Of a stretch of 64,000 nucleotides of DNA, positions 1-64,000 are shown piece after piece (within the stretch, counting starts at the first letter, position 1; every line of letters begins with the position of its first letter). The stretch is from a bacterium (lineage in GTDB: Bacteria > DRYD01). The translations under genes were made by a program, and so were the position numbers. The notes beneath the pieces are model-generated. The model worked only from the letters and a program-made list of their open reading frames with translations, did not search any database and was not told where the DNA came from. The stretch lies in the NCBI GenBank assembly GCA_030549815.1, contig JAUQQQ010000004.1, positions 85,827-149,826 on the forward strand, in the 5' to 3' direction.

Positions 1-541
1 CCTTATTTATCATCGATATAGCTTTCTCGTTCAACTTTTTCTCAAAATATGCAATAGACAAACCCGTATAAACACTTGAAAAACTTACAGGGAAAAACAA
101 ACTCTTCCTTAAAGTATCTATCCCCTCATCCAGATAATAATTTCCATTACTTGATGTAAAGTAAAGAAAAATATTAGAATAACCATTTAAAAGCGTCAAT
201 ATTTGATATTCCTTTTGTGCCTCTATTATTTCATTTTTCTTTGTAGAATTAAAATTTTGAATAAAAGAAATATACTTGTTATCTAAATCATTTATTACTT
301 CTTGGAGTTTATCCAACTGGTAAGCAGAAGAGAAATAAAATACATAAGCAGCACTGTTATCCACATCTTGGTTTATTACCTGCCAACAATAATCCATACA
401 TTCCTGAAATTTCTGATTGTAATATAATTCGAATATATGATTTACTTTTTCTACCTCGTTTTTTTCTTTCAAATTATCATCTGCCCAAACCATAAACAAT
501 ATTAATAAAAGCAATAAGTTTGTAATAATTAAATTTCTCAT
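1..541 (-). CDS. Exported helical, probably TPR-like protein; 5' part only, runs off the window edge
   Basis: Manual translation from the ATG at 541 (GGAGG RBS upstream) gives MRNLIITNLLLLLILFMVWADDNLKEKNEVEKVNHIFELYYNQKFQECMDYC... with no stop to position 1. Signal-peptide-like N-terminus. Not in the ORF track. Confidence 0.7.
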   Translation of the reverse strand, partial: MRNLIITNLLLLLILFMVWADDNLKEKNEVEKVNHIFELYYNQKFQECMDYCWQVINQDVDNSAAYVFYFSSAYQLDKLQEVINDLDNKYISFIQNFNSTKKNEIIEAQKEYQILTLLNGYSNIFLYFTSSNGNYYLDEGIDTLRKSLFFPVSFSSVYTGLSIAYFEKKLNEKAISMINK

Positions 542-566
542 TCCTACCTCCTTTTTTAATATATTT

Positions 567-1835
567 TTAAGCATAGATCAATGGCTTTATATACTGTAAG
601 ATTTCTCTCTTTTCATGCAACTCTTTATTAATTTCATTTCCTAAAGAATTAGCAGATTGTTTTTTTAGTAGAGCATAAGAGGCCAGTTCCTGAATAAAAA
701 TATCATACAAATTTCTCAATTCATTTGGTAACATACTTTTTCTCCTATTTCTCAATCTAAAATCAAATATTTCTTCTATCATTTGATGATCTAAGAACCC
801 GTTGGCAACTTCCTCTTCTAAAACTTTTCGTATATTATCCCTATCTATTTTCAAAGCCATAAAGAATAGGAAAATGAAAATAACTAAAAGTATTGTAGTT
901 TGTAAAGGGAACCAAAGACAAGCATAGGGACCAACAATATTAGTTGCAACAGAAGCCATAAAATTCCACATAAAATGAGAAAACACAGATAGCAAATACC
1001 CCAAAAATACATAAACGACTTTTAAAGCGTAGTTTTCAGTTATAGTGGCTAACCCAACTGCAAAACCCGAAAACATAGACATCAAAGGATGCCCTAAAAA
1101 ACCCATTATCCATCTTACCAAAACTAATAAAAAGAATCCCCCAATAGCACCAGATTGAGCAACAAATTTTGAGCCATACAATAAATCTTCCACAACTTTA
1201 AAACCTAAAGAAGATGCAAATATATAAACCAAACCATCAATCGGACCATTAAAATTCGTCCTAAAAAATATTATTATTATGGGTATAACAAGAAGTTTAA
1301 AAAACTCTTCAAAAAGTGGAGCACTTATAATTGCACTTAACACATTTCCCATATTTGAACCTAAAACAGAACTAAAAATAACTGAGTTTACTTCGTTTGC
1401 TATTAACGAAAATAGTGTCGATCCTAAAGCACCCCAAAGGAATGCAAAAATAACTAATCCCCATGGCTCTTTCTCATATAAATCAACCTGCCTAACAATC
1501 GCTAACATAATCACACTAAATATTATCGACAAAAAAGATGCAAAAATCCATGTAAATAATCCCAAAATTCCACCAGCTAAATAATTCCTGCCCATCAAAA
1601 AAGTAAAACAAATAAAAGAAAAGAAAAAAATTATAGAAAACATTACTAAAACAATAAAAAACTTAGCATAGAAAGATCTTCTACTTGACATGTTGTTTAT
1701 CTTTTGCAAAACCCCTTGATTATCTATAACAATGTTATTACTAAAATTTTCTTTACCTAATACTAAAACTGATCCACAATTGGGACAAAAGATATAATCG
1801 TTTCTAACTATACTCCCACATACTTGACATTTCAT
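567..1835 (-). CDS. PrsW-family intramembrane glutamic protease with N-terminal zinc ribbon
   Basis: CQVC...CPNC N-terminus; multiple TM segments; PrsW-type motifs APLFEEFFK, GFKVVED, GHP and HFMWN. Confidence 0.85.
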   Translation of the reverse strand: MKCQVCGSIVRNDYIFCPNCGSVLVLGKENFSNNIVIDNQGVLQKINNMSSRRSFYAKFFIVLVMFSIIFFFSFICFTFLMGRNYLAGGILGLFTWIFASFLSIIFSVIMLAIVRQVDLYEKEPWGLVIFAFLWGALGSTLFSLIANEVNSVIFSSVLGSNMGNVLSAIISAPLFEEFFKLLVIPIIIIFFRTNFNGPIDGLVYIFASSLGFKVVEDLLYGSKFVAQSGAIGGFFLLVLVRWIMGFLGHPLMSMFSGFAVGLATITENYALKVVYVFLGYLLSVFSHFMWNFMASVATNIVGPYACLWFPLQTTILLVIFIFLFFMALKIDRDNIRKVLEEEVANGFLDHQMIEEIFDFRLRNRRKSMLPNELRNLYDIFIQELASYALLKKQSANSLGNEINKELHEKREILQYIKPLIYA

Positions 1836-1839
1836 ATCA

Positions 1840-2964
1840 TTACTCAGTAAATATAATTTTTCTTCTTCTTGTCAATGGTGGCAAATCATCCATATCTAAA
1901 CTAAAGCTTGGCTTAGTTTCAGAAAATCCAAAAATAGATTCCTTTCTACTTTCTTTATTAAAAGCGGTCTCTGGAAATTCAGTAGCTATAAGTATTATTT
2001 TAACTTCATCTTTCAAATTTTCGTCTAAAGTAGCACCGAATATTATTTTGGCATCAGGGTCAACAGCCTGATATATAATATTCGAAGCTTTATTTATTTC
2101 AGTTAAAGTCAAATCATTACCACCAATGATGTTAAACAATACTCTTTTAGCTCCTTCTACTTTCATTTCAAGCAGAGGACTATCAACAGCCTTAAGAGCA
2201 GCCTCTTCAGCCCTATTTTCTCCCTTAGCTACGCCTATACCCATCCAACAGCTTCCAGAATCTTTTAATATAGACTGAATATCTGCAAAATCTATGTTTA
2301 TCAACCCAGGTTTTAAAATTATTTCAGTAATACCAACAACACCATGCTTTATAACACTATCAGCCAATTTGAATGAATCCATCAAAGTCGTCGTCTCTTC
2401 AGCAATCGAAAATAATTTATCGTTAGGGATTATAATCATAGCATCAACGTTGGGTTTTAAATTATTAATTCCTTCTTCAGCAATAATCCTTCTTATTTTT
2501 CCTTCAAAAGAAAATGGTTTGGTAACTATAGCAACAGTGAGTATTCCCATTTCTTTGGATATAGACGCGATGATAGGGCTTGCTCCTGTACCAGTTCCTC
2601 CACCCATACCAGCAGTGATAAATACCATATCCGCTCCATCAATAGCTTTCTTTATCTCATCAATACTTTCTTCTGCCGCTTTTTTGCCTAATTCAGTATC
2701 AGAACCAGCCCCAAGCCCCTTCGTAGTATTCTTCCCAATATGCAATTTTTGAATCCTATCAGGTAAAGCTAACAAAGCCTGCGCATCAGTATTAACTGCA
2801 ATAAAATCAACTCCTTTAACATTATCTTGAACTAATCTACTAACGGCATTACATCCTCCTCCACCAACTCCTATAACCTTTATGTTAGTAAACCTAACCT
2901 CCTCTTGATTTATTCTTCTCTTTTCTATCCTCTCGTTTTTTTCATTATTCATCTCTTTTTCCAT
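1840..2964 (-). CDS. ftsZ: Cell division GTPase FtsZ
   Basis: IKVIGVGGGGCNAV, NTDAQAL, GMGGGTGTG, INIDFAD and the C-terminal DLPP core peptide. Confidence 0.98.
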   Translation of the reverse strand: MEKEMNNEKNERIEKRRINQEEVRFTNIKVIGVGGGGCNAVSRLVQDNVKGVDFIAVNTDAQALLALPDRIQKLHIGKNTTKGLGAGSDTELGKKAAEESIDEIKKAIDGADMVFITAGMGGGTGTGASPIIASISKEMGILTVAIVTKPFSFEGKIRRIIAEEGINNLKPNVDAMIIIPNDKLFSIAEETTTLMDSFKLADSVIKHGVVGITEIILKPGLINIDFADIQSILKDSGSCWMGIGVAKGENRAEEAALKAVDSPLLEMKVEGAKRVLFNIIGGNDLTLTEINKASNIIYQAVDPDAKIIFGATLDENLKDEVKIILIATEFPETAFNKESRKESIFGFSETKPSFSLDMDDLPPLTRRRKIIFTE

Positions 2965-2966
2965 CT

Positions 2967-3887
2967 CTACACCCCTCTTACTTGCATTAATTCTTCTATT
3001 TTATCTAACCCTTTCATAAGTTCTCCCAATCCTCTGTAATATTGTGAAATAGTGTAAGGGTCTTCATAGTAAGTAGTAGCCATAACTATTGCCTTGGCCA
3101 CTTTCAGAGGATTCGAGGATTTGAATATCCCCGATCCAACAAAAATCCCATCAACTCCGAGTTGCATAACTAATGCCGCATCTGCAGGAGTTGCAATACC
3201 TCCTGCAGCAAAATTCACAACAGGCAACCTCCCCAACTGAGCAGTCATCTTAACCAATTCAAAAGGTGCTTGTAGTTCTTTTGCTTTAGAATAAAGTTCA
3301 TCTTCACTCATGTTTTTCAACTCTCTAATTTGCTTGTTTATTGTTCTAATATGCTTTACTGCTTCGACTACATTACCCGTTCCTGCTTCTCCTTTTGTTC
3401 TTATCATTGCAGCACCTTCAGCAATTCTTCTTAAAGCTTCCCCTAAATCCCTTGCTCCGCAAACAAAAGGCACAGCGAATTTGTGCTTATTTATGTGATT
3501 TTCAGGATCAGCAGGAGTTAAAACTTCACTTTCATCAATAAAATCAACACCTATGCTTTCCAGTATTTGTGCCTCTGCAAAATGCCCTATCCTGACTTTA
3601 GCCATAACAGGTATGCTAACTGCTTCCATTATCTTGAGTATAAGTTCAGGGTCCGTCATCCTTGCAACCCCACCTTGAGCTCTTATATCAGCAGGGATTC
3701 TTTCCAAAGCCATAACAGCAACAGCTCCAGCTTCCTCCGCTATCTTAGCCTGCTCAACGGAACTTACATCCATTATAACTCCACCCTTTAACATTTGAGC
3801 CAAACCACTTTTAACAATCCACGATCCATAATTTTTCTTTCCAACCTCGTCCTGATTGAAAGGCTTATCCCAAATAGGTATGAACAT
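2967..3887 (-). CDS. pdxS: Pyridoxal 5'-phosphate synthase lyase subunit
   Basis: [50 protein letters not shown]. Confidence 0.97.
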
Positions 3888-4680
3888 TTTTCATTCCCCC
3901 CATCTTTTCCATTTTTTTTACCAAATTTAAAGCTATCTCTCCTATAATGTTATTTACAAAATACCTACTTACCTGCTCAGAAAAACTACTAAAAATACTA
4001 ACTATAGAATACCTTTTATTAACAAGGGACTCTTCTATAGTTTTATCAAAAAAGATAACTGCCACATCATGAGAAACCCCACTTATATCCCCTGTCTTAT
4101 TACAAACGATAAATTCATTCAAAAAAAGTGGAATTTTTTCCCTATATTGCTGCCTGCTAAGAATATCAAAAAACAATAACGTATTTTTGTCTGACAAAAT
4201 TTCACCATTTACCAACTTATTAAAAATATTCCAAGATTCCCAAGGAGTAGTGAAATTAACAGGAGGATTAACAAGGTCTACCATGAATTTCCTATTGATA
4301 CACGTGTTCTTTAATCCCATTTCTTTTAGAAAATCATTTATTTCATCAAAACTTGTTAAATCAATTAGAGTATTGCTTGCAGTATTATCAGAAATAATGA
4401 GAGCCAAGGTAATAAGGTCAATAATAGAATATTCAGTGATAGATAAATCCTTTATAACTCCTGCTCCTGGAACTTTATTATCTATCTTTACTTTGTCAAA
4501 TATATTCAATTTTCCCTCTTCACACTTCTTAAGAATTAATAAACATAAAGGTACCTTAACAATACTAGCAGCAGGGAAAACAAAATGCTCATTAAAAGCA
4601 AAAATAATTTCTTGGCCAAATGAAGCACAAACACCAAACTCTATGGGAAGATTTTTAACAAAATTCGGTATAACTTTCAT
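3865..4680 (-). CDS. Class A beta-lactamase-like serine hydrolase
   Basis: SxxK (ASIVK), SDN and KTG motifs in the expected order. Confidence 0.85.
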
Positions 4681-5957
4681 GCCAATTCAAATAATTCAAT
4701 CGTCTCACTAATAGCATGTCCAAGTTTTTCAACTACAAGATCAATTTGCTCGTAAGAGATAGTATAAGGCGGCTCTATTCTTATCACTTTTGGTTGATTA
4801 AGAGTGTATGCAGTTATAATTTTATTTTGAATCAAATAGGAGAAAATGGATGCTGCAAATTGCTCATCTGTTAATTCAATCCCTATCATTAATCCTCTTC
4901 CCCTAACATCCTTTACAACTTTTCCATCTTTCAGATTTTTTAATTTTTCCAGGAAATACTGTCCCTTATTTTTTACTTCCTCCAAAACACCATTATTGAA
5001 GATAAACTGTATTGTGTAGAAAACAGCAGTTAAGGATGCAGGGTTAGCACCAAAAGTTGAAGTATGGAAAAGAGGGTTTATATCAAAAGCTTTCCATGCC
5101 TTTTTATTGCCAACTATTGCACCAACAGGAAAAACTCCTCCTCCCAATGCTTTTGCTAAAACCAATATATCTGGTTTTATCCCATATTTCTGATGTTCAA
5201 AAATTATGCCTGTCCTTCCCATTCCTGTTTGGACTTCGTCAACAATTAACAACGTTTCAAATCTATCACACAAAGCTCTTAATTTAGGTAAATAATCATC
5301 AGGAGGAATAATAATGCCACCTTCCCCCTGTATTGGTTCTACTATCACAGCTGCAGTTTCATCATCTATAACCCTTTCAACTGCCTCATAATCACCGTAT
5401 TCAACAAAAACCACATCTAAAAGTTGTGGAATACCTTTCTTATAAACATCTCTTCCACTTACACTTAAAGCTCCCAAAGTTTTTCCATGGTAAGAATTGA
5501 AAGTAGAGATAATTTTTTTTCTTTCCGTCGAAGCGATTGCCAATTTTATAGCACCTTCAACAGCCTCAGCACCTGAATTACAGAAAAATACATAATCCAA
5601 GCCCGATAATTGAGTTAATAAATAAGCAGCAGCAGCATGGATAGAACTCAGGAAAACCTTAGTAGGCATGCACTGCTTTTCCATTTGCTCCTTTACTTTA
5701 CTTACAATAAACTCATTATTGTGCCCTAACAATACAGCTCCATACAAACCCAAACAATCTAAATACTCTTCTTCTTGACCATTATTTTTAGTAAATACTT
5801 TTTCACCTTTTGTTCTACTTTCAAGCTTTGCATACCCTGCCAACTTTATTAACTTCGTTAAATTCGGATTTATATGTTCAAAATAAATTTGAGAAATAAA
5901 ATCAGCATCTTCAGAATTATAAATTTCCAAAGCTTTTTTCAAAATTTCATCCATCAA
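4677..5957 (-). CDS. Class III PLP-dependent aminotransferase (putrescine/acetylornithine type)
   Basis: CNSGAEAVEGA, YHGKT, EPIQGEGG, DEVQTGMGRTG, LAKALGGG, STFG. Confidence 0.92.
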   Translation of the reverse strand: MMDEILKKALEIYNSEDADFISQIYFEHINPNLTKLIKLAGYAKLESRTKGEKVFTKNNGQEEEYLDCLGLYGAVLLGHNNEFIVSKVKEQMEKQCMPTKVFLSSIHAAAAYLLTQLSGLDYVFFCNSGAEAVEGAIKLAIASTERKKIISTFNSYHGKTLGALSVSGRDVYKKGIPQLLDVVFVEYGDYEAVERVIDDETAAVIVEPIQGEGGIIIPPDDYLPKLRALCDRFETLLIVDEVQTGMGRTGIIFEHQKYGIKPDILVLAKALGGGVFPVGAIVGNKKAWKAFDINPLFHTSTFGANPASLTAVFYTIQFIFNNGVLEEVKNKGQYFLEKLKNLKDGKVVKDVRGRGLMIGIELTDEQFAASIFSYLIQNKIITAYTLNQPKVIRIEPPYTISYEQIDLVVEKLGHAISETIELFELA

Positions 5958-5970
5958 TAAAACCCCCGAT

Positions 5971-6435
5971 CTACCCTTCTATTTCCAATTCAAAAGATGT
6001 TTTTATCCCACCAGGTAAGTTGAGAGAAATATTGTATATACCCGTAGATTTAATTGGTTTATCAAGTTCGATAGAATGTTTATCTACTTTAATACCAAAT
6101 TTTTCTTCCAAGATTTGAGATATTCTTTCCTTTGTTAAGGCTTGATATAATCTTCCATCTCTACCTACAGGTACTTCCAACTTTAATCTTTGATTTTCTA
6201 TTTTTTCTTTTATTTTTAAAGATTGCTGCTTTTGTCTTTCAGTTTTTCGCTGTATTATTTTTTGTTGTTCTTCGATAGATTTTTTCATTCCTTCTGTTAC
6301 AGGTAATGCTATTTTTTGTGGTACCAGATAATTTCTGGCGTATCCTGCTTTGACTTTAACGATCTGCCCAGCTTTACCTAAATGATAATAATCTTTTACC
6401 AACATAACTTCTACTGTTTTTGACATAATTCTCAA
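5971..6435 (-). CDS. rplI: 50S ribosomal protein L9
   Basis: LGKAGQIVKVKAGYARNYLVPQ signature; C-terminal PIKSTG. Confidence 0.95.
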   Translation of the reverse strand: MRIMSKTVEVMLVKDYYHLGKAGQIVKVKAGYARNYLVPQKIALPVTEGMKKSIEEQQKIIQRKTERQKQQSLKIKEKIENQRLKLEVPVGRDGRLYQALTKERISQILEEKFGIKVDKHSIELDKPIKSTGIYNISLNLPGGIKTSFELEIEG

Positions 6436-6440
6436 CCTCC

Positions 6441-7493
6441 TTAAGGTAATATTTTCTTATATAATTCTTCAATATTAGGAGTTGATATTAAAATAGAAAT
6501 CAGTTTTATAGTGTTTTGTATATCTAAAAGGGAGGTCATTTGATAGGGTGTGTGTATGTATCTGGCGGGTACAGAGATTATAACACAAGGGCCTAAATCT
6601 TGCAAATATCCCGCATCTGTAGAACCAACGTTAGGTTTCTTTATCTGTAAAGGTATTTCATTAACAAAAGCTATTTCCTTTATAAACTCTATCAATTTAG
6701 GATTGGTTATATACGTTTTATCCATGATGGTCAAAACAGGTCCTTTTCCAAGATATGATACCTGGTCCTTTGAAAAAGGCGTTTCCGCAGAAGTAGTTTC
6801 TAAAATGATAATTAAATCATATTTGTTATTACTATTGGCGAAGAACCTAGATCCTCTCAAACCCAACTCTTCCTGAACCAAAAACAAATGTGATACATCA
6901 AGAACGGGATTGACATATTTTAAAAGATGCAAATTTATGTAAGTACCAATTCTATTATCAAAAGCTTTTCCCATTATTAAGGATCCTGAAATTACTTCGA
7001 ATTGGCTTTCAGGTATTACAAAATTACCGACTTCTACGAAATTCCAATTATCTCCAACATCTACATATAAATCCTCAAAAGATTCGAGATTAATTTTTTT
7101 GTTGATGTGAGGAGGAGTTGAAGAAAAAACTCCTTTAACAACCCCTAACTTGGTTTTAATATTAACTTTCATTCCTGGGATGATTTGTAAATTCCATCCA
7201 CCCAAAGGTTCAACTTTTAAATAACATGGTTCCACTTTTTCAGAAACCAAAAATCCAATTTCATCAATATGAGAAGCAATTAAAACCTTAAAATCTGTGT
7301 TTTCCACATCTTTTACACTAATAACATTACCTTTTTTGTCAATAATATAGGGCATATTGAGTTTTTCAAGTTCAGAAACTATAATATTTCTAACCTCATC
7401 TTCATTTCCCGATGGTCCGAATGAATTAGATAAAGCTGACAAAATTTCAAGATCAATCAATATTTGACCTTCTACCACATCCTCTCTTACCAT
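6441..7493 (-). CDS. M42 family (TET-like) aminopeptidase
   Basis: SHIDEIG, AFDNRIG, QEELGLRG, GSTDAG and RYIH metal-ligand motifs. Confidence 0.9.
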   Translation of the reverse strand: MVREDVVEGQILIDLEILSALSNSFGPSGNEDEVRNIIVSELEKLNMPYIIDKKGNVISVKDVENTDFKVLIASHIDEIGFLVSEKVEPCYLKVEPLGGWNLQIIPGMKVNIKTKLGVVKGVFSSTPPHINKKINLESFEDLYVDVGDNWNFVEVGNFVIPESQFEVISGSLIMGKAFDNRIGTYINLHLLKYVNPVLDVSHLFLVQEELGLRGSRFFANSNNKYDLIIILETTSAETPFSKDQVSYLGKGPVLTIMDKTYITNPKLIEFIKEIAFVNEIPLQIKKPNVGSTDAGYLQDLGPCVIISVPARYIHTPYQMTSLLDIQNTIKLISILISTPNIEELYKKILP

Positions 7494-7526
7494 TTTTCAC
7501 CTCCTTAACAAACTCTTTTAATTTTT

Positions 7527-8228
7527 TCAAAACTTGAAAAGCTCATTTCTTGGATACTCCTTTTCAAAATAACTGAAATTATAATACCTATTTATTTTAA
7601 AAATTCTTATTTTATTTTGTTTTGTATTCAAAAACTCAAAAAAAATGGAATCATTACAAGGGTAAGCAATTAGCAAAGTATAATCATCATTAACATTCCC
7701 AAACGCTTTGATATAATCGAAATAAGTCTTAAATTCTATTTTTTCAGCGTCATACAATTGATTTAGAAGGTTTTGGATATTATCTTCCAAAGCAACCACA
7801 AATCCACGCAGTTGAATATCCAAGAATTTATAAAATTCAGGAGTAGAGTAATCCATGAATACCATAACTTGATCATCTTTGTATATATGAGCAATTGTTC
7901 CTAAATTTTTATTCTTTTCTTTCTTTTTATCCTTTTTTTCTTGTAAAATAGGTTTATAGAAAGAAGGGAAAGTTTGTCCCCTTAAATTATAAATCTCCCT
8001 TAAAACATCTATAGAAGGATAATCGAATCTATAAAAAATAAACCTTTGGTAATCCGTTATAACTTGATAATTATCAAACAAAACATAACTTATATAAGAT
8101 TTTAATCTTTCGTTATAATGATTAAAAGTAATCACATAATTTGCGAAAGAAAAATTTAAAACCAATATAATTCCTATGACAAAAATCAACAACACTCTCA
8201 TTTCACTATATAATTCTTGACACAACAT
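7527..8228 (-). CDS. Hypothetical exported protein
   Basis: 233-aa ORF with a signal-peptide-like segment (MRVLLIFVIGIILVLNFSFA); no recognised motif. Confidence 0.6.
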   Translation of the reverse strand: MLCQELYSEMRVLLIFVIGIILVLNFSFANYVITFNHYNERLKSYISYVLFDNYQVITDYQRFIFYRFDYPSIDVLREIYNLRGQTFPSFYKPILQEKKDKKKEKNKNLGTIAHIYKDDQVMVFMDYSTPEFYKFLDIQLRGFVVALEDNIQNLLNQLYDAEKIEFKTYFDYIKAFGNVNDDYTLLIAYPCNDSIFFEFLNTKQNKIRIFKINRYYNFSYFEKEYPRNELFKF

Positions 8229-8229
8229 T

Positions 8230-8261
8230 TTTTATCCTTTTTTGCAGTTTTATCCTTTTTT
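8230..8261. repeat. Two copies of a 14-bp direct repeat (TTTTATCCTTTTTT) in a divergent promoter gap
   Basis: Copies at 8230-8243 and 8248-8261, 18-bp period. Confidence 0.6.
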
Positions 8262-8301
8262 ATAGAAGGTTAAGTTTGATTTTTTATTGAATTAAAATTT
8301 T

Positions 8302-9312
8302 ATGAAAGCAATAGTTAATAGTCCGATAATTATTAATTTTGAAACAAACGAATTTCTTGTTTTGGATCAATTATTATTACCATTTGAGGAAAGATATATT
8401 GAATTAAAGACGGTAGAGGATGTGTATAGAGTTATAAAGAATATGAATGTTCGAGGAGCTCCGTTAATAGGTATAACTGCATTAATTGGCTTGTATTTAA
8501 GTCAAAACATATATAAAGATATGGAGTATTTACAATCTGCTCGCCCCACAGCAGTAAATATATTTAACTATTTTAATCAACTAAAAACTTTACTAAAAAA
8601 CTCAACTAACATTCGGGAAACGATTAAAAAATTTATATTAGAAACAATAAAACAAGAAGAAGAAAAAAACTTGAAAATATCAGAAAATGGCTACAGGTTA
8701 ATAAAGGAGTTAGTTAAAGATAAAAATGAAATTAATATTCTGACACATTGTAACACAGGTTCGATAGCAACAGTAGGATTAGGAACAGCATTAGGTATAA
8801 TAAAATATTGTCATAGGCAATTTTTGAAAGATGGTAAAAAAATTTTTGTATGGGTAGATGAAACCAGACCTTACCTACAAGGAAGCAGATTAACAGCCTG
8901 GGAATTAGAAAAAGAAGGAATAGATTTTAAGATCATAACAGACAATACAGCAGCTTTCGTTATGAGTAAGAATTTAGTAGATGTTATTTGTGTAGGAGCA
9001 GATAGAATAGCGAAAAATGGAGATACTGCAAATAAAATAGGAACATTGAATTTGGCAATTTTAGCAAATTATTTCAATATTCCGTTTATCGTAGCAGCAC
9101 CATCTTCATCCGTTGACAAAAACCTCCCTAACCTCAATAATTTCCCAATCGAAGAAAGAAATAAAGATGAAATCATAAAAATTAAAGGAATAAATATAAC
9201 AAAAGATGAATACAATGTATTCAATCCATCATTTGACATCACACCCGCAAATTTAATAGATTACATTGTTTTAGAAACAGATTCTTATAGCAAACCTTTT
9301 GAATTTAGCTAA
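8302..9312 (+). CDS. mtnA: S-methyl-5-thioribose-1-phosphate isomerase
   Basis: LDQLLLP, VRGAPLIG, ARPTAVN, LTHCNTG, ETRPYLQGSRLTAWEL, NKIGT, NPSFDITP. Confidence 0.95.
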   Translation: MKAIVNSPIIINFETNEFLVLDQLLLPFEERYIELKTVEDVYRVIKNMNVRGAPLIGITALIGLYLSQNIYKDMEYLQSARPTAVNIFNYFNQLKTLLKNSTNIRETIKKFILETIKQEEEKNLKISENGYRLIKELVKDKNEINILTHCNTGSIATVGLGTALGIIKYCHRQFLKDGKKIFVWVDETRPYLQGSRLTAWELEKEGIDFKIITDNTAAFVMSKNLVDVICVGADRIAKNGDTANKIGTLNLAILANYFNIPFIVAAPSSSVDKNLPNLNNFPIEERNKDEIIKIKGINITKDEYNVFNPSFDITPANLIDYIVLETDSYSKPFEFS

Positions 9313-12202
9313 AACAACAATGATGATATTAAATTTTTTAAACTTTCTAAAAAATAATTTAAAAAAATATAGGTTTTACTTGTTTTTTATAATAATAGAT
9401 TTACTATTTTTTCTACCAGTCTTAATTAATAGGAAGATAATAGGAAGTGTAGATGCTTATAACCAATTTTATCCTTACTTATTGCATTTGCATGATGGAT
9501 TAAAACAATTTACAATACCCTTATGGTGGCAATATACTGCTCTTGGATACCCATTTGCAGGAGTAGTTCAAAGCGGAGTTTTTTATCCAATTAATTATCT
9601 ATACTTTTTCATTCATCCCTTATACGGTTATAACTTAGTTTTACTTCTTCATTTCCTGTTCCTACAAATTGTTACATTCCATTATTTCGATTATTTATTA
9701 AAGAAGTACTTTAGTAATAAGTCAGAATTAGCTTTTTTAGGATCAATAATGTTTTCCTTTAGTCTATTTGTTTTAGTTAGATTAGATATTTATCCATTTA
9801 TTTTATCAATGCCATATTCGATATTGAGTTTATTAATAATAGAGAAAATGAAAGATGAAAAAGATAAAAGTTTATTCTATATACTTTCATTAGCTTTAAC
9901 TTTCGGTTTATTATTCTTATGTGGGTATCCTCAACTTTTTGCTTACACACTTCTTTACATTTTTATATACATTGTACATCTATTTATAAAAGAAAAAATA
10001 AACAAAGAAAAGAATGAACATTCATTAATCTTATTAAAAAACTTAATAATTTCAATAATTCTAACTTTACCTATTATTTCAATTCAACTAATATCCACTT
10101 TACCTTTATTAGATCAAAGCTTAAGGAAATACACAAAAGATTTCTTTTTCAATCAACATAGTTATCAGCCAGAAATGTTAATTACAATGATTCTACCCTA
10201 TGTTTTCGGCGGTATGGGCAAAATAGACTATTTTGGACCTGATAATGAATTTGTAGAATTAGCAAGGGAATACGTTAATTTTATATCCCTCATTTCAATT
10301 CCAACTTTTTTAATCGGAATCTACAGGATAATGAAATACAAATATAAAGAATACAATTTTTTAATATTAATATTATTAATTTTCCTATTGTTAAGCTTTG
10401 GTAAATATACATTAGTTAGTTATTTATTATACTTTGTTCCCTTTTTGTCAGATTTAAGAGTTCCTGCAAGGAATATGTTTTTTGTTGATTTATCATTAAT
10501 TTTCATTTCATTAATAGGAATAGATTACTTTTTAAGATTATTAAGATATAAAACCGGTATCTTTAACAGATTAAAAATTTTTACAAAACTATTTTTAATC
10601 CCCCCTTTTGTATTATTTTTTATAATTTTTACATTCTCCAATCTAAAAACTGAAATAATAGATACAATAATTAAAGAAACAATATTAGGTTCTTTCTTTT
10701 TAATAATTTTATCGTTATTTTCAATAGCTTTTCTTTTTCAAAAAATAAAAAAATATCAAGTATTAATAATATTTATTGCAATATTAGTAGTAGTAGAGAA
10801 AACATTTTTGTTTTTTTCTCAACATTATTTGAATTTAAGTATAGGTAATATAGCAATTAAAAATAAAGAATCTTTATTAAGAGGTAGTAATCAAGAAAAT
10901 ATAGAATACAATTATTTTATTGATAGTTTTAGCATTATTAATCTTATTTCAAAAAATGAAAACACAAGAATAATTAACATATATGATCCTTTTGTCAGTA
11001 GAGATTATTATTATATTTTTAATATAGATTGGGGAAATAGGTTACCCTTACCATTTCTTTATGGCTTAATACAAAATAATTTAATACTATCAACATTTGG
11101 AGTCAATAGAATTGTTTTGACAGAAGAGAATATAAATAAGGTTATTCAAAATATATACTATACAAATTTTAAAACATTTTCAATAAAACAGGAAAATTTA
11201 AAAACTAAAACCAATCCAGAAAATTCAATAGAAATAAAATTCAATAATACACAAAACTCAAATTTATTCATACTAGAATACGAAATTTTAAAGCAACAGA
11301 ATAAGACAAATATTTCCAAAAAATTGAAAAAATTAATATTGGAGAAAAACAACCTATTACAGATAAATGTAAATAATCAATATTTAATTTTAAGGTCAAT
11401 AGAGCCTTTAATTAAAGAAAAAGTAATTGAAAACACAAAAAAATTTTCAAATGCTTCACAATCTCAAGAGATAGTTGATCATATAACAATACCTTTCTTT
11501 AGTAAAGCCAAAGAAATTACTATATTAATAAATCCTAATTTAGAAGAAGGTATAACGATAAAAAACATAAAAATTTATTCCTATCCACCCAACAAAATAC
11601 CAAATCTATATCTAAATAACAGTTCAAAGGTATACGAAATCACTAAAGACAATGTTGATAATACTACTTTACAAAATTTAGATATATACAAAAACAACAA
11701 TAGTTGCCCAATTATTTATAGTATAAAAAATGTAAAGATAGTCAAAAATATAGAAGAATTTAAAAAAATTTTGCTACTATGGGAAATAAACCCACTTAAC
11801 ACTGTCTGCATAGAAGAAAACGAATTAGAAAAAATAAAAAAAGAATACCAATTTTTGGATGAGATAGAAAAAATTGAATTTAACAAAGTGGAAATAGAAA
11901 ATATTGAATTTTTCAATAAACCTGATCAAATAAGCTTTACTGCTAAAGTTAAAGACAAAGGGATAGTTGTGATAAATGATTCATTTTTTGATGGATGGAA
12001 ATGTTCTGCTAATGATAAGGAAATACCAGTCATAAAAGCAAATGGATTAGTTAAATGCATTATTCTGAAAGACGGTATAAACAAAGTAATACTGAAATTT
12101 GAACCATTCTATAAAAAATTCCTATTTCTACCATTTTTATTTATCCTTGTTTACATAGTAGGAATTTTAACAGAGATTAGAAGGAAGCCTAACACAAGAT
12201 AA
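9299..12202 (+). CDS. YfhO-family (GT-C fold) membrane glycosyltransferase
   Basis: N-terminal DAYNQFYP...PLWWQY...GYPF...FYP; many TM helices; RVPARNMF; C-terminal INDSFFDGWKC...ANGLVKCI...LKFEP. Start may be the ATG near 9320. Confidence 0.8.
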   Translation: MNLAKTTMMILNFLNFLKNNLKKYRFYLFFIIIDLLFFLPVLINRKIIGSVDAYNQFYPYLLHLHDGLKQFTIPLWWQYTALGYPFAGVVQSGVFYPINYLYFFIHPLYGYNLVLLLHFLFLQIVTFHYFDYLLKKYFSNKSELAFLGSIMFSFSLFVLVRLDIYPFILSMPYSILSLLIIEKMKDEKDKSLFYILSLALTFGLLFLCGYPQLFAYTLLYIFIYIVHLFIKEKINKEKNEHSLILLKNLIISIILTLPIISIQLISTLPLLDQSLRKYTKDFFFNQHSYQPEMLITMILPYVFGGMGKIDYFGPDNEFVELAREYVNFISLISIPTFLIGIYRIMKYKYKEYNFLILILLIFLLLSFGKYTLVSYLLYFVPFLSDLRVPARNMFFVDLSLIFISLIGIDYFLRLLRYKTGIFNRLKIFTKLFLIPPFVLFFIIFTFSNLKTEIIDTIIKETILGSFFLIILSLFSIAFLFQKIKKYQVLIIFIAILVVVEKTFLFFSQHYLNLSIGNIAIKNKESLLRGSNQENIEYNYFIDSFSIINLISKNENTRIINIYDPFVSRDYYYIFNIDWGNRLPLPFLYGLIQNNLILSTFGVNRIVLTEENINKVIQNIYYTNFKTFSIKQENLKTKTNPENSIEIKFNNTQNSNLFILEYEILKQQNKTNISKKLKKLILEKNNLLQINVNNQYLILRSIEPLIKEKVIENTKKFSNASQSQEIVDHITIPFFSKAKEITILINPNLEEGITIKNIKIYSYPPNKIPNLYLNNSSKVYEITKDNVDNTTLQNLDIYKNNNSCPIIYSIKNVKIVKNIEEFKKILLLWEINPLNTVCIEENELEKIKKEYQFLDEIEKIEFNKVEIENIEFFNKPDQISFTAKVKDKGIVVINDSFFDGWKCSANDKEIPVIKANGLVKCIILKDGINKVILKFEPFYKKFLFLPFLFILVYIVGILTEIRRKPNTR

Positions 12203-12306
12203 ATTGCATACCTTTAGCAAATTTTTAGCTTGAAGTTATATTGAAAAATACAATTTGATACTTATTCTCATAGATTACTCAAAACAAGGATAAGCACTTG
12301 TTTATC

Positions 12307-12343
12307 TAGGAAGTCCCACCCTCCATAGCTTGGATTAATTCAC
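12307..12343 (+). mobile_element. Possible degenerate IS200/IS605 (IS1341-type) right end
   Basis: TAGGAAGTCCCACCCTC...GGATTAATTCAC resembles, from memory, the GGAAGCCCC...GTAGTTCAC ends of tnpB elements; the hairpin is degraded. Confidence 0.3.
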
Positions 12344-12515
12344 TACTAAGAAGAAAAATTAAATTTTATTTGAATAATTTTGTTAACTAAATTTTATTAA
12401 ATTTTATGTAATTTTATTGATTAAAATCAATATTTTTTCAATATTTTTTTGTAAAAAATTGGTTACATTTTAAAATAAAATTAACACTTAAAAATTGAAA
12501 AGGAGGTGAAAAGGA

Positions 12516-13028
12516 ATGAAAAAGAGAAAGGGTTTCACGTTAATTGAGTTGATGATTGTTATCGCCATTATAGCAATCTTAGCTGCAGTATTGGTCCCTA
12601 ACTTCATGAGAGCAAGAGAAGCATCAAGATTAAACGCTTGTAAATCTAACCTCAAAAATATCTCAACCGCAGTTGAAACTTACTCAAACGATAACGACGG
12701 CGTTTACCCATTCACTAACAACACCAAAGTAGATATAGTTACTGGAGGAAACGGAGGTGTAGGCGCATTAAGAGATAGATACCTACAAAAAGACTTAGTG
12801 TGCCCATCAGTTGGTAATGTAAACCGTTATAGATATTGGTCATCTTCAGATGGTGCTCAGTATGGAATATACTGCCCAGCAGCAGCATCATCCGAGGTAA
12901 ACCCACCCAGAAGACACAAAAAAGCAAATGGTAGAACTGGTGGACCATACCTTGATTCTGCTTTAGGAATAATCCCTGATACTGTGGACGGAGGAAGTGG
13001 AGTATGGACTTCCGCCGCTTTCCAATAA
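12516..13028 (+). CDS. Type IV pilin-like protein (probable major pilin)
   Basis: Class III signal [10 protein letters not shown] with G-1, F+1, E+5; hydrophobic helix; four Cys; strong AGGAGGTG RBS. Confidence 0.9.
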
Positions 13029-13047
13029 TAATTTCGACGTAGAACCA

Positions 13048-13079
13048 GGAGGGGGCTTTATGCCCCCTTTATTTTTTTA
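13048..13079 (+). terminator. Intrinsic terminator between the two pilin genes
   Basis: AGGGGGC-TTTAT-GCCCCCT stem-loop followed by TTATTTTTTT. Confidence 0.85.
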
Positions 13080-13123
13080 TTTTAATCCTTTAATTTTAAA
13101 TAATTTTAAAAGGTGAAGGAAAA

Positions 13124-13540
13124 ATGAAAAAGGGATTTACATTAGTAGAACTAATGATAGTTATAGCTATTATTTCTATACTTGCCTTAGTACTATTACC
13201 CAACTTTGTTATAGCAAGACACCAAGCAAGATTATCAGCATGCCAATCAAACATAAAAAACATATCTACGGCAGTGGAAACATACTGCTCATCAAATAAT
13301 GATCAATACCCTCAAAATGATTTCATCGTTGATAACAACAGTCCTTTATACAATTACATACAAAAAGACATTAAATGCCCATTGATAAAAGAATACTATG
13401 AATACAAAATAAATACAACGGGTAATAAATATTGGATCTACTGCCCAACAATCTCAAATACAAAAAAACATAAAACAAACAAAGGAATAATTACAAAAAT
13501 ATACTTAGACAATGTAGAAGGTTTAAAAATAGAATATTAA
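13124..13540 (+). CDS. Second type IV pilin-like protein (diverged paralog)
   Basis: KKG/FTLVE signal; shares [23 protein letters not shown] and YCP with the upstream pilin. Confidence 0.88.
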   Translation: MKKGFTLVELMIVIAIISILALVLLPNFVIARHQARLSACQSNIKNISTAVETYCSSNNDQYPQNDFIVDNNSPLYNYIQKDIKCPLIKEYYEYKINTTGNKYWIYCPTISNTKKHKTNKGIITKIYLDNVEGLKIEY

Positions 13541-13545
13541 AATAC

Positions 13546-14694
13546 TTAATTCTCTAAATTAATCGTTTTTTCAATATTGGTCAAGAGTGCCATTATAGAA
13601 GGATTGCTCTTACTCTTCTTTTCAATCTCATAATATCTTTGATACATTTTTACAACATCAAAAGGATCTATTAATTCATCAGTACTTCTTTCTAAATTCT
13701 TTTTTTCTTCAATAATTTCTTTTTGCAATTTTATGACATTATCAAATTTTGCTATTTTCTCCAGTATTTCATAATCTAAACTGCTATAGATCACTTTAAT
13801 AAATTTATCCTTATTTTTTTCAATTTCATCAAAAATATTCTTTGATTCCCTTATCGTAATAAATTCTTTGTAGTTAAGTTTAATAAATTCAATTTTTGGG
13901 AAATTATTAACTATTTGGCCTACAATTATTCCGTGATCAAAATTTTCGCCAAAATCCAGAGGGATAATAGACCCAGAATAGTAAATATTTCTTGGTCCAA
14001 TCTTTTGAAACTTATGAACATGCCCCAAAGCAACATACACAAAACTCTCATCAATATCACCCAACCTTACATAATAAGAATCATTTATATAATTCCTCGC
14101 TTCAGTATTACCTAAAACAGAATTTTCAACATACATATGCCCTAATAAAAACTTAAATTTCCCCTTTGACTGTTGTAAAAAATTCTTCATAATAGAGGAA
14201 TAAACAAAAGAATAAGCAAACTCTTTCGGAATATCCAAATTATAAAATGCATTCAAAGCCAACTTATATTCCAAAAAAGGTAAAACCACAACATCAACTT
14301 CTCCAACACTAAAAGGGCTTACTCTTTCGTGTTTAATATCGTTCATTAAATCAATACTTGTATAAATAAAAATTTTTTGCTCTTTACTCAAAAACTTATT
14401 AAAAAGCGAAAAATTATATAACCTTTTTTCATTATCATGATTTCCTGAGATTATAAAAATAAAATCAACATAATCATTGATCTTAATGAGGAATTCAATA
14501 AACATTTCTTCAACATCAGCAGAATGGTTTTTATGATGAAAAATATCACCACAAATGAAAACAAAGTTAGGCTTCACCTGATGTATTATTTCTTTTATCT
14601 GTTTTAGTGGAGAATAAAAATCTAACTCCAGGTCTCCTTTAATCGTTTTTAACTTTTTACCTAAATGAATATCAGATACATGAACAAATTTCAA
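13546..14694 (-). CDS. sbcD: SbcD/Mre11-family nuclease
   Basis: SDIHLG, GDIFH, SGNHD, GHMY, ALGHVHK, YSGSIIPLDFGE. Confidence 0.92.
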   Translation of the reverse strand: MKFVHVSDIHLGKKLKTIKGDLELDFYSPLKQIKEIIHQVKPNFVFICGDIFHHKNHSADVEEMFIEFLIKINDYVDFIFIISGNHDNEKRLYNFSLFNKFLSKEQKIFIYTSIDLMNDIKHERVSPFSVGEVDVVVLPFLEYKLALNAFYNLDIPKEFAYSFVYSSIMKNFLQQSKGKFKFLLGHMYVENSVLGNTEARNYINDSYYVRLGDIDESFVYVALGHVHKFQKIGPRNIYYSGSIIPLDFGENFDHGIIVGQIVNNFPKIEFIKLNYKEFITIRESKNIFDEIEKNKDKFIKVIYSSLDYEILEKIAKFDNVIKLQKEIIEEKKNLERSTDELIDPFDVVKMYQRYYEIEKKSKSNPSIMALLTNIEKTINLEN

Positions 14695-15771
14695 TTACGA
14701 TCCTCCGGTAATCCTTGCCTTCATTTCTTGTGGGTTAGCACTTCTACTAACAGCTTCTTCTCCTGATATCTTTCCTTCCTTATAAAGGTCGAAAATTGCT
14801 TGGTCCATCGTTTGCATTCCGTACTGCCTCGATGTTTGCATGATTGCTTTCAACTGATGGACTTTCCCTTCCCTTATGATATTTTTCACTGCAGAGGTTC
14901 CAATAAGTATTTCACAAGCTAAATACCTTCCCTGCCCAGATGCTGCAGGAATTAATTGTTGACAAATTATTACCTCTAAAACTGATGCCAACTGAATCCT
15001 TACCTGTTGTTGCTGATGGGGAGGAAAAACATCTATAATCCTATCTATCGTTTGAGGGGCATCGGTAGTATGTAAAGTCGATAATATCAAGTGTCCAGTT
15101 TCTGCAGCCGTTAAAGCACCACTTATCGTCTCTAAATCCCTCATCTCACCAACCAATATAACGTCAGGGTCTTCTCTTAAGGCAGATTTCAAAGCAGCAG
15201 CAAAAGAATGAGTATCAACCCCTAATTCCCTCTGATTTATCATTGATTTCTTATGAGTATGTATAAACTCTATAGGATCTTCAATAGTTAATATATGATC
15301 CGTACGTGTGGAATTAATTATATCAACCATGGCAGCCAAAGTTGTTGATTTACCTACCCCCGTAGGCCCAGTAACCAAAATCAATCCACTTCTCTTCTTC
15401 GCTAAATCATATACAATCTGTGGTAACCCCAATTCTTCAGGGCTTTTTATGACGTTAGGAATAGTCCTAAATGCAGCACTAACAGCACCCCTCTGCTTAA
15501 AAACATTCAACCTAAACCTACCATATCCAGGAATACCATAAGATGTATCCAATTCCAAATCCCTTTCAAACTTCTCTCTCTGCCTATCATTCAATATAGC
15601 ATAGATTAATCTTCTCGTATCTTCAGGCTTAAGGCGTGGAAATTCAGTAGGAATTAACCTACCATCTATCCTCAACATCGGTGGTAAACCTGCAGTAATA
15701 TGCAAATCACTCGCATTCCTTTCAACCGCTATCTTTAAAAGATTGTCTATTGTTAAGGTTGTAGTATCCAT
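14695..15771 (-). CDS. pilT: Type IV pilus retraction ATPase PilT
   Basis: ASDLHI, GPTGVGKSTT, TIEDPIE, LREDPDVILVGEMRD, ETGHL, TLHT and AIRNLIRE-like AVKNIIRE. Confidence 0.95.
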   Translation of the reverse strand: MDTTTLTIDNLLKIAVERNASDLHITAGLPPMLRIDGRLIPTEFPRLKPEDTRRLIYAILNDRQREKFERDLELDTSYGIPGYGRFRLNVFKQRGAVSAAFRTIPNVIKSPEELGLPQIVYDLAKKRSGLILVTGPTGVGKSTTLAAMVDIINSTRTDHILTIEDPIEFIHTHKKSMINQRELGVDTHSFAAALKSALREDPDVILVGEMRDLETISGALTAAETGHLILSTLHTTDAPQTIDRIIDVFPPHQQQQVRIQLASVLEVIICQQLIPAASGQGRYLACEILIGTSAVKNIIREGKVHQLKAIMQTSRQYGMQTMDQAIFDLYKEGKISGEEAVSRSANPQEMKARITGGS

Positions 15772-15786
15772 ATCATCCCTCCTTTT

Positions 15787-16725
15787 TTATTTTGGTACAC
15801 TTACCTTTTTCAAAACTTCTTCCACAAAATGCAAATTATCCCTAAAATCAGAAGATGTTTTTAATATTATCCTATGGGCTAATACAGAAGGTAATACATC
15901 TTTTACGTCATCAGGAATTACATAGTCTCTGTTATTTAAGTAAGCATAAGCAGAGGAAGTTCTCATAACATGAAGCAAAGATCGAGGACTTGGTGGCAAA
16001 TAAACTCTTCCATCCCCATGAATATATTCAAATATATCCAAACAATAATCCTTTACCTTATCATCTATATACACTTTTTTGACCTCTTCAAAAGCAACCA
16101 CTATATCATCCAACTTTATTTTAAAATCCACATTATACTCTCCGTTCTTCCATACGTATAATTCTGTTATTTTTTTCAATTCTGTTCTATTAGGGTAACC
16201 GATAGAAATTTTCATTAAAAATCTATCCAATTGGGCTTCAACCAAAGGATAAGATCCCGCCATTTCTATAGGGTTTTCAGTAGCAATAACAAAAAAAGGA
16301 TTTGGTAGAACATAGGTTTTACCGTCTACAGTTGCTTGTTTTTCCTCCATTACTTCAAGCAAAGCACTTTGAGATTTTGGTGGTATTCTGTTTATTTCAT
16401 CTATCAACAAAATATTAGTAAAGACGGGTCCAGGTTTAAAATCGAATTCCATAGTTTTTGGGTTATAAATCGTTAAACCTGTTATGTCAGTAGGCAAAAG
16501 GTCTGGAGTCCCTTGGATTCTTTTAAATTTAAGGTCCATCGAGTTAGCGATAATCTTTGCCAAAGTCGTTTTTCCAACTCCTGGCACATCCTCGATCAAA
16601 ATATGCCCCCTTGATAAAAAACAAGAAAAAATCAAATAAAATATTTTACTCGGTGCAAAAAATATTTCTCTTATTTGATTTATTAAATCATTAAACTTTG
16701 TTGCAGTCTTCATTAATCCCAACAA
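15787..16725 (-). CDS. MoxR-family AAA+ ATPase
   Basis: EDVPGVGKT, RIQGTPDLLPTDITG, DEINR, ATENPIE, LDRFL, SPRS, VLAHRI. Confidence 0.93.
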   Translation of the reverse strand: MLGLMKTATKFNDLINQIREIFFAPSKIFYLIFSCFLSRGHILIEDVPGVGKTTLAKIIANSMDLKFKRIQGTPDLLPTDITGLTIYNPKTMEFDFKPGPVFTNILLIDEINRIPPKSQSALLEVMEEKQATVDGKTYVLPNPFFVIATENPIEMAGSYPLVEAQLDRFLMKISIGYPNRTELKKITELYVWKNGEYNVDFKIKLDDIVVAFEEVKKVYIDDKVKDYCLDIFEYIHGDGRVYLPPSPRSLLHVMRTSSAYAYLNNRDYVIPDDVKDVLPSVLAHRIILKTSSDFRDNLHFVEEVLKKVSVPK

Positions 16726-16777
16726 TTATAAAGTTCTACTTACACAATCTTTCTCCTTTGTTTAATCTGTCGAAAAA

Positions 16778-17911
16778 CTACGTATTTTCAATTAAAACTG
16801 AGTATCCACCGCCACTACCTGCACAAACCATCACAACAGCTTTTTTATAATTATATTTTTTCATACCTATTATTGAATTTATAACCAACCGTGCTCCAGT
16901 AGCCCCAATTGGGTGCCCAAACGCAACAGCTCCACCAAATATGTTCGTCCTACTATAATCCAATTCCAAAATCTTCATATTCGCAGCTAAAACAGCAGCA
17001 AACGCCTCATTTATCTCCCACAAATCTATATCATCCTTCGAAATAGAATACTTCTTCAATAACGACTTGGTAGAAAGAGAGGGAACTATCGGAAAATTCT
17101 CAGGCTCCTCAAAACTTTCAGCAAAACCAACTATCCTACATAGTGGCTTTAAATCATACTTTTTCAAAAACCTCTCAGAAACCAAAAGTAAAGCAGCAGC
17201 ACCGTCAGCAAGTGCAGAAGCATTACCCGCAGTTATCGTAGCATCCTCCCTCCTAACCACAGGTTTTAAACTTGCCATTTTGTCTTTACTTACATCCAAC
17301 CTTATATTCTCGTCAATACTACCATTAGGATTTTTAACAAAATTCTGAGGATTAGAATTCCAAAACTCAGCAGCACGCTTATGACTGTTATAAGCCAATT
17401 CATCCTGCTCTTCTCTACTTATACCATATCTTTTTGCAATAACTTCAGCAATCTCAATCATCAACTTATTAGTAACTGCACATCTTAACCCATCAGTATT
17501 AATCGAATCTTCCAATACCAAATCCCCGTATTTATTCCCCATCCTTGTCCTTACTAAAAACGGAGCATTAGTCATACTTTCAACTCCACCAGCAATTACA
17601 ACATCATACTCAGAACTAATAATATTTACATACGCAGTTTGTAATGCTTTAATAGGAGATATACAAACCTGATTAACAACAAAAGCAGGTGTGTTTATAT
17701 TCATTCCAGCTTTAATTAATGCTTGCCTTGCTAAATTTTGCCCATTACCAGCACCTATCACATTACCTAAAATAACCAACTCAACAGGATAAGAAAACCT
17801 TGAAATAATATCCTTAATTACCAGTGAAGCAAGATCCGAAGCTTTGTAATTACTCCATACACCTCCTATCCTACCAAAAATCGTGCTACTATAATCAACC
17901 ACATAAACCAT
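16778..17911 (-). CDS. Acetyl-CoA C-acyltransferase (thiolase)
   Basis: NQVC, GGVESM, TAGNAS, EINEAFA, GHPIGATG and MVCAG; both catalytic Cys and the His are present. Confidence 0.93.
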   Translation of the reverse strand: MVYVVDYSSTIFGRIGGVWSNYKASDLASLVIKDIISRFSYPVELVILGNVIGAGNGQNLARQALIKAGMNINTPAFVVNQVCISPIKALQTAYVNIISSEYDVVIAGGVESMTNAPFLVRTRMGNKYGDLVLEDSINTDGLRCAVTNKLMIEIAEVIAKRYGISREEQDELAYNSHKRAAEFWNSNPQNFVKNPNGSIDENIRLDVSKDKMASLKPVVRREDATITAGNASALADGAAALLLVSERFLKKYDLKPLCRIVGFAESFEEPENFPIVPSLSTKSLLKKYSISKDDIDLWEINEAFAAVLAANMKILELDYSRTNIFGGAVAFGHPIGATGARLVINSIIGMKKYNYKKAVVMVCAGSGGGYSVLIENT

Positions 17912-17932
17912 AAAAAACCTCCCTTGATTTTT

Positions 17933-18400
17933 TTAGAAACCAATCACTTTGATAATTACTCTTTTATTCCTTTGTCCATCAAATTCTCCATAGAATATTC
18001 TTTGCCAAGGGCCTAAATCTAATTTTCCATTAGTTACGGGAACAATAACTTGATGATGAACAAGAATACTTTTTAAATGAGCATCACAATTATCTTCTCC
18101 TGTTAAATGATGTCTATACTCTTCACCATCGGGATGTTTTCCATAAGGAGCCAATCTTTCCAGAAACTTCTCAAGATCATACAAAAATCCCTCTTCATTA
18201 TCATTAACAAAAACGGATGCGGTGATATGCATAGCCGAAACCAAAACAAACCCTTCCTTTATCCCAGATTTATCTACAGCTTCTTGCACCTGCTTTGTTA
18301 TATGTATAAACTCTCTTCTTTTTTTAGTATTAAAAACCCAGTATTCAGTATATGATTTAAGAATTCCCTCACTAACAACCTTTGAATCTATTATTTTCAA
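17933..18400 (-). CDS. YjbQ/UPF0047 family protein
   Basis: [30 protein letters not shown]. Confidence 0.9.
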
Positions 18401-18421
18401 AATTCTCCCTCCCTTCTTATC

Positions 18422-21184
18422 TTAAGTTTTTACGGTTTCAACAAACATTTTTAAAACCTTACTTTCCTCTTCTAACATATCCATCTCATCTATTTCTTCT
18501 TTTGATAAGTTCTTTTTATTTTTCAAATAATACAATCTTTGACCGATTTTTTGCAGATATTCCTTCAAGGTAATCTGAATAGATTCCTCTCCATAATTTT
18601 TAAGGAAAGTATCGACTAAATTAGAGAATTTAGAATAGAATTCACTGTCGTTCATTCTCTTAAGGAGCTCAGAAACAACCTCTTGCTTATTACTTCCCAA
18701 ATCTATTTTTACATTATCAATATAAACAACAAAACTAAGTCCTTCTTTTCTAACCAATTCAAATACTAAACTCAGATAAACGTATAGCAATTTTTGTATT
18801 TCCTTTTGATCTTTCTCATCCTCAAGAGTTAGATTTTCAACTTTTTGATATACAGAATCTATATGCAATCCCGGGTCGGTATTAACCAATTCCAAATAAC
18901 ATCTTTCCATAACATCGATAAGAACATAAGCATATAAAGGTAGTCCATGTTTTACTTGTAGCATAGAAATCCTATAGGGATTATAATTTTCTATAACTTC
19001 GATATTGTAGGCTTTAGCAGTGTTAAAAAACCTGCTTTTATTAATATCCTTTACCCCCATAACTTTATAATGCTTTACATAAGAGTTTTCAAATAACTGA
19101 GAATCGTACCTATATAGGATAGTTGAAGATCTTAATAATCTACTAACAACCTCTTCTTCATTACCAAATATGTATATAACCTGGTCCTCGATATCTGAAT
19201 AGAGATAATCTTTATAATTTTCTTCTACAAAATCTAAAAGTGCCTTTTCATAGTCCTTAAATTTATCATATTTCATGTTAACAAAGCTGTCAAATAATTT
19301 ATATAGATTACTATTGATTCTGTTTTTATCATTTTCAATAATCATTTCCAATTGTTTATCTATCATTTCTCTGTTTGCCACATAGAAGTTTATTCTATTT
19401 CCCCAACTACTTGCTCTGCATACAAAATCTATTTTTAGATACTCAGAAATATAGTCATTATAAAATTTTTTCCATACATTGTTTATAGCCTCGATATACT
19501 CATCAATATACCTACTAAGAAGCAACCCAAATTTATTATAAAAAAGAATTGCATATTCCTTAATGATGGAATTCATTTGATGATTAGAAAGCTCTGATAA
19601 TGCTTTAGACACTCCTTCAACTAATTTTCTATCCTTTTTGTTAAATAACCTGTTTATTAATGAATTAGATTTTTCAATTAGAGCATTTGAATAAAAATCA
19701 AGGTCCGCAGATAATTTGGAAATCCTATTGTTATGTTCCTCTATCTCTTTCTTTAAAACATCTTTTACTTTTGTTAAATAAGCTATTAAACCATTTTCAG
19801 AATCAGTTAAAACCTTATAAACCAAAAAGAAACCAACAGATGGATTACTTATATATTCATCCATTAACTTTTTGAATTCCTCAAATTTATTCTTAACGAT
19901 TTCGTCGAGATTTTTCTCTAACCTTTCCTTAATCTCACTCAACGTATTTTCTTTGTAGTAAGTAATTATTTTTTCTTTAATCGTCAGTTGCAAATCTTTA
20001 TTCTCAATTTGATAAACTTTTTCACTTATTTCGGAAGGAGATAACAGCTTAAGAGGGTAAAGGTGGTTTATTAAATCGTCAGAGCTTAATTCATCCATTT
20101 TCAATTGTCTTACTATATCATAAACAAAATTAGATTTCAATTCCTTGTTTAAGTAATCATACATAAATTTAACAAGTTTTCCAGCAACGTACCTTTTAAC
20201 ATCCTCATAAGGATAAATAACACTGGAAGTTCCAAATGAGCTATACAAATAGTTTTTATGAGAATAAGGTTGCATCTTTTGAGATTGACTGAGAACAGTA
20301 TAAAGATTATCTTCTGCAGATTTAATATTTGTCCCAACCCCTGAACTAATAAGGATTACAAGTGATTCACTAACAGCTTCTATAGTATCATCTAAACCAC
20401 CAATCGGAAACTCTTCATTTTCATCATCAATAAGATAACAAACATCAAAAGGTTGTTTTTTACTCGAAACTACCCTTGTTTTTGAAAATTGCACTTTGTA
20501 TTCACTTTCATTATTAGGGTTCATATAAAAATCTATTTCTTTGAGAGTAGCATAACCATTAGCAAATATGTGTTTCTTTTCAGCTTCGTCAGATATAGGA
20601 AATGGATGGAAAGCAGTAGGTAAAAACAATATACCTTTAATCAGAGCAGGTATCGCATTTTCCTCTTCTATTACTTTTCTGACAATATAAGCCACATCCA
20701 ATAACATTCCACTACCCGTGCCACCACATGTAGAAGAAATAAGATAAACGTTTATAGTCTTAGAAGCAATCTTAACATCGGCAAACTTCGCCCTCAATTG
20801 CTTTGTAGCCATATCTATAGCATTGAAAACTTTATCCACATTTCTGAATAAATATAGTCTTCCCATTGGTCTGAATTGCTTAGCTCCCTCATCCCCAGAA
20901 ACCACTTTAAAATTCAAATTAGACGGAAACCAAGGCCTAATAAATTCAGCAGATTCAGACCTTAAATTACCAACAATCGAAGAAACACCAGGAACACTAA
21001 CATTAAGATATTCATCAGGTTCTAACTCATTTATCAAAACCTCATTCTTATCAGAGTCGATACAGAAGAACTTGAGCAGAGTCCTGGCATCCTTAGGAAT
21101 CTTTCTTTTCAAACTAACAACTGTTTTTAAACCTGTTCCTCCAAGGCCAATAACAATCGTGGGTATATTAAATTCCATAACCAC
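18422..21184 (-). CDS. Large tubulin-like domain protein (Tubulin_2-type GTPase plus helical region)
   Basis: IVIGLGGTG, IDSD, GAKQFRPMGRL, SSTCGGTGSGMLLD, ANGYATLKE, PFDVCYL, followed by about 550 helical residues. Confidence 0.85.
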   Translation of the reverse strand: MVMEFNIPTIVIGLGGTGLKTVVSLKRKIPKDARTLLKFFCIDSDKNEVLINELEPDEYLNVSVPGVSSIVGNLRSESAEFIRPWFPSNLNFKVVSGDEGAKQFRPMGRLYLFRNVDKVFNAIDMATKQLRAKFADVKIASKTINVYLISSTCGGTGSGMLLDVAYIVRKVIEEENAIPALIKGILFLPTAFHPFPISDEAEKKHIFANGYATLKEIDFYMNPNNESEYKVQFSKTRVVSSKKQPFDVCYLIDDENEEFPIGGLDDTIEAVSESLVILISSGVGTNIKSAEDNLYTVLSQSQKMQPYSHKNYLYSSFGTSSVIYPYEDVKRYVAGKLVKFMYDYLNKELKSNFVYDIVRQLKMDELSSDDLINHLYPLKLLSPSEISEKVYQIENKDLQLTIKEKIITYYKENTLSEIKERLEKNLDEIVKNKFEEFKKLMDEYISNPSVGFFLVYKVLTDSENGLIAYLTKVKDVLKKEIEEHNNRISKLSADLDFYSNALIEKSNSLINRLFNKKDRKLVEGVSKALSELSNHQMNSIIKEYAILFYNKFGLLLSRYIDEYIEAINNVWKKFYNDYISEYLKIDFVCRASSWGNRINFYVANREMIDKQLEMIIENDKNRINSNLYKLFDSFVNMKYDKFKDYEKALLDFVEENYKDYLYSDIEDQVIYIFGNEEEVVSRLLRSSTILYRYDSQLFENSYVKHYKVMGVKDINKSRFFNTAKAYNIEVIENYNPYRISMLQVKHGLPLYAYVLIDVMERCYLELVNTDPGLHIDSVYQKVENLTLEDEKDQKEIQKLLYVYLSLVFELVRKEGLSFVVYIDNVKIDLGSNKQEVVSELLKRMNDSEFYSKFSNLVDTFLKNYGEESIQITLKEYLQKIGQRLYYLKNKKNLSKEEIDEMDMLEEESKVLKMFVETVKT

Positions 21185-21193
21185 TTTCCTCCT

Positions 21194-23719
21194 TTACAAT
21201 ATTACTCTTATTCTTAGCATATCTGCCAAGGATGTTATTTTTCTTTGTAAATTTTCAAACTCCTCCTTATATAATTGTTTAAAAAACTCTTCCCTATCCT
21301 TCAATTGTTTATACATAGAAAACATAACGTTCTGAGACTCCCATAGATTGTAGTTTAAACCTAACTTATACCCAAAATTAATAAAATCAATAATATTGTC
21401 AATAGCACTAATATTTCTATTTTCCAAAATCAGGGGAATCCTTAAAAGCATATCTTTCAATTTTTTTTCAAATTTTCTCTTGATTTTCTCTTCATCCAAC
21501 TTTAAATCAAGTTTGTCCCTATTCAAAATAAAATAAATTATATCCTCATAATTAGGATTAAAGTTCTCCATTAACTTTTCTATTTGATTATCGATAATCA
21601 GCAATGTTATTAATTTCATTTCCAACGGTATAGGTTGATAATTATTATCGATTAGATTACGTATAATTGTTTTTTGTTCAAAAAATATCTCATCAATTTT
21701 TCTATCTATTTCTTTAACATTAGAGTCAATAAGTTTCCTAATTATTTTTCGTCGAACATTTACAAAAAATGAATCCAATGAAAACTTTTCTTGACAATAT
21801 TCATCTATAAAATTAACAATATCTATAAAATTGCCAGATAACAAAAAAGTTTTCAATGTATGGAAAACTTCGGAAGGGTCAAAATCACCAAAACCACCAT
21901 ACAAATTCAAGTTCCCCAAATAAGCAAAAATAAAATTAACGTAACCTTCGGAAAAATCAATCATATTTGTATAACCCACCTTACCTGTACTAATCATATA
22001 TTCACCTTCAACATGTTTTTCCCAAAATTCAACATTCCAAAAACGCCCTAAATTATCAATATTTTTCAAAAATAACTTATTCGCAATAAAAGAAGCAACA
22101 ATCTTATCATTGTCAAAGTAAGCAGTTTTTACAAAATCATTAAATACTCTTAATCCATTACCATAATAGTTAGAAATAGCATCCTTAAGGATAGTCTCAA
22201 CAACAGGCTCTAAATTTATTCCAAAAATCTCCTTAGGCGAAGCCTCCCTTCGGGTAGGCGAAGCCTCCCTTCGGGTAGGCGAAGCCTCCCTTCGGGTAGG
22301 CGAAGCCTCCCTTCGGGTAGGCGAAGCCTCCCTTCGGGTAGGCGAAGCCTCCCTTCGGGTAAGTTTAATGATAGCCCAATAAAGGAACTTCAGATTCTGA
22401 GTTGCTTCCAAACCCGATATATCATCGAAAAACCATCCGCAACTCGTGTACGCAAACATAATATTTTTGTATATCTCCAATAAATTTATAACTCTCTTTG
22501 CTTCCTGACAATCCTCTATACCAAAATCTTCCATAAAAGCACAAACAAAATTAAACAAATCCTCCTTAGTTTTTATTTCATTATCTCTCTTTAAAATATA
22601 CTCTATGTAGTTTTTTCTAATATCTTTGTCTATTTCCATTTTTTTCATTTCATTAATGTATATTTCTTCAAAAGTATTCCTCACACTATCTACAGCAAGC
22701 CTCAGATTCCTTCTCCATTCTTGAGAAGTATTTGGATTAAACCTACATCCACAATTCTCTTTCCATCTTCCTATACCATGAAAACAGCTCCACGATGTAT
22801 TCTCGTTAATTTCTGCTTCATAGATAATTTCGACATTATCAACATAATAACCAAGATTACAAACTTTAACATTTGGGGTAGAAAATAGATAATACAAAGA
22901 ATAAGCCAGTCCCAATTCTCCGAATTTTTTGTGATGTCCATAGGTTTCACCATCAGCAGCAATAACAACAACATCATCTTCTTCTCTAAATTCCGACAAA
23001 ATAGCTTTTCCTAACCTTTCACCATTACTCAATAAATCTTGAAAAGAAACAGCATGAGAAATATTTGAATTATAAGCAAAAACAATAATTTTTCTATCCT
23101 CATCAAGATTCACAATGAAAGGTTTATTGGGAAGATTTCCTTCATTATAAATCCATTGATTACTACCTATCTTTCTAAACCTTTTTATCTGGTGTGGAGC
23201 AAGAATAACAAACTCAATACCGTTTTTACTCAAGTAATTTAATGTTCGTAAATCTACAGCGGTTTCAGGTAACCACATTCCACGTGCATTCCTTCCAAAA
23301 TGATACTCAAAGTCTTTCAACCCCCAATAAACCTGAACATCCAAATCAATGTCATTAGATAATGGCAAAATAACATGATTGTAAGCCTGAGCTATTGCAT
23401 TACCACTACCCAATCTATTGTAACTCAATTTATCAGCTTCAAGTATTTTTTCATACAGCTCTGGTAAATTCCTTTTTATCCAATGCAATAAAGTAGGACC
23501 AAAATTGTAACTAACATACTCCAAATTATTGACAATATTAACAATATAACCATTAACATCGAAAATGCGTGCATAAACGTTAGGAACATAACATTCAAAG
23601 GCAATCCTTTCATTCCAATTTTCAAAAGGATAAGCACTGTCTTGGAACTCTATTTGACCTACAAAAGGATTTTCTCGAGGTGGCTGATAAAAGTGCAAAT
23701 GAAAAATAACATACTTCAT
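21194..23719 (-). CDS. Glycoside hydrolase family 57 (DUF3536-type) carrying an in-frame repeat insertion
   Basis: HLHFYQPPRENP, NFGPTL, YNHVILPL, WLPETAV, DGETYGHH, WSCFHG, SCGWFFDD. Confidence 0.9.
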   Translation of the reverse strand: MKYVIFHLHFYQPPRENPFVGQIEFQDSAYPFENWNERIAFECYVPNVYARIFDVNGYIVNIVNNLEYVSYNFGPTLLHWIKRNLPELYEKILEADKLSYNRLGSGNAIAQAYNHVILPLSNDIDLDVQVYWGLKDFEYHFGRNARGMWLPETAVDLRTLNYLSKNGIEFVILAPHQIKRFRKIGSNQWIYNEGNLPNKPFIVNLDEDRKIIVFAYNSNISHAVSFQDLLSNGERLGKAILSEFREEDDVVVIAADGETYGHHKKFGELGLAYSLYYLFSTPNVKVCNLGYYVDNVEIIYEAEINENTSWSCFHGIGRWKENCGCRFNPNTSQEWRRNLRLAVDSVRNTFEEIYINEMKKMEIDKDIRKNYIEYILKRDNEIKTKEDLFNFVCAFMEDFGIEDCQEAKRVINLLEIYKNIMFAYTSCGWFFDDISGLEATQNLKFLYWAIIKLTRREASPTRREASPTRREASPTRREASPTRREASPTRREASPKEIFGINLEPVVETILKDAISNYYGNGLRVFNDFVKTAYFDNDKIVASFIANKLFLKNIDNLGRFWNVEFWEKHVEGEYMISTGKVGYTNMIDFSEGYVNFIFAYLGNLNLYGGFGDFDPSEVFHTLKTFLLSGNFIDIVNFIDEYCQEKFSLDSFFVNVRRKIIRKLIDSNVKEIDRKIDEIFFEQKTIIRNLIDNNYQPIPLEMKLITLLIIDNQIEKLMENFNPNYEDIIYFILNRDKLDLKLDEEKIKRKFEKKLKDMLLRIPLILENRNISAIDNIIDFINFGYKLGLNYNLWESQNVMFSMYKQLKDREEFFKQLYKEEFENLQRKITSLADMLRIRVIL
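22234..22361. repeat. Perfect tandem array, 6 x 21 bp (TAGGCGAAGCCTCCCTTCGGG) plus a terminal TA
   Basis: Units start at 22234, 22255, 22276, 22297, 22318 and 22339; 14/21 GC; read in the gene as (TRREASP)x6. Confidence 0.98.
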
Positions 23720-24574
23720 CTACATTCCCTCAACTTTCTTCGTATAAATCTTCCCATTTACCTCAAAAACAAGCCATATATCATTTGCTTCCCTAATAAC
23801 TACATTAAATCCTTCTAAATTATACCCTTGCCCAACTTTAACAAAAATATCTTCTCCCTTGTAATCAATTATAGCAAAAACATTGTTAGATATTTTAACA
23901 ACCCCCTTATACTTAAAAGTATCAGGATTAAATTCAGGTTTACTATAAACAATATTCTGATTTGATCCATATGTTTCTGCTTGCTGCTTCAACCGATTTT
24001 CTACTTCCATCTTCTTTTGCTCGTCTTCTTTAACTTTTCTTTCTAACTCAACAAGCTCATCTTTCCAAAACTTCACATTTAAATTTTCCTTACGATTAAA
24101 GTAATCCTGAAAATCTTTTGGTAAAGAATATAAATAAGAAATAACAAGCGAAAGCTCCAAATCTTCATCATAAACATTAACCAAACTAACTTGTTCAACC
24201 TTAAAAGCAAAAGCATTATCATATAAATATCTCATCAAATTGAGAAAGTAATCCCTTTTAATTTTAAAAATTATACTATCCTTGTTATTGTTACTAACAA
24301 CCTGGTTCAATTTAATTATTTGTCTGTTCTCCAAAAAACTAATAAAATTACCAAAATATGCCTTAACATCCTGATAACTAATGTTTGTCTCCGTCTTTGA
24401 CTTAGAATATAAAGAATATAAATTAGACAAAACCAAAATGTAATCATTATATCTCTTTTTCTCAGTTAATAAAATTTTTTGCTTATTTGAAAAATCTTTA
24501 TTAATATAAAAAATAATAAGAGCGACAAAAATTAATATAAGAATTTTTAGAATTAAAAATTGTCTACTTACCAT
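23720..24574 (-). CDS. Putative PilO/PilP-like type IV pilus alignment protein
   Basis: N-terminal TM anchor, ferredoxin-like middle region, coiled coil and a C-terminal beta domain (YKGVVKISNNVFAIID...VKVGQ) like PilP/GspC HR; follows the PilM/N-like gene. Confidence 0.5.
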   Translation of the reverse strand: MVSRQFLILKILILIFVALIIFYINKDFSNKQKILLTEKKRYNDYILVLSNLYSLYSKSKTETNISYQDVKAYFGNFISFLENRQIIKLNQVVSNNNKDSIIFKIKRDYFLNLMRYLYDNAFAFKVEQVSLVNVYDEDLELSLVISYLYSLPKDFQDYFNRKENLNVKFWKDELVELERKVKEDEQKKMEVENRLKQQAETYGSNQNIVYSKPEFNPDTFKYKGVVKISNNVFAIIDYKGEDIFVKVGQGYNLEGFNVVIREANDIWLVFEVNGKIYTKKVEGM

Positions 24575-25826
24575 AATTCACCACTGACCTATTCAATTCA
24601 TATTTTTCAAAAACAATGAACTTAGTATTACCCTCAACATTAACATTAAATCCTCTTTTTTTTAATTCTTCGGCTAATAAATAAATATCAGAATATTTAG
24701 GGCTAACAAAATAAAAATTAACGATATTATCTTTAAAATCAAAATTTTCAATATAAACCTGTCGATTTGTCAATTCATTCAAAGTGTTAAAAAATCTGTA
24801 AAAACCAAAATCGTATACATATTTTCTTACATTGCCTTGTTTTTGGTAAGAGAAAAGAGTTAATTGGTTTTGGTAATTATTTTTGAGAGCCTCAACAATC
24901 ATCTTCTCTTTGCTTATTTTATCACTATTTGTAAAAAAAACAAAAATCAAAAGTAAAACAAGCAAAACGATTAAAAAATTAACAGTTAAATCCAGTTTTT
25001 GTATTAAATTTTCTTTTCTATAGTATTCTTCAAATTTATCAACACTCAAATTAATAGGAAAATTATCTTTATATTCCAAAACTTTTGAATAAGTGTCCAA
25101 ATATTTTCCGTCATCCATAGTAATAAAGCTTATACCTTGAAAAACTTTAGATATGCTACTTAAAACAGGTAATTCTTTATATTCTTTATCAACAAAAAAA
25201 TGAAATTCCTCAATACTTATCTTAGTTTGACCTTGAAAAGAAGATACAACTCTATATATTTCATTAATAAACTTTGTTATTTGCAATTCTTCATTCAAAT
25301 CAACAAAAGAATTAGAACCATAAGGCAAAACAACAAAAAAAAAGTAACCATTACCTTCAAAAGAAAAAATCGACAAGTAATCCCTATCAAAATTGAAACA
25401 GAAATGCTTAGGACTATTTAGATTTAAAAACAACTTGAAAATAAAACTTTTAGGTAATACAGTTTTTAACTTCCCACCCAATCTTCTTACTACCTTTACA
25501 AAATCATTTAAATTTTCCCTCTTAACAGCAACAAAGTAAAGCTTATTACCAAAAATAAAATAATTACTGTAAAGATCATCTAAACCCAAAGATAGAGACT
25601 TAGCAAGATAAGATTTAATAGCAAGGATATTACGTATATCGAAAGGAACAGTTAAGGACTTTGTGATAAGCCAACTATCTGGAATTACCAATACAATTTC
25701 TTTATTTTTTATCAATTCTCCAGGAATTTCTGATATATTTGTAAACTTATTATTCTTAATAAATCCAGCTCTATAATAAATAACATCGACACTTTTATCA
25801 TGTTTTATTTCAATAACGACATTCAT
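24564..25826 (-). CDS. Putative PilM/PilN (GspL-like) protein
   Basis: VLVIPDSWLITKSLTVP and LYFVAVKRE resemble the PilM/GspL cytoplasmic domain; then one TM helix and a short periplasmic domain. Confidence 0.55.
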   Translation of the reverse strand: MNVVIEIKHDKSVDVIYYRAGFIKNNKFTNISEIPGELIKNKEIVLVIPDSWLITKSLTVPFDIRNILAIKSYLAKSLSLGLDDLYSNYFIFGNKLYFVAVKRENLNDFVKVVRRLGGKLKTVLPKSFIFKLFLNLNSPKHFCFNFDRDYLSIFSFEGNGYFFFVVLPYGSNSFVDLNEELQITKFINEIYRVVSSFQGQTKISIEEFHFFVDKEYKELPVLSSISKVFQGISFITMDDGKYLDTYSKVLEYKDNFPINLSVDKFEEYYRKENLIQKLDLTVNFLIVLLVLLLIFVFFTNSDKISKEKMIVEALKNNYQNQLTLFSYQKQGNVRKYVYDFGFYRFFNTLNELTNRQVYIENFDFKDNIVNFYFVSPKYSDIYLLAEELKKRGFNVNVEGNTKFIVFEKYELNRSVVNYGK

Positions 25827-26953
25827 AAATCATAAACTATCGAGCAGAAAGAAACTAATGAGTTAGTTGGTTTCTCAAAATACTTTTGGTAATCTAATAA
25901 CTTTGCATCAATCCTTTCTTTCTTTAGAAAATTAATAGTTTTAAGAAAAAGATAATTAGTTAAAATTCCATCTATCCTTGTTTTGTTTTCATTATTTAAA
26001 AGAAATTCAAAAGCTCCTTCAGCGTCTGCACTTAATAGAAAATTAATATATTCTTTATCAACTTCCTCAGGATCCTCCAATTTTTCATCACCAAATTTAT
26101 TACCAACATGACTTAAATCTATACTTGAGATAAAGACAGAATCAGGAAAATTGTTAGCTATAAAATAGGCAAACTCTTCTATTCTTTTTTTAGACTCTTT
26201 CAGATTATCCGACATACCAACCAGAATAGCAACAACCCTTGCTTTTTCCATTAACCTTTTGACATAAGGTAAATGAAAAGCAATCGAATGTTCTTTTCTA
26301 TAGGAAAGTAAATTAGAATACATATCTAAACTGAATTTTTCGGTAATTTTAACTACCGCCTCCTTATCAGTATACACAAAACCAAACGGTGTTTCCCAAT
26401 CTAAAGGACAAACAGAAAAAAGCCCCTCATGAAAATAATGAGAAACCCCAAAAATAAAAACTCTCTTCCTGTCACTCCTTAGAGTATCATAAGCCTTTAC
26501 ATAACTATTAATTCCAACTCTTAAGTCTATGTGAGGAACAATAGCAGCATCAAAATTTCCACCAGAAACTTCATCTATCCTAAGAAAACGAATAAAATCT
26601 TGCAAATCAATACCATCATTTGAAAAATATGAACTTATGTAACCTTGCTTTTTCAGCTCTTCTATCTTACGCCCTTTGATTATCTTTAAATTTTCATCTA
26701 AAAATAATCCATTTTTTTCAAAAAATTCAATAATTTCTTTGAATTGTTCTTCCGTTATAAAAATTCCTATCCTTTTGATAAATTCACTCCTAACTTCTTC
26801 ATCACTTCTATTTCCATCAAACAAAAACATTAATAATAAAGTCATTTTATTAACAATAAAATCATCACAAATACCAATAGGATCGCTTACAACAAAAAGA
26901 TCATCATACAAAGGCTTTATATCCAAATACCTAACAACTTTCTTCATTTCCAT
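25823..26953 (-). CDS. MEMO1-family protein (AmmeMemoRadiSam protein B) with N-terminal extension
   Basis: IVPHID, GVSH, EHS, SSIDLSHVG. Confidence 0.85.
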   Translation of the reverse strand: MEMKKVVRYLDIKPLYDDLFVVSDPIGICDDFIVNKMTLLLMFLFDGNRSDEEVRSEFIKRIGIFITEEQFKEIIEFFEKNGLFLDENLKIIKGRKIEELKKQGYISSYFSNDGIDLQDFIRFLRIDEVSGGNFDAAIVPHIDLRVGINSYVKAYDTLRSDRKRVFIFGVSHYFHEGLFSVCPLDWETPFGFVYTDKEAVVKITEKFSLDMYSNLLSYRKEHSIAFHLPYVKRLMEKARVVAILVGMSDNLKESKKRIEEFAYFIANNFPDSVFISSIDLSHVGNKFGDEKLEDPEEVDKEYINFLLSADAEGAFEFLLNNENKTRIDGILTNYLFLKTINFLKKERIDAKLLDYQKYFEKPTNSLVSFCSIVYDL

Positions 26954-28290
26954 ATATCCTGATAATTTATATCAGTGTAATTCAATTTTATTTGATCAGT
27001 TATAACAAAATTATCAGGAGAAATAGACTCACTTTTTAATTCAACAGGATAACTTTCTATATTCGGGTACTTTGCAACCTTCAGATAATACTTTTCAACT
27101 CTTAAATTCTGAACATTCTTTGAAATCTTCTTATAATCTTGCAAAAGATAATCAAAAATATTCTTGCTGGAAAATATAGAAATATCATCAAGAGTGTTAA
27201 GATTGAAAATATTAACAGCAAACAGATTTTCTTTTAGAGGGAAAAATCCTGAAACCTTCGAATCTATTCCAAATAAATCATTGATTACATAAGTAGCTTT
27301 CAGAGCAAGATTATAATCAAGAATAGCAACAGCAAGCGCAGGTTTTTTGTCGATCATTGTACTAAAGAAAACAAAAATGTTATCATCATACTGGTAAGAA
27401 GAAAGATAAAAATCATCCTCTAAAGTCCCAAAAGCAAAACTCCTAACATAATTCAAATTAGATTTTTTAAATGAAGAAATTAAAATATTACTTTTATCCT
27501 GAGGTTTAAAAGAACGAGTATTAAAGATGAAATAAAAATTATCTTTAGTTTGAATAATATCGGTTATTTCTTCATCAAAACCACCACCAAAAGCAAATGC
27601 CCGCGACACATTAAAATTATCATCTACTACAGCTAACAAGCAATCCTTATTACCCGATAATTTTTGATAAGAAGAAACCAATAAGTATTTTGAAGGAGAA
27701 ATTTCAATTAAATCAAAAGGAGTTTGATCAACAGATGACCCTACAACCCAGAAATTTGTTGGATAAAAATCAGGACCAAACTTGTATATTAAATTACTTT
27801 CAGCTCCAAAACCAACACTCCTTGTAGATCCCAAAAAGTAAGTACCATTCCTAACACTAATAATCTTGGATGCTCTGTCATCCCTTGTTCCAGAAACAAC
27901 GTAATATTTAACCAAATTTAAATCCTTATCAAAAACGCCAACAAGGATATCATCCAAACTTTCCCTTCTGAAACTCCATGTATCACCAATACCGACAAAA
28001 TAATTGTTTACATTATTAAAATCAACCAATTTATCACTAAAAGCTCCACTTAAAATAGAAAACTTCAAAATATCATGTTTAGAATTAGCTTTAAGAATAA
28101 ACCAATCATCACTTGTTTCAGTAAAACTCTTGGTATCCCCAACGATTAAAAATTCATCATCACCCAATCCCATTACCTTTTTTACTTTTTCTATCGACGG
28201 TGCATACATTACTTTCATCTCAACCTGTGAAAATACTATAATAAACAAGGACATCAATAAAACTATAAATGCAATTATTAATTTTCTCAT
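26944..28290 (-). CDS. Exported beta-propeller-like repeat protein
   Basis: Signal peptide; repeated 'G.T.SF...D..+...D...N+....++.G...D' blades. Confidence 0.65.
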   Translation of the reverse strand: MRKLIIAFIVLLMSLFIIVFSQVEMKVMYAPSIEKVKKVMGLGDDEFLIVGDTKSFTETSDDWFILKANSKHDILKFSILSGAFSDKLVDFNNVNNYFVGIGDTWSFRRESLDDILVGVFDKDLNLVKYYVVSGTRDDRASKIISVRNGTYFLGSTRSVGFGAESNLIYKFGPDFYPTNFWVVGSSVDQTPFDLIEISPSKYLLVSSYQKLSGNKDCLLAVVDDNFNVSRAFAFGGGFDEEITDIIQTKDNFYFIFNTRSFKPQDKSNILISSFKKSNLNYVRSFAFGTLEDDFYLSSYQYDDNIFVFFSTMIDKKPALAVAILDYNLALKATYVINDLFGIDSKVSGFFPLKENLFAVNIFNLNTLDDISIFSSKNIFDYLLQDYKKISKNVQNLRVEKYYLKVAKYPNIESYPVELKSESISPDNFVITDQIKLNYTDINYQDIWK

Positions 28291-28292
28291 CC

Positions 28293-29084
28293 TTACACCT
28301 CCTTCTTTCTTTTTACATAATTTTGTATGATGAATGAAGCAACATCAGAGGGAGTAGTTCCTGGCCCAAAACCAGCATCATACCCCAATTCCTTAGCTAC
28401 TTTATGATCTATTCTACTACCACCACAAATCAAAATAACATCATCCCTTAAACCTTCTGCCTCCAATAAATCAACCAATTCCGTTAAATTTTTCAAATGC
28501 ATATTTCTTTGGGTTATAGTTTGAGATACTAAAATTACTTCAGCTTTCAGTTCTTTAATTTTTTCAACCAATAAACTGGGCATTACCTGAGGCCCAAGAT
28601 TATAAACCTTAAAACATTTATAAGCTTCCAATCCTTTCTCTCCTTTAAATCCCTTAACATTGAGAATACTATCCAACCCTACGGTATGGCTATCTGTTCC
28701 GATTGTAGCCCCTACAATTACTATTTTTTCTATCCCATGCTCCTTAGCGTATCTTTCAACTTCCTCTTTTGACATCTTTTCATATTCTGGAATAATCGGT
28801 TTTACTTGTTCCAAATCAACCTCATGAATAACAGAGCCATACACAACAAAAAAATAGAAATTTTCTATAGGCTCTTCAACAGTAGCGATTTTGACATCTT
28901 TAATTCCCATTTTCGATACCAAAACTTTAGCCGATTCTATAGCTACATACTTATCAGTAGCAGGTAGTGTAAAACTTAACTGAACTATACCATCATTAAA
29001 ACTATCACCATAAGGTTTAACAAATCGTGTTTTTTCAAACAATTGATCTTTTAACTTCTTCATAGGCTTTCTTAACCTCTTCAA
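28293..29084 (-). CDS. kamE: Lysine 5,6-aminomutase beta subunit (dimerisation plus cobalamin-binding domains)
   Basis: VKPYGD...DGIVQLSFTLP; B12 motif DSHTVG; ILNVKG with the PLP lysine; SQTITQ; DAGFGPGT. Start may be the ATG at 29063. Confidence 0.88.
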   Translation of the reverse strand: MKRLRKPMKKLKDQLFEKTRFVKPYGDSFNDGIVQLSFTLPATDKYVAIESAKVLVSKMGIKDVKIATVEEPIENFYFFVVYGSVIHEVDLEQVKPIIPEYEKMSKEEVERYAKEHGIEKIVIVGATIGTDSHTVGLDSILNVKGFKGEKGLEAYKCFKVYNLGPQVMPSLLVEKIKELKAEVILVSQTITQRNMHLKNLTELVDLLEAEGLRDDVILICGGSRIDHKVAKELGYDAGFGPGTTPSDVASFIIQNYVKRKKEV

Positions 29085-30912
29085 CAGATGCTTCTTCTTC
29101 TAAAGTAGTTATATCTCCCAATTCTTTACCCAAAACAACAGCTTTTAATAACCTTCTCATAATTTTTCCGGATCGAGTTTTTGGTAATTTATCGACAAAA
29201 AATATCGAAGAGAAAACCACGACAGGCCCAATTATTTCTCTTACTTTACCGATTATCTTTTGTTTTAATTCTTCATTTACACTTACACCTTGTTTGAGTG
29301 TAACAAAAGCAGCAACAACTTCTCCTCTAACTTCATCAGGTACCCCAACAACAGCAGCTTCAGCAACAAAATCATTTTCCAATATAGCACTCTCAACTTC
29401 AAAAGTCCCTATCCTATGTCCCGCTATCTTTATAACTTCGTCAGCTCTACCTAACAATTGAAAATATCCATCCTCAGTTCTAATAGCATAATCTCCTGGA
29501 TAATACATCTTTTCAAATTTAGACCAATAGACTTCTTTATATTTTTCATCATCATTCAATATTCCCATCATCATTCCAGGCCAAGGACTCTTAACAACTA
29601 TATACCCCTTCGTATTGGGTGGCAAACTATTTCCTTGCTCATCAACAACATCTACCAAAACACCAGGTAGAGGCAAAGAAGCAAATCCTGGCTTTAACGG
29701 TAATATTCCGATAAACGGTGCAATCATAAAACCACCTGTTTCAGTTTGCCACCAAGTATCTATTATAGGACATTTACTTCTTCCAATATTAACATAAAAC
29801 CATTCCCAAACCTCAGGATTGATAGGCTCACCAACAGATCCCAACATCCTTAATGAGCTTAAATCATGATCAAGAACATACTTTAAATCATACTTCATAA
29901 ACATCCTTAATGCAGTAGGCGAAGTATAGAACTCTGTTATTTTATACTTTTCTATCAAGCTCCACCATTTGGAAGGGTCAGGATAATCCGGAGCACCTTC
30001 ATATATAAAACTCGTAATCCCCAAAGCCAAAGGAGCATAAACAACATAACTATGTCCTGTTATCCAACCAATATCAGCCGTGCACCACCATATGCTATCA
30101 TTATCAACGTTAAAAGCCCACCTCAACGTGCTTGCAACATAAACCAAATATCCACCTGTTGAGTGAACTATACCTTTTGGTTTGCCAGTAGTCCCTGAAG
30201 TATATAAAACAAAAAGAGGATGAGTTGATTCAACAGGAACAGGTGGAACATAAACAAACTCCTTATAAGTCGGCCATTTTACATACTTCCCTTCTTCCTT
30301 AAAATCCCCGCTTCTATCAAGAACTACTATATTTTGAATACTATCAACATTTATTTCCTTAATAACTGACAATAAATCAACTTTTTTTCCTCTCCTATAA
30401 GTATGGGTAGCAGTGATTATAAACTTAGCTTTACTATCCTCAATTCTACCAAGGATAGCATTTTTAGAGAATCCGGAGAACACAACGTTATGAATAGCAC
30501 CTAATCTTACAACAGAAAGCATAGCAACTATAGCATCAATAACTAAAGGCATGTAAATTAAAACAACATCGCCCTTCTTTACTCCCAAATCCTGCAAAAA
30601 TTTACTGAAATAATTTACCCTGTTATACAATTCATAATAGCTAACAGTTTCTCTTTCACCCAATTCGTTTTCCCAATAAAATGCCACCTTATCTTTCCTG
30701 TAGGTTTCTAAATGTTGATCCAAACACACATAAGAAGCATTTAATAAACCTCCAACAAACCATTTATAAAAAGGATGATTATCTTCCAAAACTTTATCCC
30801 ATCTTCTAAACCATGGGATTATATTCGCTTGATAAGCCCAAAAATCTTCTAAATTATTTATGCTGTAGTTATAAAATTCTATATATCTATTAACATAAGG
30901 GTAATAATACAT
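29035..30912 (-). CDS. acs: Acetyl-CoA synthetase (AMP-forming)
   Basis: YTSGTTGKPKG, WWCTADIGWITGHSY, DTWWQTETG, GRADEV, PKTRSGKIMRR. Confidence 0.96.
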   Translation of the reverse strand: MYYYPYVNRYIEFYNYSINNLEDFWAYQANIIPWFRRWDKVLEDNHPFYKWFVGGLLNASYVCLDQHLETYRKDKVAFYWENELGERETVSYYELYNRVNYFSKFLQDLGVKKGDVVLIYMPLVIDAIVAMLSVVRLGAIHNVVFSGFSKNAILGRIEDSKAKFIITATHTYRRGKKVDLLSVIKEINVDSIQNIVVLDRSGDFKEEGKYVKWPTYKEFVYVPPVPVESTHPLFVLYTSGTTGKPKGIVHSTGGYLVYVASTLRWAFNVDNDSIWWCTADIGWITGHSYVVYAPLALGITSFIYEGAPDYPDPSKWWSLIEKYKITEFYTSPTALRMFMKYDLKYVLDHDLSSLRMLGSVGEPINPEVWEWFYVNIGRSKCPIIDTWWQTETGGFMIAPFIGILPLKPGFASLPLPGVLVDVVDEQGNSLPPNTKGYIVVKSPWPGMMMGILNDDEKYKEVYWSKFEKMYYPGDYAIRTEDGYFQLLGRADEVIKIAGHRIGTFEVESAILENDFVAEAAVVGVPDEVRGEVVAAFVTLKQGVSVNEELKQKIIGKVREIIGPVVVFSSIFFVDKLPKTRSGKIMRRLLKAVVLGKELGDITTLEEEASVEEVKKAYEEVKRSIV

Positions 30913-30924
30913 GTTTTTTTACCA

Positions 30925-30976
30925 ACAAGCGATTGCTTGTCCCGGGTTATTTATATTCTGCCATCCCGAGAGGCAG
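30925..30976. promoter_or_regulatory. Inverted repeats upstream of acs (candidate operator and hairpin)
   Basis: ACAAGC-GATT-GCTTGT (30925-30940), CCCGGG (30941-30946), CTGCC...GGCAG (30958-30976). Confidence 0.4.
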
Positions 30977-30979
30977 TTT

Positions 30980-31789
30980 TTATTCATTCTTTTTTTCTCC
31001 ATTAATATTTTTAGCAAAGAAAGCAAAAAGTTCAGTAGGTAACGGTATAACCATATTGGATCCCTTAGAAGCGATATCAGAAAGTAATTGGAAAAATCGT
31101 AATTGTAAAGCGACAGGTTGGGAAGATATTAAATTAGCAGCTTCGACCAATTTCTGGGCTGCTTGGAATTCCGCTTCAGCACTTATTATCTTTGCTCTTC
31201 TTTCTCTTTCTGCTTCAGCTTGCTTTGCCATAGCTTTTTGCAAAGTCTCAGGCAATTCTATATCCTTTATCTCAACCAAAGTAATCTTTACTCCCCATCT
31301 CTGGGTATTCTCATCAACTATTTCTCTTATTTTTTCATTAATTCTTTCTCTTTGTTGCAATATTTCGTCCAATTCAGATTGCCCAACAACATTTCTTAGA
31401 GTAGTTTGTGCTATTTGGAAAATGGATGCGGCATAGTCCTGGTTTTGTAAAACTGCTTTATCAGGATGGACGACTTGAAAATAAACAACCGCACTAACCT
31501 TTATAGTTATGTTATCAGCAGTTATTACTTCTTGAGAAGGTAAGTTCATAGGGGTTTCTCGTGTATCAACAATTATCATTTTATCGATAAAAGGTATCAA
31601 TATAATTAGTCCAGGTCCCTCAACGTGCCCCACATACCTACCTAATCTCAATCTTATCCCTCTCTCATACTGATTTACTATCTTAATTATTGACAATACA
31701 ACTGGTAAAACAAAACTTATTATGAATATGATACCAATAACTAAAAATCCCAAAGATCCAATACATGCTTCAGTCATTATCTTCACCAA
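30980..31789 (-). CDS. SPFH/stomatin (slipin) family protein
   Basis: QYERG..LRLG, QEVITADN, AQTTLR, VEIKDI, MAKQAEAERERRAK, ALQLR. Confidence 0.93.
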   Translation of the reverse strand: MVKIMTEACIGSLGFLVIGIIFIISFVLPVVLSIIKIVNQYERGIRLRLGRYVGHVEGPGLIILIPFIDKMIIVDTRETPMNLPSQEVITADNITIKVSAVVYFQVVHPDKAVLQNQDYAASIFQIAQTTLRNVVGQSELDEILQQRERINEKIREIVDENTQRWGVKITLVEIKDIELPETLQKAMAKQAEAERERRAKIISAEAEFQAAQKLVEAANLISSQPVALQLRFFQLLSDIASKGSNMVIPLPTELFAFFAKNINGEKKNE

Positions 31790-32669
31790 CCTTATAAGGT
31801 TTATTCAAATCTAAGTCAAAAAAGAAAATTGCTTTTCTATAGTAATATATAGAGTTATCATAATCCCCTTTTTGCTCGTATATCCTTGCTATTCTTATAT
31901 AGTTTTCCAAAGTTGGATATTTTATAATATCTTTTTTTAGCCTTTCAAGTTCATTTTGACTAATCTTTGTTGAGTTAAGTATATCTTGAGTTTTAGGATA
32001 CAATATTTTAAGACATTCTTTATAACAAGCAATAGCAAGATTCTTTTTGTTAAGAGTATTCCTTACTTCCCCTAAAATATACCATGTAGATACACTTCTG
32101 GAATTGTAACTTATGTAATTAAGCAAATTACTTTCTGCCGATTCAAAATTTTTAAGTAAAAAATCGATGTAGCCTGCATAAAAATAAGCTTCGGGTATCA
32201 CTTTTCCATAAGATTTAGTTGAAAGAATATAATAATCCCTTGCTTTCTCTAATTCATTCAAATTATGGTAATATTGAGCAGCTTTATAAGCTCCTTTGCT
32301 TGTTAAATTTAATTTAACATTATATTCGTACCTGTGTTTTGCAAAAGCAATTAATGTTATGTATTCAGGAACGTAATTTTCATCTACAGCAATTCTAATC
32401 CTGTGTTGTCCAGGCGGAATTTCTATTCTCAAAGGAGTGTTACCTTTAAAAACGTTATTAATATAAACAGAAGCAGCAGATGGGTCGCTTGATATAATCA
32501 AAGTTGCACTTAAATCTTCATCATTAGAAAAACTAATAAACAAAGAAGCACTAATAAACAAGACTAGTGCTAATAATAAATTTATTCTTGTTCCAATTAC
32601 CAAGGGCATTCTCTTTTTAATTAATTCAAAAGCTTTGAATATAATAAATTTTTGATTCCTTATTTTCAT
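31770..32669 (-). CDS. Membrane-anchored PEGA-domain plus TPR protein
   Basis: LIISSDPSAASVYIN...GNTPL...PPGQHRI (PEGA) followed by TPR-like helices. Confidence 0.8.
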   Translation of the reverse strand: MKIRNQKFIIFKAFELIKKRMPLVIGTRINLLLALVLFISASLFISFSNDEDLSATLIISSDPSAASVYINNVFKGNTPLRIEIPPGQHRIRIAVDENYVPEYITLIAFAKHRYEYNVKLNLTSKGAYKAAQYYHNLNELEKARDYYILSTKSYGKVIPEAYFYAGYIDFLLKNFESAESNLLNYISYNSRSVSTWYILGEVRNTLNKKNLAIACYKECLKILYPKTQDILNSTKISQNELERLKKDIIKYPTLENYIRIARIYEQKGDYDNSIYYYRKAIFFFDLDLNKPYKVGEDND

Positions 32670-32759
32670 GTGTATATCTTAATTTTTGTATGGACACTTG
32701 TAGCTTGTTTTCTTCTTATCATTCCCAACAAAGGCTTGTTTCTACTAGAGAACAAAATA

Positions 32760-33653
32760 CTATTTTTTTTCCTCCTGTCCGTAATGTATTTTAATATTAG
32801 CATTTTTTCTTAACTTTTGAATATATTCTTGGACCTTCTGTTGTGCCAATAATTCCTGGATTTTAGGCTTAACCTCTTCATAAGTACTTAAAACATTATG
32901 GTACTTAACTATATAATACAGTTTTTGTTTATTATAATCAACCTCGATAGGTCCTACAATTTTTCCCTTCTGTGGATTTTTAAATATTGCGTCTTCTAAT
33001 GTTTTAAAAGTAGGTGAATTTCTGGAAATATCGTACCTCGCAAGATATCCCACATATCCTTTTGTATCTTTACTTATAGGGTCTTGAGAATAGGTTTCAG
33101 CAAGTTTGGTAAAATCTCCACCATTTTTCAAACTTTTAACAATAGAATCTGCAAGGTTCTTATCAGGAACCATGATAAACGATACCTCAACTAATGGTAA
33201 TCCCTGCTTATTATTTTCATAAAAAACTTTTATTTCATCCTCAGATAATTCGGATATTATGAGCTTCCTTAACAATAAGTCCATTTTTAATTTTTGTTTA
33301 TAATCATCAAAGGAGACCCCTCTATTTTTCAATTGCTCTTTAAGTTTATCCATTCCTCCCATGCTAAGAGCAACTTTTTCTAATTCTTGATTTATCTCCT
33401 GATCACTAACATTTATATTTTTCTTTTTTGCTTCCAATAGTATTAGTTTTTCAGTTATTAAATCTTGCAAAACTTCCATTCCATATCGATTATTTAGTTC
33501 CTTATTAAGTTCATCTTGAGTTATTTTTTCATTTTCTACTTCTGCAACAACTTTAGAATCACTTTTATTACAACCATAGATATTTAAAACTATTATGGAA
33601 ATAACAAAAATTAACGCCACTATTAAAAAATTTTTATTGATATTTTTATACAT
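32760..33653 (-). CDS. PrsA/SurA-type parvulin peptidyl-prolyl isomerase (lipoprotein)
   Basis: Lipobox-like IYG-C; VVAEV..EKIT; FTKLAETYSQDP...GYVG. Confidence 0.85.
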   Translation of the reverse strand: MYKNINKNFLIVALIFVISIIVLNIYGCNKSDSKVVAEVENEKITQDELNKELNNRYGMEVLQDLITEKLILLEAKKKNINVSDQEINQELEKVALSMGGMDKLKEQLKNRGVSFDDYKQKLKMDLLLRKLIISELSEDEIKVFYENNKQGLPLVEVSFIMVPDKNLADSIVKSLKNGGDFTKLAETYSQDPISKDTKGYVGYLARYDISRNSPTFKTLEDAIFKNPQKGKIVGPIEVDYNKQKLYYIVKYHNVLSTYEEVKPKIQELLAQQKVQEYIQKLRKNANIKIHYGQEEKK

Positions 33654-33663
33654 TTTAACCTCC

Positions 33664-34020
33664 TTATTCTGGCCTCAAATAGGTAAGTTTCTTCCTTCTT
33701 GGTTTCTTAAGAGGATTTCTAACAAGTTCAACTTTTTCTACATTAGGGCTATTAATCCTAAATGTTTTTTCAACCCCAACTCCTTGGACTTCTTTTCTTA
33801 CGGTAAAGAACCTGTTATAGATCGGCCCATGGATTTCAATAACAACACCTTCAAAAACCTGAACCCTACTCTTATCACCTTCAACTATTCTTTGATGTAC
33901 TTTTACAATATCTCCAACCTTAAAGTTTAATTCCTTTTTTGAAGGCAAGTATTTTTCATGTATTTCTCTAAGTAATTTATCAGGACTTTTAACAACTTTC
34001 AGTATTCTCATTCTTTTCAT
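33664..34020 (-). CDS. rplS: 50S ribosomal protein L19
   Basis: FKVGDIVKVH, RVQVFEGVVI, FTVRK, GVGVEKTF..NSP. Confidence 0.95.
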   Translation of the reverse strand: MKRMRILKVVKSPDKLLREIHEKYLPSKKELNFKVGDIVKVHQRIVEGDKSRVQVFEGVVIEIHGPIYNRFFTVRKEVQGVGVEKTFRINSPNVEKVELVRNPLKKPRRKKLTYLRPE

Positions 34021-34102
34021 AATATCACCACCTTATTTTATAAACTTCCACATAAACGCCTAACTGTCCTCCAATTTTTCACCATAATTTTTTTTGAATA
34101 TT

Positions 34103-34855
34103 TTAATGAGCAAAAAGGAGGTAAGAAAGGAGAAAATTAAGGATAAAGACAAATATGATGGATTTCATTACAGCATTGGTTACTGCTATACCAACCCCCG
34201 CACTGTTTTTAGGACAATTAAAAGCTTCAACAACAGAAACCAAAACTATAACAACAGCAAAAACTATACTTTTAATTATACCCCCTGTTAAATCACTCAA
34301 TTCCAGAAATCTTTCAATCGAATTAGCATAAGTTGAATAACTAATGTTTGCATATATTTTAGCCATAACAGCACCACCAAAAGTGCCAGAAATAATAGAA
34401 AAGATCGTTATAATGGGCTCAGTAATTATCAGAGAAATGAGACGAGGAGTAACTAAATATTCATATATATTAACTCCCATACTTCTCAACGCATCTATCT
34501 GGTCAGTTATTTTCATCGTTGATATTTCAGCAGCGATAGAAGAACCCGACCTACCGATTAAGACTATAGCAGTAAGCATGGGTCCAAATTCCCTTGCCAT
34601 AGCAATCGCAACCCCGCCCCCAACCATATCAGCAACACCATACCTTACCGCCTCTTTAGATAATTCTAACGAAATCACCATACCTGTAAAAGTTATTGTC
34701 AAAACAACGATAAAAATAGAATTATAACCTAAATGCACAATCTGATAAGGTAAATCTTCCCAGTTAATCTTTAATCTGAAAATAGAATAAAAACTATTAA
34801 AGAAAACCAAAGCCAGACAACCAAAATAGTATACAAAGCTATTCAAGAGATTCAT
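34103..34855 (-). CDS. mlaE: MlaE/Ttg2B ABC transporter permease
   Basis: REFGPMLTAI...GRSGS.IAAEI.TM.ITDQIDAL, GVGIAVT.AV. Confidence 0.92.
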   Translation of the reverse strand: MNLLNSFVYYFGCLALVFFNSFYSIFRLKINWEDLPYQIVHLGYNSIFIVVLTITFTGMVISLELSKEAVRYGVADMVGGGVAIAMAREFGPMLTAIVLIGRSGSSIAAEISTMKITDQIDALRSMGVNIYEYLVTPRLISLIITEPIITIFSIISGTFGGAVMAKIYANISYSTYANSIERFLELSDLTGGIIKSIVFAVVIVLVSVVEAFNCPKNSAGVGIAVTNAVMKSIIFVFILNFLLSYLLFAH

Positions 34856-35902
34856 CTACTTTACTCTTTTTAGTCGAGGATTTTGAGTTCTCCCAGGTAT
34901 TCTTCCCCTTTTTGCAATAGCCTTTCCTTCAACCTCTTTTAAATCCATCGTAAATTGTATGTTATTGAAGGAAGCTATGAAAGACCCAACACCGAATATA
35001 TCTGCACCTGCTTTTTCTAAAATACTTATTCTTTCAGGATCCAAGCCCCCTGAAACCACTATCTTTATATCGCCAAACCCTTCTATTTTCAACCTTTCTT
35101 TAACTTCCCTTACCAATTCTGGTGTTACTCTTCCTCTTTCTCGTGGAGTATCCAATCTGACTCCATCCAACTTTTTACCTATTTCCCTAAAAAACTTGGC
35201 TATTCTAACACTTTCTTCAGCTTCGTCTTTAAAAGTGTCAACTAAAATTATACGAGGGACGCTATCGTCAATATATTTATCAAATATTCTTGCTGCTTCC
35301 AAAGTATCACCGAGGATAATAACAAAAGCGTGAGGAATGGTTCCCTTTGGTTCTCTTTTTGCTAACGAAGCACCAAGGATACAGCTAACATCGTCAGCAC
35401 CACCGATCAATGCAGATCTCTCCATAACAGGAGCAACAGAAGGATGTACAAATCGAGCGCCAAAACAAATAACTTTCTTCCCATTAGCAGCTTCTTTACA
35501 CATTCTTGCAGCCGTAGCCCAACTCGAAGAAGATGCCAAAAACCCCAATATCAACGTCTCTAAATAACCAAACTCTCCATACTTTCCCTCTATTCTCATC
35601 ACGACTTCAAATGGTTCAAAAGTTTCACCTTCCTCTAAAGATTCAATCTTAACATCTTTGTTTCTTAATAAATATAGGACCTCATTTAAACCTGCAAAAA
35701 CTCCTTTTTCATTAGTAAAAATCTCAGCACAGACGTTTGTGTCTAACTTACCAATTTTTTCCAATAAATAGCTTGTTCTTACAAAATATATATCAGTAGT
35801 TAAAGCTTTATCAATCTCCTCATGCGTTGCAGAAAAATACCTTACACTATCTATTTCCTTGTGAAGGTTCATAGAATACTCATATAAACTTTGGAAATTC
35901 AT
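34856..35902 (-). CDS. pncB: Nicotinate phosphoribosyltransferase
   Basis: TDIYF, FGAR, GTIPH, LVDT, GVRLDT, SGGL, FGVG, KRGR. Confidence 0.9.
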   Translation of the reverse strand: MNFQSLYEYSMNLHKEIDSVRYFSATHEEIDKALTTDIYFVRTSYLLEKIGKLDTNVCAEIFTNEKGVFAGLNEVLYLLRNKDVKIESLEEGETFEPFEVVMRIEGKYGEFGYLETLILGFLASSSSWATAARMCKEAANGKKVICFGARFVHPSVAPVMERSALIGGADDVSCILGASLAKREPKGTIPHAFVIILGDTLEAARIFDKYIDDSVPRIILVDTFKDEAEESVRIAKFFREIGKKLDGVRLDTPRERGRVTPELVREVKERLKIEGFGDIKIVVSGGLDPERISILEKAGADIFGVGSFIASFNNIQFTMDLKEVEGKAIAKRGRIPGRTQNPRLKRVK

Positions 35903-36957
35903 ATCGGTATAACCTCCTCAGGCAAAGTATAAAGTATTAATTCTTCATTATTTTCAAAAACAAAATCTTTATCGATCACAAGATAATTATAAACCCAAAC
36001 ATTCATATCCTTAGAATAAAAAAGATAGTAAAGCTTAGAGTTAGAATAGAATATGAAACTCACATTTGGGATTGAGAAAAAAGGTCTTATTTCTGATTTA
36101 GTCCAATAATAAACAGTTAAATTATTCTTGTTAATTACAAACAAATAGGGATTTGCAAAATAAGAGTAAAAACTTTCTATACTTCCCACTAATTTCATAT
36201 TTAAATTTTGATCGATATTATAAATATTTGCATTTTCGCCCGTCTGAAGCAAAAGATGATTTCTATCTAATAAAATAATATAGAAAACAGAATTATAAAA
36301 AACTTTAACATTATTTTCAAAAATGTCTTTGCTAAAATCCTTTGATATATACCTTATTTTTAAAGTATAATCTTCTTGGTAAATTTGGGACAATTCTAAA
36401 GATACAAAAAAGTTATCACTTTTTAATATTTGCAATAAATTATCAGATTCTACTGTAAAAAGCGGATTAATTAATTTATCTACTTCATACACAAAAATAG
36501 CATTATTTTCACTACCATTTTTTAATTTTTTTAAACCGATTAATTCATCTGAATAATAAACACATGTGAAAGTATCCAATTTAATCTTTTTATATTTGGT
36601 CATCTTTTCAAATATATAAATATTGTTTTTAAAAACTACGAATATATTTTGATCTTTTATAAAATTTCCCATATATTGACTTTCCTCTTTGATTTGAAAA
36701 ATTTTTTGCAATTTGTTTTTTGAAGGGAAAAGCGGTAAAAATCTTGTCTTATATAAAGTCAGAATATTAATACCACTTTCTGTTTGTTGAATAAAATAAG
36801 GTTTGTTATTATAGTAAAAGAAATCGACGATGTTATCAATAAGAATCATCTTTTTTCCATCTTCCACTTGCACTAACGAAGAATCGATGATGAAATATTT
36901 TTCAGAACAGAACGAAAAAGATAAAATCAAAATCAAAAAGATTAATAACCTTTTCAT
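35899..36957 (-). CDS. Hypothetical exported beta-rich protein
   Basis: 352-aa ORF with a signal peptide; GTGA/ATGA-type overlap with pncB. Confidence 0.6.
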   Translation of the reverse strand: MKRLLIFLILILSFSFCSEKYFIIDSSLVQVEDGKKMILIDNIVDFFYYNNKPYFIQQTESGINILTLYKTRFLPLFPSKNKLQKIFQIKEESQYMGNFIKDQNIFVVFKNNIYIFEKMTKYKKIKLDTFTCVYYSDELIGLKKLKNGSENNAIFVYEVDKLINPLFTVESDNLLQILKSDNFFVSLELSQIYQEDYTLKIRYISKDFSKDIFENNVKVFYNSVFYIILLDRNHLLLQTGENANIYNIDQNLNMKLVGSIESFYSYFANPYLFVINKNNLTVYYWTKSEIRPFFSIPNVSFIFYSNSKLYYLFYSKDMNVWVYNYLVIDKDFVFENNEELILYTLPEEVIPI

Positions 36958-37075
36958 CTTATGGAAATATTTCTATACGAACAAAATAACAACCTTCAGA
37001 AAGGTAAGGGAGAAAAAATAGAGAAAAATATAGAAAAGATAAGTAAAAGATAAACCAAAGAGAAGGAGAAAGGTA

Positions 37076-37771
37076 ATGGAGCTAAAAAAAATATCCAAAG
37101 CTTTTGATATACTATCAAAAGCATATGACTTAATTAGTTATACAATGAGCCTTGGTGTTACGATATACTGGAGAAAAAGATTAATAGACGAAAGTGTAAA
37201 ACTAATTAAAAGTGAAACCAAATACATTTTAGACTTATGCACAGGAACAGGCGATATAGCAATCGGAATATACAAAAAATCACAAAACCAGAATATAAAA
37301 ATAATAGGCTTTGACGCTTCATTCGGAATGCTAAAAAAATTCATAGAAAAATCACCAAATAGAGAAAACTTAATCCCCATCTTAGGAGATATATCCCAAA
37401 TGCCTTTTAAAAACAAATCATTTGATATATCAACCATGTCATTCGGAGCAAGAAGCTTATTCGAAGGAGAAAAAGATTTCTCCACATACTTAAAAGAAAT
37501 ACACCGAATATCCAAAAGATTACTTAATTTAGAAACATCACATCCTAAAAACCCAATAATAAAAGCTCTTTACAAATCTTACCTATACTTCATTATTGTA
37601 ATTTTAGGGAGCATATTTTTCCCTCATTATAACAGAGAATACTACAGAACGATAATGACTTTTCCTAACTACGAAAGATTTTCAGAAATACTAAAACAAA
37701 TAGGATATGATAAAGTAGAAGCAATACCTTTATTTTGGGGAATGGCAGCAATACACATAGCCTATGAGTAA
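37076..37771 (+). CDS. ubiE: UbiE/MenG-family SAM-dependent methyltransferase
   Basis: YDLI...S.G....WR, ILDLCTGTGD, PFKNKSFD, FP. Confidence 0.8.
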   Translation: MELKKISKAFDILSKAYDLISYTMSLGVTIYWRKRLIDESVKLIKSETKYILDLCTGTGDIAIGIYKKSQNQNIKIIGFDASFGMLKKFIEKSPNRENLIPILGDISQMPFKNKSFDISTMSFGARSLFEGEKDFSTYLKEIHRISKRLLNLETSHPKNPIIKALYKSYLYFIIVILGSIFFPHYNREYYRTIMTFPNYERFSEILKQIGYDKVEAIPLFWGMAAIHIAYE

Positions 37772-38177
37772 ATACTTAGATAAAATAGCAGAAATAATAG
37801 AAAATATTGAAAAAGTCCAACAAGAGCTATTAGTAGAACAAAAAATGATGAAAAACCTTATCTCTTTACTTAATCAATTTTCGGGAACAACAAAAAGCAA
37901 AACAATAGACCTTGATGATCCTGTCGTAAAAAAAGCAAAAGAAGTACTGTTAAAGCTTATTACATCACTACAGGAAGAATACTACAGATTGGATTTATTG
38001 GAACCTGATGAAAAATGGGCACAATTCCACGAAAAATTTAAACAATCTCTAAAAACCCAAATCGAAGGATACAAAGAAATATTCTTAGTATTTACAGATG
38101 GAAATATTACACATATAAAAGTTGGAAGTATGAAAGTAGAACAAGGATTGAAAATGATAGATATAGATGATGATTAA
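37764..38177 (+). CDS. Hypothetical helical protein
   Basis: 137-aa ORF overlapping both neighbouring genes. Confidence 0.65.
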   Translation: MSKYLDKIAEIIENIEKVQQELLVEQKMMKNLISLLNQFSGTTKSKTIDLDDPVVKKAKEVLLKLITSLQEEYYRLDLLEPDEKWAQFHEKFKQSLKTQIEGYKEIFLVFTDGNITHIKVGSMKVEQGLKMIDIDDD

Positions 38178-39501
38178 AAATTTATCAGAAAATTATTTAC
38201 CTAACGACATACAAGCAGAAAAAGCACTGCTTTCTTCTATAATCTTTAACCCTTCAATAGTTAGCCAAGTTATAGAAAAGATAGATGTAGATGATTTCTT
38301 TTGGCCCGAAAATAAAGCCATATACAAAGCAATACTAAGCTTATATGAAAAAAATATTCCAATAGATATCGTATCAATAACAAATGAAATAAAACACTTA
38401 AAATTAGAAAGCGAGTTAGAATTTGCAGGAGGATTTGAATATTTAGCATCACTATTGGAATTAGTATCTGTCGTTAAATCACACCATCATTATATAGAAA
38501 TAATAAAATCAAAAAGCATAAGGACTAAAATAATAAAAGCAGCACTGGAAACAATACAAGATACTTATAATGAAGAGTATAACATTAATACCATTCTTGA
38601 CAAAGCTCAACGAAGAATAATGGATATATCATATACAACTAAATCCCAAGATTATCATAGCTTATCCGACATACTTGCAAACGTTTTAGAAAATATTGAA
38701 ACAATAGCAGAAGAAGGAGTGGTTGGAATACCCACAGGATTTGAAGATTTAGATAAAATGACGTCTGGTTTACAAAGAGGAGATTTAATAATAGTGGCAG
38801 CAAGACCAAGTATGGGTAAAACAGCATTCGCAATCAATTTGGCATATAATATAGTCATAAAATCCAAACAACCTGTGATATTTTTCTCAATAGAGATGTC
38901 TAAAGAGCAAATAGCTCAGAGATTTCTTTCTCTTGAATCAAGCGTGCCGTTAGCAAAAATAAGAAACGCAACTTTAACAATACAAGATATGGATAGATTA
39001 GCAGAAGCAATATCCATACTTTCAGAACAACCACTGTTTATAGATGATTCTCCCAATTTAACAACAATAGATATTAGGATAAAAAGTAGGAAATTGAAAG
39101 TTGAAAAAAAACAGTTAGGAGCAATATTTATTGATTACTTGCAATTAATAAAAGGAGAGGATAGGTACGAATCAAGAGTGCAAGAATTATCAGAAATATC
39201 CAGATCTCTAAAAGCATTAGCCAAAGAATTGAATGTGCCTGTGGTAGCACTATCACAATTATCAAGAGAAGTAGAAAAAAGGACAGACAAAAGACCATTA
39301 CTTTCAGATTTAAGAGAAAGTGGAGCAATAGAACAAGAAGCAGATTTAGTAATGTTTTTATACAGAGATGATTACTATAACAAAGATTCAAAAAAAGCTA
39401 ATTTAACAGAAGTGATAATAGCAAAACAGAGAAACGGACCTACAGGGTCCATAATCCTTTACTTTGCTAAAGATATACTTAAGTTCTTCCCAACAACATA
39501 A
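38167..39501 (+). CDS. dnaB: Replicative DNA helicase DnaB
   Basis: PTGF.DLD.MT.G, AARPSMGKT, FSIEM, IDYLQL, LSQLSR, SDLRESG.IEQEAD, KQRNGPTG; no intein. Confidence 0.97.
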   Translation: MMIKNLSENYLPNDIQAEKALLSSIIFNPSIVSQVIEKIDVDDFFWPENKAIYKAILSLYEKNIPIDIVSITNEIKHLKLESELEFAGGFEYLASLLELVSVVKSHHHYIEIIKSKSIRTKIIKAALETIQDTYNEEYNINTILDKAQRRIMDISYTTKSQDYHSLSDILANVLENIETIAEEGVVGIPTGFEDLDKMTSGLQRGDLIIVAARPSMGKTAFAINLAYNIVIKSKQPVIFFSIEMSKEQIAQRFLSLESSVPLAKIRNATLTIQDMDRLAEAISILSEQPLFIDDSPNLTTIDIRIKSRKLKVEKKQLGAIFIDYLQLIKGEDRYESRVQELSEISRSLKALAKELNVPVVALSQLSREVEKRTDKRPLLSDLRESGAIEQEADLVMFLYRDDYYNKDSKKANLTEVIIAKQRNGPTGSIILYFAKDILKFFPTT

Positions 39502-40955
39502 TGGAATACTCAAAAAATACGATTTTAAAAATAGGTTGGATGTTCCTATTAACTGTAGCATCCATTTTTCTAATCGCATTTTTCTTAGGAAAATTAGAAG
39601 ATAAAGACAAGTACTATACACTCTACTTAATTTTCAAAGATGTGTCAGGACTATCTGAAGGATCAAAAGTATATATGGCAGGCGTTAATATAGGTGAAGT
39701 TAAAGAAGTTTCTTTCGAGAAAGACTACAAAGTAAAAGTAAAAATATGGATTGAAAAAAAATACCTAATTCCCAAAAACTCTATTTTCTATATTGCAGGT
39801 AATATAATGTCAGAAAGATATCTATATATAGAACCAATACCATCTTCGCAATACTATAAAGATGGAGATATAGAAAGTAAAAATACTTATCCAATGATAG
39901 ATTGGTACCAAGTATTAAAACAAACATACTTGGCATTCCAAGATCTACAAAACACTGCAATATATTTTAAACAAACATTACAAGCAATGGAACTACCCCA
40001 AAAAGTTAACACAATAACCAATGACTTAAGATTACTTATTTATGATACAAGAAAGGATATAAACTACCTAACATCGGTCCTCGATAGAAATATATCAATA
40101 ATATCAACAAACATTAATCTTTTACTTATCTCATCAAGAATGACAGTAGAAAACATAAATTCTAAAGTAGATGTAATAGGTAATAATTTAGCAAAATCCA
40201 CTTCAACGATAGACAAAATATTAACCGAAAACAAGGAAGACATAAGACAAATAGTTATTGGTATAAAGCAAACATCACAAAACCTATATGATATTACTTA
40301 CGAAATAAGGGATTTTGTTAAAAATACAGATGTAAAAGAAGATCTAAAAGAAACTATAAAAAACCTAAAAAGGATGTCAAAAAGTTTAGCAAATTCAGCA
40401 GAGCAAGTTGAGGATTTAGTTAAAGATAAAAAATTAAAAGAAGACCTAAAAGTATCTATCTCAAAATTAAGAGAAGTAATAGAGGTGACAGACTTCTTGT
40501 TAACCCCTGCAAAGAAATTAAAAGAAGAAACGATGAAACAGGAAGATTTCAGATTTGCAAGCGTAAATGCATATATAGAAAGCATAGAGGATAAACAAGA
40601 TAATCCAGCAGTTAGTTTAGATGTAGATATTTTTCCAAATTCCAAGCAAGGCTATAGAGTTGGAATATTTGACTTGGGAAAAACTTCAAGACTTAATTTA
40701 CAATTGACGTATTGGAATGAAAAGATGGATACACGATACAGGATGGGGCTATTCTATTCTGAATTGGGAGTAGGAATAGATAAAAAATTATCGGATAAAT
40801 TCTATTTTACAGCCGAACTTGTAAAACCTTCTGACATCCAACTTAACACATTCGTTGATTATAGGATCTTCTCAAATGGATATTTGAGAGTTGGATACAG
40901 AGATGTATTAACGAAGGACAGAAAACTAAATATTGGAACATACTTTAAATTCTGA
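39501..40955 (+). CDS. MlaD/MCE-domain protein
   Basis: F.DVSGLSEGSKVYMAGVNIGEV; helical region; C-terminal beta-strand-rich segment ending in F. Confidence 0.85.
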   Translation: MEYSKNTILKIGWMFLLTVASIFLIAFFLGKLEDKDKYYTLYLIFKDVSGLSEGSKVYMAGVNIGEVKEVSFEKDYKVKVKIWIEKKYLIPKNSIFYIAGNIMSERYLYIEPIPSSQYYKDGDIESKNTYPMIDWYQVLKQTYLAFQDLQNTAIYFKQTLQAMELPQKVNTITNDLRLLIYDTRKDINYLTSVLDRNISIISTNINLLLISSRMTVENINSKVDVIGNNLAKSTSTIDKILTENKEDIRQIVIGIKQTSQNLYDITYEIRDFVKNTDVKEDLKETIKNLKRMSKSLANSAEQVEDLVKDKKLKEDLKVSISKLREVIEVTDFLLTPAKKLKEETMKQEDFRFASVNAYIESIEDKQDNPAVSLDVDIFPNSKQGYRVGIFDLGKTSRLNLQLTYWNEKMDTRYRMGLFYSELGVGIDKKLSDKFYFTAELVKPSDIQLNTFVDYRIFSNGYLRVGYRDVLTKDRKLNIGTYFKF

Positions 40956-41929
40956 TGAAAATAGTTTTAATAGGTGGAGGAAGTGGGATTTCATCAGTAC
41001 TTAGAGGTTTAAAATTTTTTGATGAATTCGATATATATTCTATATCGACGCCAACAGACGATGGTGGATCAACTGGGAAAATATTGAAAATATATGACGA
41101 TGTTATACCTTTGGGGGATATGAGGAATTGCATCGCAAGTTTAGCAGAAGACCCTATTTTAGAAGAACTACTTCAATACAGATTCGATAAAGCAGAATTG
41201 AATCAGCATGCACTTGGAAACCTTATCCTACTTGCAATATTTAAACTGTCAAAAAATGACATTAACGAATTTACTGAAAAAATTTATAGGTTGTTTAGGA
41301 TAAAGGGAAAATCATTGATTTCTTGCAAGAAAAGAGGAATATTAGTAGCGAGACTTAGTAATGGGGAAATTGTAAAAGGGGAAACCTATATAAATGAAAT
41401 AATAGATAAAACAAGTTTGGAGATAGAAAGAGTTTGTTTAGAGGAAATAAATGATGACGATGTAAATCCTTTAGCATTAGAAGCGATAAAAGAAGCAGAT
41501 ATAATCGTGTTAGGCCCAGGAAGTATTTATTCCAGCATAGTTGCAAACTTTTTAGTTAAACCAATATTGGAAGAATACCAAAAATCCAAGGCATTAAAAA
41601 TATTTATCTCCAACATCGTTAATCAACCAAATGAATGTATAAAAAATAAACTTTCGGAATATATAGAAATACTTAACAAATATCACATAAACTTCGATTT
41701 TACCTTATTTAATAACTGTCCTATAAATCCCAAAATTCTTGAGAAATACCTACAAAAGGACAAAAGATATAGGTTAATAGAAAAAGACATACAAGATGAA
41801 AGGATAATAGAAAGCGATTTAATTTCTCAAGAGGGTGACTTCATAAGACACGATGGTAAAAAAGTAGCCAAAGTTATACTAAAAATCATAGATGATGCAA
41901 GAAAAATCCCATCAAAATTTATTAATTAA
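40955..41929 (+). CDS. YvcK/CofD-related (UPF0052) protein
   Basis: IGGGSG, DDGGSTG, GDMRNC, HALGNL, LGPGSIYSSI, RHD. Confidence 0.92.
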   Translation: MKIVLIGGGSGISSVLRGLKFFDEFDIYSISTPTDDGGSTGKILKIYDDVIPLGDMRNCIASLAEDPILEELLQYRFDKAELNQHALGNLILLAIFKLSKNDINEFTEKIYRLFRIKGKSLISCKKRGILVARLSNGEIVKGETYINEIIDKTSLEIERVCLEEINDDDVNPLALEAIKEADIIVLGPGSIYSSIVANFLVKPILEEYQKSKALKIFISNIVNQPNECIKNKLSEYIEILNKYHINFDFTLFNNCPINPKILEKYLQKDKRYRLIEKDIQDERIIESDLISQEGDFIRHDGKKVAKVILKIIDDARKIPSKFIN

Positions 41930-42985
41930 TCACAAAACAAATTCTTTAAGTTTATTTTTGTCAAGATTAAATTATAATCGATTCTTTAATTTTTCTTACA
42001 ATTTCTTAGCTTTCATTTCAGTTTTTTATGTTATTTTTGTTCTTATAAACCATGAAATAACACAGGCAATAGTTATACTTGACTTAATGTTTCTTTTTCT
42101 TTTTTCATTTGAATTGATAGTAAGGTATTTTTCAGTAAGGAATTTGAAAAAATTTTGGAAGATATACTATTTGGACATTATAGCATTAATAGGATGGATA
42201 CCACTTTGTAATAACGGTTTTACTAATAATTTTTTCTTCATTGATATTAAGTTTTTTGTTAAAACAAGATTCGATAGAATCTTTGTATTGGAGTTTATAC
42301 GTAATATTTGCAGGAGAAATACCAGAAGGGTTGCAAAATAAGAATACATTTTGGATAGGAATGATGCTAATAGCGTCGAATAGTTTATTATTAGCAGGTA
42401 TAATCGGTTTACATTATGGAAAAATTTAAAAATATAACTGATTTTGATAACCTACCAAATAGTGAAAACTTAGTCATTATATTTAATAATGAAATAATAG
42501 AAACAAAAGTAGCAATAATAAGCCAAATGAATGATGAAGATTACAAATCCTTGATTTTACTTTTAGAAAATCTTAAAAATTTTGAAATAGTTAATCATAA
42601 TACTTATATATATCATAAAGATACAAACACAGCATTTATAGCGATGAATATCCTAAATTACTTGGGTAAAGATTTTGCAAGAAAAAAATTGTTCGTATTA
42701 ACAAATACAGATATAGTTAATATTCCAAATGCTCATGTAGTAAGAAGTTACGAAATAATTTCCAAATTAATAAACATAGAAATATCAATTCCACATATAG
42801 GATTGGTTGAACAATTCCTACTCTCTTTTCATAACAGATTAAAAGAAATACCTGTATATGGTTGCACATTAATAGGATATTTAGACATAGATAACAAATT
42901 CATAAACCTCTTACCAATGTATCAAAAAGTAGATGAAAAAATAATAGAATATTCTCAAATAAAAAGTTTCTTAGTAATGAAATGA
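41892..42985 (+). pseudogene. Ion channel gene (voltage-gated channel superfamily) split by two frameshifts
   Basis: Three consecutive frames encode S1-S3 (FELIVR, YLDIIAL), S5-pore-S6 (ESLYWSLYVIFAGE) and a cytoplasmic domain; breaks near 42205 and 42410. Confidence 0.7.
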
Positions 42986-44817
42986 AAAGCAATTCTAAAT
43001 TTTTTGAATACATTCGTCCCTTAGGTATAGTGTTTGGGGACATTGGAACAAGCCCAATATATACAGTAAGTTTAGTAGGTTTTTTAATTAAACAAAAAGA
43101 TCCAGAATTAATAATGGGCAGTATTTCATTAATATTCTGGATATTAGTGCTAATTGTTTATATTCAGTATGCTTCAATAATTATGAACCTTAGTATAAGA
43201 GGAGAAGGAGGACAATTAATAATAAGAGAATACGTAATGTCTTTAATAAGACGAAACGAAACACTGAGAAATATTGTATCAATATTGGGCTTATTTGGAT
43301 TTTCTGCTGTAGTAAGTGAGGGAATACTAACTCCTGCAATAAGTATTCTTTCATCAGTAGAAGGGATAAAAATGATAGGACTGAACTTTAGCACATTTGA
43401 TGTAATATTTATCTCAATTTTAGTAACGATAATGCTTTTTAGCTTACAAAGGAGAGGTACTGATAAAGTATCCTACCTTTTTACTCCAATAATGATTGTT
43501 TGGTTTATTTCATTGTTTTTGTTAGGCTTATTTTACACCATAAAAGAACCTTCAATTTTAAAAGCAATAAATCCATTGTATATAATAGAGTTAGTTCAAA
43601 AAGATCCAATCGATTTTTTAACTATTTTATCTTTTTGTATGTTAGCAATAACAGGAGTGGAAGGAATGTATGCGGATATGGGGCATTTGGGTAAGAAGCC
43701 CATAGTCCTTTCTTGGCACTTTGTATTCATATGTTTGATAACAAACTACTTTGGCCAAGGCGCTTTCTTCCTACTTCATTCAGATAAATTGACCGAATAC
43801 AATTCCTTTCTTTTTTATATGGTAAAAGAAAGTGTACCTTTCCTTTATATACCAATGATAATACTTACTTTAATGGCAACAATCATTGCATCACAAGCAA
43901 TGATAAGCGCAATGTTTTCCATATTTTATCAAACATCGAATCTGGGGCTACTACCAAGAGTAAAATACATCCATACATCTACAGAACTTAAACATCAAAT
44001 TTATGTGCCTTTCATTAATTGGCTATTAATGGTATTAGTCATTTTAACAATGATATTTTTTAAGAGTTCATCAAACATAGCTAATGCTTACGGCTTATCT
44101 GTTAATATAACAATCGTTATTTCATGTATAATGGGAATTATTGCATTCTTATATAAAAGAAATTACATAATATCGCTTTTACTTTTCTTAGTCCTCTTAC
44201 CAATAGATCTACTATTTTTAATATCTAATTTTCATAAATTTAGTAGTGGTGGATACTTTCCTTTCATTACTGCTCTAATAATCCTTAGTTTAGTTTTAAT
44301 CTATACAAAAGGAAATAGAAATCTTGGGAAAAAGCTAATATACGAAAAATATGATAAGTTTATTCAAAAATATGAACAATTATATAAAAATGAACCTAAG
44401 ATAGAAGGAACTGCCATATTTATGATCAGAGATATAAACATGATCTCTCCCTACATAATTAAAACAATTTTTGACTTCAAAATACTTTACAAAAACAATA
44501 TATTCCTTTCCTTAAGGATAACTGATAACCCTTACGGAATAGAGTATAAATATACTCAAATAGAAAATGATAAAACTCAAAGTTTAGGATACATCGAAAT
44601 AAAAGCAGGATATTTGGAAATAATCAACATAAATGATATTATATCAAAAATGAACATAAACCCAACAGTAGTTTTTTATGGTTATGAAAATATAACGACT
44701 AAGTCATTGATAATGAATGTTTATGCTTTCCTTAAGAAGAATTCGCCAACAATCGTTGATTTCTATAACTTCCCATTATCGAAAACTATTGGGATAACAA
44801 CTAATATTTATTTATGA
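42982..44817 (+). CDS. kup: KUP/HAK/KT potassium uptake transporter
   Basis: GIVFGDIGTSPIY, GEGG, LTPAISILSSVEG, TGVEGMYADMGH, IASQAMIS, ANAYG. Confidence 0.96.
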   Translation: MKSNSKFFEYIRPLGIVFGDIGTSPIYTVSLVGFLIKQKDPELIMGSISLIFWILVLIVYIQYASIIMNLSIRGEGGQLIIREYVMSLIRRNETLRNIVSILGLFGFSAVVSEGILTPAISILSSVEGIKMIGLNFSTFDVIFISILVTIMLFSLQRRGTDKVSYLFTPIMIVWFISLFLLGLFYTIKEPSILKAINPLYIIELVQKDPIDFLTILSFCMLAITGVEGMYADMGHLGKKPIVLSWHFVFICLITNYFGQGAFFLLHSDKLTEYNSFLFYMVKESVPFLYIPMIILTLMATIIASQAMISAMFSIFYQTSNLGLLPRVKYIHTSTELKHQIYVPFINWLLMVLVILTMIFFKSSSNIANAYGLSVNITIVISCIMGIIAFLYKRNYIISLLLFLVLLPIDLLFLISNFHKFSSGGYFPFITALIILSLVLIYTKGNRNLGKKLIYEKYDKFIQKYEQLYKNEPKIEGTAIFMIRDINMISPYIIKTIFDFKILYKNNIFLSLRITDNPYGIEYKYTQIENDKTQSLGYIEIKAGYLEIININDIISKMNINPTVVFYGYENITTKSLIMNVYAFLKKNSPTIVDFYNFPLSKTIGITTNIYL

Positions 44818-44949
44818 AATAAGACATTAAAATTGTTTGTAAAACAGATGAAGAAAGTGCTCCAAATGAGATTAGGAAATTATTAGCTTAGGTTAAAATA
44901 CCATCCAATCTCCTATCATTAGTTTTTACCTGATTTGAATTTCTGCCAT

Positions 44950-45160
44950 TTTACAAACAGGACATTGTCCAATACATATTTTTTAATTCCAAATCTTCTT
45001 TTTTATATCTACATATTTTTATATATATTACAAAGTCTTGATGATAGATAAAACCCATCCGCAAATACTTCCCTTTACTATACTATATTAGCTTTATAGG
45101 TTATATATTGGTTATCGTCAAATTATCATTTTCTTATACTTCTTGAAATGTTTTGTAGTG
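44950..45160 (-). pseudogene. Decayed TnpB (IS200/IS605 OrfB) C-terminal fragment
   Basis: Minus-strand translation: ISRSIRK**FDDNQYITYKANIV**REVFADGFYLSSRLCNI / CRYKKEDLELKNMYWT / CPVC. This follows the TnpB pattern 'RSI...LxYKA...DxFYPSSxLC..CGYK..DL.L..R.WTCP.C'. Confidence 0.75.
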
Positions 45161-45227
45161 TGTTAAATAGGAAAAAGTAGGAGTAGAAGGGAACTTCTTG
45201 CATTAAATTAGTTAAAATAACCTCTTA

Positions 45228-45680
45228 CTACTGTTGTTGAATTGATTCGAGTGCTTTTGTAGCCATAGTTTTTATTGATTCAACAACGCTTAGATTAGCT
45301 TCGTACATTCTCGATGCTTGTATCATTTTTGCCATTTCTTCTACGACATTAACATTAGGTAAGGTAACATAACCGTCTTTATCAGCATTTGGGTTATTAG
45401 GGTCATAAACCTTCCTAAAACCTGTATTATCCTGCTTTACACCTACAACCTGTGCTCCACTGAGTTGGTTTTCAAATTCTTCATCAAAACTAACTGTTAA
45501 TATTCCTTCATCTTCAGGGTCATTTAGAGGTTTTGAAGATATCAAAACGTCTTTTCTTTTGTAAGGTTGTCCATCTATGGTAGTTGTTGTATTGGCGTTA
45601 GCTATATTTTCTGCGATAACATCCATCATTTGTCTACTTACACTCATTCCAGTAGCAGCTATTCTTAAACTATCAAACAT
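45228..45680 (-). CDS. flgC: Flagellar basal-body rod protein FlgC
   Basis: IAATGM...MDVIAENIANANTT...PYKRK, YDPNNPNAD.DGYV.LPNVN..EEM..MI.ASR.YEAN. Confidence 0.95.
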   Translation of the reverse strand: MFDSLRIAATGMSVSRQMMDVIAENIANANTTTTIDGQPYKRKDVLISSKPLNDPEDEGILTVSFDEEFENQLSGAQVVGVKQDNTGFRKVYDPNNPNADKDGYVTLPNVNVVEEMAKMIQASRMYEANLSVVESIKTMATKALESIQQQ

Positions 45681-45700
45681 AGCTACCCCTCCTTAACCTT

Positions 45701-46006
45701 TTATATATTTGTTTGAAATAGGGTTTTAGCTCCTTCTATTAGTTTTTGTGTTATATTTCTAATCATCTTCAAAGTTAATCCTGCTTCTTGCCATGCAAAA
45801 ACAACTTGGTTTATATCTTTTACTTCTCCGGAAGCAACTTTTCTACTTATATCTCCTGCTTCTACTAATTTACTATTAGCAGAACTAACAGCATTTTTAA
45901 GGACTTCTCCAAATGTTGCCATTCCACTTTCGCTAACAGTATCATTTGTGGAAGTAAATGGATTTGCGATTTTGCCTGGTTTAGTTATATCGATTGGATT
46001 AAACAT
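45701..46006 (-). CDS. fliE: Flagellar hook-basal body protein FliE
   Basis: TFGEVLKNAV, SGEVKDINQV, EAGLTL...RN...KLIEG. Confidence 0.85.
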   Translation of the reverse strand: MFNPIDITKPGKIANPFTSTNDTVSESGMATFGEVLKNAVSSANSKLVEAGDISRKVASGEVKDINQVVFAWQEAGLTLKMIRNITQKLIEGAKTLFQTNI

Positions 46007-46023
46007 AAATTAATCACCCTCCT

Positions 46024-46434
46024 TTACATTCTTTCAAATATTTCGGTAAGAGATTTCAAAGGACTCGTTGCACCCCTTAACAGCAATTGATATTGTATTT
46101 GGTTTTCTAAGGATCTATTAACTTGTTCATTAATATCAACTTTTTGCCCCGTAGATGTAGCTTCGGGAGTAAAACTTGCTAATTCAATTTCTCCCCCTAT
46201 GTGTCCTTCTTCATCTGCTTGCATTTTGACATTAAATGGATCAGAAGTTTTATCAAATTTTTCTTTTCTTATTTGAGCAAAGACTTCTTCAAAATTTAGA
46301 TCTTTTGCTACGTAATTAGGGTTGGTAGCATTGGCTATATTGCTTGCTATAACTTGTTGCCTTTGCCAAGCAGCTTCGGTTGCTTTCCTCATGTATTCGT
46401 AATGTTCACCTAAGAAATCTCCCAAGAAACTCAT
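46024..46434 (-). CDS. flgB: Flagellar basal-body rod protein FlgB
   Basis: RQQVIASNIANA.NPNY.AKDL.F, VDINEQ...ENQIQY. Confidence 0.9.
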   Translation of the reverse strand: MSFLGDFLGEHYEYMRKATEAAWQRQQVIASNIANATNPNYVAKDLNFEEVFAQIRKEKFDKTSDPFNVKMQADEEGHIGGEIELASFTPEATSTGQKVDINEQVNRSLENQIQYQLLLRGATSPLKSLTEIFERM

Positions 46435-46507
46435 TCTTTTTCACCTCCGTCTTTTATTACTTTTCTCATTATTTTTTAAAAAATTTTTAAAAAATTGTAA
46501 AAAAAAA

Positions 46508-48436
46508 TTAAACAAATGGCTCTACTTCCAAATATTCAAGATAAGGATCAACGTATTTTATCCTTACTAAAACATTTTGACCCGTCTTAAATTGTCGTGG
46601 TTCTTTGAATACTGCAATATAATTAAAATCAGGCAAATAAATTTTACCATTATTTATAACTATACCTTCAAATTTTTCTCCTTTTTGCATAGATAAATAC
46701 TTTAGCAGAAAATATTTATTCCTGCGTGTTTGCAACAACTGAGCCCTACTTAAATAATTCTCAATTTCTGGTAAAAGCTTAATAAGATCACTTTCCGCTA
46801 AAAATTGCTTATTCTGAAGAAAGCAAATTAGTTGATACTGACAAAGCAAATCCAGAAATCTTCTTATAGGGGAAGTTATGGTAACATATTGTTCAACTCC
46901 AAGACCACTATGAAAGCGAGGAATAAGAGAAAACTCAACTTTATTAAAATACTTTAATTGATTAAACACGTCAACAATACTATTAATCTCAATTATCTTA
47001 TTTGGTTCCCTTTGGAATCTAAAAATACAAGGTACCTTATTATCAGCTAAAAATTTAGCAACAAAAGTATTTACTAATATCATAGCTTCCGATATCAAGT
47101 CCCTTGATTTTGTCATTTCTATTCTCTTTAAAACTAAATTCCCTTTAGGATCGATTTTGACCAATACTTCAGGTAGAAAAATAGAAAAGGCTCCATTTTG
47201 TAAGCGTCTATCCTTATTAGCTCTCAAGATTTCATAAAGATCTTTCCAAAAACCATCACCACTTCCAATTCTTTCGTCAATATCCTCATAAACCATATTT
47301 TCATCCACCTTTATAACAGAAAGAAAAATATCAAATTTTAGTATTTCATAAGTATTTTTGTCTATTTCAAAAAGAAAAGTTACTGCATTTTTAGGATCAT
47401 TTTTAACTAAACTAAACTTTTTAAAAGTAATATCCTCAGGAAGCATTGGCATAATAAAATCAGGTAAATACAATGTTTGCATCCGTTTTAAGGCAGTATT
47501 AAACAAAGAGGAATTATGATCTATAAAGGAAGCAACATCAGAAATATGAATGTATAAAATCACTTTATCATGCATAAATTCTACGCTTATAGCATCATCA
47601 AAATCCTTAGTGTCTTCTGAATCTATGGTAAATGTATAAAGATTAGTTAAATCAACTCTGTTTTCAAATAATATTCCTTTATTAATTAAAATTTCTGCTT
47701 CTTTTTTGTCTTCCAAACTAAAGTTAGGGAACTTTGTTCTGGATATCTCAAAGAATAAATCCTCTTCAACCATTCCATTTTCCACTAAAAATTTAAAAAG
47801 ATAATAAATATTACTTATCCCTTTTTTTTTCAAAACTTCCTCAATAATATTTCTGTCTTTACATTCATCAAAAATAACATATCTTTTTAATTTATCAATC
47901 CAATAAGATTCACTATCTGTTAAATTCTGGATACATCCATTAAAAAATTTTTCCAAAACTTTTTCAAATTCAAGCAATTTAAGTTCTTTTTCCTCTTGTT
48001 TTTGTTTTTTATTTTGTATTTCTCTAACTTGTTTTTCAGATAATCTAAGTATAGTTCCCATTTTTGTAATAGAAAAATAGTTTTTAGTTTCAAATATTTT
48101 TCTAAGGAAAGCTGCAACTTCGTCATCGGTTGATTCTTTACCTAAATATAAGTCAGATATTTCTTTAGCATTGTATTCCTCTTCTTCTAAAATCTCCCAT
48201 ATTTCTTCTAAATTAAAGTTTTCTTTTAATTTTTCTCTTAATTCGTTTTTTTCTAAAAGAATTTGTTGAATATCGTTGGTTGAAACCTTAAGATTATCAA
48301 GATAAACCAGATCGGACGCATTTATCAATTCTTCTTTTAATGTAGGTAAAACAATACGTAACTTTTTATCTTTCTTTTCTTTTACGTAGCAACAAACGAT
48401 TTTATTTTTCCAAAAAATTTCTGCTAAATATCCCAT
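46508..48436 (-). CDS. RNB-domain exoribonuclease (RNase II/R family)
   Basis: FTIDSEDTKDFDDAIS catalytic motif, TSPIRRFLDL. Confidence 0.9.
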   Translation of the reverse strand: MGYLAEIFWKNKIVCCYVKEKKDKKLRIVLPTLKEELINASDLVYLDNLKVSTNDIQQILLEKNELREKLKENFNLEEIWEILEEEEYNAKEISDLYLGKESTDDEVAAFLRKIFETKNYFSITKMGTILRLSEKQVREIQNKKQKQEEKELKLLEFEKVLEKFFNGCIQNLTDSESYWIDKLKRYVIFDECKDRNIIEEVLKKKGISNIYYLFKFLVENGMVEEDLFFEISRTKFPNFSLEDKKEAEILINKGILFENRVDLTNLYTFTIDSEDTKDFDDAISVEFMHDKVILYIHISDVASFIDHNSSLFNTALKRMQTLYLPDFIMPMLPEDITFKKFSLVKNDPKNAVTFLFEIDKNTYEILKFDIFLSVIKVDENMVYEDIDERIGSGDGFWKDLYEILRANKDRRLQNGAFSIFLPEVLVKIDPKGNLVLKRIEMTKSRDLISEAMILVNTFVAKFLADNKVPCIFRFQREPNKIIEINSIVDVFNQLKYFNKVEFSLIPRFHSGLGVEQYVTITSPIRRFLDLLCQYQLICFLQNKQFLAESDLIKLLPEIENYLSRAQLLQTRRNKYFLLKYLSMQKGEKFEGIVINNGKIYLPDFNYIAVFKEPRQFKTGQNVLVRIKYVDPYLEYLEVEPFV

Positions 48437-48619
48437 ATATAAAATTAGGATTTTTATCTGTCAAGAATCTTTACTTATAAACATAAACTTTGACGAACAA
48501 GTAGTTGGTCCTGTTTAATACCTAACAGAATATTCTTATTTTTAACATTTTCTTTACAATTAAACTTATACAACTTCTAATTTTTGTCCTACAAATTTCC
48601 TTAACAGGAGGTGATTAAA

Positions 48620-49090
48620 ATGGATATGTCTGTAAATAATGTCGAAAGAGGAAGTAAAATAACATTCAAAGGAGTTGAGGTTACAGGACCAAAGGGAACC
48701 AAAGAAGTCGAAATTAGTGGTGACAAAGTTGAAAAAACTCCAGAAGATTCCTTTTGGCAAGGGGTAGGGAAAGGAATAGCAAGAGCTATAGTAGGTGGAG
48801 CATATCCAGTAATAACAGGCACACTTAAAGCAGCTGAAGGGTATGAAAATGCCAAAGAAGCAGCAAAAGATGTTGGATTAAATGAATGGGGAATTGCGAA
48901 GGCAGGGCTTAAAGGAGCTTTAGTTGGTGGTATTAAAGGATTTGCACACGGATTACTTGATACTGCAGCTATAGGAGCATTAGTAGCATTAGGAGGAGTT
49001 CTTGGTGGTCCTTTAGGAGCTGCATTAGCAGCAACAGTAGGTGCAGGTTTCTACAACTTAGCAAAAGACGCCATTAGAGCTAACGATTAA
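48620..49090 (+). CDS. Glycine/alanine-rich membrane protein of unknown function (paralog A)
   Basis: AGGAGG RBS at 48606-48611 supports the ATG at 48620; GxxxG-rich hydrophobic segments. Confidence 0.8.
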   Translation: MDMSVNNVERGSKITFKGVEVTGPKGTKEVEISGDKVEKTPEDSFWQGVGKGIARAIVGGAYPVITGTLKAAEGYENAKEAAKDVGLNEWGIAKAGLKGALVGGIKGFAHGLLDTAAIGALVALGGVLGGPLGAALAATVGAGFYNLAKDAIRAND

Positions 49091-49128
49091 AAAATAAATT
49101 AGCAGAAAGTGCACTTTTCTAAAGCTTT

Positions 49129-49722
49129 ATGAATGAAGTAAAAATAACAAATAAAATAAAATTAGAAAGTAAAATAACATTCAAAGGAGTTAAGGTTACA
49201 GGTCCAAATGGAACTAAAGAAGTTAAAATTACTGGAGATAAAATTGAAGAAACATTAAAAGATTCTTTTAAACAAGGATTACTTAAAGGTTTAGTTGTAT
49301 CTACATTAGGAATATCACTACCCCTATATACTACAGTGATGTTCTGGAGTGGATCAGCAAACGCACTACCAATCAAACTATACGGACTATTGGGATTATC
49401 ATACCCACTTTTAATATCTATCATAAAAGCAATTGAAGGATACAAAAATTCAGAAAAAGCAGCAAAAGAGGTGGGATTAAATAAACAACAAAGTATAAAC
49501 GCCGGAATTAAAGGGTCAATATTAGGATCAATTAAAGGTATTTGCCACGGATTAATCGACTACACAATATTAGGAACATCAACTTTAATGTTGTTAAGTT
49601 TAATTCCAGTATCGCCAATTTTTACACCATTAGCAATATTATCAACAGGATTAGTATTAGGAGGATTGTATAATATTATTAAAGATAAAGTAAGGAAACA
49701 CTTTTTATCAAATAATAGATGA
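49129..49722 (+). CDS. Glycine-rich membrane protein (paralog B)
   Basis: Full-length similarity to paralog A at protein and DNA level; extra hydrophobic stretch of about 28 aa. Confidence 0.75.
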   Translation: MNEVKITNKIKLESKITFKGVKVTGPNGTKEVKITGDKIEETLKDSFKQGLLKGLVVSTLGISLPLYTTVMFWSGSANALPIKLYGLLGLSYPLLISIIKAIEGYKNSEKAAKEVGLNKQQSINAGIKGSILGSIKGICHGLIDYTILGTSTLMLLSLIPVSPIFTPLAILSTGLVLGGLYNIIKDKVRKHFLSNNR

Positions 49723-51953
49723 AAATCTATATAACTCCAAATTCGAACTACCACACAACAGAGTATGAAAAGGGCAAAAAAATTTTTAAAATACCAAACA
49801 TATTGGTTGATGAAAACTTAAAAGACTTTATTCCTTACCCATCTCTTAACCCAGTTCAAACCATATTTTATAAATACTATGATAAGAATTTAAAAAATGT
49901 AATTGTTTCTACACCAACATCATCAGGAAAAACTGGAATTATTTATCTTTCTTTATCCAAACACTTTGACGAAAATAAATTTAGAGGATTTATCTACGCT
50001 GGGCCAACAAAAGCATTAATCGAAGAAAAATACAAGGAATTTAAAAACTTTTTCACTCCTAAAAATTTATCCGTCGATATAAAAACAGGGGATTATATCT
50101 CAAAAAAGATTAGTCCTTCAACTAATATAATCTGCACTACCTACGACAGCTTGGCTATAGCAATAAGGAATAATATCGATTGGATAGACAAAAACTTCAT
50201 AGTCATCGACGAAGTTCATAGTATAATATCCAACTTAGGTAAATACTTGATAGAAATTCTTGCACTTTGTAAAAATTACGATATTCCTCTAATTACACTT
50301 TCTGCTACATTACCTATTTTGAAAGATTTGGAAGAATATCTTAAACCTGAATTAACCATAATAAGTGATTACAGGCCTGTAAAACTCAACCATTACTCCG
50401 TTTTCATCGATAGTAACTTCTTGAAACACATAGATTTACCCGTAAAAACTAACAAAGTGGAAGAGAACTCAATAATTTTTGTGTTAAACAACGCAATAGA
50501 GAGAGCAAAAAGAAAAGAGAAAGTAATGATCTTTGTTTGGTCTAAAAATTTGGGATGGAAATTCTTAAAATTCGCCGAATTATTAGGTCTTAAAATAAAA
50601 AACCAAACCCTTAATTTTGAAAAAACTAAAGAACCAACTTCAGATATAGAAATAGCCTTCCATAATGCAGATATACCATTTGAAGAAAAACAAATGATAG
50701 AACAGGAATTTAGAAATGAAGGTTCAAATTTGAGAATTTTAATAGCAACTCAAACTTTAGCTTTGGGAGTAAATCTACCTGCAGACACCGCTTTTATAAA
50801 TATCAAATCTTTCTTCAATAATGGAGAAATACAAATTTTACCATCAATTTTAGATATATTACAAGAAGAAGGTAGAGTTGGTAGATTTGGATTAAGAGAA
50901 GAAGGAACAAGTTTTAGAGTATTCTGGAGCAGCCCTAATTACCTAAGACCCAAACTGCAAAATTTAGAAAAAATAAACACAAACTTTTCTAATTTCTTTA
51001 ATAACTCTTTTTTCTACAATACCTTATCAATACTTATTCTTTCATCCCTTAACCTTTTTAGTGATGAAAGATTAGTTTTTAGCTCTATTATAAGCAAATA
51101 TCTTGAAAAAGATGAATTAAAACAGATAACTTCAAGCTACATAAAAATCTTAGAAAAATGGAAATTTATAGAAAATAACACTTTGACAAATAAAGCTTTT
51201 ATTTCTTTACTTTCCAACATCCCCCCTCACTTCTTACAGGGATTCCTTGAAATCAGAAAATACAAACGAGAAATAAAATACTATTACATTGATTTTGCAT
51301 ACATCCTCTCAATAAGAAACCTCCTTCATACAAAGAATTTTATGTCATACGCAGAAGTCTATGGATATAAAAACTGGGAACATATAATTCAACATACATT
51401 TAACTTAACAAAATCAGATATGATTAAAATAAGAGAAATAATGAAAATGATGTTAGAAAATTACATCGGATTTTTTACTTTAGACGATAAATCAATCGAA
51501 AAATTATTCTTTAGCTTATGGGAATACTTAGGATGGATAACAGGAATAATCATCAACGAATACGAAAAACCAATTGGAGAATACTCAACTTTAAAAACAG
51601 ATATAAATCATCTCATATGGCTATTAAATAAAATACTAACAAAACAAGAAATAGAACAAGACAAAGAATTTATAAAAAGACTTGAATTAAGCCTAATTTA
51701 CGGATGTAATCCCAATTATTCAATATTGGGAAAAATAAAGGATATCGGACACAAAAGATTATCCATAATATCTAACATATTGAGAGAAAACAAAATAGAA
51801 TACATAGAAAATGAAAACCAAATACTTGAAATTAAGGATAAATTTAATTTACATCAAAATCATGAATTAAAGACGATATATAGTATAATAGAAAAGCATT
51901 TGAAAAAGCAAAATTTAGCTTCATTAGAAAGATCAAACATAGAAACCAAATAG
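49719..51953 (+). CDS. Ski2/Hel308-like superfamily 2 helicase
   Basis: Q motif LNPVQ, TPTSSGKT, TYD, DEVH, LSAT, FHNA, TQTLALGVNLPA, QEEGRVGR. Confidence 0.88.
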   Translation: MKIYITPNSNYHTTEYEKGKKIFKIPNILVDENLKDFIPYPSLNPVQTIFYKYYDKNLKNVIVSTPTSSGKTGIIYLSLSKHFDENKFRGFIYAGPTKALIEEKYKEFKNFFTPKNLSVDIKTGDYISKKISPSTNIICTTYDSLAIAIRNNIDWIDKNFIVIDEVHSIISNLGKYLIEILALCKNYDIPLITLSATLPILKDLEEYLKPELTIISDYRPVKLNHYSVFIDSNFLKHIDLPVKTNKVEENSIIFVLNNAIERAKRKEKVMIFVWSKNLGWKFLKFAELLGLKIKNQTLNFEKTKEPTSDIEIAFHNADIPFEEKQMIEQEFRNEGSNLRILIATQTLALGVNLPADTAFINIKSFFNNGEIQILPSILDILQEEGRVGRFGLREEGTSFRVFWSSPNYLRPKLQNLEKINTNFSNFFNNSFFYNTLSILILSSLNLFSDERLVFSSIISKYLEKDELKQITSSYIKILEKWKFIENNTLTNKAFISLLSNIPPHFLQGFLEIRKYKREIKYYYIDFAYILSIRNLLHTKNFMSYAEVYGYKNWEHIIQHTFNLTKSDMIKIREIMKMMLENYIGFFTLDDKSIEKLFFSLWEYLGWITGIIINEYEKPIGEYSTLKTDINHLIWLLNKILTKQEIEQDKEFIKRLELSLIYGCNPNYSILGKIKDIGHKRLSIISNILRENKIEYIENENQILEIKDKFNLHQNHELKTIYSIIEKHLKKQNLASLERSNIETK

Positions 51954-52000
51954 AAACTTGACATCTTTTCTTGTTTACAAAGTTCAAATAAAAATAGATA

Positions 52001-52025
52001 AAATCCGTCTACTGTGGTAGTTCAC
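52001..52025 (+). mobile_element. Possible IS200/IS605 right-end remnant
   Basis: AAATCCGTCTACTGTGGTAGTTCAC; the terminal GTGGTAGTTCAC resembles tnpB-element right ends. Confidence 0.3.
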
Positions 52026-52040
52026 TTTTCTAAAATAATT

Positions 52041-53426
52041 CTATATATGCAGTATCAGTTTAGCAACAGTAAAATATATTATTAATCCTGTAGCATCTAC
52101 AAAAGTAGCGATAAATGGAGCAGACATGACTGCGGGATCTATTTTTAACTTCTTTGCTATAATCGGTAATATAGAACCAATTAATGTAGCCCACACTACT
52201 ATCAACATCTGAGAAATAACAACAACAGGAACTATCTCCCACCTTATCTTTAAAACAAAAATCCCCATAGTTAAAACATAAATTACTGCAACAATACCAA
52301 TCTGAAAACTCAAAAATAAACCTACTTTAAATTCCTTTTTAATAATGTAAAACAGATCCTTTTCAGACAATTCATTCAACGCTAAAGATCTTAATATTGT
52401 TACAGAAGATTGAGATCCGGAGTTTCCACCTGTCCCAACTAAAAGAGGGATAAAAAAAGATAACTGCACATATTTCTCCAAAGTTTCACTGAAGCTAGAA
52501 ATAACATTACTTGTTAAAGAAGAAGCGAGAAACAAAAAAACTAACCATGTTGCCCTTTTAAAAGCAAGTTGAAAAGGAGTCAATTGAACATATGGTTCTT
52601 CAAAAGATTCAACAGCACCACTCTTAAGTATATCCTCTGAATATTCTTCAAATATCACTTCTATAATATCATCATGTGTTATTATTCCTATCAATTTTTG
52701 ATCCTTATCAACGACAGGAATAGCTAATAAGTCGTAATCTCTTAATAATTTTGCAACCTCCTCTTTATCATCCAAAGCAGAACAGTATACCAATTTTATC
52801 GTCATAATAGATTTAACTTGCAAATATGGTTTAGAAATAACTAACTCTTTTAATGATACAACTCCGACCAATTTATCATCACTATTAACAATATAAATAT
52901 AGTTAAGGAAATCTGGTAAATCACCAATTTCAGCTTTTCTTCTTATTATTTCTAATGTTTCTCCAACTGTATAATAGGGGTAAATCTTAAGGAAACTCCT
53001 GGTAGTTAGCCTTGCAGCACTGTTTTCTGGGTATTTCAGGTATTCTGCTATTTCAGAATACTCCTTAGGGTCTAATTTTTGAATAATCTCTTCTTTAACT
53101 TCGTCAGGTAGTTGATCAACGACCTCAGCCGCTTCCTCTTCATCCATTTCCGCTATCATTTGAACAATATTTTTTATATCTATTTCTTTCAATATTTTTT
53201 CAACCAAACCATCATCGAGCTCAGTTATTATAAGAGAAATTTTCTCGATTGGTAGTTTTGTAAGAAAAGATTTGATTATATTCCAGTCTTCAATAGAACT
53301 AACAGCCTTGGCAATTATTGGAATGTTAATCTCATCAAAAAAGTGAGGGTCATCAACAAAATCATAATTTCCAGTTTCATAAGCTTTAATTATTGCTTCC
53401 TTTAATTCTTCAACATTTATTAGCAT
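52041..53426 (-). CDS. mgtE: Magnesium transporter MgtE
   Basis: YPENSAARL, tandem CBS domains, GIITHDD, PLLVGTGGNSGSQS, DPAVMSAPFIATFVD. Confidence 0.95.
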   Translation of the reverse strand: MLINVEELKEAIIKAYETGNYDFVDDPHFFDEINIPIIAKAVSSIEDWNIIKSFLTKLPIEKISLIITELDDGLVEKILKEIDIKNIVQMIAEMDEEEAAEVVDQLPDEVKEEIIQKLDPKEYSEIAEYLKYPENSAARLTTRSFLKIYPYYTVGETLEIIRRKAEIGDLPDFLNYIYIVNSDDKLVGVVSLKELVISKPYLQVKSIMTIKLVYCSALDDKEEVAKLLRDYDLLAIPVVDKDQKLIGIITHDDIIEVIFEEYSEDILKSGAVESFEEPYVQLTPFQLAFKRATWLVFLFLASSLTSNVISSFSETLEKYVQLSFFIPLLVGTGGNSGSQSSVTILRSLALNELSEKDLFYIIKKEFKVGLFLSFQIGIVAVIYVLTMGIFVLKIRWEIVPVVVISQMLIVVWATLIGSILPIIAKKLKIDPAVMSAPFIATFVDATGLIIYFTVAKLILHI

Positions 53427-53679
53427 TACGTTTCAAATAGCGAGTAACTTTCGATTTTATGTTATACCTATACATGTAAAATTTTAAAATATTTACCGAA
53501 AAATTAGAACAATTAATAATAACTTTTTTACCTTTATTATTGAGTAGAACTATTAGAGGCTTAAATTCATTATTCCTAAAAACGAGATCATTTTTTATAC
53601 TATCATTTATATCTAGATTCATTAATTTCAAGGTTTTGACGAAGAAGTCAACGTAATTAAGGCTTAAAAATTTAAACAT
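53410..53679 (-). CDS. Small hypothetical protein
   Basis: 89-aa ORF filling the sbcC-mgtE gap on the same strand; no motif and weak RBS. Confidence 0.4.
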   Translation of the reverse strand: MFKFLSLNYVDFFVKTLKLMNLDINDSIKNDLVFRNNEFKPLIVLLNNKGKKVIINCSNFSVNILKFYMYRYNIKSKVTRYLKRNANKC

Positions 53680-53710
53680 CTTTGTTTATATTTCTATATC
53701 CAATTACATT

Positions 53711-56617
53711 CTACCTTTCCAATCTATTAATGATTTCAACAGAAGATCCATCTTTCCCCTTATTAACCTTTATAACATAATTGAACCTATCCTTTATTTC
53801 TTCGACATGAGTAATTATTCCTAAAACTTTGTCGGAATTGTTGTAGAAATAATTTTCAAGGTAATCTATAACATCGTTAAGGGTATTTATATCCAAAGTC
53901 CCAAATCCTTCATCAATGAACATACTCTTAACTTGATATTTAGAAATACTCATAAGGTCACTTATAGCCATAGCAATGGATAAGGAAGTTAGGAATTTTT
54001 CACCCCCTGATAAGCTTTTAACTGTTCTTCTTACCCCATACCAACTATCAAAAACTTCAATATCTTCTGAAAAATCAATGGAATATCTTCCCTCAGTAAT
54101 TTCGCCCAGTATCAGGTTTGCTTTTTTAGTGACCATATCAAAGATAGTTTGAAAAACGAAATCGAGAAAATCTCTTCCTTTACCACCTCCAAAATCATTT
54201 TTCAAAATTTCGAGTATTTTAAATTTTTCCTCTTCTTCCTTAATCTTTTTTTCCAAATTAATCAACTCATCTTCAATTCTTTTTACTAACTCAAATGTGT
54301 TAATACTTTCATTTACTTTTTCTAATATTTGTTGAGTTTTATTGATTTCATTATCCAAAAAATCAGAAAATTTTTTGTATTCACTACTCAAATCTTCTAA
54401 TATCTTTATATTTTTACCAAAATTGGAAACATTTTGTAAATCATCTTGAAGTAAATCATTAATTTTGTTTTGTAGTTTCCCGATAATTTCATCATCCACT
54501 TCTTTGATCTCAATAACAAATTTAATTATTTGCTCTGTATTGTTAATTATTAAATTTATCATATTGCTTAATTTATCGAATTTTTGTTTTAATTCTTTAA
54601 AATATTCAATATTTTGCTTTTCCTTCTTTAACAACGAATATATTTTGTCAAAGTCAGGGTATTCATTCAATTTTTTTAAGTTTTTTTCAAAATTAGGATT
54701 AAGTAATATTTTTTGAATACTTTCGTAATCATTGTTTATTACTTTCTCTCTAAATCTTTTGATAAACTTTTCCAAATTTTCCAGTTTTTTGTTAAGTTCA
54801 TTTATTTCTTTATCAAGTTCTTCATTTAAACTAAACAGATTGATAGAAATTTTAAAATCAGCATTAGTATTAACATAATCTACTAATTTTTGATATAGAT
54901 TATCTATTAAAAACAGTTGATTAAAAAGTAATTCAACTTTTTCCAGATTTTTTTTCAAATCCAATTTTTGGTTATAAAACTCTTCTAATAGTTTCTCGAC
55001 ATTTCTGTAAAAATCGGTCTGTATTGATTGGTTTATTTTGAATAACTCCCCTTTAAATTTTTCAATTTCATTAATTAACGTTTTCAATTCTTCCTTTTTT
55101 TGTTCCAATTCAGATTTTGAAGAAGCATACTCCCTGCTTTTCTTTAGTATTTCATTTCCAATTTTTTTCTTTCTTTCATTCAATTCTTTTATTTTTCGGT
55201 CAATTTCTTCGATAAATTGTATTATTTTTGTATCACCTTTTTGAACAGAAGATTCGATAAACTTTTTTTCTTCTTGTCCCATAAGGCAAGAGCAAACCAA
55301 GCATTTCTGAATGTTTTGTTTTAACATAAATTCCTGAATATGCAAAACATGTTGTTTAACTTCTAGTTTTTCTTTTAGACTCTCTCTTTTCCTTTCCAAA
55401 CCATCAATTTCTTCCTCTATCTCTTCTTCTTCTTTCTTTAATTTTTGTAGAATAATCTCCACCTTATCTACCACTTCTTCCAAATTATTTATTCTTTGTT
55501 CTAAATTTTGAATCTTCTCTTGGGTTTGATGCATATTTTGCTCTAAATTATTTATTTCCTTTATTTTTATTATAAAGTCAACGAGTTCTTTTTGTGGCAA
55601 ATTATTTTGGATTAAAGATAAAAGCCTAAAATAAGATAAATCAACCTTTGACAGTTCTTCTTGAAATTTCAGATATTTATTATTCAACACCTTACACAAA
55701 CTTTTATTAAAATCCAAATTATTAATCAACTGACTAACAAAATTTTCTTTGTTTTCCAAATCCTGTAAATAACTTAGAAAATGTAATTTTTCTTTAAACT
55801 CTTCAATCATTTGATTTATTTTCAAGAATAAATCATTTCTCAACATTCCTTTTAGGATAAGCATTTTCTGAAGTAGTTCTTTATATTTGATTTGATCATT
55901 TTTTAACTTTTCTATATCCAAAGTTTGTATATTTTGCTTATAATGATTGATTTGTTCTATTTTAGATTCTTTTTCTCTATTTAAATTTTGTATAAATGCT
56001 TTTAAGCTATTATATTCTTCGAATATTTTTTGTTTAATTTTTTCGTAAATAGTTAGATTAAACAGTTCAAATATGAGATTCTTTCTGTCCTTTGGTTTAA
56101 GGTAAAGAAACCTATCGAAAGCATTTTGAGGTAGGAAAATACTTTTGGTAAAAGCATCATAAGCTTTTTTAATATCTTCCATACCCAATATCTTACATAT
56201 TTCTTGCTCGTATTCTTTAGTTTTAGCAGAAACTGTACTGACATTGGAAGAAGATATTTTCTTAAGAATAACCTCACTTCTTTTAGTTTTCTCTTCTCCA
56301 TCCTCAATACTAAATTCAACTTTTCTAATAATAGCATAATCCTGATTAGCTATAGAAAAATCAAGCTCTACCTCAACATAGTTTGTTTTTTTATGTTTAT
56401 TATGTTCATTTTTTGATACGATAAATTTTAGTATTTTATCATTATCCTCATATCTTGGTATTCTGCCAAAAACTGCGTACGATATAGCTTCGAGAATGGT
56501 AGTTTTTCCAGATCCCGTAGGTCCTGAAATTAGAAAAAAACCACTGTTAGGAAACAAAATTTCCGTTCTCTTAAAATAACTACCAAAATTATAAAGGACA
56601 AGTCTTTTAATAATCAT
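53711..56617 (-). CDS. sbcC: SbcC/Rad50 SMC-family ATPase
   Basis: GPTGSGKT, LPQNAF (Q-loop), coiled coils with central CLVC hook, LSGGEKF, FIDEGFGTLD, ITH. Confidence 0.93.
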   Translation of the reverse strand: MIIKRLVLYNFGSYFKRTEILFPNSGFFLISGPTGSGKTTILEAISYAVFGRIPRYEDNDKILKFIVSKNEHNKHKKTNYVEVELDFSIANQDYAIIRKVEFSIEDGEEKTKRSEVILKKISSSNVSTVSAKTKEYEQEICKILGMEDIKKAYDAFTKSIFLPQNAFDRFLYLKPKDRKNLIFELFNLTIYEKIKQKIFEEYNSLKAFIQNLNREKESKIEQINHYKQNIQTLDIEKLKNDQIKYKELLQKMLILKGMLRNDLFLKINQMIEEFKEKLHFLSYLQDLENKENFVSQLINNLDFNKSLCKVLNNKYLKFQEELSKVDLSYFRLLSLIQNNLPQKELVDFIIKIKEINNLEQNMHQTQEKIQNLEQRINNLEEVVDKVEIILQKLKKEEEEIEEEIDGLERKRESLKEKLEVKQHVLHIQEFMLKQNIQKCLVCSCLMGQEEKKFIESSVQKGDTKIIQFIEEIDRKIKELNERKKKIGNEILKKSREYASSKSELEQKKEELKTLINEIEKFKGELFKINQSIQTDFYRNVEKLLEEFYNQKLDLKKNLEKVELLFNQLFLIDNLYQKLVDYVNTNADFKISINLFSLNEELDKEINELNKKLENLEKFIKRFREKVINNDYESIQKILLNPNFEKNLKKLNEYPDFDKIYSLLKKEKQNIEYFKELKQKFDKLSNMINLIINNTEQIIKFVIEIKEVDDEIIGKLQNKINDLLQDDLQNVSNFGKNIKILEDLSSEYKKFSDFLDNEINKTQQILEKVNESINTFELVKRIEDELINLEKKIKEEEEKFKILEILKNDFGGGKGRDFLDFVFQTIFDMVTKKANLILGEITEGRYSIDFSEDIEVFDSWYGVRRTVKSLSGGEKFLTSLSIAMAISDLMSISKYQVKSMFIDEGFGTLDINTLNDVIDYLENYFYNNSDKVLGIITHVEEIKDRFNYVIKVNKGKDGSSVEIINRLER

Positions 56618-57282
56618 GGGACAAAATACATAGGGTTAGGAAGTTTAAAAACTTGCTCACTGTATCCACCTAACAAATCTGACCACTGATCTCCTATGTT
56701 TATTATTATCTTATATCCCATCTCTTCTATTTCTCTCCTACAAGAAGATTTATATTCAACGGTTGACATTTTGACATCCATAGGTTTAAGATATAATTTT
56801 TTCCATCCATAAAATCCTTCTTTCTTGAGGTTAATGACGGTAGGGTCATTTGCCAAATCAGAATTAATCTGATTCCTACCGGTTATGATAAAAACACTAA
56901 CATTTAAATTCTGACAGATTTTATATAATTTTTGAGTAGGTTTTATAGCTTTAGCGTTTGCTTCCTTTACCCATTCATTCCACGTACTATAACTAAAACC
57001 AAAATCATACCTATACTCATATTCCAAGTTAGACAACAAAGTTTCATCAATATCAAATACGACAGCAGGTTTTTCAACTTTGTCATACCTACTATACAAG
57101 TATTTTATTGCCTCGTCAACAACCTTCTGAATATCTCTTTCATAACTTCCTGATTCTATATAGTGTTTGATAGATTTCTTGAGGATCCCCAGATTCGGAG
57201 GCTCAGGTACGTCATTAGCAAAAGAAAAATTAATAAGCAAAAATATTGCAATGAATATATTAATAATCCTCATTCCAACCAA
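56614..57282 (-). CDS. Secreted HAD class B (subfamily IIIB) acid phosphatase
   Basis: Signal peptide, FDIDETLLSN, ITGR, IGDQWSDL, FKLPNPMY. Confidence 0.92.
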   Translation of the reverse strand: MVGMRIINIFIAIFLLINFSFANDVPEPPNLGILKKSIKHYIESGSYERDIQKVVDEAIKYLYSRYDKVEKPAVVFDIDETLLSNLEYEYRYDFGFSYSTWNEWVKEANAKAIKPTQKLYKICQNLNVSVFIITGRNQINSDLANDPTVINLKKEGFYGWKKLYLKPMDVKMSTVEYKSSCRREIEEMGYKIIINIGDQWSDLLGGYSEQVFKLPNPMYFVP

Positions 57283-57304
57283 CTCCCTTCCTTAATATTT
57301 ATTT

Positions 57305-58069
57305 CTATACTATTTTATCAACTCTTTTCTTAATTTCAAATAATTCGAAAATTATTTTCCAAACAACTTCTAATATTTTAAAAAATTTATAAGTAGTTTT
57401 TTGATTAGTTTCAACTTTTAAGACAGGAAAAACGAACCCAATATCACATTTTTGATCACTTTTCATATTCTCGATAACGGTATAAAGTATAATTTCAAAA
57501 TGAATAAGAGATGTATTTGAAATTAAATTTTGTTTTATTTTATCGAGAAGGTTTTTTCTTATAACTTTAAATCCTGCCACAAAATCATCTATCCCTTTTA
57601 AATACTTACCAAACATTAATTTTATCAAAAATATAAGTCCTTTATGTAATATTAATCTAACAAAACCAACCTTGTATGAATCTGCTTTCTTTGTTCTATC
57701 CACAGATACAAGACAACAAGAATTTATTAACTTCAAAGAATCATCTATTATATTCAGTTCAAAAGGTAAATCGGAATCCATGATTATCACGACATCATTC
57801 TTTACTTTTTCTATTCCCTTCCTTATTGCAAAACCTATATTCATGTTTTTTTCATAACTAACAATATCGAAAGTAATTTTTTCGTATTGATTACTATTTA
57901 CAAAGTTAGTAATTATATCTAATGTTTTATCCTTGCTTCCATCATTAACGATTACAATTTGAACATCTTGGATCAATTCAAGTTTTTCAATGTAATGGAT
58001 TAATATTTTTAAAGACTCTTCTATAAAATCTTGTGAGTTATATACAGGTAAAATAAAGGATAAATTCAC
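57305..58069 (-). CDS. Family 2 glycosyltransferase (polyprenol-phosphate type)
   Basis: ILPVYN, VNDGSKD, MDSDL. Confidence 0.88.
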   Translation of the reverse strand: MNLSFILPVYNSQDFIEESLKILIHYIEKLELIQDVQIVIVNDGSKDKTLDIITNFVNSNQYEKITFDIVSYEKNMNIGFAIRKGIEKVKNDVVIIMDSDLPFELNIIDDSLKLINSCCLVSVDRTKKADSYKVGFVRLILHKGLIFLIKLMFGKYLKGIDDFVAGFKVIRKNLLDKIKQNLISNTSLIHFEIILYTVIENMKSDQKCDIGFVFPVLKVETNQKTTYKFFKILEVVWKIIFELFEIKKRVDKIV

Positions 58070-59316
58070 TTTTCAATCTTTATTAGGAAAGGGTATTTTT
58101 GATCATCATCACCTGTCCAACCAGTAACGAAAATATTATCATTTTTATCAACAACAAAATCCAAAGCAACAGTTTGATCATAATTTGAGATTTTATCGAT
58201 AATAATTTTTCCGTTTTTTCCAAAATTTTTATCAACTGTACCATCATCGTTTAATTTTAGCAAATATGAATTATTTTGGTTGGCAGCCAATACTAAAATC
58301 TTTCCTTCTTGATTTACAAATATTTTTCTTAAATCTAGACCTGTTATTAATACCATACCTTGGTTTCCGAAGTTTTTGTCAAAACTTCCGTCGTTTCTTA
58401 TTTTAATGATAAAAGCATCATATTTTTGATTTTCGTTCCAATAATTCCCACCAATGTAAATATTACCATCTTGATTGATAAAGATAAAGCAAGATGTAGT
58501 ATCAGATAGTGAAGGAAATATTACTTTTCCGTTATTACCAAAGTTTCTATCTATACTTCCATTTTGTTTTAACTCCATAATGAAAGCAGTTGCTTTTTGG
58601 TCTTTACCACTTCGATAATCATAAGTAGTGCCAACAACAAGTAAATTTTTATTAGAATCAACACATAAATTTGAAACACCGTAGTTTTCATTAGAAAAAG
58701 AGTCAAATAAAACAATTCCTTTATTTCCAAAACTTTCATCAATATTTCCTAATTGATCCAATTTAATAAGGAAATCAAGAGTATTTTTTTTTGTCAAAAG
58801 CGTACCAGCTAAATATAATACTCCATCCTTAACAGAAAAATTTTTCACCAAATCATACGAATATTCTTCTTTATCTACAATAACCTTGTCTAAAATAACC
58901 TTGCCATAATTTCCGAAACTCTTATCTATGCTTCCATCTTCATTCAATCGAGTGATAAAAATAGGATTATTTTCTTCATTACGAATATTTCCAACAACAT
59001 AGATTTTTTCTTTATCAAAAGCAATAGAATTAAAAAAATTTATACGACTAAAACCGATAAAAACTTTCCCATTATCACCAAAAGTTTTATCGATATTCAT
59101 TTCATTATCCAAACGAATAACAAAAACTATTATTTTGTTTTGTCTATCGCTATTACCAGCAACATAAATTCTACCCTTATCATCACAAAGAACAGAAAAA
59201 CCATAACCTTCATTCCCTATCAAATTATCGATCAAAACTTTATGAATAATTTTTTGAGAAAAAGCAAAATTAAAGATAGATAAAATAAACAGAACAATAA
59301 AAATATATCCCTTCAT
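58066..59316 (-). CDS. Exported delta-60-repeat beta-propeller protein
   Basis: Seven or so repeats of 'L..DG.ID..FG..G.V', e.g. RLNEDGSIDKSFGNYGKV. Confidence 0.8.
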   Translation of the reverse strand: MKGYIFIVLFILSIFNFAFSQKIIHKVLIDNLIGNEGYGFSVLCDDKGRIYVAGNSDRQNKIIVFVIRLDNEMNIDKTFGDNGKVFIGFSRINFFNSIAFDKEKIYVVGNIRNEENNPIFITRLNEDGSIDKSFGNYGKVILDKVIVDKEEYSYDLVKNFSVKDGVLYLAGTLLTKKNTLDFLIKLDQLGNIDESFGNKGIVLFDSFSNENYGVSNLCVDSNKNLLVVGTTYDYRSGKDQKATAFIMELKQNGSIDRNFGNNGKVIFPSLSDTTSCFIFINQDGNIYIGGNYWNENQKYDAFIIKIRNDGSFDKNFGNQGMVLITGLDLRKIFVNQEGKILVLAANQNNSYLLKLNDDGTVDKNFGKNGKIIIDKISNYDQTVALDFVVDKNDNIFVTGWTGDDDQKYPFLIKIEK

Positions 59317-59322
59317 AAATAA

Positions 59323-60138
59323 TTACCTCTTGAAATTACTTCTTAATTGCTCTTTTTCATACAATTTTTTTAAGTCTTGTGATAAATTGTTATATTTTGT
59401 AATGTTTTCATTAATTATAATATCAGTTTCTATAGAAAAAATTCCCTCATCATTTTCATTTAATTTTAGTAAATATTCTGCTTTTGGGGAACATATAACT
59501 GATTGACCGATAAATTTCAAAGTTTCGTTTTGATTTTTTTCCATCCCGATCCTGTTAGCAGTAATCGTATATAATTTATTTTCAAGTGCTCTTATAGGCA
59601 TAGCCTTAGGACAATATGGTAAAACTAAATTAGAAGGATGTGCAATGATTTGCGCTCCCATTAATTTTAATTTTCTTGAAATTTCAGGGAAAAACCAATC
59701 AAAACAAATCATTACCCCTATTCTTAAAGATTGATCCATAAAATTAACATCGAAAACTTCCAACTTCTCGCCCTCTTCAAAAACATTCTTTTCCTTGTAG
59801 AATAAATTAATCTTTCTATATTTTCCAATGAATCCACTTTTACTAACTAACAAAGAAGAATTAAATACTTTTTCCCCATCTCTTTCTGCAACTCCAGAAA
59901 CAATAACCAAATTATTTTTTTTAGCTATATTTTCGAGTAATTTAGTAAAATGTCCATTAGGTACTTCTTCAGCTAAATCAATTATCTCCTCTCTACTTTC
60001 AAAAAGATAACCTGTAGTAGCGAGTTCAGGCAAAACAACTATAGAATCTTTTAAACTTAACAAGTAATTTTCGATTAATTCGTAATTTTTTTGTACATTT
60101 TTATGAATTGGGTTAAATTGCAATACCGACAATTTCAT
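59323..60138 (-). CDS. Carbon-nitrogen hydrolase (nitrilase family)
   Basis: Catalytic E-K-C in LPEL, YRK and ICFD; the ATG at 60138 (MKLSVLQ) forms an ATGA overlap with pilD. Confidence 0.92.
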   Translation of the reverse strand: MKLSVLQFNPIHKNVQKNYELIENYLLSLKDSIVVLPELATTGYLFESREEIIDLAEEVPNGHFTKLLENIAKKNNLVIVSGVAERDGEKVFNSSLLVSKSGFIGKYRKINLFYKEKNVFEEGEKLEVFDVNFMDQSLRIGVMICFDWFFPEISRKLKLMGAQIIAHPSNLVLPYCPKAMPIRALENKLYTITANRIGMEKNQNETLKFIGQSVICSPKAEYLLKLNENDEGIFSIETDIIINENITKYNNLSQDLKKLYEKEQLRSNFKR

Positions 60139-61091
60139 ATTATTTCTCCTACAATAAAACTGATAATGTAATTGGCAAAAAATATAGATGTCCATGCACC
60201 TAAAACCATATAAGGTCCAAAAGCTATATAACTATTCTTTAATTCATCAATATAAACATTATAAACATAAGAAAGCAAAATCGACTCCATATAATTAGGA
60301 TAAATATTTAATATTTTCAATTTTGAAAAAGCATTGATTTTTTTCATATTTTTCATTCTTTTAAAAACAGTGATAAAAATACCAAAAATCGATCCATAAA
60401 TAAAGGAGAGTAGAAAAGCTAAAGTAGCAGGAGCAGCACCCAGGAAAGCACCAATTGTTGCAGCAAATTTAACATCCCCCATCCCCATCCCCTCCTTCTT
60501 AAACGCCACCAACGAAGAATAGTAAATAGCCAAAAAAATAAGAACACCTACAAAAACTCCAATCAAACTGTCATATATACTAACCGTAACATTAACATTA
60601 TTCTCAAATCCAATGAAAGTATGAAGTAAAGCTAAAAGCAATCCAATCAAAGCACCCCCTATCGACAACTCATCAGGTATAATCTGATATTTAAAATCGA
60701 TCACAACAACAGGAAAAGTTATTATAAAAAACAAACACAAAACAAAGAAATCCCAGGTTAAACCATAAAGTATAAAAAACAAAACAAAACAAACAGCAGT
60801 AAATAATTCAACCAAGGGATAAGTCCAACTGATTTTACCTCCACAATAAGCACATTTTCCTTTAAGAAAAATAAAACTCAAGATAGGGATATTATGATAC
60901 CATTTTATATTGTTTTTACAATGAGGACAAAAACTTGGCTTAAAAATAACATCCATTTCCATCGGAAGACGGTAGATCAAAACATTTATAAAACTACCAA
61001 AAATAGCACCAAAAACAAAAACAATCGTTCCAGTAAACCAAGGATTTACATTTCTTGAAAACTCCACTAAATTGCTTATTATTTCATTCAT
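60135..61091 (-). CDS. pilD: Prepilin peptidase/N-methyltransferase (A24A)
   Basis: GSFINVLIYRLP, CPHC...GKCAYC, IDF..QIIPD, MGMGDVK. Confidence 0.93.
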   Translation of the reverse strand: MNEIISNLVEFSRNVNPWFTGTIVFVFGAIFGSFINVLIYRLPMEMDVIFKPSFCPHCKNNIKWYHNIPILSFIFLKGKCAYCGGKISWTYPLVELFTAVCFVLFFILYGLTWDFFVLCLFFIITFPVVVIDFKYQIIPDELSIGGALIGLLLALLHTFIGFENNVNVTVSIYDSLIGVFVGVLIFLAIYYSSLVAFKKEGMGMGDVKFAATIGAFLGAAPATLAFLLSFIYGSIFGIFITVFKRMKNMKKINAFSKLKILNIYPNYMESILLSYVYNVYIDELKNSYIAFGPYMVLGAWTSIFFANYIISFIVGEII

Positions 61092-62040
61092 TATTTTCTT
61101 CCTTTTTCAATTGGTTTTTGAAGTCTAAGTTATACAAATCACATTCTACCGCCTTTTTTAAAAAATAGTAATAATTTTTAGTTTTTTTAACATCATGCTT
61201 TTTAAGTATTTCATACATCAAAAAATATGCGTATGGTTTATCAGGATATTTTGAAATAATGCTAATCAATCTTTTTGTTGCTCCTTCATCATTTTTAGTA
61301 TACAAATCATACAAAGCAGAAGATATAGAAAAATAGTAATCATTAGTATTAAATTTTTTATTTTGCTCTATCCAATATAAGTCATCCTTATTAAATCTGT
61401 GCCTTATCCACATGATTTGAAAATAAAGCTCATTAAGAACATTCCTGTTGTTTAATAATTCCTTATAGAATAACGGGTTATCGAGGATCTGCTGTAAAGT
61501 TTGTATTGAAGTCTGATCTTTGATTTGATAATCAAACCAAGCCTTCAACATTTTTACCTTATATTTATCTTGAACAAGACTAATTATTCTATAGCTTTCA
61601 TCTATATTACCAATTTTCCAAAAAAGCATAGCTTTGGAAATATAAGCATCGATGAATTTTTTATTGTAATATATACAGTTATCATATTCTTTTATTGCAT
61701 CATTAATATTGCCTAATTTTTCTAACGTAATAGCTTTTATGTAGTGATAGTAATAAAAGCCGTTAAGTTTTTTTTGTAAAGAATTCAATAATTCTACCAC
61801 TTCCTGATACTTTTTTGTTTTTAAATTTTTGTTATTTAAGTTTTCTGCATATTTAAGGATAAGGATAGATTTTGCGAAAATTGCATCAGTATCGTATGGG
61901 TTTTCCTTTAAAACGTCATAAATTAATTTTTCAGCCTCATACAGATTATTTTTTGATAATTCTAAATATATCCTATCTTTAACTTCTTTATTTGAAAAAG
62001 AAAAGAGAAAAAAAGCAAGAATGATGATCAAAAATCTCAT
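61084..62040 (-). CDS. Exported TPR-repeat protein
   Basis: Signal peptide; TPR-like helices (KAITLEKLGNINDAIKEY). Confidence 0.75.
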   Translation of the reverse strand: MRFLIIILAFFLFSFSNKEVKDRIYLELSKNNLYEAEKLIYDVLKENPYDTDAIFAKSILILKYAENLNNKNLKTKKYQEVVELLNSLQKKLNGFYYYHYIKAITLEKLGNINDAIKEYDNCIYYNKKFIDAYISKAMLFWKIGNIDESYRIISLVQDKYKVKMLKAWFDYQIKDQTSIQTLQQILDNPLFYKELLNNRNVLNELYFQIMWIRHRFNKDDLYWIEQNKKFNTNDYYFSISSALYDLYTKNDEGATKRLISIISKYPDKPYAYFLMYEILKKHDVKKTKNYYYFLKKAVECDLYNLDFKNQLKKEENNE

Positions 62041-63530
62041 TTTACGAATACACTAATAATAGCAAAATAAATGATGTTTAAAAACAGATTTGGGAAAAAC
62101 CCCATAAACACAACCATCAACGATAAAACAGAATTAGAAAAAACATTAAGGAATCCTACTTCTATTTTCTCTGATTTTTCATTCTTCACGTATAGTTCCT
62201 GTGCGATTCTATAGTAAAAATAGAGAGATATAACACTTGTTATTATACCAACCCATACAAGGAAAGGAGATATTGAATAAGAGTAAGCAAATAGTAAGAA
62301 TTTTGCAATAAATCCCGAAGTTGGAGGTAATCCTGCCATCGTTACCAATGATACAATCATAAAAACACTTAAAAGCGGGTTATTACTTAAAGCACCTTTC
62401 AACTTTTCTAAATCCATAGTATCATATTTTTCTTCCAAATAAATCAAAACAGATATAAACAATATAGTAGCCAAAACATATTGCAAAATATAGAAATATA
62501 CTACAGATAAAGCCTGAGAATTATTTACTAAATTACCCTGTAAAGATGAAAATGGTATAAGAATATAACCTATGTTAGTTATAGTCGAAAAAGCAAGTAT
62601 CTTCCTTATATCATTATTGGTTAAAGCAAAGAATGTCCCCATAACCATCGAAAATAAAGAAAAAACAAATAAAAATGTTCCCAGATTTAGATATGGTACC
62701 ATTAGAATAACTTTTATAAAAGCAAATAATACAGCTAATTTAGGTATGGTAGAGATAACCAAGAGGTAAGGCGTTCTACTTCCAGCATAAGCATCTTGGA
62801 TCCAAAAAGATAATGGGAAAGCCGCTAACTTTATTAATAAACCCATAATAAAAATAACAAAAGCCAACTTTACCCCAAAATAATCAAACATACCAAAATT
62901 GGAAGAAAAAACAAGAGACCCACTGTAAATATAGAATATCAAAATGGATAAAATAAGGCTTATCGTAGAAAGCGATCCAATAAGGAAATACTTCATACTT
63001 CCTTCCAAAGATTCTGCTCTTTTGTTATCCATGGCAATAGCAAAATAAGAAGGTATAGCAATCAATTCAAAACCTATAAGAAAAGTAAGAAAATCATTAG
63101 AAGAAACTAAAACAAAAGATCCTAAGATTATTGTTAAATACACACACAATAAATCAGGTTTAAAATATCGATGCAAGAAATCCTCCTTACCTTTTTTAAA
63201 ATACAAATAAAAGGATACACTAATAAAGACAGAGATAATCGAAATAAAAAGCTTTGAAATAAGCTCAAAAAAACCATTAGAATAAATTATTAAGTTTCCT
63301 ATACTTAAATCTAAATTAGCTAAGTCCAAATTGCTTTCCAAAGAAGGGTTATTGGTTGATAGCAAATAAAATTGAAACAATACTGAAAAAACTAAAATAA
63401 AAAGAGAGAAATTGAATAGATTATATAGCGAATAAAAATCATCCTTAGATTTAAAATTTAAAAAAGACATAAAAAGTAATATATTTACAGATAACCATAT
63501 TTCAGGTAATAATTTTGCTACCCATTCCAT
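62037..63530 (-). CDS. nuoN: NADH-quinone oxidoreductase subunit N
   Basis: GFELIAIPSY, EGSMKYF, KLAAFP..FW..D.Y.G, RKILAFS.I, AGLPPTSGF.AKF. Confidence 0.9.
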   Translation of the reverse strand: MEWVAKLLPEIWLSVNILLFMSFLNFKSKDDFYSLYNLFNFSLFILVFSVLFQFYLLSTNNPSLESNLDLANLDLSIGNLIIYSNGFFELISKLFISIISVFISVSFYLYFKKGKEDFLHRYFKPDLLCVYLTIILGSFVLVSSNDFLTFLIGFELIAIPSYFAIAMDNKRAESLEGSMKYFLIGSLSTISLILSILIFYIYSGSLVFSSNFGMFDYFGVKLAFVIFIMGLLIKLAAFPLSFWIQDAYAGSRTPYLLVISTIPKLAVLFAFIKVILMVPYLNLGTFLFVFSLFSMVMGTFFALTNNDIRKILAFSTITNIGYILIPFSSLQGNLVNNSQALSVVYFYILQYVLATILFISVLIYLEEKYDTMDLEKLKGALSNNPLLSVFMIVSLVTMAGLPPTSGFIAKFLLFAYSYSISPFLVWVGIITSVISLYFYYRIAQELYVKNEKSEKIEVGFLNVFSNSVLSLMVVFMGFFPNLFLNIIYFAIISVFVK

Positions 63531-63536
63531 AATTAC

Positions 63537-64000
63537 TTACCACCCTATTATTTTCTTTATCTGAGTTAAATTGGATAAATCAGTTATAATAGAGGGGAAA
63601 ATACCCAATATCAAAACAAAGGTTGCTAATACAAGCATGTGTAATTTTTCATCCCAATGAGCATCATGTAAATTTGAATAAAGTATATTCACTTTTCTGT
63701 AAAGTGTTTTATCGATTAAGTTAAGAACATAAACAGAAGTTAAAAATATTCCAACCAACGACAGTAATACCAAATATATCCCAATAGTATTATTAATTTT
63801 CTGTAGTAAAGCACTTAGTGATAGAAGCTCAGATACGAACCCACTTAAACCTGGTAATCCCAAATTAGCCATTCCTGCAAAAACAAGCATTGTTCCAATG
63901 AAAGGAGTTATCCTCATTAATCCTCCGTAGTTATCTATTATTCTTGTATTGGTTCTGTGTTGTAAAGATCCTGCTATAGAGAACATCATTGCAGCAATGA
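63537..64000 (-). CDS. nuoM: NADH-quinone oxidoreductase subunit M (3' part, truncated by the window edge)
   Basis: MANLGLPGLSGFVSE, directly upstream of nuoN. Confidence 0.88.
   Translation of the reverse strand, partial: IAAMMFSIAGSLQHRTNTRIIDNYGGLMRITPFIGTMLVFAGMANLGLPGLSGFVSELLSLSALLQKINNTIGIYLVLLSLVGIFLTSVYVLNLIDKTLYRKVNILYSNLHDAHWDEKLHMLVLATFVLILGIFPSIITDLSNLTQIKKIIGW

Follow-up and report, generated by a model that had tools for sequence, protein, structure and literature searches.

A G+C-rich unit of 21 bp, present as a perfect tandem array inside a gene of the GH57 family, was found copied to at least five loci in an uncultured bacterial species with a G+C content of about 30%, the nearest named relative of which is Candidatus Calescibacterium. 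We consider it, with a probability of roughly 0.6, to be a very short, low-copy, REP-like and GTAG-tailed element that is copied between loci, undergoes VNTR expansion and is tolerated as a disordered loop in the encoded protein. The unit consists of a putative small stem-loop body (GG-CGAAG-CCTCC-CTTCG-G) followed by GTAG or GTAA, and is best read as a new element, specific to this one species, of 21 bp made up of a 19-nt G+C-rich core and 2 junction bases. The number of five loci is a lower bound, counted over all sequence retrieved and not over a whole genome.

Within the window (the entire 64-kb stretch of DNA that was analysed) Tandem Repeats Finder identified a single array of the unit TAGGCGAAGCCTCCCTTCGGG (period 21, 6.1 copies, 100% matches, score 256), hereafter locus A (Table 1). 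When up to 3 mismatches were allowed the unit still matched exactly six times in 64 kb, against 0 expected on the basis of 100 shuffles, and its G+C content amounts to 67% (14/21), compared to 24-39% for 1-kb windows of the same stretch. The earlier note's description of six identical 21-mers of 67% GC in a genome of about 30% GC was thus borne out. The unit can be read through without a stop in five of the six reading frames.

The alleles found at exactly this site form a series of 0, 1 and 6 copies, corresponding to proteins of 799, 806 and 841 aa, and come from near-identical strains and independent assemblies (0-copy alleles aligned: L001 and L027-L032; 1-copy allele: L026). The 42 residues encoded by the array are missing in all seven GH57 orthologues that were aligned (36-98% identical), so that the alignment proposed earlier as a check revealed an empty site in each of them and no ancestral single copy among them. 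The view of the array as a clean in-frame insertion, foreign to the local sequence, is corroborated by the empty alleles of near-isogenic strains (six near-identical strains), which read AAACTTAGGGAGATT and lack any copy of the unit. The target had been given as K-L-K-E-I and should be corrected, as every sampled empty allele encodes K-L-R-E-I (AGG). In P0127/L026 exactly one unit occupies the locus A site, with one base changed (GAA to GCA), and the rest of the gene is 100% identical to the 6-copy gene.

Of the 9 nucleotide differences between the 6-copy gene and otherwise identical empty alleles, 8 fall in a short divergent haplotype patch around the insertion (Table 1). Seven of these 8 are synonymous, and the patch includes T22233 (C in the empty alleles), which causes the K-for-R change adjoining the insert. 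Exactly the same patch is present in the 1-copy allele of L026, and the allele comparison shows that filled alleles travel on short homologous-recombination patches. The AF2 model predicts residues 456-496 as coil with a pLDDT below 50, between helices at 437-454 and 504-512, in agreement with the suggestion made earlier that the insert forms a probable loop: it is predicted to be disordered and to lie between two helices.

The locus A array was confirmed as a real interspersed element, neither an assembly artefact nor the result of local slippage of host sequence. That the array is an error of sequencing or assembly, or arose by ordinary slippage of host sequence already present, is scarcely credible: although its length of 128 bp approaches a common maximum k-mer and perfect repeats are assembler-prone, an independent Logan assembly has a single copy at the locus A site and assemblies from JGI, ENA, NCBI and Logan carry the unit at loci other than A, whereas slippage would have had no copy to start from in the empty alleles. 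The common maximum k of assemblers is 127. Since the array is just above that length, and its sister array at locus B breaks contigs, the six copies at locus A may be a lower bound.

Table 1. Features of the array at locus A, in positions of the window, and of the other loci that carry the unit.
Feature	Position	Strand	Description
Host gene	21194..23719	-	841 aa, 799 aa without insert; Pfam GH57 + DUF3536; from ORF list and orthologue alignment
Divergent haplotype patch	22178..22439	.	Around the insertion; SNPs at gene nucleotides 1281-1416
Tandem array (locus A)	22234..22361	.	Six identical 21-bp units; + strand TA-(GGCGAAGCCTCCCTTCGGG-TA)x6
Six cores	22236-22254, 22257-22275, 22278-22296, 22299-22317, 22320-22338, 22341-22359		
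Insert	22236..22361	-	126 bp absent from empty alleles; 22234-22359 equally valid (2-nt phase ambiguity)
mRNA of the insert		-	(ACC CGA AGG GAG GCT TCG CCT)x6 = (TRREASP)x6, residues 453-494
Locus B			618-aa ORF beside HEPN/NTase genes; orientation opposite to A; read as GEASLRV
Locus C			DUF2851 gene, 0 or 1 copy; 255-aa allele (TRREASP) versus 248/249-aa alleles
Locus D			Unit 6 nt downstream of a stop codon; edge of a variable segment of 1.4 kb
Locus E			Palindrome with four decayed units, part of a 292-bp insertion (present/absent polymorphism) with HgcC-like RNA

The claim that the unit is dispersed also held, as the species carries the 19-mer at four loci besides A, in two reading frames and in non-coding DNA (Table 1). 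A metagenome scan with the exact 19-mer yielded only four A+T-rich contigs, which represent three further loci; the remaining matches, on contigs with a G+C content of 40-73%, seem to be due to chance. Three of the five loci (A, B and C) are intragenic and one lies within the window. The flanks of the five loci are unrelated and one segmental duplication is therefore unlikely to be the source of all of them. Presence/absence variation between near-identical strains was observed for two loci, the unit being absent in most strains at A and C, and tandem copy number was found to shift quickly without changes in the flanks (0/1/6 at A; 1/5/at least 6/at least 7 at B). At locus B, L037 carries 5 copies, L019 and P0177 one each, and contig ends at least 6 or at least 7; ten contigs end inside this array and six Logan contigs break there. 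All coding insertions seen preserve the frame and are free of stops, adding the heptapeptide TRREASP or GEASLRV. A contig look-up for a second allele of locus D found none. The insertion at locus E follows TTAC (the empty allele reads CAAAACTTTAC and then CTATG, with the insertion point in between) and ends in GGAGGTCAC; its left arm folds strongly (z = -3.0) and contains four unit-like repeats, and the G+C-rich RNA at its 3' side matched Rfam HgcC with 26.9 bits (E = 2e-4), which is below the gathering score of 50 bits.

Loci C and D read TC-core-TA, and TA-core-TA was encountered only at A, B and E-type junctions. The TA target duplication on both sides, as postulated earlier, thus turned out to be confined to the tandem array; given the TC...TA junctions, a cut-and-paste element that duplicates TA is unlikely, and mobilisation of that kind (TA-TSD) was rejected. 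Loci A and B have an A beside the core, and loci C and D a C. As this base differs by sub-type it must have been copied with the element and not arisen by target duplication, which makes the unit longer than the 19-nt core. At all loci the flanks comprise a T-rich TTA/TTC on the 5' side and TA(A/G)G on the 3' side. The core is followed by GTAG (GGG-TAG-G) at loci B and D, in unit E-c and at every junction within the arrays, and by GTAA in the last unit of A, at locus C and in unit E-d; on the other side of the core the solitary copies have TTAG or TTCG. Seen on the CCCGAAGGG strand, CYTA is found immediately 5' at all four solitary loci (CTTA, CCTA, CTTA and CCTA; n = 4) without duplication, while the empty alleles of locus C have TCTA/TCTC at the junction and not CTTA. 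No sampled pair of empty and filled alleles (loci A and C) differs by the 21 bp alone: each pair has an extra substitution 0-2 nt from the junction, so that the exact ends and the target are ambiguous by approximately 2 nt. Terminal inverted repeats of at least 15 bp are absent, the element being 19-21 nt long, and its two 9-nt halves share only CGAAG, inverted.

The assertion that the unit is highly structured was weakened by nearest-neighbour folding. The unit folded at best into a 5-bp stem (CGAAG/CTTCG) closing a loop of 5 nt, at -3.9 kcal/mol and z = -1.0, and 26-28 of the 200 shuffles folded equally well, under a model without the stability of GNA mini-hairpins. Such mini-hairpins are specially stable. 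An alternative shape of the body, with two 3-bp GAA/TTC mini-hairpins, falls outside the scoring of the model; in the variant unit of L026 the 5-bp stem is broken and the GNA loop is kept.

On the reading of the unit as a REP-like element, new copies would arise by sequence-specific insertion beside T-rich TTA/TTC...TA(A/G)G sites without target duplication or, viewed on the other strand, 3' of CYTA. The most plausible agent would be a trans-acting enzyme that works on single-stranded DNA (HUH/Y1, RAYT- or TnpA-like) and is encoded elsewhere in the genome. Arrays might subsequently lengthen and shorten through replication slippage or re-insertion, the latter being possible because each TA-type unit ends in CCTA/GTAG and recreates a target-like junction. 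Slippage accounts for the arrays equally well as the repeated insertion or rolling-circle copying considered earlier. The search recommended in the earlier note for a RAYT or IS200 tnpA nearby gave none in the window or in any retrieved locus, and neither RAYT, TnpA nor any other transposase was found in the 64-kb window or in about 150 kb of other sequence of the species. Also, no tnpB was seen around the sampled loci. A de novo insertion event was not observed among the sampled alleles, and all filled alleles may be old. That the 21-nt unit is an active transposable unit, the smallest known, which is moved as single-stranded DNA by an HUH enzyme and inserts next to itself via the CCTA/GTAG target to produce heptapeptide arrays, is in our view quite unlikely.

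A conversion-like copying mechanism would be compatible with the junction substitutions, and this leads to an unlikely alternative in which dedicated transposition plays no part. Rare template switching, or short-patch illegitimate or homeologous recombination, would copy the 21-mer between loci from a reservoir such as the unit array of locus E (the 292-bp PATE-like element) or the long array of locus B, after which the copies would be spread by transformation and homologous recombination and be expanded by slippage. It is in line with this scenario that all filled alleles have an extra junction substitution relative to the sampled empty ones, on a short divergent patch, that the filled flank of locus A (TCTCCTTA) resembles the flank of the locus E array (CTCTCCTTTTTA), that loci C and E are only some 1 kb apart and never both filled, and that the genomic copy number is very low and no transposase was found. 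However, five unrelated sites received the same 19-21 nt with sharp ends and similar junction bases, junction microhomology amounts to only 2-5 nt, and the A-type and C-type sub-types each occur at two loci, as expected of a replicating family.

Locus E points to a further possibility, namely that the units are left-end repeats of the 292-bp PATE-like insertion with its HgcC RNA, peeled off and pasted by TnpA as a by-product of an IS200/IS605 system. We hold this to be very unlikely. Locus E resembles an IS200/IS605-derived PATE with a right-end/omega-type RNA (Rfam HgcC), it carries units, and the insertion after TTAC, the strong fold of the left arm with its four unit-like repeats and the HgcC-like RNA all fit such an origin. 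HgcC shares a right-end tetraloop motif with IS1341/tnpB elements and PATE RNAs (PMC4615843). On the other hand, the HgcC match is below the gathering score, the 292-bp element is known from a single copy, the solitary units have junctions other than the TTAC target, they may have entered the loop of a palindrome that was already there (CTCTCCTTT/AAAGGAGAG), and neither tnpA nor tnpB was seen. The unit may have in common with the IS200/IS605 PATEs a hairpin-based single-strand logic and insertion beside a specific tetranucleotide without target duplication. Canonical ends do not fit into its 21 nt, a length far below that of any IS200/IS605 pair of left and right ends known to us.

The unit is probably neutral or selfish and does not serve the host proteins. 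Selection by the host for the motif, be it as a module of protein or RNA, as a site for DNA binding or uptake, or as a translation-tuning mRNA hairpin with GGAGG in its loop, is highly improbable. Each unit in the GH57 mRNA does fold as CGAAG-GGAGG-CUUCG, with the Shine-Dalgarno-like pentamer in the loop, and several samples maintain arrays. Against this, the unit occurs in two frames and orientations and in non-coding DNA, most strains lack it at A and C, as do all GH57 orthologues, its copy number varies freely, and no conserved partner feature was found. Selection at the level of the protein was rejected, as the unit is read in two frames and has non-coding copies.

The comparison made earlier with palindromic elements inserted in frame (RPEs and intragenic REPs), as well as the lead of the GTAG motif towards REPs, was judged reasonable. 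GTAG-tagged REPs, among them the SMAG repeats of Stenotrophomonas (22-25 nt), are thought to be mobilised by RAYT transposases of the Y1/HUH type, whose gene is typically flanked by the repeats; REP families usually count tens to hundreds of copies per genome, mainly extragenic, and the classical tag is located 5' of the body. REPs have been described as sequences of 20-40 bp with an unpaired GTAG tag, which form head-to-tail tandems and include intragenic copies that add short peptides, some families sit inside small palindromes, and families can be species-specific (PMC3733652). The unit studied here is alike in its 21-bp length, putatively in its small stem-loop body and GTAG-type tetranucleotide, and in its occurrence as singletons and head-to-tail tandems, the peptides added by copies inside ORFs and the position of the locus E units within a palindrome. 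It differs in that only five loci are known instead of tens to hundreds, that most copies are intragenic, that perfect arrays of 5 to at least 7 units occur inside genes, that the stem has 5 bp and GTAG/GTAA is located 3' of the body in solitary copies, that the deep-branching host is A+T-rich and the unit far more G+C-rich than its genome, and that no RAYT was seen. Counted against the REP-like reading were the limited number of loci, 3/5 of which are intragenic, the weak stem-loop, the GTAG 3' of the body, the lack of a transposase in the sampled sequence and the junction substitutions in the pairs of empty and filled alleles.

Other known repeats show a more partial likeness. The palindromic elements of Rickettsia (RPEs) are about 100-150 bp long, encode a conserved module of 30-50 aa, lack tandem amplification and occur dozens of times per genome. 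They are in-frame palindromic repeats in unrelated coding genes, tolerated as an extra peptide (PMC10969869). The 21-bp unit shares the in-frame insertion with RPEs but differs in size, lineage and tandem arrays, and has no sequence relation to them. Yeast mitochondrial DNA harbours mobile G+C clusters (e.g. GC42), hairpin micro-elements in a very A+T-rich genome that are polymorphic between strains, occur singly or in tandem and have a short target preference, with the mechanism unresolved (PMC4478555, citing Weiller et al. 1989). Unlike the unit they are organellar, 30-60 bp long, present in hundreds, mostly intergenic and associated with a 2-nt AG target duplication. Coding minisatellites or VNTRs likewise consist of perfect in-frame units, here of 21 bp, the number of which varies between strains without a change in the flanks, but the local gene is not the source of our unit, which is found in identical form at unrelated loci.

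Scans of genomes and metagenomes revealed the unit in no other lineage. The exact 21-mer had no match in the GTDB representative genomes (the species itself is not among them), and in the same genomes the 19-mer and the degenerate 23-mer TACCCGNAGGGNGGCTNCGCCKA gave only high-G+C matches that look like chance; neither of the two matched in IMG/VR. A concatemer of the peptides from the five frames retrieved one unrelated low-complexity protein from a set of 5.8 billion proteins (cluster representatives only), an uninformative outcome because both array-bearing proteins sit under representatives that are array-free or have a single copy. The full-text literature had no match to the DNA or peptide strings of the unit, and a search of the whole window against Rfam gave nothing at E <= 0.01. 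A fragment of a structural RNA as source of the unit was rejected, since no source copy was present among the A+T-rich contigs that matched.

Should the unit not be mobile, it would be a modest curiosity, an indel family spread by recombination. The REP-like reading would extend such elements to a deep-branching, uncultured and A+T-rich lineage, in which they would be mainly intragenic and cause heptapeptide-repeat polymorphism in enzymes. True mobility of the unit would bring the lower size limit of self-propagating DNA elements down to about 21 nt, and transposition of the 21 nt as such would amount to a natural mechanism that writes variable peptide loops into the proteins of an A+T-rich thermophile. 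On the practical side, the arrays break short-read assemblies and make copy numbers in MAGs unreliable. Alleles with 0, 1, 5, 6 and at least 7 copies exist in public samples, and for a mobile unit insertion, tandem expansion and spread by recombination could be read from such natural population data.

The array proposed in the earlier note, six perfect G+C-rich units in frame inside a GH57 gene (locus A), was confirmed. Six copies of the 21-bp unit (a 19-nt core plus two junction bases) were found in the window at up to three mismatches, all of them in the array, against 0 expected from shuffles of the whole 64 kb, and the G+C content of the unit is 67% as compared to 24-39% in 1-kb windows. 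On the mRNA strand the array reads (ACC CGA AGG GAG GCT TCG CCT)x6, or (TRREASP)x6; five of the six reading frames through the unit are open. Six may be a minimum count, given the 128-bp length of the array and the breaks at k-mer-sized lengths in assemblies of its sister array at locus B.

Coordinates and junctions of the features (junctions oriented with the unit as GGCGAAGCC...)
Feature	Position	Description	Junctions (5', core, 3')
Locus A, tandem array	window 22234-22361	period 21, 6.1 copies, 100% identity; unit TAGGCGAAGCCTCCCTTCGGG	tctccTTA, core, TAAGttt
Host ORF of locus A	window 21194..23719 (-)	841 aa; Pfam GH57 (PF03065) and DUF3536 (PF12055)	
Locus B		618-aa ORF adjoining NTase/HEPN pairs; unit in opposite orientation, read as GEASLRV	tattTTA, core, TAGGaat
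Locus B, deletion	L019 about 8300 / L037 12301-12440	~140 bp	
Locus B, labelled region	L037 13449-13754	P0163, P0178	
Locus C		DUF2851 gene; 255/256-aa alleles with one TRREASP, 248/249-aa alleles with none	tttttTC, core, TAAGaat
Locus D		one copy, 6 nt past the stop codon of a 454-aa gene	aaatTC, core, TAGGtat
Segment at locus D	L077 6003-7421	1.4 kb	
Alternative segment at locus D	L070 7147-7231	85 bp	
Locus E	L080 2170-2461 (= L086 about 9290-9580, reverse strand)	292-bp insertion after TTAC	
SNP patches between near-identical strains	window 19076-19091, 22178-22439, 27964-28004		
Tubulin_2 (PF13809) gene	window 18422-21184 (-)	920 aa	
ftsZ	window 1840-2964	canonical FtsZ	
9-bp repeat	window 24404-24422	unit AGAATATAA, 2.1 copies, in ORF 23720..24574	
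Extra DNA in L001	L001 16857-17449	~590 bp, relative to window about 16750	
G+C-rich 30-mer	L033 8263-8292	taGGCCTCCAGAGGGAGGAGGGGGTGGCCCta	
Orientation and GC-skew switch	window about 36000-38200		
dnaB	window 38167-39501		

The population evidence for the unit is unusually clean. That the array is a clean insertion was borne out by the alignment, in which the 42 inserted residues are absent from all seven orthologues (36-98% identical), and by empty alleles in near-identical strains. The 90%-identity cluster of the GH57 protein includes several 799-aa alleles besides ones of 806 and 841 aa. Empty-allele DNA reads AAACTTAGGGAGATT (contigs L001 and L027-L032; ENA, JGI and Logan assemblies), and the 806-aa allele, on contig L026 of Logan ERR14373512, has AAACTTA-CCCGCAGGGAGGCTTCGCCTA-AGGAGATT, a single unit with GCA where the six units of the window carry GAA. 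Since L026 and the window are otherwise 100% identical across the whole gene, the copy number shifted between 1 and 6 without other change. An assembly artefact at locus A is ruled out by independent assemblies with 0, 1 and 6 copies, and artefact or plain slippage is the least probable account of the units altogether.

Compared with the window, the empty alleles of L027-L032 show nine nucleotide differences in 2,400 nt. Eight of these (seven synonymous) surround the insertion point, between gene nt 1281 and 1416; the Arg-to-Lys change beside the insert (AGG to AAG) belongs to this divergent patch. These strains have few SNPs over the 14-20 kb compared, and those too form short clusters, a sign of frequent short-tract recombination in the population. 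The insertion is thus carried by a short haplotype patch that was imported.

The insert splits the Pfam DUF3536 match of the 841-aa protein into two. In an AlphaFold2 model built from a shallow alignment of eight sequences (mean pLDDT 75.6, pTM 0.69), residues 456-496 are coil with pLDDT <50 between helices 437-454 and 504-512, in keeping with the probable loop proposed earlier; no solved homologue was found by sequence. The insert is most likely a tolerated disordered loop, as predicted from this alignment. Retention of the unit for a host-selected function seems very improbable.

The unit was also found at four more loci of the same species (B-E), reconstructed by exact cluster look-ups and contig retrieval. 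The exact 19-nt core had 18 matches in JGI metagenome contigs: 14 in contigs of 40-73% G+C, which look like chance, and four in contigs of 28-30% G+C, where a chance 19-mer is not expected. In GTDB representative genomes, a set without this species (best GH57 relative 56% identical), the exact 21-mer had no match and the 19-mer and a degenerate pattern gave only high-G+C, chance-like matches, and in IMG/VR these two gave none. Locus B carries five copies in L037 (NCBI GCA_041640495.1) and protein P0178, one in L019 and P0177, and at least 5.8, 6 and 7 at the contig ends of L038, L039 and L040, respectively; six Logan contigs end ~28 nt into the array. The flanks of the one-copy and five-copy alleles are identical over 356 aligned bases. 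At locus C, filled DNA (TCT ATT CTT ACC CGA AGG GAG GCT TCG CCG AAA) corresponds to empty TCC ATT CTA AAA or TCC ATT CTC AAA. The unit of locus D lies ~10 nt from the right edge of a 1.4-kb segment (encoding the 454-aa putative lipoprotein); most strains have an unrelated 85 bp in place of this segment. ERR14373512 is filled at A and empty at C, and ERZ27245615 is empty at A, filled at C and expanded at B, so the loci segregate independently within one species. The unit has been copied to unrelated sites, is polymorphic for presence, changes rapidly in copy number and is carried in filled alleles on recombination patches.

Some alleles of the locus B gene lack ~140 bp and stop early (...KLKWFFR), so that part of the population may carry a decaying version of it. 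Proteins of the region (P0163, P0178) are labelled 'Candidatus Micrarchaeia archaeon' at NCBI (MEM2175234.1, MEM2175237.1), against which the organism encodes bacterial L9, L19, FtsZ, DnaB, SurA and flagellar rod proteins; the contigs behind the label are probably mis-binned.

The earlier note likened TA at every junction to a target duplication. At loci C and D the core is preceded by TC, so TA...TA is not general and is not a target duplication. Immediately 5' of the core, two loci have A and two have C; this base was therefore copied with the unit, which makes the unit at least 20 nt with two sub-types. On the 3' side all four junctions read GGG-TA-(A/G)G, a GTAG/GTAA tail, or, on the opposite strand, insertion 3' of CYTA. 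Every empty/filled pair differs by more than the 21 bp: at both loci compared (A and C) an extra substitution lies 0-2 nt from the junction, leaving the unit ends uncertain by ~2 nt. The sub-type in which the unit end recreates a target-like junction is that of both arrays (A, B), while the solitary-only loci C and D have the other; with two against two, this association is only suggestive.

The mini-hairpin sequences claimed for the unit are present, but its nearest-neighbour fold, a 5-bp stem CGAAG/CTTCG with loop CCTCC (GGAGG in mRNA), reaches only -3.9 kcal/mol, no better than shuffled sequence. GCGAAGC/cGNAg mini-hairpins are specially stable, which the nearest-neighbour model does not capture; the variant unit of L026 keeps the GNA loop and breaks the 5-bp stem.

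The closest known system is that of the GTAG-tagged REPs, although membership is not established. These stem-loops measure 20-40 bp, bear an unpaired tetranucleotide tag and are found singly, in head-to-tail tandems and inside genes, some families lying within small palindromes (PMC3733652); the unit differs in copy number, location and tag polarity, and no RAYT is known for it. Rickettsia palindromic elements likewise insert in frame but are 100-150 bp (PMC10969869). Yeast mitochondrial G+C clusters, also G+C-rich hairpins amid A+T-rich DNA, occur singly and in tandem arrays by an unresolved mechanism (PMC4478555) and may be regarded as a striking functional analogue. A full-text literature search for the DNA or peptide strings of the unit found no paper.

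The observation thus stands and its first interpretation is partly supported: the unit is a new, very short, low-copy element of the REP/mini-palindrome kind, with a mobilisation route that is only proposed. The best general explanation, at a confidence of roughly 0.6 for the reading as a whole, is a REP-like element that a trans-acting HUH/Y1 enzyme would move to new sites, where slippage or self-adjacent re-insertion would then build arrays; the HUH step taken alone is less likely than not. The gene content of the window is that of ordinary chromosome (ftsZ, dnaB, ribosomal proteins L9 and L19, flagellar rod genes, sbcC), and neither there nor in any fetched gene table was a transposase, recombinase, RAYT or IS200 tnpA found. 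A conversion-like or illegitimate route, in which an array such as that of locus E or the long one of locus B would serve as reservoir for copying, is unlikely.

Four samples carry the insertion at locus E, ~1 kb from locus C, and others lack it (empty site CAAAACTTTAC|CTATG). The left arm of the insertion forms a strong single-stranded DNA fold (z = -3.0) and contains, between the palindrome arms CTCTCCTTT/AAAGGAGAG, four unit-like repeats, of which one is perfect, two have 2-4 mismatches and one is truncated with mismatches. An A+T-rich promoter-like spacer contains the direct repeat AAGGAATATAATATA, and the G+C-rich, RNA-like right (3') part has a sub-threshold Rfam HgcC match (26.9 bits vs gathering 50; E = 2e-4). 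PATE-derived RNAs and IS1341-type (tnpB) elements share their right-end tetraloop motif with the HgcC family (PMC4615843). The insertion is a candidate IS200/IS605-type PATE. That the units are by-products of such an element, as these repeats might suggest, is improbable.

Several other features were observed. The Tubulin_2 gene directly downstream of the GH57 gene is conserved in every strain examined; a canonical ftsZ also lies elsewhere in the window. The 9-bp repeat has one copy more in the window than in L001, L026, L027 and L031, an ordinary in-frame slippage indel. The extra DNA of L001 (a related strain, ~97.5% identical), absent from the window, includes a 120-aa PDDEXK_9 ORF and two G+C-rich islands. 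The isolated 30-mer inside an M_Eco57I_C gene of contig L033 could represent a second type of micro-insertion. Finally, gene orientation and GC skew change sign just upstream of dnaB, at what may be a replication origin or simply the border of an operon.
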